Virus record (IMG/VR): IMGVR_UViG_3300045988_061742
Coordinates: 1-18,455 of that record
From: a virus
Length of the DNA: 18,455 nucleotides
Strand: one strand, 5' to 3'
Shown: positions 1 through 18,455 of the stretch, in pieces
Position numbering within the stretch: position 1 is the stretch's first letter
Layout of the letters: every line of letters begins with the position of its first letter
Notes under the pieces: model-generated
What the model was told of the DNA's origin: nothing
The model's input: only the letters and a program-made list of their open reading frames with translations
Databases searched by the model: none
Made by a program: the position numbers and the translations under genes

Positions 1-119
1 GTTGTGTTTCAGTATTTTGTTTTGTTTTGTTTTCGGGCGTGTCGCCGTTTTGTTTGTGTTATATTGTAGTTATCCGATTCAAGGGGAAGGAAAAATAAAA
101 TGCTAACTTTACCGCACAT
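1..119. repeat. Left inverted terminal repeat (ITR), 119 bp
   Basis: Bases 1-119 are the exact reverse complement of 18337-18455; the match breaks at position 120 (a versus g). The outer half is GT-rich, with (TTTTG)x3 at 15-29 and the terminal sequence GTTGTGTTT. ITRs exactly at both window ends fit a complete linear protein-primed genome. Confidence 0.97.
57..65 (+). promoter_or_regulatory. Candidate extended -10 promoter inside the ITR (TGtTATATT), inward-facing; mirrored on the - strand at 18391-18399
   Basis: TG at 57-58, one spacer base, then TATATT at 60-65. An SD-like GGGGAAGG (83-90) and an ATG (100) follow. This matches the TGnTATAAT class seen at other gene-module boundaries in this genome. 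No -35 box is evident. Confidence 0.3.
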
Positions 120-195
120 ATTCTCTCGCATGAGACTTGTGAAAGATACACCTGCGGTTACGTTTTTGCTTGCCAAGCGTGCTGAAAGGGGGTAG
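100..195 (+). CDS. Hypothetical 31-aa ORF that starts inside the left ITR (MLTLPHIFSRMRLVKDTPAVTFLLAKRAERG)
   Basis: ATG at 100 lies 9 nt after the GGGGAAGG SD and the stop TAG is at 193-195. It is below the ORF-track size cutoff and was found by manual translation. It is very short and has no recognisable homology. Confidence 0.2.
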   Translation: MLTLPHIFSRMRLVKDTPAVTFLLAKRAERG

Positions 196-200
196 TTGAC

Positions 201-269
201 ATGTTCGCTTCTGTTCTCGTTATCTGCGCGTGTATTGTTGGTGTTGTTGTCGTTTTTGGAATGATATAG
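201..269 (+). CDS. Hypothetical 22-aa hydrophobic micro-ORF (MFASVLVICACIVGVVVVFGMI)
   Basis: ATG at 201 is preceded by AAGGGGG (186-192). The product is almost entirely hydrophobic, about one TM helix long. Found by manual translation. Confidence 0.25.
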   Translation: MFASVLVICACIVGVVVVFGMI

Positions 270-324
270 GGGACCTTATGTTTGGTGCAATACAGTTTAT
301 TCTTTGTTTGGCTGGACTCGTTAG

Positions 325-534
325 TTGTTGGGAGTGGTTGCTTTGGTGGTCTTCCGGTTCATTGGATGCGCGATTCTGTTTTTCGCGTTTGTGGTGGGCA
401 TTTCTCTCGCCGTTGTCGGCTTGAGTGATTCCATGCACGATGATTTTCGTGAGGCGATGTCCCTTATTGCCATTACGGTGACATTGTGTTTGGTCGCCGC
501 CGCTCTACTGATTTTTCTTTCGACATGTGATTAG
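325..534 (+). CDS. Small multi-TM membrane protein, function unknown (start uncertain; TTG 343 or GTG 346 after GGGAG is possible)
   Basis: The translation has two to three hydrophobic helices (VVALVVFRFIGCAILFFAFVVGISLAVVGL ... LIAITVTLCLVAAALLIFL) with plausible codon usage. The overlapping alternative frame 230/278..424 is Trp-rich after its first ~20 aa and looks less protein-like. Confidence 0.45.
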   Translation: MLGVVALVVFRFIGCAILFFAFVVGISLAVVGLSDSMHDDFREAMSLIAITVTLCLVAAALLIFLSTCD

Positions 535-539
535 GAAGG

Positions 540-770
540 ATGATTAAAATGCGTTATGGTGATATTCGTGTTGGAAAATTCAACAGCCCACACATGGGGG
601 GTGACGTGCGTATTGAATACTGCACACACCAACATCTGTTTTACTTGGCGTACGGTCTGACTACAGGAGTCGCGCGGTGTGGTTATGACCCTACGAAAGC
701 GAACGAAATGCGTGCTATGGTGCTGGACGCTATGGACATCGCGGCCAAACCACTCAAGGAAAGGGTCTAA
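540..770 (+). CDS. Hypothetical early protein (76 aa; the second ATG at 549 has better SD spacing)
   Basis: ORF on the + strand. AGGAAGG (533-539) abuts ATG 540 and lies 9 nt before ATG 549. Tightly packed with neighbouring genes. No motif recognised. Confidence 0.6.
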   Translation: MIKMRYGDIRVGKFNSPHMGGDVRIEYCTHQHLFYLAYGLTTGVARCGYDPTKANEMRAMVLDAMDIAAKPLKERV

Positions 771-772
771 CC

Positions 773-976
773 ATGTATTTTCGCGGTTGGATACACTCAT
801 GGCTGTGTGGCACGTGTCCGGACGCTGATAGGTATTGGCGGTTGCGCGCGTTCTGGGCTGGCAGACAGCATAAGCGGAGCGCCACCAATCCGCCAAAACG
901 CTGCCCCGACCGGCAATTGTGGGCGGACATGTGGATATATGGTGACAGTGACTTCGTTGACGAATTGGAGGTTTAG
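773..976 (+). CDS. Hypothetical early protein (67 aa, Trp/Arg/Cys-rich)
   Basis: SD AAGGAAAGGG (756-765) lies 7 nt before ATG 773. It starts 2 nt after the previous stop and ends 2 nt before the next ATG. The unusual composition (7 Trp) lowers confidence. Confidence 0.45.
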   Translation: MYFRGWIHSWLCGTCPDADRYWRLRAFWAGRQHKRSATNPPKRCPDRQLWADMWIYGDSDFVDELEV

Positions 977-978
977 GC

Positions 979-1155
979 ATGTATAGCACTTTCGTGGCTC
1001 TCGCATATTTGAGGGATGCGCACAAACCGCCTATCGAAGTCGGTTACGCGCCATCATATAAGGATGCTGCGGACTTGATTAAACGGTGGGCGGCTATCCG
1101 CTCCCATACTGAGAATATCAGCTATTTTCGCGTCGAGGAACGATACTATGTTTAG
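979..1155 (+). CDS. Hypothetical early protein (58 aa, below ORF-track cutoff): MYSTFVALAYLRDAHKPPIEVGYAPSYKDAADLIKRWAAIRSHTENISYFRVEERYYV
   Basis: Found by manual translation. GGAGG lies just upstream of ATG 979. The 3' end overlaps the next gene's start (1148) by 8 nt, which suggests translational coupling. Composition is ordinary. Confidence 0.55.
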   Translation: MYSTFVALAYLRDAHKPPIEVGYAPSYKDAADLIKRWAAIRSHTENISYFRVEERYYV

Positions 1156-1666
1156 GCGCGGTGATGACAGACGTCCAATTTATCGCATGCGTGACTTCGA
1201 TGATTCCATCATGGAAAGCAAGCGTATTGTCCGCGCGACAAAAGGGTATAGGCGTGAGCTGAATTTGAAGCGGTTCGACATGGGGTTGGGTGATTTTGAA
1301 ACGTGTTGTCGTGCCGTGAACATGCTGTGTGAATTGTGGCGTGACGCGCCTAGCGCATGGTTTCCGCAAGCGGTGGTCATGGTGTCACAGATTGCGGGCA
1401 GTCTCTCTATGTGGGATGGACTCGCCGCCGCCCTATCTCGAACGTTCGACGTGGAATATTTGGACGGCTCCGTCAATCCGCCTAACTTGATTGCATGGTG
1501 TGCGGTGTGTGCGGTCAAGGGTGGCACGTCGTATGACTGTTGCACGGTTTTTGACAACCCGCAAGCGCAAAACTTGATTATTGCTTCGTTTAAAAATTTT
1601 GACAGACTGGACATGACTCGTTATACTGATAGTGATTTAGAAAAAATCTTACTGCAAGGGAGGTAA
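1148..1666 (+). CDS. Hypothetical early protein (172 aa, Cys-rich clusters CC...C and C..C...CC)
   Basis: GAGGAA (1135-1140) lies 7 nt before the ATG. It is the long ORF in the co-directional early operon. No family recognised by eye. Confidence 0.7.
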   Translation: MFRRGDDRRPIYRMRDFDDSIMESKRIVRATKGYRRELNLKRFDMGLGDFETCCRAVNMLCELWRDAPSAWFPQAVVMVSQIAGSLSMWDGLAAALSRTFDVEYLDGSVNPPNLIAWCAVCAVKGGTSYDCCTVFDNPQAQNLIIASFKNFDRLDMTRYTDSDLEKILLQGR

Positions 1667-1669
1667 AAA

Positions 1670-1984
1670 TTGGCTAGAACCAAAATCGATATATTCCGTA
1701 CGCGCGTCTATGCCGTGCTCAAAGGCATGGAATTGGTGGATGGCGATTTTATGGAAGCCGAACACGTTATCGACGGACGCTTGAAGGATGCACGCGCGTA
1801 TTCGATTCGTGCGAAGAGACTGTTCCCGAATTTCATTCCGCGTTCTATTGAAATTTTTTCGCAAAAAGTCTCTATGAACGAGGAAACTTTCTACAAGTAT
1901 GCAACCTTTGAGGAACCGCAGAAGTGGAACCCTGAAGAGCATACAAAACGACACGCCGACGTTAAAAATAATGAAGACGTGTGA
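1670..1984 (+). CDS. Hypothetical early protein (104 aa; possible helix-turn-helix around SIEIFSQKVSMNEETFYKYA)
   Basis: TTG start at 1670 lies 7 nt after GGGAGG. The charged C-terminus and a weak HTH-like segment are the only hints to function. Confidence 0.65.
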   Translation: MARTKIDIFRTRVYAVLKGMELVDGDFMEAEHVIDGRLKDARAYSIRAKRLFPNFIPRSIEIFSQKVSMNEETFYKYATFEEPQKWNPEEHTKRHADVKNNEDV

Positions 1985-1990
1985 TATAAA
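1982..1990 (+). promoter_or_regulatory. Candidate extended -10 promoter TGaTATAAA upstream of the SSB-like gene
   Basis: The TG-n-TATAAA box overlaps the stop codon of the preceding ORF. The predicted start (~1997) falls in a 7-bp stem with a GCAA tetraloop (1995-2012). Confidence 0.35.
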
Positions 1991-2046
1991 AGATTTTAGG
2001 CGCAAGCCTGAAAACAAAATAACAACAATCTAGGAAAGGTTAAACA

Positions 2047-2484
2047 ATGGAAAACAACAACAATACCGCACTCGTCGCATTCAACACCGAAAACACCGAA
2101 CTCGGCACCGTCCAGCACTTTATCGACACTTCGACCCGTGAAGGCAAAATCAAGCTTTACAGCGCATTGCAGAACGCCGAAAAGCTTGACGAACACCTCA
2201 ACGAGCCGTTGAACATGACGAACGCAGTCGCGCAGGCAGTGCAGGTGACTGACGACCAGACGGGAGAAATCTCCAATACCGTGCGCGTCATTATCGTGAC
2301 CGACGACAACAAGGCGTACGCGGCCACCTCCCCGACTCTCGCCGCCGGACTTAACACCATGTTCGGCATCTTCGGCACGCCGAACACTTGGACGGAACCG
2401 CTGTGCATTAAAGTGGTGGAACGCCGCTCTCGCCGCGGGTTCAAGTTTTTCAGCATTGAGCCGGTGGATGAGGAAGCCAAGTGA
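2047..2484 (+). CDS. Putative ssDNA-binding / replication accessory protein (145 aa)
   Basis: Lies immediately upstream of the terminal-protein and polymerase genes, where phi29-type phages encode SSB/DBP. The layout (acidic N-terminal half, central beta-rich segment, C-terminal WTEP..IKVVERRSRRGFKFFSIEP) resembles, from memory, the phage SSB family typified by lactococcal phage SSBs. It has its own promoter-like box and a downstream hairpin. The coding call is strong; the function is tentative. Confidence 0.5.
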   Translation: MENNNNTALVAFNTENTELGTVQHFIDTSTREGKIKLYSALQNAEKLDEHLNEPLNMTNAVAQAVQVTDDQTGEISNTVRVIIVTDDNKAYAATSPTLAAGLNTMFGIFGTPNTWTEPLCIKVVERRSRRGFKFFSIEPVDEEAK

Positions 2485-2490
2485 GCGGCT

Positions 2491-2499
2491 TGCTATAAT
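2491..2499 (+). promoter_or_regulatory. Candidate extended -10 promoter TGcTATAAT upstream of the TP-polymerase genes
   Basis: Perfect TG-n-TATAAT box 7 nt after the SSB-like stop codon. No clear -35 box. Confidence 0.4.
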
Positions 2500-2521
2500 C
2501 GTTAGGTAGCGTTCGTTCATA

Positions 2522-2547
2522 GAGAGCACCCAGCCTTGGGTGCTCTC
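2522..2547 (+). terminator. Perfect 11-bp stem-loop (GAGAGCACCCA-gcct-TGGGTGCTCTC) with no U-tract; attenuator or 5'-UTR structure
   Basis: Inverted repeat 2522-2532 / 2537-2547 with a 4-nt loop, followed by GCCATCTT rather than a T-run. It lies between the SSB-like gene and the putative TP gene, downstream of the 2491 box. Confidence 0.35.
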
Positions 2548-2569
2548 GCCATCTTAAGGACTGTGCCAT

Positions 2570-3532
2570 ATGTCTCGGAAGCAAAAGCATGTCAAGGCAC
2601 GTCAGGCCGCGCAGGCACGCGCCGCCCGCAACATCAAACAACTAGGCTCTTACTCACACTCGAATCTCGCCAAAACCGCCGACAAACAACTAGTCAACAT
2701 CGCCAAAACCTTAGGCAAAGAGTGGGAGCGTCAGAAGAAACAGGCGGTAGCGGAAGCGAAAGCAACCACCTATCATTCCACCGCCGTGGAGAAACCGACG
2801 AAAAAAGACATCATGTTCGCCCAGCGCACGCCAATCACGGACGCGCAGATCAGCGCGGAACCGGTGGCGAAACGACGTAAACTGCTCAGACAGCAGCAGC
2901 GGAAAATCAATGCGGCACGACGGAAAATCAACGAATGGAACAAATCTCAAGCCATGCCTGCAAAAAGCGTGTACGAGCAACGTGTGGCCGAAATCACCGG
3001 CACCACCGGTGAAGGTTTTGGACGTAACCAGATCATCCCGTCGAAGCTCACCGATTTTCTTCAAATGACGAACGTGCTGTCAGATGAGGCTTTTGTTCGC
3101 TCCCAATTGGAAAGCGGCCACCGTGACGAACTGCTTGAGCAGATGCATGACGCCGCCGAAATACTAGGGTTGCGTACCGAACGGAAAGGCAGACCGTCCA
3201 AAAAGCGGGGAACCGGCAGACAGGCCAAAGACTTGTACGGTGAGCATGAATGGCCGTCATACATGTCACGCGGACGCTACGAAGTGTTCGAGAAGATTCT
3301 GGCAACCACGCTCGGCTCGAAACGGTTGAAACGATTCCGCAGCCTGTCCGCCGCGCAAAAACGCGCGTTCATCGAACAGACCGACGCCCCCCGTATTGTG
3401 TTCGACTGGACGGTATACGACCCGGTTCGGCACGGTTTCACATCGATATTCCGAAACAATGGTGAGGGTTATCAGCGTTCCCGCAAGCAGTTTGACAGGT
3501 GGATGACGGAAGCGGGCGCACTGGAAAAGTAG
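2570..3532 (+). CDS. Putative terminal protein (TP) for protein-primed replication (320 aa, very basic)
   Basis: It sits directly upstream of, and co-oriented with, the protein-primed polymerase, as the TP gene does in phi29-type genomes. It is Lys/Arg-rich (KRRKLLRQQQRKINAARRKINEW). The genome has ITRs, so a TP is required. The assignment is positional; no sequence similarity was recognised by eye. Confidence 0.5.
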   Translation: MSRKQKHVKARQAAQARAARNIKQLGSYSHSNLAKTADKQLVNIAKTLGKEWERQKKQAVAEAKATTYHSTAVEKPTKKDIMFAQRTPITDAQISAEPVAKRRKLLRQQQRKINAARRKINEWNKSQAMPAKSVYEQRVAEITGTTGEGFGRNQIIPSKLTDFLQMTNVLSDEAFVRSQLESGHRDELLEQMHDAAEILGLRTERKGRPSKKRGTGRQAKDLYGEHEWPSYMSRGRYEVFEKILATTLGSKRLKRFRSLSAAQKRAFIEQTDAPRIVFDWTVYDPVRHGFTSIFRNNGEGYQRSRKQFDRWMTEAGALEK

Positions 3533-3560
3533 CGGACGAGCAAGCAAGGGAAGTTATACC

Positions 3561-5015
3561 ATGACCAAGCCAGATAACAGAGTGGGACTGTGGTGCGCGG
3601 ATAACGTCATACGCTTTACGGACGGCGCCGTCCTGCGTGACGTCACCGCGCCCAACCGCCTTTTGGCGTCCATTATGTCAGGCGGCAAACTCACCGTCTA
3701 CATGACCGATCCAGAATTACTTGAACCGTTTATCGCACACGTCGTACACTCCCTCCCTCACAACGAACACAACTCCAACCTGAGTTGGGACGCGATCGTC
3801 TCGAAAAAAGGCAAGTTTTTCAGCTTTAGCGTGCGTATCGACCGCGAAAATTCCGCCCGCTTTTTTGACATATCGAATCTTTTACGTGAGAACTGCCGTA
3901 TCACCATGACCGACACGCAATTGCTCAACATCCTGAGGGAATACGATGATCGTGGCTTATGCAAAATAACGGCGGGCGGTGCGAGCATGGAGGCGTTCGC
4001 GTCCGGCGAGTGGAAATGGTATTACGACAAATTCCCACAACTTGAGAACGAAACTAAAAAGTCATTGCATGACGCCTATATCGGTGGTTTCATGCTCGTC
4101 AAAGAAGGGGCGTATGGCAAGGCCATCGACGTTGACTGCAATTCCATGTACCCGTCCATATTGCGAGATGAATGGCTTCCGTGGGGCGAACCGGAACCAT
4201 ACGAAGGCAAATACATCCAAGATGATGACGACATGCCGTTGCATTGTGACGAACTCACGTTCCGCGCGGAATTGAAGCCGGACGGATACCCTTTTCTGCT
4301 CGACAATCGAAGTGTGTATGGACTCAACCGACTCACCTCGACACGCGGTTACGTCACGCGCGTACTCACCGACATCGACCAGGAACTGCTTTATCGGAAT
4401 TATGACGTGAGCGTCTACAGGCATGTCAGGGGGTGGAAATTCAGGCGCTCAAAAGGCTTCTTCCGCTCGTTCGTTGATGAATGGGGGGAACTGAAACAAC
4501 AATCGACCGGCGAGAAAAAGCAGATGGCGAAACTAATCATGAACGCCCTCGTAGGCAAAATGGCGAGTCTGTCAAAAGGCGCCGTCATGCTACCAACCTC
4601 ACAAGATGGCGTCACGTTGGACTGGACTATCGGACAGCGTGAGGAATCGAACCTGAAAACCGACTATCTGCCCGTGCCGGTGTGGGTCAACGCCTATGCC
4701 CGTCGAAAGCTTATGGACGTGTGTCATGCGAACGCCGACCGGCTACTGTATGCGAACACGGACGGTTGTATTTTAAGTGGTTGGGAGCCGGTGAGGTCAT
4801 GTGACATACACCCCACCGAACTTGGAAAGTGGAAAATCGCCGCACGATACGAGAAACTGACCATCCTCGGAATGAACCGTTATCAGGGATGGCGGGATGA
4901 CGGTGAAACGGACGTTTGCATGGCCGGAAACATGTTCACGAAACCTATTCCATACGGACAATTCCGGCATGGAACACAAGTCATGGATGATTATGGCACA
5001 ATGGTCGTGTTATAA
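3561..5015 (+). CDS. Protein-primed family-B DNA polymerase (484 aa, compact and divergent)
   Basis: YxGG-like YIGG (aa 173-176); motif A DCNSMYPS (aa 192-199); motif B KLIMNALVGK (aa 324-333); motif C YANTDG (aa 397-402). Motif A-to-B and B-to-C spacings (~132 and ~77 aa) match phi29 polymerase with its TPR1/TPR2 insertions. An ExoII-like NLSWD lies at aa 73-77. Confidence 0.9.
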   Translation: MTKPDNRVGLWCADNVIRFTDGAVLRDVTAPNRLLASIMSGGKLTVYMTDPELLEPFIAHVVHSLPHNEHNSNLSWDAIVSKKGKFFSFSVRIDRENSARFFDISNLLRENCRITMTDTQLLNILREYDDRGLCKITAGGASMEAFASGEWKWYYDKFPQLENETKKSLHDAYIGGFMLVKEGAYGKAIDVDCNSMYPSILRDEWLPWGEPEPYEGKYIQDDDDMPLHCDELTFRAELKPDGYPFLLDNRSVYGLNRLTSTRGYVTRVLTDIDQELLYRNYDVSVYRHVRGWKFRRSKGFFRSFVDEWGELKQQSTGEKKQMAKLIMNALVGKMASLSKGAVMLPTSQDGVTLDWTIGQREESNLKTDYLPVPVWVNAYARRKLMDVCHANADRLLYANTDGCILSGWEPVRSCDIHPTELGKWKIAARYEKLTILGMNRYQGWRDDGETDVCMAGNMFTKPIPYGQFRHGTQVMDDYGTMVVL

Positions 5016-5016
5016 T
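5008..5016 (+). promoter_or_regulatory. Candidate extended -10 promoter TGtTATAAT overlapping the polymerase stop codon
   Basis: Perfect TG-n-TATAAT box. The predicted start is near 5023, and a strong terminator lies ~140 nt downstream with no credible ORF between. Confidence 0.4.
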
Positions 5017-5022
5017 GTCCAT

Positions 5023-5193
5023 GTCTTCTTGAGCATTGATTTTCGACTGGGAATGACATGGGTCGGATCGCCACGGCTGAGAATGCCGCCGGCTATGGAG
5101 TCGCTACTGTGGCGGTAGCGCCCTACGATTTTCGACTTGATGCTCACATAGGACATTTAGACCTCCGCGTGATTGCGGAGGTCATTTTATTTT
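5023..5193 (+). ncRNA. Candidate ~170-nt structured small RNA (possible pRNA-like packaging RNA); alternatively just the 3' UTR of the early operon
   Basis: A non-coding stretch in an otherwise compact genome, with its own promoter-like box and a terminator. Hand folding gives a 5'/3' closing helix (5021-5039 with 5137-5156), two internal hairpins and a 6-nt loop-bulge complementarity (CGCCAC 5069-5074 / GTGGCG 5109-5114). Details are in the findings. Confidence 0.35.
5160..5193 (+). terminator. Rho-independent terminator ending the early/replication module
   Basis: GACCTCCGC (5160-5168), loop GTGATT, GCGGAGGTC (5175-5183), then ATTTTATTTT. Confidence 0.85.
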
Positions 5194-5202
5194 CCCGTCG
5201 CA

Positions 5203-5211
5203 TGATATAAT
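5203..5211 (+). promoter_or_regulatory. Candidate late promoter, extended -10 TGaTATAAT
   Basis: Perfect TG-n-TATAAT box 10 nt after the terminator T-run and ~39 nt before the first late gene (SD TAAGGAG, ATG 5250). Confidence 0.5.
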
Positions 5212-5249
5212 TTTGAAGGAAAGATTCTACCAACGTAAGGAGAATTTGC

Positions 5250-5537
5250 ATGGCAGACCCAGACAATGACGGAGAGGAGACCACTACTCCGCCGCCGACC
5301 GAAGAGGAACGGCAGACGGAAACCGTGGATGATGAAGTCAGGCCGAAAGAACCGGAACCGGAACCGGAGCCGTCCGAACCGGACATAAGCGCGCGACTTG
5401 ACGGTATCGAAAAGGAATTGGCCGCACTCAAGGCCATGATGGACACGCTCGGTTACAACGACCTCGCACCGTCTGATAACGACAATGACGGCGACGGCGA
5501 TAATGATGGCGAGTCGATCGAAGATCTGTTTGACTAA
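5250..5537 (+). CDS. Putative scaffolding protein (95 aa, extremely acidic)
   Basis: It lies immediately upstream of the major capsid gene, and its size and position match phi29 gp7. It has a predicted helical core (ISARLDGIEKELAALKAMMDTL) flanked by D/E/P-rich tails, and its C-terminal ..SIEDLFD recalls the phi29 gp7 C-terminus ..IEDL... Confidence 0.55.
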   Translation: MADPDNDGEETTTPPPTEEERQTETVDDEVRPKEPEPEPEPSEPDISARLDGIEKELAALKAMMDTLGYNDLAPSDNDNDGDGDNDGESIEDLFD

Positions 5538-5553
5538 AAGAAAGGTATAGACA

Positions 5554-7269
5554 ATGTCCAATGTTCGACCACTTGCAGGTAAAGGTGACGTTGAGATCTT
5601 CAACGCCGTGCGTTCCGCCACCTCACCGCAGTTCCAAGTGCGCATCCCGTCAGCGACTCAAGGCAATATCCGCAACGCGGTGGACACCATGCGCAACTTC
5701 CCATACTTGCGCGACGAGTTCACGGGGGTACTTATCCAGCGTCTTATCGGTCTTTACATCCAACATGCGGACTGGGACGATCCGTTGAAGCTGATTGGCT
5801 CGCCGCGCACTCTCAAGCGCTACGGGTCGACTTACGAACAGGCCGCAGTTGGCCTCGTCAAGGCCCGCACCCGCAATTTCAACAAAGAGTATCTTGGCGA
5901 CGACGTGTATGGCCGCTACTCGCTGCCGACCGCTTCGGCGTTCCATCCCCTTACTTTCGACCATTATTACCCCGTCACTATCCCCGAAGACGCCTTGCTT
6001 ACCGCGTTCGACGGCGAAAGTGGCATGTCGGATTATATCAGCGAGATCATGAACGCACCTATCCTCTCGGATAGGAACGATATGTATTTGATGAAGACGC
6101 AGACTTTTGCGGAGTACGCGCGTAAGGGTGGCTTCTATCGCGTGCATACCCCCGATGTCGGTGCCGCGAACTCAACCGAGGCGGACGCCAAGGGGCTATT
6201 GCGCCTTATTCAGCAGGTGGCGAACGAACTCAAAGCGTCGCCAATGAGCGCCATGCCACGATATAATGCCATGAGTTGGGTGACTCCGTGGCGCGATTCC
6301 GAAGCCATCCTCTTCGCCACACCGCAGGTAATCGCCGCGCTCAACGTTGAAGCCCTCGCCGCCGCATTCAACATTGACAAGGTGAACGTGCCGTATCGTA
6401 TCATTCCGATTCCGGAAGACATGTTTGGCATCGGTGGTGCGGCTGGTAAGGTGCAGGCGGTTCTGACCACGGAAGACTTTTTCTTCTGCTGGGACGAAAT
6501 GCTGGAAACCACGACCAGCCCCGTTAACCCGATCGACGGAACCCGAAACATTTTCTACAAGCACCGCGGCTCCATCACTCCCAATCCATTTGCGAACGCC
6601 GTGCTGTTCTGGACAGGCGAAGGCTCCAACGAGTCCGTGACTCTGCCGGACACGCTCGCCACCTCGAAGCCGGAGTTCACCCTGCGCGTGCGCAAGTATG
6701 GACAGTCCGCCATCACCCCCGAAAATATTTCGCGTGGCGACTTGGTGCAGGTTGAGTCCGTCATTTCGAGCGAGAACAAGGCTGAGGCGTCGTTCCAGCC
6801 GGTTGGCATCGAATACAAGGTCGAGGGCGCCACATCGCAGTTCACGACCATCGATAACGGCGGTGTCCTTCGGTGTGGTTTGGATGAAACCGCCGAAGTG
6901 CTCAAGGTCACGGCTCAGGCAACCTACGTCGACCCAGCCCATCCCGAGATTGACCAGACGGTTTCCGCCGCACTGTCCGTGCCGGTGGTCGGCACTTGGC
7001 TCGGTGGCTGGAAGGTCGGCGCCATCGAGTCCATCGAGATTCGGGGCGAGAAAACCGTTAGTAAAGGCAGTCATATCGCACTTAAGGCGATTGCCACCAA
7101 GACGGACGGCAACACCGCAGACGTGACCAACCTCGCCATGTGGACTGTGGCCGCCAACGCAACCATCACTCCCGACGGCGTACTAACCGGAACCATAGTG
7201 GGCACCGCCAACGTTTCCGCGAAGTTCGCGGGAGCTGCTGGAACGGCAAGAGTCACCGTCATCGCCTGA
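5554..7269 (+). CDS. Major capsid protein, phi29 gp8-like, with C-terminal Ig-like (Big_2-type) domain(s)
   Basis: Several blocks align by eye with phi29 gp8: N-terminal FNAVRS...VRIPSAT; DALLTAFDGESGMSDYISEIMNAPILSDRNDMYLMK against ..LKTAF..[25 protein letters not shown]; and NP..G..N..YKH...I..NPFANAVLF against NPRGLYWNYYYH...SVSRFANAVAF. The last 84 aa (7015-7266: IEIRGEKTVSKGSHIALKAIATKTDGNTADVTNLAMWTV...VLTGT..GTANVSAKFAG..GTARVTV) form a typical Big_2 Ig-like domain. A second beta-rich segment precedes it. Confidence 0.9.
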   Translation: MSNVRPLAGKGDVEIFNAVRSATSPQFQVRIPSATQGNIRNAVDTMRNFPYLRDEFTGVLIQRLIGLYIQHADWDDPLKLIGSPRTLKRYGSTYEQAAVGLVKARTRNFNKEYLGDDVYGRYSLPTASAFHPLTFDHYYPVTIPEDALLTAFDGESGMSDYISEIMNAPILSDRNDMYLMKTQTFAEYARKGGFYRVHTPDVGAANSTEADAKGLLRLIQQVANELKASPMSAMPRYNAMSWVTPWRDSEAILFATPQVIAALNVEALAAAFNIDKVNVPYRIIPIPEDMFGIGGAAGKVQAVLTTEDFFFCWDEMLETTTSPVNPIDGTRNIFYKHRGSITPNPFANAVLFWTGEGSNESVTLPDTLATSKPEFTLRVRKYGQSAITPENISRGDLVQVESVISSENKAEASFQPVGIEYKVEGATSQFTTIDNGGVLRCGLDETAEVLKVTAQATYVDPAHPEIDQTVSAALSVPVVGTWLGGWKVGAIESIEIRGEKTVSKGSHIALKAIATKTDGNTADVTNLAMWTVAANATITPDGVLTGTIVGTANVSAKFAGAAGTARVTVIA

Positions 7270-7289
7270 CAATAGACGCCGGCTAGTAA

Positions 7290-7329
7290 AATAGGTGCGA
7301 GAAGACAATTCTCGCACCTATTGTTTTTT
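7290..7329 (+). terminator. Rho-independent terminator / attenuator directly after the capsid gene
   Basis: AATAGGTGCGAGAA (7290-7303), loop GACAA, TTCTCGCACCTATT (7309-7322), then GTTTTTT. The next gene's SD (AGGAGG) and ATG 7341 follow immediately, so some read-through is required. Confidence 0.8.
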
Positions 7330-7340
7330 AGGAGGACTTT

Positions 7341-9569
7341 ATGAGCGCAAACGATTTGCCAATCAATTTCAGTTACGCGAAATGGACACCAAACACACGG
7401 TTCAAGTTGTGTAACGTGCCTTGGGATATGGGTTACAGGGATATTGTCAAGTGGGACGAGATTGCTCAGAAAGAGTATTTCGAGCGTCTGGACGGTATCG
7501 AATTCTCCAATTGCACCATGGCGAAATACGGCCTTCCGGTACGACTGCCGGTGCCGTTCGCGCAAGCATGTCGGTATAATTATCTGATTGCGACGAACGA
7601 CTACGACTTCGACACCCCCCGTAGTTGGTATTATTTTATCCAGACGTGCGATTATATCAACGCCAACACCACACAGCTCAATATCCAGCTTGACGTGTGG
7701 CAGAGCTTCCAGCACGATATCCAATTGGACAACGCCTATGTGGAAAGGGGTCATGTCGGGATTGCGAACGAAAACGCTTGGAAAGACTGGGGCCGCACCT
7801 ATCTCGACCTACCGGAAGGCCTGGACACCGGCAAGGCAATGGTGGTCACCGGACAGCAGTATAAGACTTTGATCAGCGAAACGAACGGCTACACCACCTT
7901 CGGCGTGATCGTAGTATCCACCACAAAATTGGACACCAACCCCGGCACGGCAGACGCACCGAAAATCACGTGCGCGGACGGCAGCGCTTTCGAAAACCAT
8001 GCGAACGGCACCGCATTATACTATTTTTCGGACGCTCTGGATTTTCTCGCAGTGATGGGGGCGGGCGCGGAATACCCGTGGGTGACACAGGGTATTTGCG
8101 GCATCTACGCCATCCCCCAACTTCCGGAAGCCCTTTTAGAAAAGCAGCAGAAGCCGGGCGTGTTCTTCAATCATATGATTGACTGGCGTGGCGACTGCTA
8201 CCGCCTGAAGGTACGCCATAATGATGCTAAAAGCCGCTACGCCGACATCATCCATATCAAGGACTTCCGCGACAATTTCAAACTCCCCGAACGCTACAAG
8301 TATCTCAAAAAATTCCGCACCGCGCCATACGCCATATTGGAATGCTCGTGCCTCAACGGTACCGTGATCACTTACAATCCCGAGCAGATTCCAAGCGCTG
8401 ACCTGACTATCCGCGAGTCATGGGACTACGCGCCACCGTCTCCGCGACTCAACTTTTATCCGCTCGGATATAACGCCGGAGATGTCAGCGAACAATCCCC
8501 GTTGCCGAACGATTCCGGTTTGCCGATTGATTCCGGTGAAATGCTTGACGCCAGTTTCGGCATCACCGATTTCCCAACCTTCATGACGGTCAACAACGGC
8601 AGCGCCCTCGCCCTCGCCAATTCCGCGTACACGCGCCAATACGCGCAGCAGAGCGCGGATTGGAGTTTTCAGAAAACCCAAATGGGCATCAACAACGCCT
8701 ACTCTCAGGCACAATTAGGCGCGCAGTACGCGAGTGCCCAGAATCGACTTGGCACGTCCAACCGTAATGCCATGAACGCCATCAGCAATCAAAGCGCTCA
8801 GATGGGCGCCGATCTGACGTTGAAAAACCTCGGTTTCAATAACCAAATGTCACAGCTGAACACGATTGGCAGCGGTATGGCGAACGCGGTTGGCTCCGCC
8901 GTAACGGGTAATGTCGGCGGTGTGGCCGGTGCCATCGCAGGCACGGCCATCGGCGCATGGACCAATCAAATGACCTACGATAATAATGTGAGCACGGCTA
9001 ATCAGCAGCTTGCGAACACGCAGACGACCAACAACGCGTCGACTTCACAGGCCAACGCCTACAGCCTTGCGCAAACCAACTTGTCCAACCAACAGACAAT
9101 GCAACTCGCGGATATGAACAGGCAACTTGCACAAGCCACGGCCCAAGGGGACTACGAGAACACCATTGCGGGCATCAACGCGCAGGTGCAACAGACTCAA
9201 ACGATACCCCCTACAACGTCCGGCGCGTTGGGCGGTGACGCGTTCAATCTTGCCAACGGGCTAATTGGCGTGATGGTGCGCTTCCGGCAGATACCACCAG
9301 CCGCCATGCGCTCCATTGGCGAAGTATGGCTAAGATACGGCTATTACGTGCAACGGTTCATGAAGCTGCCGGAAGATCTCATGGCAATGTCCAATTTCAC
9401 GTACTGGAAAGTGCATGAGCTGTACGTGCGTTCGAGCACGTGCCCGGAAGAGTATCGATTGACTGTGAAAGGCATTTTCGAGAGTGGCGTAACCGTCTGG
9501 ACCGACCCCAACAAAATCGGCGTCACGGATTATGCGGACAATACGCCACTATCAGGTATCGCATACTAG
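7341..9569 (+). CDS. Tail knob protein, phi29 gp9-like (742 aa)
   Basis: The N-terminal domain aligns by eye with phi29 gp9: NVPWDMGYRDIVKW / DVPFSNDYKNTRWF; YNYLIATN......RSWYYFIQTCDYINANTTQLNIQLDVWQSF / [45 protein letters not shown]. Its position between the capsid and portal genes matches phi29 synteny. Confidence 0.85.
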   Translation: MSANDLPINFSYAKWTPNTRFKLCNVPWDMGYRDIVKWDEIAQKEYFERLDGIEFSNCTMAKYGLPVRLPVPFAQACRYNYLIATNDYDFDTPRSWYYFIQTCDYINANTTQLNIQLDVWQSFQHDIQLDNAYVERGHVGIANENAWKDWGRTYLDLPEGLDTGKAMVVTGQQYKTLISETNGYTTFGVIVVSTTKLDTNPGTADAPKITCADGSAFENHANGTALYYFSDALDFLAVMGAGAEYPWVTQGICGIYAIPQLPEALLEKQQKPGVFFNHMIDWRGDCYRLKVRHNDAKSRYADIIHIKDFRDNFKLPERYKYLKKFRTAPYAILECSCLNGTVITYNPEQIPSADLTIRESWDYAPPSPRLNFYPLGYNAGDVSEQSPLPNDSGLPIDSGEMLDASFGITDFPTFMTVNNGSALALANSAYTRQYAQQSADWSFQKTQMGINNAYSQAQLGAQYASAQNRLGTSNRNAMNAISNQSAQMGADLTLKNLGFNNQMSQLNTIGSGMANAVGSAVTGNVGGVAGAIAGTAIGAWTNQMTYDNNVSTANQQLANTQTTNNASTSQANAYSLAQTNLSNQQTMQLADMNRQLAQATAQGDYENTIAGINAQVQQTQTIPPTTSGALGGDAFNLANGLIGVMVRFRQIPPAAMRSIGEVWLRYGYYVQRFMKLPEDLMAMSNFTYWKVHELYVRSSTCPEEYRLTVKGIFESGVTVWTDPNKIGVTDYADNTPLSGIAY

Positions 9570-9574
9570 ATATA

Positions 9575-9603
9575 ATGGAGAGAGCGTAATAAACTCTCTC
9601 CAT
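9575..9603 (+). terminator. 10-bp stem-loop after the tail-knob gene (ATGGAGAGAG / CTCTCTCCAT); weak terminator or RNA-stability element
   Basis: Perfect inverted repeat 9575-9584 / 9594-9603 with a 9-nt loop, followed by CATTTGTAT (poor U-tract). A TATAAT without the TG extension lies at 9571-9576. Confidence 0.4.
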
Positions 9604-9626
9604 CATTTGTATCAAGGACGGTGACA

Positions 9627-10565
9627 ATGGGTAAACGCAATAACGCGAAAAAGGCCGCGCACTGGGATAATCAGAGCGTTTTAGGCTCGATGTGGGGCAA
9701 TCTTAACCTACCTGAAATGCGGCAGTCATTACGAATCAACCAATACATGAAGCTGATTGAAATGTTGGCGGTGAGCCGGTTCAAGTGGATAAATTTGCCC
9801 CCGTACATTGACGAGCGCTATTTGGAACTGACGCTATTCGAGAATGGTTTGGCGCTCTTTTTCCCCGATAAACGCAAGGGCGTCCATCGTTTTATGGTCA
9901 CGTCGGGTAATATCGGCGGTGTCAACAACTATAATAATCCGACATCATTCCAGCCGGTTGCCGCGAATTACTCACACCCGCAAATCGGAAGCAAGGAGTG
10001 CGTGCCGATTTGGGACAACCAACTGCGTTGCACCATGATTGATGTCATGTGGAATTATGCCACGCGGCTCGCCATCGCCGACCGCGCACTGGATGTCAAC
10101 CTCGACAATATCAGCGTGCCGCTGATCATCGCCACGTCTGAAACCAACAAACTCACCGCCGAAAACCTCATGAAGGCACGCGAGGACGGAGACCCATATA
10201 TCTACATGTATGACACCGCGGATATCACGGGCATGTTCCAAACCTTCCCCAACATGACGCCGTTTTTGGCGGATAAGATCATCACCACCAAAACTCAGGT
10301 GTGGAACGAACTCGTCAACTACCTCGGCATCGACAACAGCACGACGGAAAAGAAGGAACGACTACTCGAATCGGAAGTGACGGCGGGAAACAGTCGTACG
10401 AACGTGTTCCGCCTGAGCTACCTGAAAGCACGTCAACAGGCTTGCGACACGATTAACCGGTTGTGGCCGCAAATGGCCGACTCGGGGCATCCTGTCGGCA
10501 TCGAATGGAACGACACCACCAGCGGCGGCCTGCTGGACGTCGACGGAAACAAGGAGGAAGAATAA
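9627..10565 (+). CDS. Portal / upper collar (connector) protein, phi29 gp10-like
   Basis: Clear by-eye similarity to phi29 gp10: FKWINLPPYIDERYLELTLFENG against [23 protein letters not shown], and QVWNELVNYLGIDNSTTEKKERLLESEV against [28 protein letters not shown]. ATG 9627 lies 8 nt after AAGGA. The ORF track starts at GTG 9621, which is an alternative. Confidence 0.92.
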   Translation: MGKRNNAKKAAHWDNQSVLGSMWGNLNLPEMRQSLRINQYMKLIEMLAVSRFKWINLPPYIDERYLELTLFENGLALFFPDKRKGVHRFMVTSGNIGGVNNYNNPTSFQPVAANYSHPQIGSKECVPIWDNQLRCTMIDVMWNYATRLAIADRALDVNLDNISVPLIIATSETNKLTAENLMKAREDGDPYIYMYDTADITGMFQTFPNMTPFLADKIITTKTQVWNELVNYLGIDNSTTEKKERLLESEVTAGNSRTNVFRLSYLKARQQACDTINRLWPQMADSGHPVGIEWNDTTSGGLLDVDGNKEEE

Positions 10566-10567
10566 AT

Positions 10568-11380
10568 ATGGTGCAGGACTTGAGCATGTATGCGGTCAAG
10601 GATGGTATGGCCGACTACACCTTGACTCTTGGCAATCTGATCGCACGCGGTTTCGACACGGACGAAAAACTCCATTTAAGCTCGCAATATTATCCGATTT
10701 TCGACGAAAAATACAGGGCGAAACTTAACGAGAAAATCGTAGCACACTACGCGTTGCGTGAGATTGGTTCGGAAACGCCGCAAATGTTCGTTTTCTATCT
10801 CGGGCGTACCATGCGCGAACAAATGGACTATTTCAACCAACTCTATTTATCCGCGCAACATAAGTTCGACCCGTTCATCACTTCCGATATTCGGCAGGAA
10901 ATGGACTCGACCAGCACGAACGAGTCCAGTGGCAAGTCTTCCGGCACGCAATCGAACGAGTCCACGGCGAATAGCACGTCCGACACCACCGCCGACAATT
11001 CCAGCATGACTTTTAACAGCGAGTTCCCGCAAACACGTATCGATGACTTCCGAAAGTACGCCACCACCGCGTCACAGACGGACTCGACCGGCAACACGCA
11101 CACGAGCACACAGCAGGACAGCACCGCCACCGCGTCCAGTACCAGCAACACCGATTTTTCGCACTCGTCCGATAAGGGAAACAGCGTGTCGCATACGCTC
11201 GGCACCAGCGGTTCACAATCACAGCTCTTGCAGGATTGGCGTAACACCATGCTCAATATTGACATGATGGTCGTCAACTCGCTTGAAAACCTCTTTTTAG
11301 GCATGTGGGGCAGTGGCGACAATATGACCAACGTGCCGCAATTGCATTCCACGTCACTCGCCTACAACCTCGGCCACTAG
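10568..11380 (+). CDS. Lower collar protein, phi29 gp11-like (270 aa)
   Basis: ATG 10568 lies 7 nt after AAGGAGGAAG and 2 nt after the portal stop; the track ORF start at 10463 is only an upstream in-frame extension overlapping the portal gene. The N-terminus (YYPIFDEKYRAKLNEKIVAHYALREIGSETPQMFVFYLGRTMREQMDYFNQLY) is typical of picovirus lower-collar proteins. The long S/T-rich central region fits the tube-forming loops. The position matches phi29 synteny. Confidence 0.8.
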   Translation: MVQDLSMYAVKDGMADYTLTLGNLIARGFDTDEKLHLSSQYYPIFDEKYRAKLNEKIVAHYALREIGSETPQMFVFYLGRTMREQMDYFNQLYLSAQHKFDPFITSDIRQEMDSTSTNESSGKSSGTQSNESTANSTSDTTADNSSMTFNSEFPQTRIDDFRKYATTASQTDSTGNTHTSTQQDSTATASSTSNTDFSHSSDKGNSVSHTLGTSGSQSQLLQDWRNTMLNIDMMVVNSLENLFLGMWGSGDNMTNVPQLHSTSLAYNLGH

Positions 11381-11411
11381 AGTATACTTGACATTGACAG
11401 ATTGGAGGATT

Positions 11412-12011
11412 ATGGACGGACTCGACATGTGCGCCGCGCCGTTGGCCATTGACTCACGGCAGCGGTATTTCACGACGGTTCAGCCGTTCTCGTACCGCGA
11501 CACGTTAACCGTGCTCGGATACGTGCAGGAGGTGGCCGAACATGTGGACGAATTGCGCGAACAGCTCGACAATCTCGCCGAAGACGAGAACGCGGACATC
11601 GAAGCCATCAAACAGCTGGTGGCCGGTTTTGACGAGCAGTTCGAGCGCATCAACAAAACCTTGGATGATTTGGAGAAACAAGTCGGACAGTACGAAGACT
11701 CCGACCTTACCTATAACCCGACACGCGGCAAGTATGAGGACTCCAAAAACACGAATCGCGATATGTACCGTGAGCTTGCGGTGTTCGGCGCACGCGTCAA
11801 CCAAATGGCCCAGCTATCCGTGCCAATGGCCGCCGCGCACACGTGCCTTGAGTTCGCCGTGCTCGGCAACAAAACCATTTTCCATAATGACGAGCCACGT
11901 ATCACGCCACGTGACGTACACGTGGATGACGGCGAATCCGTCAATCCGCTGTCGGTGGAGAATCTCGCCAATGGCGTCGTGGTCAACAATTTCATGAAAA
12001 CAGCTCAGTAA
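11412..12011 (+). CDS. Structural protein with central coiled coil, function unknown (199 aa; start uncertain, the track gives TTG 11388)
   Basis: It lies in the tail gene block. It has a heptad-like acidic helical segment (VQEVAEHVDELREQLDNLAEDENADIEAIKQLVAGFDEQFERINKTLDDLEKQV). GGAGG (11404-11408) is only 3 nt before ATG 11412. Confidence 0.6.
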   Translation: MDGLDMCAAPLAIDSRQRYFTTVQPFSYRDTLTVLGYVQEVAEHVDELREQLDNLAEDENADIEAIKQLVAGFDEQFERINKTLDDLEKQVGQYEDSDLTYNPTRGKYEDSKNTNRDMYRELAVFGARVNQMAQLSVPMAAAHTCLEFAVLGNKTIFHNDEPRITPRDVHVDDGESVNPLSVENLANGVVVNNFMKTAQ

Positions 12012-12026
12012 TATAAGGAGAGACAA

Positions 12027-12380
12027 ATGGTACAGAAGACACCGAACTACAATCTTGAAAAATACAGCTCAACCGACGCGCCGAATCTCGAAGGCTCGTA
12101 CAACCGTTCGATGGATATTCTCGACACGACGTTAAAAACGCAGTCGGATAGGATTGACGCAATCCCGACACCAGAAAGCCTTCCCGAGGGTTTGACGGCG
12201 TTCGCCACCGCTCTCGGACTGGGCAACTCCAACGCCAACGCGCTCGGCACCGCGCTTAACCATCTCCTCAACCGTGTTCCAGCAACAGGCGGCGGCCAGT
12301 ATACCGTCAAAAACCTCAACGACACCAAAGTCACCGCCGAAGGGCTTCCGTTCGTTTCCACCACCGCTTCGGGAGATTGA
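12027..12380 (+). CDS. Short tail-fibre-like protein carrying the shared N-terminal module (117 aa)
   Basis: AAGGAG SD upstream. Its N-terminus (TPNYNLEKYSSTDAPNLEGSYNRSMDILDTTL) is paralogous to the N-termini of the next two genes. Confidence 0.7.
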   Translation: MVQKTPNYNLEKYSSTDAPNLEGSYNRSMDILDTTLKTQSDRIDAIPTPESLPEGLTAFATALGLGNSNANALGTALNHLLNRVPATGGGQYTVKNLNDTKVTAEGLPFVSTTASGD

Positions 12381-12571
12381 TGGTTATGACAGACAGTCAG
12401 CAGCAGACCACGCCCGTGGACTCCGCCGCATACGATGTGACGCGACATTATGGACTGCCGCTTTACAGTGACGCGGCACCAATGGACATGCGCGACGGAT
12501 ACAATCGCGCCATGCGCATGATCGACCAGATTCTGAATCAACTGCAAACCCAGGTTCGAGAGAAGGACTAA
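12380..12571 (+). CDS. Mini-protein consisting almost only of the shared N-terminal fibre module (63 aa; alternative starts at 12377 and 12386)
   Basis: ATG 12380 overlaps the previous stop (TGATG), with GGGAG upstream. The sequence HYGLPLYSDAAPMDMRDGYNRAMRMIDQIL aligns with the fibre N-terminus NYGLNLYGDNDPADLRDGYNGSMRAIDTTL. Confidence 0.6.
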   Translation: MVMTDSQQQTTPVDSAAYDVTRHYGLPLYSDAAPMDMRDGYNRAMRMIDQILNQLQTQVREKD

Positions 12572-12577
12572 ACACAA

Positions 12578-14533
12578 ATGGCTACCGTATACACAAAGAC
12601 GGATAATTACGGATTGAACCTTTACGGCGACAACGACCCTGCCGACTTGCGCGACGGCTACAACGGCAGCATGCGCGCCATCGACACCACGCTTGAAAAG
12701 CATCTCAACCGCATCGAAGCCGTGGAGTCGCGTGAAACGCATGATGAAGAAGTGGTCAAAGCGCTGATTGGTGATAACACGGTTGACAGCGCCACCGCAT
12801 CGAAGACCAAGTGGGATAAATCGATCACAGACGCCGCCGCCGCAACCGCCGCGGCCACAGCCGCAACCGCCGCGGCCACGGCCGCAGCAGGTAAAGCGGA
12901 CAACAACACGGCGATCCTCGCCGCGTTGGGATCCGACACTACGGCAAACGCCACCGCCAATAAAACCAAATGGGATAAAGCGGGAGCGGACGCAGCGACA
13001 GCCATAGGCAAGGCCGACAACAATAAAACAATTCTCACCGCACTTGGAGCAGGCTCAATCGTTGACGCCACGGCGCAAAAAACCAAACTGGACAACACCG
13101 CCGCCAAGGTGGACGAGTTTGCGAACACACGTGTCGACAGCAAGCTTGACTCACACCTCATCATTCACGCGCACCGTGGTTCCTACCGTTTCCCCGAAAA
13201 CACGATGGAAGGCATCATGTGGGCGGTACGTCACGGATACGTGCCCGAAATCGACGTGCAACTCACGTCGGACGGTGTTCCCGTGATCCTGCACGACACC
13301 TCAACCGCGCGAACCATGACAGGCACTGCGGCAAACGTGTCTTCCATCACCTACAGTGATTTTATGAGTCGCGAAGTCAAGGCGAAAGTACATGGCGGAA
13401 ACACCGGCAAGCCGGTAAGCATGGAGCAGGTGCTCCAAGCGGTGGGCGATAGTCCGGTTGACTTTGAAATCAAGTCGCTGAACAACGCCACCACCGACGC
13501 CATGCTGGAATTACTGCGCAAGTATGGCGCAACCTCAATCCACGAATTGACGTCGTTCAGCTGGGAACAGTGCGTCCGTGCCGTGCGGGGCGGCGCGAAA
13601 TACGTGTCGTACACGTGGGATGTGGACACCATGCCGCACTCTTGGACCGACATGAAAAATGCGGGCATTTTCTGCGGCAATCCGCGTGAAGACAAATTGA
13701 CGTCGACAATGGTCAGCGCCGCGCATACGGCGGGGGTCAAGATCAACCCGTGGCTGATTAACGACCCAGTAGCCTACGAGCGTGTCACCAAGCTCGGAGT
13801 GGATGGCATCACGTCCAATTGGCCGGATTATGCGACAAAACAGATGTGCCGCAACTTCACGCCATTCAGCACCGGCGAAAACACTTTTATCCGTCCAACG
13901 CGGTTCCAGGTATACGGCCAGCAAGGGTATGTCGACGTCTCGGAAGCCGACAGAGCCAAGAGCACGTATCTCGCGCCGGACGGGCTGTTCCAGCTTGGTG
14001 ACGCCGATGGGCAGATGGCTGTTGAACTTGTTGAAGTCGGACAGGTGACTTTACCGACGTCAATCGACCTCGAAGGCTTCATGTCCAGAGTACAGACCGG
14101 TGCGGCCGGGGAAACGCGCAATATCGCAGTCGTGGCCGTCAAGGAAAGCACGGATATAGAGCCGTGGGAGGATAACAAGAAGGCTGGACAGGTTGGAATT
14201 ATCGCAGGTGTGCGCCGTAATGGCGCCACCTTCGGCGGATTCTATCAAAACAATAAAGACACTGTGCCTTTTGACTCGACCGATACCAAGACGCCCGTTG
14301 TCGGCAATGACGATAGTGTCGCAGTGCATGCGTCATTTGTCCTTGACAGAGACCATGCACGCATCATTTGGGCTTACAGCAATGGGCAGAATGGCGACGT
14401 AATCACCGGAAACAATAAAAGCGTCATACTGCCGGACGAAAAGTACCGGCTCTACCTGCGTGTCAACCGCAATTTCAAGAGCGCATGGAAAATAAGGGTA
14501 CGTCCCACTGACGGTTATCTCTACGAGAGCTGA
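12578..14533 (+). CDS. Tail appendage / receptor-binding protein with a glycerophosphodiester phosphodiesterase (GDPD) domain (651 aa)
   Basis: aa 1-50: shared anchor module. aa ~66-178: Ala/Thr-rich repeats (..TKWDK....GKADNN.AIL.ALG.. repeated). aa ~193-417 (13154-13828): canonical GDPD motifs HAHRG..FPENT......G...EIDVQLTSDGVPVILHD ... FEIK ... INPWLIND ... GVDGITSNWPD. aa 420-651: beta-rich C-terminal domain of unknown fold. Confidence 0.88.
   Translation: MATVYTKTDNYGLNLYGDNDPADLRDGYNGSMRAIDTTLEKHLNRIEAVESRETHDEEVVKALIGDNTVDSATASKTKWDKSITDAAAATAAATAATAAATAAAGKADNNTAILAALGSDTTANATANKTKWDKAGADAATAIGKADNNKTILTALGAGSIVDATAQKTKLDNTAAKVDEFANTRVDSKLDSHLIIHAHRGSYRFPENTMEGIMWAVRHGYVPEIDVQLTSDGVPVILHDTSTARTMTGTAANVSSITYSDFMSREVKAKVHGGNTGKPVSMEQVLQAVGDSPVDFEIKSLNNATTDAMLELLRKYGATSIHELTSFSWEQCVRAVRGGAKYVSYTWDVDTMPHSWTDMKNAGIFCGNPREDKLTSTMVSAAHTAGVKINPWLINDPVAYERVTKLGVDGITSNWPDYATKQMCRNFTPFSTGENTFIRPTRFQVYGQQGYVDVSEADRAKSTYLAPDGLFQLGDADGQMAVELVEVGQVTLPTSIDLEGFMSRVQTGAAGETRNIAVVAVKESTDIEPWEDNKKAGQVGIIAGVRRNGATFGGFYQNNKDTVPFDSTDTKTPVVGNDDSVAVHASFVLDRDHARIIWAYSNGQNGDVITGNNKSVILPDEKYRLYLRVNRNFKSAWKIRVRPTDGYLYES
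12839..12886 (+). repeat. In-frame 21-nt tandem repeat (GCCGCAACCGCCGCGGCCAC[A/G], ~2.3 copies) encoding (AATAAAT)n in the fibre stalk
   Basis: Unit 1 is 12839-12859 and unit 2 is 12860-12880, differing at one wobble base. A partial third copy covers 12881-12886. Confidence 0.85.
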
Positions 14534-14551
14534 CAGACCATCCTAAGTCCA

Positions 14552-14593
14552 AGTAATAGCCATATCCTCTATAATAAGGATATGGCTATTACT
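14552..14593 (+). promoter_or_regulatory. Perfect 16-bp hairpin that sequesters the SD and start codon of the tail-lysin gene, with TATAAT in the loop
   Basis: AGTAATAGCCATATCC (14552-14567) is the exact reverse complement of GGATATGGCTATTACT (14578-14593). The right arm contains GGA of the SD, ATG 14582 and codons 2-4. The 10-nt loop TCTATAATAA contains TATAAT (14570-14575), 7 nt upstream of the A of the ATG. Confidence 0.6.
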
Positions 14594-15805
14594 TTTGACG
14601 AGTGGATAAAACAAACACAGGGCCGCTACTGGGATATGGACGGGGCGTATGGTGCTCAATGTTGGGATTTGTGGGCCAAATATTGCATGGACCTATACGG
14701 TGCGTCAGTGAGCGACTGCATCACGCCAACCGGCTATGCGGAAGGCAACTACACTCGGTTCCCAACCAATTCAAAAATGGCTGCGGTTTTCGAGAAGAAG
14801 CCCGCTGACTATTCTCCCGTCAAAGGTGACGTGGCGTTTTGGAATTTCTCAAGCCAACACACCGGATCCCACGTGAGCATTGTCATGGAGGACGGCGTAC
14901 ATAACGGACGCATCACCGTCCTATCGCAAAACCCTAATCCCGCGCAGCGCATGAGTTTCGACTTGACGGCGTTTCTGGGGTATCTGCACCCGAAAGCACT
15001 AGGCGAAGGAGGTGGCACGACTTCGACGGAAAAGAATCCGACAGGAGACAATAGTCACGGTTCCGCCGACTCCGCACGTGGTGGCGCGTGGATACATTGG
15101 CAAGGCGGCAACCTCTACTTACATGAAAGCGACAACGCCGGAACACGAACTCGCATATTCTATAAGACAACCGCCAACAATTTTTCCGAAAAGGCGTCAC
15201 AATCCCAACCGTCCAGCGATAACGGACAAGCGCATCCCTCCACCTCGATATCGCCGGAAAACTCTTACGCCCTATATGTGGTGGGCACGGTTGAGGCCGG
15301 TCTACGCTGGGATGCGGTAGAAGCAGCCAATTTGCAGGGCATTGGCATCGCGCAATGGAGTTTCGAGCGCCGACTCCAAGTGCTCAACGCCATGAAGGCC
15401 GCCGACCCAGCCGGATACACGACATTCAAAGCGTCCGCGCCTGAAATCGCGTCTCTTATGGAGTCGGGCGGCACGTTCAAACGTTCGCTCACTTCGGCGG
15501 AAGCGGCCGCGTTCCGCACATGGGCGGGGCGGAGTGAGTCGCGTGACGGCCAACGTAAACAGTTTGCGGAGGATTATGCAGGCTATCCGAAGCAGTACGA
15601 TGATGTAAAAATGCAGATTCTTTGGATAACGGCGTATCACCAATCGCCCGCCAACGCGCTCAAAGTGCCGAAAGCATCGAACCTCGCACAGCTTAAAAAC
15701 AATATTCTGTCAACGTTTCCATTCGGGCCGTACACGACGCGATACAACCAAGCGTATTCTTTGCTTTCGGTGTGGGATGGCAAGTCTAATCCACCCGCAT
15801 TCTAA
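14582..15805 (+). CDS. Virion-associated peptidoglycan hydrolase (phi29 gp13 analogue): N-terminal CHAP peptidase plus C-terminal lysozyme-like domain (407 aa)
   Basis: CHAP motifs: GAQCWDLW (Cys27) and GSHVSIV (His97). A Gly/Ser/Thr linker spans aa 140-165. The C-terminal part (aa ~228-400), GTVEAGLRWDAVEAANLQGIGIAQWSFERRLQVL, resembles the phage tail lysozyme type (E...G.GI.QW..R...L). It sits after the fibre gene, as gp13 does in phi29. Confidence 0.75.
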   Translation: MAITFDEWIKQTQGRYWDMDGAYGAQCWDLWAKYCMDLYGASVSDCITPTGYAEGNYTRFPTNSKMAAVFEKKPADYSPVKGDVAFWNFSSQHTGSHVSIVMEDGVHNGRITVLSQNPNPAQRMSFDLTAFLGYLHPKALGEGGGTTSTEKNPTGDNSHGSADSARGGAWIHWQGGNLYLHESDNAGTRTRIFYKTTANNFSEKASQSQPSSDNGQAHPSTSISPENSYALYVVGTVEAGLRWDAVEAANLQGIGIAQWSFERRLQVLNAMKAADPAGYTTFKASAPEIASLMESGGTFKRSLTSAEAAAFRTWAGRSESRDGQRKQFAEDYAGYPKQYDDVKMQILWITAYHQSPANALKVPKASNLAQLKNNILSTFPFGPYTTRYNQAYSLLSVWDGKSNPPAF

Positions 15806-15810
15806 AAGTG

Positions 15811-15819
15811 TGGTATACT
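15811..15819 (+). promoter_or_regulatory. Candidate extended -10 promoter TGgTATACT
   Basis: A TG-n-TATACT box lies 6 nt after the tail-lysin stop codon. The predicted start is near 15826, upstream of terminator 15880-15924. Confidence 0.35.
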
Positions 15820-15879
15820 TAATAGTGGCAGTGGTTGTATGATGACCTTTCCCCCTTGAACGGCTGCCATATGATAGGT

Positions 15880-15924
15880 TAGTGGAGGGCGTGCGAGTCA
15901 TGGCGCACGCCCTCCACTAGTTTT
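15880..15924 (+). terminator. Rho-independent terminator (16-bp stem) between the tail lysin and the packaging ATPase
   Basis: TAGTGGAGGGCGTGCG (15880-15895), loop AGTCATGG, CGCACGCCCTCCACTA (15904-15919), then G+TTTT (15920-15924). The ATPase SD (AGGAGG) follows directly. Confidence 0.8.
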
Positions 15925-15939
15925 AGGAGGGTTGCAAAC

Positions 15940-17007
15940 ATGACATTGCAAACGCTTGACGAGGGCGATTATTACAATTTGCACAATCTGTTGACGCGAA
16001 ACGCCCCGTGGAATTTTGTAATAGGCGCGCGTGGCCTAGGTAAGACGTTCGCCGCGAAACGATACGGCATCAAAGAGTACATCAAGCACGACCGCGAGTT
16101 CATTTATTTGCGCCGTACGGACGTGGAACAGCACAGGAAAGAGACGTTTTTCAAGGATATTCAGGAATTTTTCCCGTCCTACGAATTTCGTGTCAACGGT
16201 GAAAAGGGGCAGATTCATAAGACTTCCTGGGATGAGAAGGATTGGCGGACATGCTGCTATTTTGTGGCCCTCTCTCAGGCTGGCGGACTCAAGTCAGTCG
16301 CCTACCCGAAAGTGCATTTGATTATTTTCGACGAGATTTTCCCCGATAACCTGCGTTTTTTAAGTAATGAGGTAAACTCGTTTTCCGAATTTTACAATAC
16401 GGTGGACAGGTGGCAGGATAGAACAAAAGTTCTATTCCTATCGAACGCCGTTCAAAAGGCCAATCCATATTTCGCCAAATACCGGTTGGACATTGGCGCA
16501 CAGCAAGCCAACCAACAACAATACAAACTCTATTGCGGCGGGTTTATCTGTCTCGAACTAGCAGACTATGGTGGTTTCTCGGCAAAAGTCGCCAAATCAA
16601 GGTTCGGCAAATTCTTGGAGCAATACGATGGCGATTATGCCGACTATGCGATACGTAACAAGTTCCGTGACGAGTCGGACACATTACTGGCGCCTATACC
16701 GTCAAACGGCGAGCTGTCTTACATTTTGGACACTACGGATTACGCGCGGTTTGGGGTGTGGGTTTCCGTGTCCGAACGCGATGGACGTGTTTCACAATAT
16801 GTTTCACGGCGTATTCCAAAAGACAACAATCGCCCCGTCTATACGCTTGACCCGAACCATGTTGACGAAAGAACGTGGTATGTCAAAAAGTCGGATGATG
16901 TTATACGACGGCTCACCACCGGCTACAGACTTGGTAAAATACGATTCGATGATTCCCAAGTCAAAGCGGATTTCGGTCTGATTATCGGAGAACTGCTAGG
17001 CAAATAG
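15940..17007 (+). CDS. DNA encapsidation (packaging) ATPase, phi29 gp16-like
   Basis: WNFVIGARGLGKTFAAKRY aligns with phi29 gp16 LNFVIGARGIGKSYAMKVY (Walker A, aa 29-36). Walker B is HLIIFDE (aa 125-132). LSNAVQKANPYF aligns with LSNAVSVVNPYF, and the C-terminal G.IRFD matches GYLRFD. Confidence 0.95.
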   Translation: MTLQTLDEGDYYNLHNLLTRNAPWNFVIGARGLGKTFAAKRYGIKEYIKHDREFIYLRRTDVEQHRKETFFKDIQEFFPSYEFRVNGEKGQIHKTSWDEKDWRTCCYFVALSQAGGLKSVAYPKVHLIIFDEIFPDNLRFLSNEVNSFSEFYNTVDRWQDRTKVLFLSNAVQKANPYFAKYRLDIGAQQANQQQYKLYCGGFICLELADYGGFSAKVAKSRFGKFLEQYDGDYADYAIRNKFRDESDTLLAPIPSNGELSYILDTTDYARFGVWVSVSERDGRVSQYVSRRIPKDNNRPVYTLDPNHVDERTWYVKKSDDVIRRLTTGYRLGKIRFDDSQVKADFGLIIGELLGK

Positions 17008-17022
17008 AAAGGAACAATAACA

Positions 17023-17385
17023 ATGACAACAGCGGACGTATGGTGTGCCATCGCAGTAACGTTCTTCATCACCACCGATTACGTCACAGGCGTGGCGAAA
17101 GCCATCATGCAGGATAATCTAAGTTCCAAAAAAATGCGTGAGGGACTAGGCCACAAGTTCGCCTACGTCATCCTCACGTTAACGGCATGGTTCATCGACG
17201 AAGTCAACCTACACATTGACTTGGGACTGCCGGTGTCCGTATTCGTTTGTACGGTCAGCGGAATCTGCCTAATCGAACTTACATCGATTCTGGAAAACGT
17301 CACAGCGATCAATCCGGAATTAGCGAACGCACCATTCATGTCGATATTTTCCCAAAACACGCCTAACGCGAAGCACGGCAAATGA
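17023..17385 (+). CDS. Holin (phage_holin_4 / TcdE-like family, 120 aa)
   Basis: Three hydrophobic segments plus family-typical motifs: DYVTGVAKAI....LSSKKMREGLGHKFAYVIL ... ELTSILENV. It lies directly upstream of the endolysin. Confidence 0.85.
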   Translation: MTTADVWCAIAVTFFITTDYVTGVAKAIMQDNLSSKKMREGLGHKFAYVILTLTAWFIDEVNLHIDLGLPVSVFVCTVSGICLIELTSILENVTAINPELANAPFMSIFSQNTPNAKHGK

Positions 17386-17558
17386 ACCCTATCATCTCAT
17401 ATTGGATATTGAGCGGGCTTACGGCGATTGGAATTGCGATGTGGTTCGCATCCTTCGCCGTCCAATATCCACAGTTCCACCGTGCCGCATTCATCTTCAT
17501 GCTTATCACGACAACGCCGTGGGTGACGGCAACATTATATCTGACACAAACAATGTAA
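17382..17558 (+). CDS. Untracked 58-aa two-TM membrane protein in the lysis cassette (MNPIISYWILSGLTAIGIAMWFASFAVQYPQFHRAAFIFMLITTTPWVTATLYLTQTM)
   Basis: Found by manual translation. Its ATG overlaps the holin stop (ATGA at 17382-17385), it ends 10 nt before the endolysin ATG, and it has two clear hydrophobic helices. It fills an otherwise unexplained 183-nt gap. Confidence 0.6.
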   Translation: MNPIISYWILSGLTAIGIAMWFASFAVQYPQFHRAAFIFMLITTTPWVTATLYLTQTM

Positions 17559-17568
17559 GGAGCGAAAA

Positions 17569-18234
17569 ATGAATATCCAAGAGTGGATTAACTCAGTCAA
17601 CGGCAAAACCATCGACATGGACGGAGCCTACGGCGGACAATGCTGGGACTTGTGGAGCAGCTACGCGCACAACGTATACGGCATTCCAGCCGCCGACACC
17701 AACACCGTAGACGGATATGCCGCAAGCGTGTACACCGCACGTTACGGACGTTCCAGCGCGTTGCAAAAGGCTTTCACCAAAGAGTCAGCCAGCTACACGC
17801 CAACCTACGGAGACGTGGCATTCTGGAAACGCAAGGGCATGAACCACGTCGCCATCGTGATCAAAGACAACGGCAACGGCACACTCACAACCATGTCACA
17901 AAACCCCAACAAAGCCGGATACCTTAATATCAGCAAAAACGGCATCATAGGCTACTTCCACCCTCGAAACAACAACAGTGGCAACGGTAACGCCAATGCC
18001 GTCGCAATCATCGCGCGCACCTATCGCGTCAACGTGCCAGTGCTCAACGTGCGCTCAGCACCAAGCACTAACAGCTGTATTGTGGCGCAATACCATAAAG
18101 GACAGACAGTCAACCTCATGAGCGGCACCACCGTCGCAGACGGGTACATTTGGGCACACTACGTAGGCGGGTCAGGCAAGACACGATACGTCGCGCTAAA
18201 AGCCGTAGAAGGTACGACACAATACCTCGTATGA
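17569..18234 (+). CDS. Endolysin: N-terminal CHAP peptidase plus C-terminal SH3b cell-wall-binding domain (221 aa)
   Basis: CHAP motifs are GGQCWDLW (Cys25) and NHVAIV (His). An Asn/Gly linker (NNNSGNGNANA) follows. The SH3b-like C-terminus reads YRVNVPVLNVRSAPSTNSCIVAQYHKGQTVNL....DGYIWAHY..GSGKTRYVA. AAGGAG SD upstream; the gene follows the holin. Confidence 0.9.
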   Translation: MNIQEWINSVNGKTIDMDGAYGGQCWDLWSSYAHNVYGIPAADTNTVDGYAASVYTARYGRSSALQKAFTKESASYTPTYGDVAFWKRKGMNHVAIVIKDNGNGTLTTMSQNPNKAGYLNISKNGIIGYFHPRNNNSGNGNANAVAIIARTYRVNVPVLNVRSAPSTNSCIVAQYHKGQTVNLMSGTTVADGYIWAHYVGGSGKTRYVALKAVEGTTQYLV

Positions 18235-18242
18235 CATAAGGG

Positions 18243-18280
18243 AAGCCCCTAGACTGTTGGCCTAGGGGCTTTTACTTTTA
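18243..18280 (+). terminator. Rho-independent terminator at the end of the late operon
   Basis: AAGCCCCTAG (18243-18252), loop ACTGTTGGC, CTAGGGGCTT (18262-18271), then TTACTTTTAT. Confidence 0.85.
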
Positions 18281-18336
18281 TATGTTAGTCGCCATCATCA
18301 TTCTCCCCTCCGATTGTCCTTCTCAAACTCGGTAAC

Positions 18337-18455
18337 ATGTGCGGTAAAGTTAGCATTTTATTTTTCCTTCCCCTTGAATCGGATAACTACAATATAACAC
18401 AAACAAAACGGCGACACGCCCGAAAACAAAACAAAACAAAATACTGAAACACAAC
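18337..18455. repeat. Right inverted terminal repeat (ITR), 119 bp
   Basis: Exact reverse complement of 1-119; begins at ATGTGCGGT (18337) and runs to the last base of the window. Confidence 0.97.

Follow-up and report, generated by a model that had tools for sequence, protein, structure and literature searches.

To our knowledge, no RNA other than the prohead or packaging RNA (pRNA) is known to be an integral component of a viral DNA-packaging motor. The nuclease-less gp16 ATPase is common to hundreds of phi29-like phages of other hosts. The structural features of the phi29 pRNA have been described (PMC5066667), and related RNAs have been compiled for M2/Nf, B103, SF5 and GA1 as well as for the B. 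cereus-group phages DLc1, BC-5 and Baseball_field (PMC12670572). A CC/GG loop core has been reported for all of these Bacillus pRNAs, whose loops co-vary (PMC12670572). In reviews up to 2024-2025, pRNA is regarded as restricted to phi29 and its relatives among the Bacillus phages (PMC11476376; PMC12670572). The compiled pRNAs were found with Infernal or BLAST starting from known Bacillus pRNAs, a route by which the RNA family described here, from phages of Bifidobacterium, cannot be reached, and each of them is accompanied by homologues of the gp10 connector and the gp16 ATPase.

This last criterion is also met by the window, i.e. the whole stretch of 18,455 nucleotides that was analysed, which is a complete phi29-like genome of 18.5 kb with 119-bp terminal inverted repeats and shows about 80% identity to Bifidobacterium phage BP1. 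Its DNA polymerase is of the protein-primed-type family B (match to DNA_pol_B_2), and its capsid protein matches Phi29_MCP. A gp10-type connector (Phage_connector (GP10), PF05352, E = 6e-40), the N-terminus of which is basic (MGKRNNAKK), and a near full-length gp16-type ATPase (Podovirus_Gp16, PF05894, E = 1e-44, residues 7-342 of 355) confirm the portal and ATPase homologues from which a reading of the sequence alone (the sequence-only reading) had derived its expectation of a pRNA. Thus the genome resembles that of phi29 in its connector, its ATPase, its protein-primed polymerase and its terminal inverted repeats. Between the stop codon of the polymerase gene, itself one of the early genes for replication, and the late structural genes lies a predicted RNA gene, which has the same orientation as all other genes of the window. 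We interpret its product as the pRNA of a phi29-like phage of gut Bifidobacterium and give this reading a probability of roughly 70%; the function is inferred by analogy and has not been shown.

The predicted features of the locus are listed in Table 1. Folding of 5017-5193 yields -70.5 kcal/mol with z = -4.77, a value which none of 200 shuffles matched. The fold supported by covariation consists of a long 5'/3' helix with internal loops which leads to a three-way junction with two arms. It lies 4.5 kcal/mol above the minimum free energy (MFE) in the window; in place of the lower C helix the single-sequence MFE forms a hairpin (5042-5048/5061-5067), and this hairpin was dropped as it is not conserved. 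Model R1, the covariance model of the RNA family itself, scores 133.5 bits at 5023-5154, the only copy that it detects in the genome.

Table 1. Predicted features of the RNA locus and its surroundings (positions of the whole window).
Feature	Position	Strand	Remarks
Extended -10 promoter TGTTATAAT	5008-5016	+	overlaps DNA polymerase stop codon 5013-5015
Predicted transcription start	G5023	+	inferred from promoter; no transcript data
Domain I, 132 nt	5023-5154	+	closing helix, three-way junction, C/E arm, D arm
Helix A1, GUCUU / AGGAC	5023-5027 / 5150-5154	+	98.8% paired in A4 alignment
Helix A2, GAGCAU / AUGCUC	5031-5036 / 5140-5145	+	100% paired; double changes in 3/6 pairs
A helix continuation, GA / UC and UCG / CGA	5038-5039 / 5132-5133 and 5043-5045 / 5126-5128	+	RNAalifold consensus
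Last helix before three-way junction, GGG / CCC	5049-5051 / 5121-5123	+	100% paired
C helix, CAUGG, bulged G5062, UCGG / CCGGCUAUG	5057-5066 / 5089-5097	+	92% of cells paired
CE-type bulge AUCGCCA, 7 nt	5067-5073	+	CGCCA 5069-5073 complementary to UGGCG 5110-5114
E hairpin, CGGC / GCCG, loop UGAGAAU	5074-5088	+	stem invariant
D hairpin, CGCUAC / GUAGCG, loop UGUGGCG	5102-5120	+	99.4% of cells paired
Linker, terminator and U-rich tail	5155-5193	+	5-nt linker, hairpin 5160-5183; terminator scan
Second extended -10 box TGATATAAT	5203-5211	+	45-51 nt past domain I, 86/86 homologues

About 90 distinct homologues (86-90 depending on the count) were collected and aligned (A4). In the 90 homologues 97.8% of all pair cells are paired, compared with 32-49% when the 3' partners are slid against the 5' strands. 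Double, i.e. compensatory, changes occur in 23 of the 43 pairs, the observed values were reached by no shuffle, and pair counts based on a MAFFT alignment agree with those from A4. The covariation in related genomes that had been proposed as a check on the hand fold is present, and in the divergent members L103, L220 and L258 the A2, C and D helices are formed anew from other sequences. Within the closing helix, the five segments A1, A2, GA/UC, UCG/CGA and GGG/CCC are 97-100% paired overall and contain compensatory changes. For A1 the combinations GUCUU/ARGAC, GUCCU/AGGAC, GUUCU/AGGAC and GUCCU/GGGAU were seen, and A2 reads AAGUGU/AUACUU in L103. The GA/UC and UCG/CGA segments (97-99% paired) flank a UUU/UUU internal loop and show compensatory changes from U-A to C-G and from A-U to G-C in L127, L220 and L103; double changes from G-C to A-U are found in the GGG/CCC helix of L127 and L220. 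In the C helix seven of nine pairs have double changes, L103 forming a perfect yet different 10-bp helix, and in the D helix all six do, with pairing kept in 49 of 50 substitution events inferred on a tree.

Every sequence element listed by the sequence-only reading is present where it had been placed, and most of its helices are backed by the homologues. Its internal hairpin 1 is supported and can be extended to a C helix of 9 bp plus an E helix of 4 bp, its internal hairpin 2 (5102-5107/5115-5120) is supported by the comparison of 86-90 homologues, and its GGG/CCC pairing is likewise a family feature. Of the proposed closing helix, the outer part (5023-5027/5150-5154) and GAGCAU/AUGCUC stand, but the inner UUGA/UUGA of what had been drawn as a 10-bp helix is clade-specific. 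The suggested TCGA/TCGA continuation had to be given up, being specific to the clade of the window; the family pairs GA/UC and UCG/CGA instead. An 11-nt direct repeat (GATTTTCGACT) is indeed found at 5038-5048 and 5127-5137, and is explained by the family fold, in which its two copies face each other as opposite strands of a single helix that encloses the UUU/UUU loop.

For the comparison with known pRNAs the consensus of Rfam family RF00044 ('Phage_pRNA') was used as reference. In both phi29 pRNA and the Bifidobacterium RNA a long 5'/3' helix with internal loops or bulges leads to a three-way junction. The C helix is built in the same way in both, from 5 bp, a 1-nt 5' bulge and 4 bp, and the E helix (4 bp) and the D helix (6 bp) are of equal length. 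No nucleotide joins D to A in either RNA, so that the D helix is stacked straight on the closing helix, and in both the complementary bases of the bulge lie directly 5' of the E helix. Smaller differences concern the CE bulge (9 nt in phi29 and 7 nt in the Bifidobacterium RNA), the E loop (6 and 7 nt), the D loop (5 and 7 nt) and the joiner from C to D (3 and 4 nt); the joiner from A to C has 5 nt in the Bifidobacterium RNA, whereas phi29 has 0-1 nt. The loop-loop complementarity is CGCCA/UGGCG (4-5 bp) as against AACC/GGUU (4 bp) in phi29, with the CC/GG core in common. Both RNAs have a 3' hairpin domain after a short linker. We regard the linker-terminator segment 5155-5193 by analogy as the counterpart of pRNA domain II, which in the Bifidobacterium RNA is reduced to one terminator hairpin with a conserved GUGAUUG apex.

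A relationship at the level of sequence could not be detected. With RF00044 no match was obtained at the gathering threshold (100 bits) in the whole window and none at E <= 10 in 4900-5300, while the same model scores phi29 pRNA at 145.4 bits as a positive control. In the reverse direction, model R1 with filters off found nothing at E <= 10 in the left end of phi29. Because neither model detects the RNA of the other, the Bifidobacterium RNA has to be considered a new variant without a detectable sequence relationship to pRNA; homology is not demonstrable and convergence can not be excluded. Whether the RNA is a true functional counterpart, and then probably a distant homologue, of phi29 pRNA is in our opinion evenly balanced. 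In the absence of expression or packaging evidence and of any sequence or covariance-model homology, the functional label remains an inference. Against the packaging reading speak the lack of expression and biochemical evidence and the fact that the gene is not located at a genome end.

The sequence-only reading had further proposed six base pairs between the loop of hairpin 2 and the bulge of hairpin 1. Only five of them are compatible with an intact E helix, and four of these five are well conserved. Between the CE bulge (5'-CGCC(A)) and the D loop (5'-(U)GGCG) 4-5 bp can form, and no other combination of unpaired segments offers a complementary run of 5 nt or more. By chance alone, a run of this kind is expected with a probability of 0.8% if the loops are random and of 3% if they are matched in composition. 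All 25 haplotypes retain a complementarity of at least 4 nt, and of the changes inferred for the first four pairs on a neighbour-joining tree, all 17 preserve the pairing. At the key variable pair 70 sequences have G-C, 10 have G-U and seven have A-U; there are no mismatches, and A occurs only opposite U. Bulge and D loop thus co-vary, although this covariation rests mainly on one variable pair. Only this pair varies on both sides, and clade structure confounds and inflates the association; its mutual information is not the highest in the alignment, in a scan that is dominated by clades and not decisive. As an alternative, part of the D loop could extend the D stem, as preferred by RNAalifold, but this produces two A-C mismatches.

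It is not clear from such data whether the pairing takes place within or between molecules, since computational evidence can not separate the two. The bulge is located 9 bp up one arm and the loop 6 bp up the neighbouring one, so that they could touch intramolecularly, and the contact could be a pseudoknot which locks the three-way junction of a monomer. The RNA would then be an independently transcribed structured ncRNA with a function unrelated to packaging, be it regulatory, as a decoy or in anti-defence. All evidence for a real and selected RNA applies equally to such an ncRNA, and the lack of detectable homology to known pRNAs fits it as well. However, the numerical match of its features to domain I of pRNA would then be a coincidence in a genome which holds exactly the gp10/gp16 motor that uses pRNA. 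Furthermore, the same topology in phi29 has been shown by experiment to pair between molecules (PMC5066667; PMC12670572), and no complementary targets beyond trivial 5-mers stood out for the Bifidobacterium RNA. We consider an unrelated ncRNA unlikely, although it remains the most serious competitor of the packaging RNA.

The E hairpin, at 0.13 bit, is the block of lowest entropy. Its loop exists in two linked variants, UGAGAAU in 62 sequences and UGAAAAC in 24. No association was found between these variants and residues of the polymerase C-terminus, the scaffold-like ORF, the capsid protein, the tail protein or the portal N-terminus; the best p of about 2e-3 came from hundreds of tests and is therefore no signal.

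Judged from its conserved parts, the locus is an autonomous unit in which an extended -10 promoter is followed by domain I with its 132 nt and, past a linker of 5 nt, by a terminator hairpin. The -10 box that the sequence-only reading had recognized at 5008-5016 overlapping the polymerase stop is confirmed, and so is its terminator hairpin at 5160-5193. The arms of the latter (5160-5168/5175-5183) are followed by ATTTTATTTT; each of the 90 homologues has a hairpin of 7-11 bp (on average -18.6 kcal/mol) that runs into a U-rich tail. The stem of this hairpin covaries, and its GUGAUUG apex is kept even in the most divergent members. A discrete transcript from about G5023 to about 5193 can be inferred by analogy, without expression data.

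The same arrangement could also be explained by a structured 3' UTR and terminator of the early (polymerase) transcript that acts in cis, for example by stabilising the early mRNA, by insulating early from late genes or by modulating read-through in the manner of an attenuator or of put-like antitermination. The element sits right where the early genes give way to the late ones, its 3' end is a strong terminator, the -35 region of its promoter is poor, the -10 box may owe part of its conservation to coding because it overlaps the stop codon, and read-through from upstream must also make the RNA. On the other hand, the motif TGNTATAAT occurs five times in the window where 0.28 are expected (about 18-fold enrichment), and TGnTATAAT is found on the + strand at gene boundaries only. 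In 85 of 86 homologues TGnTAT(A/G)AT precedes the first paired G, that of GUCUU, by 6-7 nt; from this fixed spacing it follows that the closing helix begins at the predicted +1, as in phi29. The second extended -10 box is presumably the promoter from which the late genes are read, starting with the scaffold-like ORF (5250-5537) and the capsid gene. It lies 3' of the terminator and closes off the RNA unit, so that the late genes have a conserved promoter of their own. A stabiliser or insulator would require a terminator hairpin only, but not a junction domain of 132 nt with 23 covarying pairs, loops that are invariant and loops that are complementary. A plain terminator or 3' UTR can be rejected because the terminator is preceded by a covariation-supported domain under purifying selection with its own promoter, and a structured cis-acting one appears to us quite improbable, somewhat more so than an unrelated ncRNA.

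Mean column entropy is 0.38 bit in domain I and 0.79-0.98 bit at the third codon positions of the flanking genes, and the unit is thus subject to purifying selection, acting on an RNA of the + strand. The strand is fixed as + by the many conserved U-G and G-U pairs, which would turn into A-C mismatches if the opposite strand were the RNA. That there is no functional element at all, only a spacer structured by chance or an unannotated small protein gene, is effectively refuted by conservation far above that of neutral sites, by pervasive and strand-specific compensatory changes and by stops in every frame of most relatives with common indels of 1-2 nt, even though mechanical ORFs exist at 5058-5210 (+) and 5010-5156 (-) and the reverse strand also folds well (z = -4.55). 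No ORF across the region is conserved among the relatives, ARAGORN finds no tRNA or tmRNA, and among other Rfam families only sub-threshold, terminator-like matches to isrJ and Leu_leader (E > 1) were obtained for 4900-5300. Protein-coding, tRNA and known ribozyme or riboswitch readings were therefore rejected. A scan of metagenomes with the 17-nt pattern of the E hairpin gave mostly chance matches, only L169, L198, L220 and L258 being real, and in genome contigs 20 unrelated chance matches but no bacterial copy were found.

If the RNA acts as a pRNA, the bulge of one molecule would pair with the D loop of the next, and the protomers would join up as a ring at the portal vertex of a prohead that is still empty. 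Contacts to the gp10-type connector and the capsid may be made by the junction and by the E hairpin, which is invariant, whereas the distal part of the 5'/3' helix, whose U-rich loops are invariant, would dock the gp16-type ATPase, which is supposed to have neither a portal-binding nor a nuclease function of its own. Once the terminal-protein-capped DNA is packaged the RNA would depart. The promoter-RNA-terminator unit with pRNA-like architecture put forward by the sequence-only reading is therefore supported, its role in packaging only as an inference.

Apart from the annotation of Actinomyces phage Av-1 (DQ123818.2), in which a 'packaging RNA' (misc_RNA) is given at 16295-16402, we found no earlier claims of pRNAs in actinobacterial phi29-like phages. 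This stretch of Av-1 does not fold better than shuffles (z = +0.83), matches neither Rfam nor model R1, overlaps minus-strand ORFs and lies at the right genome end and not at the boundary between polymerase and late genes; neither folding nor any model lends support to the annotation. Model R1 also found nothing elsewhere in Av-1, nor in BadAztec2. The syntenic intervals of Curtobacterium phage Reje and Microbacterium phage PineapplePizza contain real small ORFs and no clearly structured window of 160 nt.

A different picture is seen in the honeybee Bifidobacterium phages BadAztec and BadAargau, whose gp16 is 43% identical and which possess a syntenic structured RNA between the polymerase gene and a small ORF in front of the capsid gene, i.e. 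in the same place. It is preceded by TGCTATA(G/A)T, its long closing helix begins with GUGAGCG...CGCUCAC, and its three-way junction carries a hairpin of 4 bp and, after it, a GC-rich one. The two known sequences differ by four compensatory double changes, and because there are only these two, the structure is weakly tested. The C helix is missing, so that the E-like hairpin leaves the junction directly, and no bulge/loop complementarity was seen in the two RNAs, the loops of which hold the palindromes AGCU and UUAA.

The Bifidobacterium RNA bears on the question of how the gp16 ATPase docks on the portal in phi29-like phages outside Bacillus, a question that is directly testable because relatives of the window phage are in culture (BP1 on B. 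pseudocatenulatum, BD811P1-3 on B. dentium). If it is confirmed as a pRNA, an RNA-geared packaging motor would not be a peculiarity of Bacillus phages but either ancestral to, or widespread in, the phi29-like phages of Bacillota and Actinomycetota, and further diverged versions such as the BadAztec element could be expected at the same polymerase/late-gene boundary. This would shift the debate on the origin of pRNA between an ancient feature and a Bacillus-specific invention, and would show that existing covariance models miss such RNAs. It would also provide a second natural ring-forming three-way-junction RNA, unrelated in sequence and GC-rich, and thereby a new natural scaffold of three-way junction and kissing loops for RNA nanotechnology.

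Taken as a whole unit, the Bifidobacterium RNA differs from phi29 pRNA in the phylum of the host, which is Actinomycetota, and in the place of its gene, which is found between the polymerase and the late genes, whereas the pRNA gene of phi29 lies at the left end of the genome. The two share an extended -10 type of promoter, represented in phi29 by promoter A1 (TGCTATAAT), 8 nt downstream of which the pRNA begins, and they are of nearly the same total length, 174 nt for phi29 pRNA and about 170 nt for the Bifidobacterium RNA.

The RNA element at the polymerase/late-gene boundary is, in our view, a real and selected + strand RNA gene. It belongs to a phage genome of 18,455 bp that is linear, complete and of the protein-primed type, with the Bifidobacterium podophages BP1 (~80% identity across 66% of the window) and BD811P1-3 (~76% identity) as its closest records; every recognisable gene is on the + strand. 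The largest internal gap (234 nt) separates the polymerase gene from the next ORF, and its length is kept in all annotated relatives. At this boundary the sequence-only reading had proposed a self-contained unit of promoter, structured RNA and terminator; all sequence strings which it quoted are present at the positions it gave.

Positions of features in the window and in other phages
Feature	Position	Strand	Remarks
Inverted terminal repeats	1-119; 18337-18455		identical, 119 bp
TGCTATAAT box	2491-2499	+	in 85-nt gap ahead of 320-aa ORF; probably a third + strand promoter
320-aa ORF	2570-3532		no family match; at the position expected for the terminal protein
Family B DNA polymerase, protein-primed type	3561-5015	+	
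Inverted repeat, 10 nt	4978-4987; 5018-5027		90% complementary; flanks -10 box of RNA promoter
RNA element	5008-5193	+	
Domain I	5023-5154	+	
GA/UC pairs	5038-5039; 5132-5133	+	
UCG/CGA pairs	5043-5045; 5126-5128	+	
CGCCA, bulge	5069-5073	+	
E loop	5078-5084	+	
UGGCG, D loop	5110-5114	+	
Terminator hairpin	5160-5183	+	top match of terminator scan, with ATTTTATTTT
Terminator apex GUGAUUG	5168-5175	+	
Small acidic ORF	5250-5537	+	
Phi29_MCP capsid protein	5554-7269	+	
TGATATAAT boxes	6032-6040; 7651-7659	-	exact; in capsid and tail-knob genes; may be antisense promoters
14-bp hairpin, GTTTTTT	7290-7322		immediately 3' of capsid gene; probably second intrinsic terminator or attenuator inside late operon
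Tail knob protein		+	
gp10-type connector	9621-10565	+	
Second promoter-plus-hairpin unit	15806-15939		between CHAP/lysozyme-like gene and gp16 ATPase gene
TGGTATACT box of this unit	15811-15819		relatives have TGCTATAAT
Podovirus_Gp16 ATPase, full-length	15940-17007	+	
BadAztec2 (L138), RNA	12706-12883	-	honeybee Bifidobacterium phage
L260, L261, RNA	~1930-2100		honeybee Bifidobacterium phages
Av-1 (DQ123818.2; L139), 'packaging RNA'	16295-16402		GenBank feature
Reje (L262), hairpin	~3962-4075		Curtobacterium phage
PineapplePizza (L263), hairpin	~4625-4720		Microbacterium phage

Searching IMG/VR with the capsid protein and scanning for a 20-nt pattern yielded 130 loci. Homologues of 5017-5193 were extracted with BLAST; 85 distinct ones were obtained, with 73-91% identity. 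R1, the covariance model made from domain I, recovered divergent members missed by BLAST, one from IMG/VR (L103) and four from metagenomes (L169, L198, L220, L258); the synteny of L258 is that of the window. Representative bacterial genomes contain no copy of the RNA; all 20 pattern matches there have unrelated flanks. The motifs of the proposed unit are conserved, although expression data are lacking. TGnTAT(A/G)AT is found 6-7 nt upstream of the G of GUCUU, the first paired base, in 85/86 homologues, and a second box, TG(A/G)TAT(A/G)AT, follows 45-51 nt past domain I, before the late genes, in 86/86. The genome holds five copies of TGNTATAAT where 0.28 would be expected (~18-fold enriched); the three on the + strand, at 2491, 5008 and 5203, each lie at a gene boundary. 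A hairpin of 7-11 bp (mean -18.6 kcal/mol), 4-6 nt past domain I and followed by a U-rich tail, is present in 90/90 homologues. No open reading frame stays open across the relatives, and no tRNA or tmRNA was found.

For 5017-5193 the folding energy is -70.5 kcal/mol (z = -4.77). The consensus fold of the family, a closing helix and a three-way junction with the arms C plus E and D, is not the single-sequence MFE and is 4.5 kcal/mol higher in the window; an MFE hairpin replacing the lower C helix was rejected, being not conserved. Covariation in the relatives supports the structure. With plain MAFFT 96% of the cells are paired, and sliding the 3' partners lowers this to 33-49%; 15 pairs show double changes, and no shuffle reached the observed values. 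The model-based alignment of 90 sequences, which is biased towards the model, has 97.8% of cells paired and double changes in 23 of 43 pairs (D helix 6/6, C 7/9, A2 3/6, GGG/CCC 2/3). When substitution events were inferred by parsimony on a neighbour-joining tree of the RNA region with 250-nt flanks, the D helix kept a standard pair in 49 of 50. Divergent members rebuild the helices from other sequences: in L103, A2 is AAGUGU/AUACUU, D is UAUGGG/CCCGUA and the C helix is a perfect one of 10 bp (GUGAUGUUGG/CCAACGUCAU). Because many U-G and G-U pairs are conserved, the fold is specific to the + strand. Mean column entropy is 0.38 bit in domain I and 0.13 in the E hairpin, against 0.79-0.98 at third codon positions of the flanking genes.

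The hand fold of the sequence-only reading needs only minor corrections. Its TCGA/TCGA helix is confined to the window's own clade, as are its inner UUGA/UUGA pairs; the family instead pairs GA with UC and UCG with CGA around a UUU/UUU loop, backed by compensatory changes in L103, L127 and L220. The two copies of the 11-nt direct repeat which it had noted are the opposite strands of this quasi-symmetric helix. The E loop comes in two linked variants, UGAGAAU in 62 sequences and UGAAAAC in 24; of the intermediates, UGAGAAC occurs in only two sequences and the other kind in none. G-to-A and U-to-C are coupled. No association of these variants with flanking protein residues was found.

CGCCA, at the 3' end of the 7-nt bulge, and UGGCG of the D loop form the sole complementary run of at least 5 nt among all unpaired segments, for which the chance is 0.8% with random and 3% with composition-matched loops. 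At least four complementary nucleotides are kept in 25/25 bulge/loop haplotypes. The pairing becomes ACCG/UGGU in L258 and ACCA/UGGU in L220. U-G, C-G and U-A all occur as the first pair, and the second is G-C (70 sequences), G-U (10) or A-U (7), without mismatch and with A solely opposite U; the CC/GG core is nearly invariant, and eight sequences have the fifth pair (A-U) broken. All 17 changes that the tree implies for the first four pairs preserve pairing. However, only one pair varies on both sides, and its association is partly due to clade structure. RNAalifold prefers two extra D-stem pairs over this contact, but these have two A-C mismatches and no supporting association.

We favour, with a probability of roughly 0.7, a pRNA-type packaging RNA. 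The bulge/loop pairing would close the RNA into a ring on the prohead, and this ring would dock the gp16 ATPase; the inference is drawn without transcript evidence. The gene content, including a gp10-type connector and a gp16-type ATPase, leads us to expect a prohead RNA in this type of genome. The connector has a basic N-terminus (MGKRNNAKK), and in phi29 gp10 the N-terminal RKR is required for pRNA binding. Whether the bulge and D loop meet within or between molecules can not be decided computationally, and some other trans-acting RNA, or a monomeric pseudoknotted one, is a minority reading that can not be dismissed. A cis-acting 3' UTR or terminator element seems rather improbable, and absence of any function is hardly tenable. 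The terminator hairpin at the end of the RNA keeps its apex GUGAUUG in 90/90 homologues, even the most divergent ones, and its stem covaries by compensatory substitutions, which is unusual for a plain terminator.

Other structured elements were seen in the window and in other phages. The second unit of the window (z = -3.95) has after its promoter ~55 variable nt, a 17-bp hairpin and a U run just upstream of the gp16 ribosome-binding site; the stem covaries and the loop core GUCAUG is invariant in BP1 and BD811P2/3. Honeybee Bifidobacterium phages carry, at the syntenic boundary and after TGCTATA(G/A)T, an RNA whose closing helix is GUGAGCG...CGCUCAC and which also has a three-way junction and a GC-rich hairpin. 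Four compensatory double changes separate BadAztec from BadAargau2, and R1 does not detect this RNA. The 'packaging RNA' annotated in Actinomyces phage Av-1 is unsupported: it shares its stretch with minus-strand ORFs, its fold is no more stable than those of shuffled sequences (z = +0.83), and neither Rfam nor R1 gives a match. In Reje and PineapplePizza hairpins just upstream of a scaffold-like ORF share by eye a loop motif (GUAGG-CUUGCGU-CCUAC and UGGG-CUUGCAA-CCCA), and the region in Reje lies inside a 9-bp helix (GAUACCUAG/CUAGGUAUC); folding of the 160-nt windows there is not significant.

Apart from the Av-1 feature, the only earlier claim, the literature searched reports pRNAs from Bacillus phages alone. 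None is mentioned in the BP1 paper, and the 12 pRNAs added by an Infernal-based survey in 2025 are all from Bacillus phages (PMC12670572). The Rfam pRNA model RF00044 detects phi29 pRNA at 145 bits but not the Bifidobacterium phage RNA, and R1 does not detect phi29 pRNA. Homology between the two can therefore not be demonstrated, and they may have converged on a common portal/ATPase geometry. Because these membership tests failed, we do not count the RNA as a member of RF00044, though every architectural test was passed. The gene shares its strand with all other genes and sits at the early/late boundary, whereas that of phi29 is at the left end. When the two consensus structures are compared, both have a C helix of 5 bp, a 1-nt 5' bulge and 4 bp, an E helix of 4 bp, a D helix of 6 bp and no D-to-A joiner. 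Small differences between phi29 and Bifidobacterium phage RNA concern the CE bulge (9 and 7 nt), E loop (6 nt, UUGAGU, and 7 nt, UGAGAAU), C-to-D joiner (3 and 4 nt) and D loop (5 and 7 nt). In both the complementary bulge bases are directly 5' of the E helix, with CC in the bulge and GG in the loop, a pattern reported for all Bacillus pRNAs (PMC12670572). Phi29 promoter A1 is TGCTATAAT, with the pRNA start 8 nt downstream. Like phi29 pRNA, the predicted Bifidobacterium phage transcript is ~170 nt long, starts at the closing helix and has a short linker and a 3' hairpin domain (PMC5066667 for phi29), and the conserved GUGAUUG apex is reminiscent of the unexplained conservation seen in phi29 domain II.

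Follow-up and report, generated by a model that had tools for sequence, protein, structure and literature searches.

A shared N-terminal module, most likely a virion anchor, on the tail fibre and two headless proteins of a phi29-like gut phage

Background

Human gut metagenomes are rich in lytic phi29-like phages that infect Bifidobacterium, a group which, to our knowledge, has barely been studied. In the phi29-like genome analysed here (IMG/VR record IMGVR_UViG_3300045988_061742, 18,455 nt, hereafter the window), three consecutive genes encode proteins of 117, 63 and 651 amino acids (aa) with similar N-termini. The last of these proteins is a tail fibre; the other two lack anything that could serve as a fibre head. 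The locus thus raises the question of what a phage may gain from carrying the same N-terminal module on one complete fibre and on two headless proteins. A constant N-terminal anchor with swapped heads is a known principle, and P22-like tailspikes, T7 gp17 and the SP6/K1-5-type adaptors all combine a constant N-terminal particle-binding domain with horizontally exchanged heads. What is new within this principle is the existence of headless partner copies.

Results

The 18.5-kb genome of the window carries terminal inverted repeats of 135 nt, and is therefore complete. It is related to the cultured Bifidobacterium phages BP1 and BD811P1-3, and the host of this gut phage is probably a Bifidobacterium. 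In a phi29-like arrangement, genes for the tail knob, portal, lower collar and coiled-coil protein are followed by the three module genes and then by those of a CHAP tail lysin and the packaging ATPase, and the markers recognised with Pfam and PHROG (Phage_connector, phi29 gp9_C, adaptor/lower collar and packaging ATPase) follow one another accordingly. The three module genes occupy the position expected of appendage genes, 3' of three genes:

9621..10565, + strand: portal / upper collar connector, phi29 gp10 family (Pfam Phage_connector, E = 6e-40)
10568..11380, + strand: lower collar / adaptor, phi29 gp11 equivalent (PHROG adaptor Ad4, E = 1.9e-28; lower collar, E = 3.2e-19)
11388..12011, + strand: conserved coiled-coil protein, 207 aa as listed, directly upstream of the module genes

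The lower collar ORF was listed with a start at 10463, and its relatives, 270-271-aa proteins abutting the portal stop, point to a start at ~10568. This lower collar/adaptor protein is the presumed docking partner of the module proteins. The coiled-coil protein likely starts near 11412, as its relatives begin at MDG(I/L)NMC. In every relative, the distant L075-L079 included, a homologue of it is encoded ahead of the module genes. The protein is a candidate platform for the module carriers, or a candidate partner of them. It exhibits no Pfam match above the cut-off and a single weak PHROG match, to which no function is assigned. A fourth copy of the module within this 207-aa protein was ruled out (hhalign against the module, probability 2%).

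The boundaries initially given for the three module genes are correct, and the segment shared by the fibre gene ends near 12736. The features of the three genes are as follows:

12027..12380, + strand: ORF117, with the putative anchor module at aa 3-50, followed by two short helices and, near the C-terminus, the conserved motif (F/Y)TV..L...K.TAEG (ORF and translation)
12033..12176, + strand: module copy 1, ORF117 aa 3-50 (hhalign E = 2e-11, BLASTP E = 2e-9, independent HMM E = 2.6e-9)
12380..12571, + strand: stub, a variable 16-aa leader followed by the module, which ends in a short amphipathic helix (63 aa from ATG 12380 or 64 aa from TTG 12377)
12425..12568, + strand: module copy 2, stub aa 17-64 (BLASTP with the fibre, E = 1e-11; independent HMM, E = 7.5e-24)
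12578..14533, + strand: tail fibre / receptor-binding appendage, 651 aa, with module, helical stalk, GDPD phosphodiesterase domain and C-terminal domain (Pfam, PHROG, AF2)
12578..12736, + strand: module copy 3, fibre aa 1-53 (independent HMM E = 1.7e-28, dN/dS 0.06)
12839..12886, + strand: 21-nt (7-aa) tandem repeat in the first stalk helix of the fibre (TRF: period 21, 2.3 copies, 96% matches)

The similarity of the three N-termini, at first noticed by inspection of the translations, proved on formal alignment to be a genuine homology far above chance. BLASTP aligned the stub (64 aa) to the 651-aa fibre with 20/37 identical residues (54%, E = 1e-11), the 117-aa protein to the fibre with 21/51 (41%, E = 2e-9) and the 117-aa to the 64-aa protein with 11/32 (E = 6e-5). 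In shuffle controls (1000 shuffles per pair) the corresponding z values were 17.1, 11.8 and 7.2, and the observed score was reached by none of the shuffled sequences. An independent HMM, built from BP1 and BD811P2/P3 sequences alone and including none from the window, was compared with the six-frame translation of the window. It matched exactly three ORFs, namely the fibre (E = 1.7e-28), the stub (E = 7.5e-24) and ORF117 (E = 2.6e-9), the next best match being at E = 1.8. The profile of the ORF117 family also aligned with that of the fibre N-termini (hhalign, probability 97%, E = 2e-11), residues 3-51 of the former corresponding to residues 6-54 of the latter. The DNA identity among the three copies is just ~50-60% and long repeats are absent; the copies are therefore old paralogues, and a recent duplication or gene conversion within the genome is ruled out. 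The original prediction called the two short proteins truncated paralogues. This term, which implies recent or degenerate copies, has to be abandoned: both short genes belong to old, length-conserved families under purifying selection.

We surveyed the module in 646 representative clusters (50% identity), of which 150 were listed. In nearly all of the 150 the module (residues ~1-53) lies at the extreme N-terminus. Among the same 150, the carriers are proteins of ~250-680 aa with varied heads (GDPD, SGNH esterase, beta-helix, propeller), proteins of ~50-60 aa, or shorter fragments. The module is predicted to form a beta-hairpin or loop followed by a helix of 27-34 residues with a coiled-coil heptad pattern. 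A resemblance to virion-attachment N-termini had been proposed for it. This agrees with its position, always N-terminal to exchangeable heads, with the location of its genes after those of the portal and lower collar, and with the predicted hairpin/loop and coiled-coil helix. The module is thus most likely the anchor that fastens the tail fibres to the virus. The proposal that it is seen on the tail fibres of many phages of Gram-positive hosts is supported as regards a role as fibre anchor but is too wide in scope: all five distant module-bearing proteins with neighbouring marker genes on their contig belong to genomes of the phi29-like type.

The module falls outside all Pfam and PHROG families, and the proteins with the module, the stub or ORF117 are named "hypothetical" or "uncharacterized" in the databases. 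Profiles run against the PDB at E<=10 and E<=1 retrieved no phage protein, a Foldseek search of the PDB with predicted models returned nothing, and no sequence or fold homology was found between the module and the connectors of Andhra gp15 and P68 gp17, or phi29 gp12. The link to docking at the portal and collar therefore comes from analogy of position and from the predicted shape.

The 63-aa protein is essentially the module alone, as had been recognised, with the 16-residue variable leader added. Its ATG overlaps the stop codon of ORF117 (TGATG), with GGGAG 4 nt upstream, and translation of the stub gene is coupled to that of the fibre gene, or the two genes overlap (ATGA). The helix of the stub is ~28 residues long. 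Against Pfam and PHROG the stub gave sub-threshold chance matches only. A stub homologue is present in 73/73 related loci examined as well as in more distant phi29-like lineages, and its dN/dS is 0.14. As to whether relatives keep all three copies, the stub is kept throughout these loci but the 117-aa gene is not: BP1/BD811 lack it, and a few metagenomic relatives have lost it or retain a shortened form. Of the short pair, the stub is the core member and the 117-aa gene the optional one. The complete set of ORF117, stub and fibre is found again in the distant lineage L075. The stub is absent in some other distant relatives, L076 and L079 having fibres only and L078 an ORF117-like protein and a fibre only.

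ORF117 is preceded by a Shine-Dalgarno sequence (AAGGAG) 6 nt upstream. Its C-terminal part of ~65 residues is unlike the other two proteins, as the original prediction had it. The family comprises >120 clusters at 90% identity, all of 116-118 aa and nearly all of 117 aa, and this length is kept in 46 loci. The distant lineage L075 encodes a 110-aa homologue, and 700 clusters of 107-114 aa occur among the matches listed. The dN/dS of ORF117 is 0.09; purifying selection acts on all three genes. In the AF2 model a hairpin (residues 3-12) and a helix (19-45) are predicted with pLDDT 88-97. The C-terminus is of low confidence, including a small hairpin at residues 100-110 (pLDDT ~50-60), and the motif (F/Y)TV..L...K.TAEG is kept across deep lineages. 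The possibility that this C-terminus is a single repeat of the fibre stalk is unsupported, the profile-profile match ending at residue 51. ORF117 has no match in Pfam or PHROG, and proteins of its type were not found among the deposited phage genomes of INPHARED. In other lineages an ORF117-type module also heads full-length fibres, and it is therefore a genuine fibre anchor.

Neither BP1 nor BD811, both cultured, has the gene. In L004-L007 a decaying in-frame stub is all that is left of it, and L041 has a truncated version. ORF117 remnants that are fused to the stub are mutated at otherwise invariant Tyr and Asn positions. The naturally fused proteins P0001-P0003 were discarded as an AF2 proxy for the packing of one module on another, since the first module of the fusion is in decay and its packing is therefore not under selection.

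Among the three proteins, the enzymatic domain is confined to the 651-aa protein, as initially reported: a GDPD domain (PF03009, 84.6 bits against a cut-off of 23.6) spans aa 199-417 (E = 1.5e-23, profile positions 1-243 of 244). The fibre also matches PHROG tail fibre and phosphodiesterase families. The target of the GDPD head is probably glycerol-phosphate cell-wall polymers. In the AF2 model of residues 1-200, a helix at 21-54 is followed by three long helices at 69-116, 122-155 and 161-199 (pLDDT 96-98). The GDPD-type fibres of the relatives are 630, 637, 644 or 651 aa long, and these length differences map to the site of the 21-nt repeat.

Behind the constant module, 11 clusters of fibre heads are shuffled across phage backbones. 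The identity of the stub correlates with that of the backbone (rho 0.57, partial 0.56) and of the fibre module (rho 0.61), but not with that of the head (rho 0.10, partial -0.01); the stub sequence tracks the phage backbone, not the fibre head. Recombination scars flank the module in three relatives. A 159-aa remnant lies upstream of the new fibre in L061, a 40-aa stub is left in L062, and L059 retains a partial stub and a truncated fibre of 180 aa.

Discussion

Two phages of known structure offer a parallel to the module. In Andhra, an N-terminal loop of 36-38 residues of the receptor-binding protein (RBP) binds the portal and collar and is followed by a coiled coil of 34-38 residues (PMC9710869). 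In P68, the connector formed by residues 1-45 of gp17 attaches to the portal hook and to neighbouring fibres, and the connectors of identical chains play different roles, gripping the portal hook, binding the neighbouring fibre, or bridging to the next-but-one fibre (PMC6795507). The connectors of Andhra gp15 and P68 gp17 resemble the module, as predicted, in being the extreme N-terminus of a phi29-like appendage protein, with a short loop or hairpin leading into a coiled-coil helix, and in being conserved in front of unrelated heads that follow the host (PMC9710869, PMC6795507). Unlike in the window, the connector is there on the full-length RBP only, with no headless or module-only paralogues described, and in Andhra the unrelated gp6 serves as an extra RBP anchor. 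For phi29, P68 and Andhra no headless partners have been described, and our literature search found no account of module-only fibre paralogues.

A short protein that bears the anchor function without a head exists in SP6/K1-5-type phages. Those adaptors, however, offer docking sites to other spikes and replace the anchor of the spikes, whereas the fibre of the window keeps its own copy of the module, from which we predict that fibre and headless proteins dock at sites of one kind. The anchors of the P22, T7 and SP6 type also differ from the module in fold, phage group and host type.

The reading that we favour, with a probability of roughly 0.55, is that one virion-anchor module is carried by the full fibre and by two headless partner proteins, all of which are built into a connector ring at the portal and collar. 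The carriers are three ancient paralogues: the GDPD fibre, a universal stub of ~60 aa that is the module alone, and a 117-aa mini-fibre in which the module is joined to a small conserved C-terminal domain. All three would be made late, from tightly coupled genes. The N-terminal hairpin or loop would contact the junction of portal and lower collar, with the helix of 27-34 residues following it, and ORF117, stub and fibre would all contribute their N-termini to the connector ring that encircles portal and collar. The headless proteins may fill positions or strands left free by the full fibre; they may complete or stabilise the attachment ring and set the number of enzymatic heads per tail. The constant module would permit heads to be swapped by recombination with attachment undisturbed. 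In this proposal the physical docking to the portal and collar is suggested by analogy and by predicted models, and we infer the presence of the short proteins in the virion and the oligomeric state; no virion proteomics of BP1 or BD811 was found in the literature. Counting against this reading, ORF117 is dispensable in some lineages. Stub-less phages (L078, L076, L079) exist, which shows that the module as such can do without headless partners. Nor is there an obvious steric need for fillers, given that P68 and Andhra accommodate 36 fibre chains of full size.

A mixed, hetero-oligomeric anchor would use the same three proteins differently. The stub, and ORF117 if present, would lend helices and hairpins to the N-terminal coiled coil of the fibre rather than build appendages of their own, giving fewer than three heads per appendage and possibly one. 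Put more specifically, one fibre chain would be joined by the stub and the 117-aa protein as dedicated partner strands, so that an appendage displays one enzymatic head, and the three connector roles of P68 would be split among three paralogues. We consider both forms of this proposal possible, if doubtful. They fit a stub that is the module only, and a shared heptad register in which the helix of the stub and that of ORF117 match the first helix of the fibre. They also fit the translational coupling or overlap of the stub and fibre genes, the correlation of stub identity with the fibre module, and heads whose enzyme folds (GDPD, SGNH esterase, propeller) usually occur as monomers. The stalk beyond residue 69, where three long helices are linked by turns of 4-5 residues, would be compatible with an intrachain bundle formed without partners, as judged from predicted secondary structure and pLDDT. 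Moreover, the three chains of one P68 trimer adopt three distinct connector conformations (PMC6795507). On the other hand, ORF117 can be lost, and phages with fibres only (L076, L079) or with an ORF117-like protein and a fibre (L078) exist, from which it follows that the module can assemble without these partners.

The short proteins might also be non-structural, briefly occupying collar sites or capping the N-terminal helix of the fibre as assembly factors or regulators. They would then control timing or stoichiometry, or serve as a chaperone that mimics the anchor, and the mature virion would lack them. Both proteins are tiny and headless, their genes lie just upstream of the fibre gene and are coupled to it, their homology is confined to the anchor, as a competitor or cap needs, and Pfam and PHROG provide no structural annotation for them. 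We nevertheless hold this unlikely. The stub does not co-vary with head type, an ORF117-type module heads true fibres in other lineages, and the C-terminal domain of ORF117 is kept across deep lineages, which is more readily explained if ORF117 is an appendage exposed on the virion than if it is a cap. The genes of the known tail-fibre chaperones (Tfa, gp38, gp57A) lie downstream of the fibre gene, and their products work on the C-terminal head and have no homology to the fibre N-terminus. A chaperone of this kind was rejected here given the upstream position of the short genes, the lack of a match to any chaperone family and the partial rho of -0.01 between stub and head; a head-specific chaperone is disfavoured because the stub sequence does not follow head type. 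That the two short ORFs are non-functional leftovers of earlier fibre genes, produced by recombination at the module, is very improbable. True scars do occur in the relatives L061, L062 and L059, and the stub-fused ORF117 remnants have lost invariant residues. Yet both ORFs of the window are under purifying selection over their whole length (dN/dS 0.09-0.14 at dS ~0.9-1.7), have lengths fixed in hundreds of clusters and are preceded by ribosome-binding sites. They are conserved between lineages in which the neighbouring coiled-coil protein is at just 54-57% identity, and also in the more distant L075. For the window, selection and conservation effectively refute the leftover reading.

Whatever the role of the short proteins, an unannotated short module marks every RBP of this group, which makes the RBPs and their exchangeable enzymatic heads easy to find, and the same anchor is also carried by one or two conserved headless proteins. 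If these are virion components, as in our favoured reading, current views on the construction of picovirus-type tails and on the number of heads displayed would be revised, and headless partners would have to be kept when heads are swapped to engineer host range. With BP1 and BD811P1-3 in culture, the question is open to direct testing.

More distant systems show partial likenesses. In two-fibre adenoviruses, long and short fibres share an N-terminal tail that binds the penton base and differ beyond it; these are eukaryotic viruses with an unrelated fold, and both of their fibres have receptor-binding knobs, none being headless. T4 fibritin (wac), which is not homologous to ORF117 and whose anchor is not common to the tail fibres, joins an N-terminal anchor through a coiled coil to a small C-terminal foldon. 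ORF117 may follow a similar plan, with its anchor, its helical part and a very small conserved element at the C-terminus that would be a hairpin, predicted at low confidence (pLDDT ~50-60).

Three neighbouring genes share an N-terminal module

A segment of about 50 residues (hereafter the module) is common to the N-termini of three neighbouring proteins: ORF117 (117 aa), a 63/64-aa "stub" consisting of the module alone, and the 651-aa fibre, which carries a GDPD phosphodiesterase head. The original prediction had placed these three proteins correctly, and the three-way homology that it read from their N-termini was confirmed by BLASTP, sequence shuffling, an independent HMM and profile-profile alignment. 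The stub matches the fibre with E = 1e-11 (54% identity over 37 residues), ORF117 matches the fibre with E = 2e-9 (41% identity over 51 residues), and ORF117 matches the stub with E = 6e-5; no score in 1000 shuffles was as high as those observed (z = 17, 12 and 7). An HMM built only from sequences of the cultured Bifidobacterium phages BP1 and BD811, run on the six-frame translation of the window, detected exactly the three ORFs (E = 1.7e-28, 7.5e-24 and 2.6e-9), the next match being at E = 1.8. The alignment of the ORF117-family profile with fibre N-termini (97% probability) ends at residue 51. The invariant core of the module is T-x4-L-x2-Y-x11-Y-N-x2-M-x3-D. At the DNA level the three copies exhibit only about 50-60% identity, and no long repeats were found among them, which indicates from sequence that they are old paralogues.

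Genome context

The terminal inverted repeats of the window (135 nt, 95% complementary, positions 1-135 and 18321-18455) mark it as a complete linear genome of the phi29-like, protein-primed type. Its relevant genes are as follows.

Genes around the module-bearing proteins
7341-9569, +, phi29-type tail knob
9621-10565, +, portal/connector
about 10568-11380, +, lower collar/adaptor
11388-12011, +, coiled-coil protein, 207 aa
12027-12380, 12380-12571 and 12578-14533, +, the three module genes (ORF117, stub, fibre), between the coiled-coil gene and the CHAP tail lysin
14582-15805, +, CHAP tail lysin, 407 aa, directly after the fibre gene
15940-17007, +, 355-aa protein, of the size and at the place of the Podovirus_Gp16 packaging ATPase in relatives
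+ strand, probable holin
17569-18234, +, 221-aa protein at the right end with a CHAP-like N-terminus, taken as CHAP endolysin

The lower-collar ORF is listed with 305 aa from a GTG at 10463 (10463-11380), overlapping the portal gene by ~100 nt. The lower-collar proteins of relatives, 270-271 aa long, imply that translation really starts from the ATG at ~10568, directly 3' of the portal stop. In a Pfam scan, the 407-aa lysin exhibited a CHAP domain and a sub-threshold match to a phage tail lysozyme family (20.7 versus 28.2 bits); the CHAP-like N-terminus of the 221-aa protein is similar to that of this lysin.

The portal-collar region is ~82% identical in DNA to BP1, and the gene order is common to the window, BP1 and the B. 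dentium phages BD811P2 and BD811P3; the host is therefore likely a Bifidobacterium. The coiled-coil protein is kept in all relatives (loci L001-L079), the most distant included, and its homologues share the motif Y.P..G.Y.DS....RDMYRELAVFGAR. No annotation or solved relative was found for this protein, which may be a platform or partner of the module-bearing proteins.

The short ORFs are real genes

ORF117 and the stub ORF are real genes. Each is preceded by a Shine-Dalgarno sequence, and the stub ATG shares bases with the ORF117 stop codon (TGATG). Across 45 distinct relatives (dS about 0.9-1.7), ORF117 has a dN/dS of 0.09, with 0.065 over its module and 0.11 over the C-terminal part; the values are 0.14 in the stub and 0.06 in the module of the fibre. 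Homologues of ORF117 in the best 120 clusters have 116-118 aa, nearly all 117. Phages of ~16 kb from a distant lineage have a 110-aa homologue that is alignable along its entire length; this homologue comprises 700 clusters, the best 120 being 107-114 aa long. That the short ORFs are relics is effectively excluded for the window genome. An antisense ORF of 231 aa (12047-12742, - strand) covers all three module copies. The dN/dS pattern of the + strand genes favours coding on that strand, and their codon composition most likely explains the antisense ORF as an artefact.

Distribution among relatives

We gathered 73 loci from 65 IMG/VR relatives, cultured phages and several metagenomic contigs. 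As to whether relatives keep three copies, every one of the 73 loci has a stub (51-65 aa), always directly 5' of the fibre gene and often with a 4-nt overlap; retention of ORF117 (117-119 aa) is partial. It occurs in 46 loci, among them a deep branch in which the neighbouring coiled-coil protein has just 54-57% identity; BP1, BD811 and 19 metagenomic relatives lack it. In the phages without it, either no gene lies between the coiled-coil gene and the stub, or an unrelated gene of ~210 aa, often decaying, is found there. In the BP1-like clade (L048-L058, L072), this position is a variable accessory slot. There the ~210-aa gene (about 6620-7260 in locus coordinates, starting MMDIKKTISS...) frequently carries frameshifts or truncations, or is joined in frame with the stub (as in L052). 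ORF117 itself decays in some relatives: only its first 34-41 residues are left in L004-L007, joined in frame to the stub, and two such fusion proteins (P0002 and P0003) have mutations at Tyr and Asn positions invariant elsewhere. In L041 it is cut to 65 aa.

An exhaustive profile search (E<=0.001) yielded 646 representative clusters (50% identity). Among the 150 listed, nearly all have the module at residues 1-53, in proteins of ~250-680 aa with unrelated heads, in proteins of about 50-60 aa, or in shorter fragments. Of seven distant members looked up, five lie on contigs that bear phi29-like marker genes and on which the portal, the lower collar and a coiled-coil-protein homologue precede the module gene; one contig was too short to judge. 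The seventh (P0374), a 932-aa eukaryote-like repeat protein matched via nine short repeated stretches, was rejected as a relative; its match is taken as an artefact of chance or low complexity.

Distant phi29-like genomes differ in how many module-bearing genes they have.

Module-bearing genes in distant loci
L075: 110-aa protein, 57-aa stub and 429-aa fibre
L077: stub and fibre
L078: ORF117-like protein and fibre, without stub
L076: one fibre, no stub upstream; contig stops just past the fibre
L073 and L079: two full fibres in tandem

According to subtype HMMs, full-length fibres of other lineages can also begin with the ORF117-type module: the ORF117-type and fibre-type models give 44.9 and 23.9 bits, respectively, for the L075 fibre, and 66 and 27 bits for the second fibre of L073/L079. 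By these scores, ORF117 appears to be a second fibre that lost its head and turned into a stable gene family.

Predicted structure

The AF2 model of ORF117 (38-sequence alignment, mean pLDDT 70.6) consists of a beta-hairpin (3-12), a helix (19-45, pLDDT 88-97), two short helices and a weakly predicted C-terminal hairpin. Residues 1-200 of the fibre (mean pLDDT 85) exhibit the same hairpin-helix start (helix 21-54), followed by three long helices with short turns between them (pLDDT 96-98). In the alignments, the helix of the module has its hydrophobic residues at 3-4 heptad spacing, in register across the three paralogues. A tandem repeat of 21 nt (7 aa, Ala/Thr-rich) lies in the first stalk helix (12839-12886, fibre residues ~88-103). 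GDPD-type fibres of relatives are 630, 637, 644 or 651 aa long, the difference mapping exactly to this repeat, so that the heptad register is preserved.

No relatives were found among solved structures by sequence or Foldseek. Among the predicted viral structures of BFVD, all matches to the ORF117 model are uncharacterised proteins of podoviruses, among them stubs of 50-60 aa (rmsd 0.8 over 44 columns) and SGNH or hydrolase fibres of the same MAG viruses.

In position and predicted shape, the module resembles the N-terminal connector through which the RBPs of the Staphylococcus picoviruses Andhra and P68 are attached, although it has no detectable sequence homology to it. The Andhra RBP starts with a 36-38-residue loop that binds the collar as well as the stem and clip of the portal, followed by a coiled coil of 34-38 residues; its slight similarity to the P68 RBP is confined to the N-terminus (PMC9710869). 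Connector residues 1-45 of P68 adopt three conformations among identical chains of one trimer, gripping the portal hook, contacting a neighbouring fibre, or bridging to the next-but-one fibre (PMC6795507).

Possible role of the headless proteins

A constant particle-binding N-terminus with exchangeable heads is a well known principle, and so are multiple fibres with one common anchor. What is new is a pair of conserved, selected and unannotated headless carriers of the fibre's anchor, one of them universal among the phi29-like gut phages of this group; we found no description of such carriers in the searched literature.

Fibre heads fall into 11 clusters shuffled across backbones, and one head type can occur both with and without ORF117. 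Stub identity correlates with that of the backbone (rho 0.57, partial 0.56) and of the fibre module (rho 0.61), but not with that of the head (rho 0.10, partial -0.01). This argues against the stub being a head-specific chaperone and favours a role on the anchor or collar side. Our preferred reading, with a probability of roughly 0.55, is that fibre, stub and ORF117 would all become part, through the module, of a connector ring on the portal and collar, where the headless proteins would complete or stabilise the ring, or fix the number of heads. The short proteins may dock as trimers of their own. That they form mixed anchors together with the fibre appears unlikely, and a role confined to assembly quite improbable.

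Remnants of replaced fibres, each starting with the module, adjoin intact fibre genes in three relatives (L059, 8191-8830; L061, 6686-7165; L062, 6683-6805). The module region is thus a recombination boundary for head exchange.

Follow-up and report, generated by a model that had tools for sequence, protein, structure and literature searches.

The tail-lysin gene of this phage begins inside the 3′ arm of a long perfect hairpin, and the loop of the same hairpin contains TATAAT. The window, the whole stretch of DNA that was analysed, spans 18,455 bp and represents a linear phage genome in full, with inverted terminal repeats of 135 bp (95% complementary) at its ends. The G+C content is 52.7%, and the plus strand carries all genes. 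Pfam matches comprise a phi29-type major capsid protein, the connector, the tail-knob protein gp9, the gp16 packaging ATPase, and a protein-primed type-B polymerase. A megablast search of 12500–16000 against GenBank phages gave no match; at the protein level, the lysin leads to Bifidobacterium phage BP1 as the closest isolated relative (gp5, 70% identical), whose host is B. pseudocatenulatum. More distant matches to the lysin protein come from other Bifidobacterium podophages and from Actinomyces phage Av-1. Since these relatives infect Bifidobacterium and Actinomyces, the protein comparison indicates that the host is almost certainly a Bifidobacterium, an actinobacterium.

The genes between 9627 and 14533 form a contiguous block on one strand, uninterrupted by any terminator-like hairpin. 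The last of them is the fibre gene, the predicted source of read-through transcripts. Its stop codon lies 17 nt before the hairpin and 48 nt before the lysin ATG, and neither the terminator scan nor the perfect-hairpin scan found a hairpin or terminator-like site between the fibre gene and 14551. The tail lysin is followed by genes for an ATPase, a holin, and a CHAP-SH3 endolysin (Pfam). The two genes that flank or overlap the hairpin are as follows; the second is predicted to be under the control of the hairpin and promoter element.

12578 to 14533, plus strand: upstream fibre or appendage gene with a GDPD domain, 651 aa (Pfam PF03009).

14582 to 15805, plus strand: tail-lysin gene with CHAP and phage tail lysozyme domains, 407 aa (Pfam PF05257 and PF18013).

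A preliminary description of the locus, made from the letters of the sequence, had reported a perfect 16-bp stem with a 10-nt loop. The perfect pairing is correct, but the stem is 18 bp long, with one extra pair at each end, and the loop measures 8 nt (CTATAATA); TATAAT lies within the loop at 14570–14575, as had been stated.

14551 to 14568, plus strand: 5′ arm of the hairpin, AAGTAATAGCCATATCCT, an 18-nt perfect inverted repeat that covaries with the 3′ arm in 60 relatives.

14569 to 14576, plus strand: 8-nt loop, CTATAATA, located by the perfect-repeat search and the RNA fold.

14577 to 14594, plus strand: 3′ arm of the hairpin, AGGATATGGCTATTACTT, which holds the ATG, codons 2–4, and the first base of codon 5.

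The two arms (14551–14568 and 14577–14594) are each 18 nt long and 100% complementary, and the whole element occupies about 44 nt. The start codon, with its ATG at 14582, is inside the 3′ arm (14577–14594), as the preliminary description had it. No other perfect hairpin in the genome is as long; the longest in each of 100 dinucleotide-preserving shuffles measured 7–11 bp. The RNA fold of 14520–14640 has an energy of −39.2 kcal/mol (z = −4.9), which none of 200 shuffles equalled, and in this fold the 18-bp stem can be extended by three more pairs. The hairpin itself has an energy of −26.8 kcal/mol in the window, with a median of −24.8 kcal/mol in 70 relatives. Rfam 15 gave no match at the gathering threshold anywhere in the window, and a permissive Rfam scan of 15780–15960 returned only chance microRNA-like matches.

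Conservation of the hairpin with compensatory changes in related phages had been proposed as a check, and it was found in about 60 distinct relatives. Scanning IMG/VR with the lysin protein gave 80 loci (60–96% protein identity), nearly all of which keep the hairpin, as does the isolated phage BP1. In the BP1 record, PQ571273, the lysin ATG is at position 4292 on the minus strand. The covariation alignment comprised 60 distinct sequences and was scored against the 18-pair structure. Paired cells make up 88.4% (80.1% in shuffles), changes on both sides occur at 9 of the 18 pairs, and compensatory cells number 94 against 27.5 expected, with none of 500 shuffles as high; as the loci come largely from one very large metagenome project and the sequences are phylogenetically related, these shuffle statistics are not probabilities. 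When the partner was slid by 1–3 columns as a control, pairing fell to 25–50%. RNAalifold independently recovered a 13-bp core in which 8 pairs show double or compensatory changes. The inner five or six pairs, between the −10 hexamer and the ATG, are essentially free in sequence and always complementary, with 35 haplotypes (for example, ATCCT/AGGAT, GCCAC/GTGGC, ACCG/CGGT, ACTC/GAGT, AACG/CGTT, and GTGAC/GTCAC). Codon 2 takes part in this, its changes from GCT to GCC, ACT, or GCA being matched in the 5′ arm. The number of independent stem haplotypes, together with the slid controls, makes a strong case for real covariation in these alignments.

The core pairs comprise 739 Watson–Crick, 47 G·U, and 6 A·C combinations. 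The excess of G·U over A·C, 47 to 6, indicates that the selected structure is plus-strand RNA and not a DNA operator, and from the comparative data we regard an RNA hairpin as the selected structure with near certainty. An element acting at the DNA level, whether a cruciform next to the −10 hexamer or an operator bound by a dimeric regulator of phage or host origin, would account for a perfect palindrome centred on the hexamer and for the highly conserved outer octamers, ATAGCCAT and ATGGCTAT. Against it, the octamers lie at variable distances of 16–19 nt, the inner arms differ freely among 35 haplotypes without loss of complementarity, and the G·U/A·C asymmetry is not what a cruciform or double-stranded DNA would show; coding and pairing together account for the conserved outer 3′ octamer. 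The operator or cruciform was rejected on the asymmetry, the variable half-site spacing, and the free covariation of the inner arms, and we find it scarcely credible. Single-stranded DNA hairpins formed on the displaced strand during protein-primed replication were also considered and rejected. The plus strand, being the coding strand, cannot template sense mRNA; on the minus strand, the G·T pairs would be A·C mismatches.

As an RNA, the stem could instead be a processing or stability element of the RNase III type. Cleavage or 3′-end protection would then separate the fibre and lysin mRNAs, and cleavage of the stem would free the start codon. Double-stranded RNA of about two helical turns is a substrate of RNase III, and T7 uses intergenic RNase III sites; the 18-bp perfect duplex of the window, extendable by three pairs, would suit such a role. 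The conserved core, however, spans only 13–14 bp, little for an RNase III substrate, only 37–72% of the sequences keep the outer pairs, and the conservation and spacing of the −10 hexamer would be left unexplained. We consider this processing role highly improbable. The selected RNA hairpin has its 5′ arm upstream of any start site that a promoter in the loop could use, so the hairpin can form only in transcripts arriving from upstream, and its selection implies that read-through RNA exists. The 5′ arm is accordingly predicted to occur only in RNA made from upstream promoters.

The preliminary description had set aside AAGGA, the purine-rich motif before the lysin ATG, as too close for Shine–Dalgarno function, and we agree: it ends 1 nt before the ATG, while SD-like motifs of other genes lie 3–12 nt upstream. 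Such motifs are present in most of them, 15 of the other 20 scanned having one at 4–12 nt. The spacer preceding the ATG in the relatives described so far (clade 1) is SD-like in some (GGTGG, AAGGA) and not in others (TACGTT, TGCGGT, CAGTCAC), and in these relatives no SD is conserved at a usable distance from the lysin ATG. The N-terminus is nevertheless genuine, as had been argued from the paralogous endolysin, because the lysin aligns with this paralogue (42% identity over 137 aa, E = 4e-36), its residue 3 matching residue 1 of the endolysin. Other ways of starting the protein were rejected. There is no in-frame ATG, GTG, or TTG between the upstream stop codon and 14582, and use of the next ATG, at 14637, would cost the lysin residues that are conserved in the endolysin as well. 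Coupling of its translation to that of the fibre gene was rejected on distance, the fibre stop codon lying 48 nt before the ATG here and 32–48 nt before it in relatives.

The elements around the start codon that bear on its expression are as follows.

14570 to 14575, plus strand: predicted −10 promoter hexamer, TATAAT, with T1, A2, A4, and T6 invariant in 60 relatives.

14576 to 14581, plus strand: 6-nt spacer or discriminator, AAGGAT, the inner part of the 3′ arm, which varies freely and always pairs.

14582 to 14584, plus strand: lysin start codon, the first possible start of the ORF; A14582 is the predicted leaderless transcription start site.

14585 to 14596, plus strand: codons 2–5 (GCT ATT ACT TTT), a U-rich tract, UAUUACUUUU, 3′ of the G+C-rich stem core.

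The hexamer varies in the 60 relatives only to TACAAT, TATACT, and TAAAAT, which by sequence is the profile expected of a −10 element. The loop around it ranges from 6 to 9 nt in length in relatives. The spacer between hexamer and ATG is 6 nt in 51 of the 60 sequences, 7 nt in 8, and 8 nt in 1. In clade 1, position −1 is always C or T and position +1 is A, or G in the variants that start with GTG, and a pyrimidine–purine signature at transcription starts has been described as universal (PMC4782308). In the same study, leaderless starts made up 15% of the mapped starts in Bifidobacterium pseudolongum and 0.4% in Escherichia coli (PMC4782308). The locus has the arrangement of a leaderless gene, TATAAT followed by 6 nt and ATG, with no SD at a usable distance. 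TATAAT occurs eight times on the plus strand, and five of the copies touch the non-coding 9% of the genome; the four copies on the minus strand are all within genes. The binomial probability of at least four of eight copies falling in 9.4% of the sequence is about 0.004. The loop hexamer has neither a TGn extension nor a recognisable −35 element. Other likely promoters of the phage, at 2491 (TTGCTATAAT), 5202 (ATGATATAAT), and 15809 (TGTGGTATACT), carry TGn. Without −35 and TGn, the loop promoter may be weak or may need an activator or a phage factor. The proposal that TATAAT is placed for a leaderless mRNA thus gains in silico support from the invariance of the hexamer, the spacer length, the pyrimidine at −1, and the missing SD, and we regard it as quite likely that the hexamer is a promoter giving a leaderless or near-leaderless mRNA.

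The two predicted RNAs differ strongly in the accessibility of the start codon. The opening cost was calculated as the energy required to make positions −3 to +13 single-stranded, the read-through RNA being represented by −80 to +80. In the window, this cost is 23.4 kcal/mol for the read-through RNA and 1.5 kcal/mol for the RNA that begins at the AUG; the medians in 70 relatives are 20.2 and 1.6 kcal/mol, respectively. These folding calculations bear out the two expectations of the preliminary description, that the start would be occluded in read-through RNA, at a median of about 20 kcal/mol to open, and that the leaderless RNA would be unstructured, its first 99 nt being no more structured than shuffles (z = +0.7). 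With no usable SD and an opening cost of about 20 kcal/mol, the read-through RNA is likely to be translationally silent for the lysin. An AUG without an SD may already be poorly used inside a long mRNA, which would make the masking partly redundant.

A second scan, seeded with the most divergent lysin, gave a sister clade of 54 distinct sequences, in which the lysin begins with MVDVQAW or MPTLDEW. Here too a hairpin precedes the gene, a 13-bp G+C-rich stem (ATACCCCGYCCGG...CCGGRCGGGGTAT) that covaries, with 59 G·U against 13 A·C combinations. Its 3′ end takes in the first three bases of TATACT and lies 9 nt before the AUG; the hexamer is followed by a 6-nt A/T-rich spacer (AATATC) and then by ATG. 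TATACT is present in 50 of the 54 sequences, the spacer is 6 nt in 52 of the 54, and every sequence has a pyrimidine at −1. The clade shows no sign of an SD, and without one a leaderless mRNA is the only plausible route to this conserved virion protein. The hairpin of the sister clade cannot bury the AUG, so that masking of the start codon is not a function common to both clades. The module is missing from the Bifidobacterium podophages BadAztec1 and BD811P1, in which the N-terminal part of the tail lysin is different and the start either overlaps or has an SD. For the spacer between lysin and ATPase, the MAFFT alignment across divergent clades was too poor for RNAalifold to return a consensus structure, and this spacer was analysed by single-sequence folds instead.

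These observations bear on the possibility that the loop holds no promoter at all. The hairpin would then be a translational attenuator that keeps a low-copy virion enzyme scarce, with rare initiation when the stem breathes, and the A/U-rich loop would be a standby or S1-binding site. Tail-tip lysins are low-copy proteins, as established for phi29 gp13, and an attenuator would fit the great stability of a hairpin that covers the AUG and the lack of −35 and TGn in the loop promoter. At an opening cost of about 20 kcal/mol, however, initiation would be practically absent, although the protein is conserved and belongs to the virion. Such an attenuator would also leave unexplained the −10-type conservation of the loop, its 6-nt distance to the ATG, the pyrimidine at −1, and the recurrence of this geometry in the sister clade, where the start is uncovered. 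We judge both the attenuator and its standby loop very unlikely.

Termination is a more serious alternative to masking. The hairpin could have been selected to terminate or insulate the fibre transcription unit, with the promoter and the leaderless start kept as described above; burial of the AUG would then be a by-product of fitting terminator, promoter, and gene start into 44 nt. Codons 2–5, which follow the G+C-rich core, are rare U-ending codons (genome-wide use of 8%, 32%, 12%, and 30%, respectively) and are still used in 53, 54, 54, and 45 of the 60 relatives, respectively; the U-ending codons could equally serve to keep the 5′ end of a leaderless mRNA open and rich in A and U. The genome's perfect hairpins of 10 bp or more (2522, 7290, 9575, 14551, 15880, and 18243) are all intergenic, and several are canonical terminators. 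The covarying hairpin of the sister clade, which leaves the AUG uncovered, also speaks for termination, as does the junction between the knob and connector genes, where a clear terminator has an invariant TATAAT(GG) at the 5′ foot of its hairpin. This junction is conserved in 80 further loci, and in most relatives the stem is followed by a U-tract (AUUAUUUUUU or ATTATTTTTT). A transcript starting from that TATAAT would lack the 5′ arm and would escape the terminator, and by sequence the junction appears to follow the same design logic as the lysin element.

Other evidence weakens the case for termination at the lysin. An intrinsic terminator was defined as a G+C-rich stem-loop directly followed by at least five U in 8 nt. 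The site at 14551 falls short of this U-tract and was not flagged by the consensus scan, the full stem being followed only by UUG (tail UUGACGAG; after the G+C-rich core, the tail is AUUACUUUU). A d'Aubenton-Carafa-style score is negative for canonical terminators also, and only the relative ranking of the T-tails was used, in which the site scores 1.0–1.75 and the phage's canonical terminators 2.0–2.8. A U-tract is entirely missing after the sister-clade hairpin (ACUAAUAUC), and in clade 1 the AUG and codon 2 always lie within the stem, their changes being compensated, which a terminator would not need. A weak terminator had been put forward in the preliminary description as an alternative to masking. 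It may coexist with masking, given the rare U-ending codons after the stem and the sister-clade hairpin that leaves the AUG uncovered; the T-tail score is intermediate. Selection for termination with incidental burial of the AUG seems rather unlikely to us. Masking and termination would follow from the same structure, and the chance that the hairpin also ends upstream transcription to a useful extent is, in our estimate, somewhat short of even.

On balance, we favour a reading of the locus as the junction of two transcription units, at which read-through RNA is silenced and the loop promoter gives a translatable leaderless RNA. RNA from upstream promoters would cross the fibre gene and fold the hairpin, which, from the comparative analysis, would pair the AUG and the next three to four codons. 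With no usable SD and about 20 kcal/mol required for opening, this RNA would be silent for the lysin, as the thermodynamics suggest. The G+C-rich core followed by UAUUACUUUU, with its rare U-ending codons, might in addition stop part of the transcription and thus act as an attenuator or insulator. The loop would provide a −10 element (TATAAT) of the host sigma-A type, as its conservation suggests; because it sits 6 nt before the ATG, polymerase would start at, or within 1–2 nt of, A14582. The resulting transcript would be leaderless, contain only the 3′ arm, be unstructured, and be translated through the leaderless pathway common in Actinobacteria. As a net effect, the lysin would be expressed independently of the heavily transcribed fibre gene, at a level set by its own −10-only promoter.

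As to purpose, the preliminary description had suggested that the phage silences a potentially dangerous hydrolase. This rationale is weak, as the protein has no export signal and would be harmless in the cytoplasm before the holin acts, although T4 does mask a lysozyme that is likewise cytoplasmic. The more likely reason is dosage and insulation, each virion presumably needing many copies of the fibre and few of the tail-tip lysin. More tentatively, the element may represent a self-insulating cassette of terminator, promoter, and leaderless start, in which a single hairpin of about 44 nt stops or silences incoming RNA, houses the −10 element, and sets the transcription start on the AUG. With the same reserve, the cassette logic may be seen in three layouts, with the −10 element in the loop (clade 1), at the 3′ foot (clade 2, the sister clade), or at the 5′ foot (knob–connector junction). 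If true, this would be a general way to build boundaries between transcription units in very small genomes.

For gene e of phage T4, a late promoter embedded in an inhibitory hairpin was reportedly described by McPheeters et al. in 1986. In T4 e, soc, 49, and I-TevI, a hairpin formed by the early and middle transcripts sequesters the initiation region (PMC3014915, PMC2988022). The late promoters lie in the DNA that encodes the 5′ strand, giving transcripts without the inhibitory arm, and lysozyme synthesis from gene e differs about 100-fold; segB and Aeh1 mobE are under the same control (PMC3014915, PMC2988022). The lysin element resembles this system in that a hairpin in the long transcript would sequester the initiation region, the putative promoter is inside the DNA of the hairpin, and the predicted transcripts of this promoter would lack the 5′ arm. 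A sequestering helix of the T4 e type is found in silico in the 18-bp stem over the AUG and the next three to four codons. As in T4 e, the regulated gene encodes a peptidoglycan hydrolase and lies behind other genes in a polycistronic context. There are also differences. The late promoter of T4, TATAAATA, is recognised with gp55 and located in the 5′ strand, whereas here the −10 element is in the loop; the late mRNA of T4 keeps a leader with an SD, whereas the lysin mRNA is predicted to be leaderless with no functional SD. The polymerase here is presumably that of the host with sigma-A, the phage being a phi29-like podovirus of an actinobacterium, and the hairpin may also act as a terminator. 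Lacking an SD-containing leader, the element would work like the T4 system and yet be a distinct variant of it.

Leaderless mRNAs are a second point of comparison. The cI gene of lambda, leaderless when transcribed from PRM, is carried on two transcripts, one of them leaderless; Shell et al. are said to have described leaderless genes in mycobacteria in 2015. The lysin gene shares with the leaderless mRNAs of Actinobacteria and with lambda cI a −10 element 6–7 nt before ATG or GTG, the lack of an SD, and a 5′-terminal AUG that would be used directly by the ribosome. It differs from them in the hairpin that wraps the promoter and the start codon; such a hairpin is not known from these cases, and it would leave the leaderless transcript as the sole translatable form. 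With rho-independent terminators, the element shares the G+C-rich core, a U-rich segment (AUUACUUUU) that pairs with an A-rich 5′ side (AAGUAAU), and a position 17 nt after the upstream stop codon. Canonical terminators of the type with an upstream A-tract are present in the phage at 5160, 7290, and 18243; at the lysin, in contrast, the U-tract is interrupted and within the coding sequence, the loop holds the −10 element, and the stem includes the start codon. A full-text literature search for the combination of hairpin, loop promoter, and leaderless start found no described case. By analogy, the closest known mechanism appears to be the control of T4 e, soc, 49, and I-TevI, and the combination of hairpin and leaderless start appears to be new.

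If confirmed, the mechanism would extend the control by a promoter inside an inhibitory hairpin from T4 to an unrelated phage family and to a Gram-positive host phylum of high G+C content. It would join this control with leaderless translation, with hairpin, promoter, and start codon nested in 44 nt. The locus is a natural test of whether a 5′-terminal AUG is translated while the same AUG is silent inside a longer RNA, of how −10-only promoters work in Bifidobacterium, and of how tiny phage genomes insulate neighbouring transcription units. BP1 has been isolated and carries the module, so the predictions can be tested directly. In gut Bifidobacterium phages, the element marks the true start and the expression signal of the tail lysin, and it might find use as a compact insulating part for expression in bifidobacteria.

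The fibre gene upstream of the module is highly mosaic in the relatives, with at least 10 unrelated C-termini, and its stop codon lies 32–48 nt before the lysin ATG throughout. As the hairpin module is constant while the fibre gene changes, the module belongs to the lysin gene. Incidentally, it may also serve as a conserved junction for the exchange of fibre genes.

Conservation is strong in the spacer that separates the tail-lysin gene (14582-15805, plus strand) from the gene of the gp16 packaging ATPase, both in the window and downstream of the lysin stop codon in the relatives (L001-L083), and the spacer has the appearance of a small RNA gene, about 90-105 nt long. Directly 3' of the lysin stop codon is a predicted promoter with an extended -10 (window, GTGTGGTATACT; relatives, TGTGATATAAT), followed by two hairpins, whose stem sequences vary by clade with complementarity kept. 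The hairpin loops carry the conserved motifs CCTTTCCC..TTGA and TCATG; 3' of the second hairpin comes TTTT and then, immediately, the SD of gp16.

15806-15930, window: lysin-gp16 spacer
L081:4216-4345: the same spacer in Bifidobacterium phage BP1
L083:4318-4447: the same spacer in Bifidobacterium phage BD811P1
First spacer hairpin: stem GGCAGTGG.../GTCGGC...
15880-15919, window: second spacer hairpin, 16 bp, perfect

Folds of the spacer computed sequence by sequence are mutually consistent. RNAalifold on a crude spacer alignment returned no consensus structure, and Rfam gave no match to the spacer in a whole-window scan at gathering threshold and only chance microRNA-like hits in a permissive scan of 15780-15960. 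The candidate RNA may be an analogue of packaging RNA (pRNA); a 2024 review (PMC11476376) names Bacillus phi29-like phages as the sole known source of pRNA.

Plus-strand TATAAT hexamers in the window cluster in intergenic DNA, and three likely promoters have a TGn-extended -10.

2491-2499, window: likely promoter, TTGCTATAAT
5203-5211, window: likely promoter, ATGATATAAT
15811-15819, window: likely promoter, TGGTATACT

In contrast to these three, the predicted promoter in the loop of the hairpin that buries the lysin ATG lacks the TGn extension. Downstream of the 2494 site, an 11-bp hairpin without a U-tract (2522-2547) is located just 5' of the gene at 2570.

An element at the knob-to-connector junction (window 9570-9626) is kept in 80 loci (L160-L239, positions about 320-400). 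The stop codon is followed by an invariant TATAAT(GG) and, 3' of this, a hairpin, (AT)GGAGAGAG-loop-CTCTCTCC(AT), with the tail ATTATTTTTT in most relatives and CATTTGTAT in the window; next come the SD AGGA and the ATG. The element is a canonical terminator, and its 5' foot carries a -10 from which a transcript would start within the 5' arm and escape the terminator.

The fibre/appendage gene directly upstream of the lysin hairpin (window 12578-14533; counterparts in L001-L081) is highly mosaic, and its C-termini fall into no fewer than 10 unrelated types (…YLYES, …SFATHMG, …SYAA, …FSMSCFH, …FTVAW, …IPAGM, …IKTIAAQ and others). In the window its product contains a GDPD domain, the BP1 copy is annotated as a pectate-lyase-domain protein, and the exchange boundary lies just 5' of the conserved hairpin. 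A different lysin N-terminus (MVDVQAW or MPTLDEW) is found in a sister clade, represented by about 54 distinct sequences from phages (L084-L148, e.g. L086:1430-1510). Here the hairpin is 13 bp, G+C-rich and covarying, its 3' foot overlaps TATACT, and 6 nt (AATATC) separate TATACT from the ATG, which is outside the hairpin; none of these sequences has an SD at the lysin start.

The hairpin with TATAAT in its loop is absent from BD811P1. In this phage (L083:3035-3060), a terminator-like hairpin (GGAACCCCCT...AGGGGGTTCC) is located 5' of the tail-lysin GTG, followed by a small hairpin, CCTCC-ATTATAA-GGAGG, which would pair the SD itself.

Inverted terminal repeats of 135 bp, 95% complementary, are present at 1-135 and 18321-18455; they confirm the window as a complete linear genome, of the protein-primed type.
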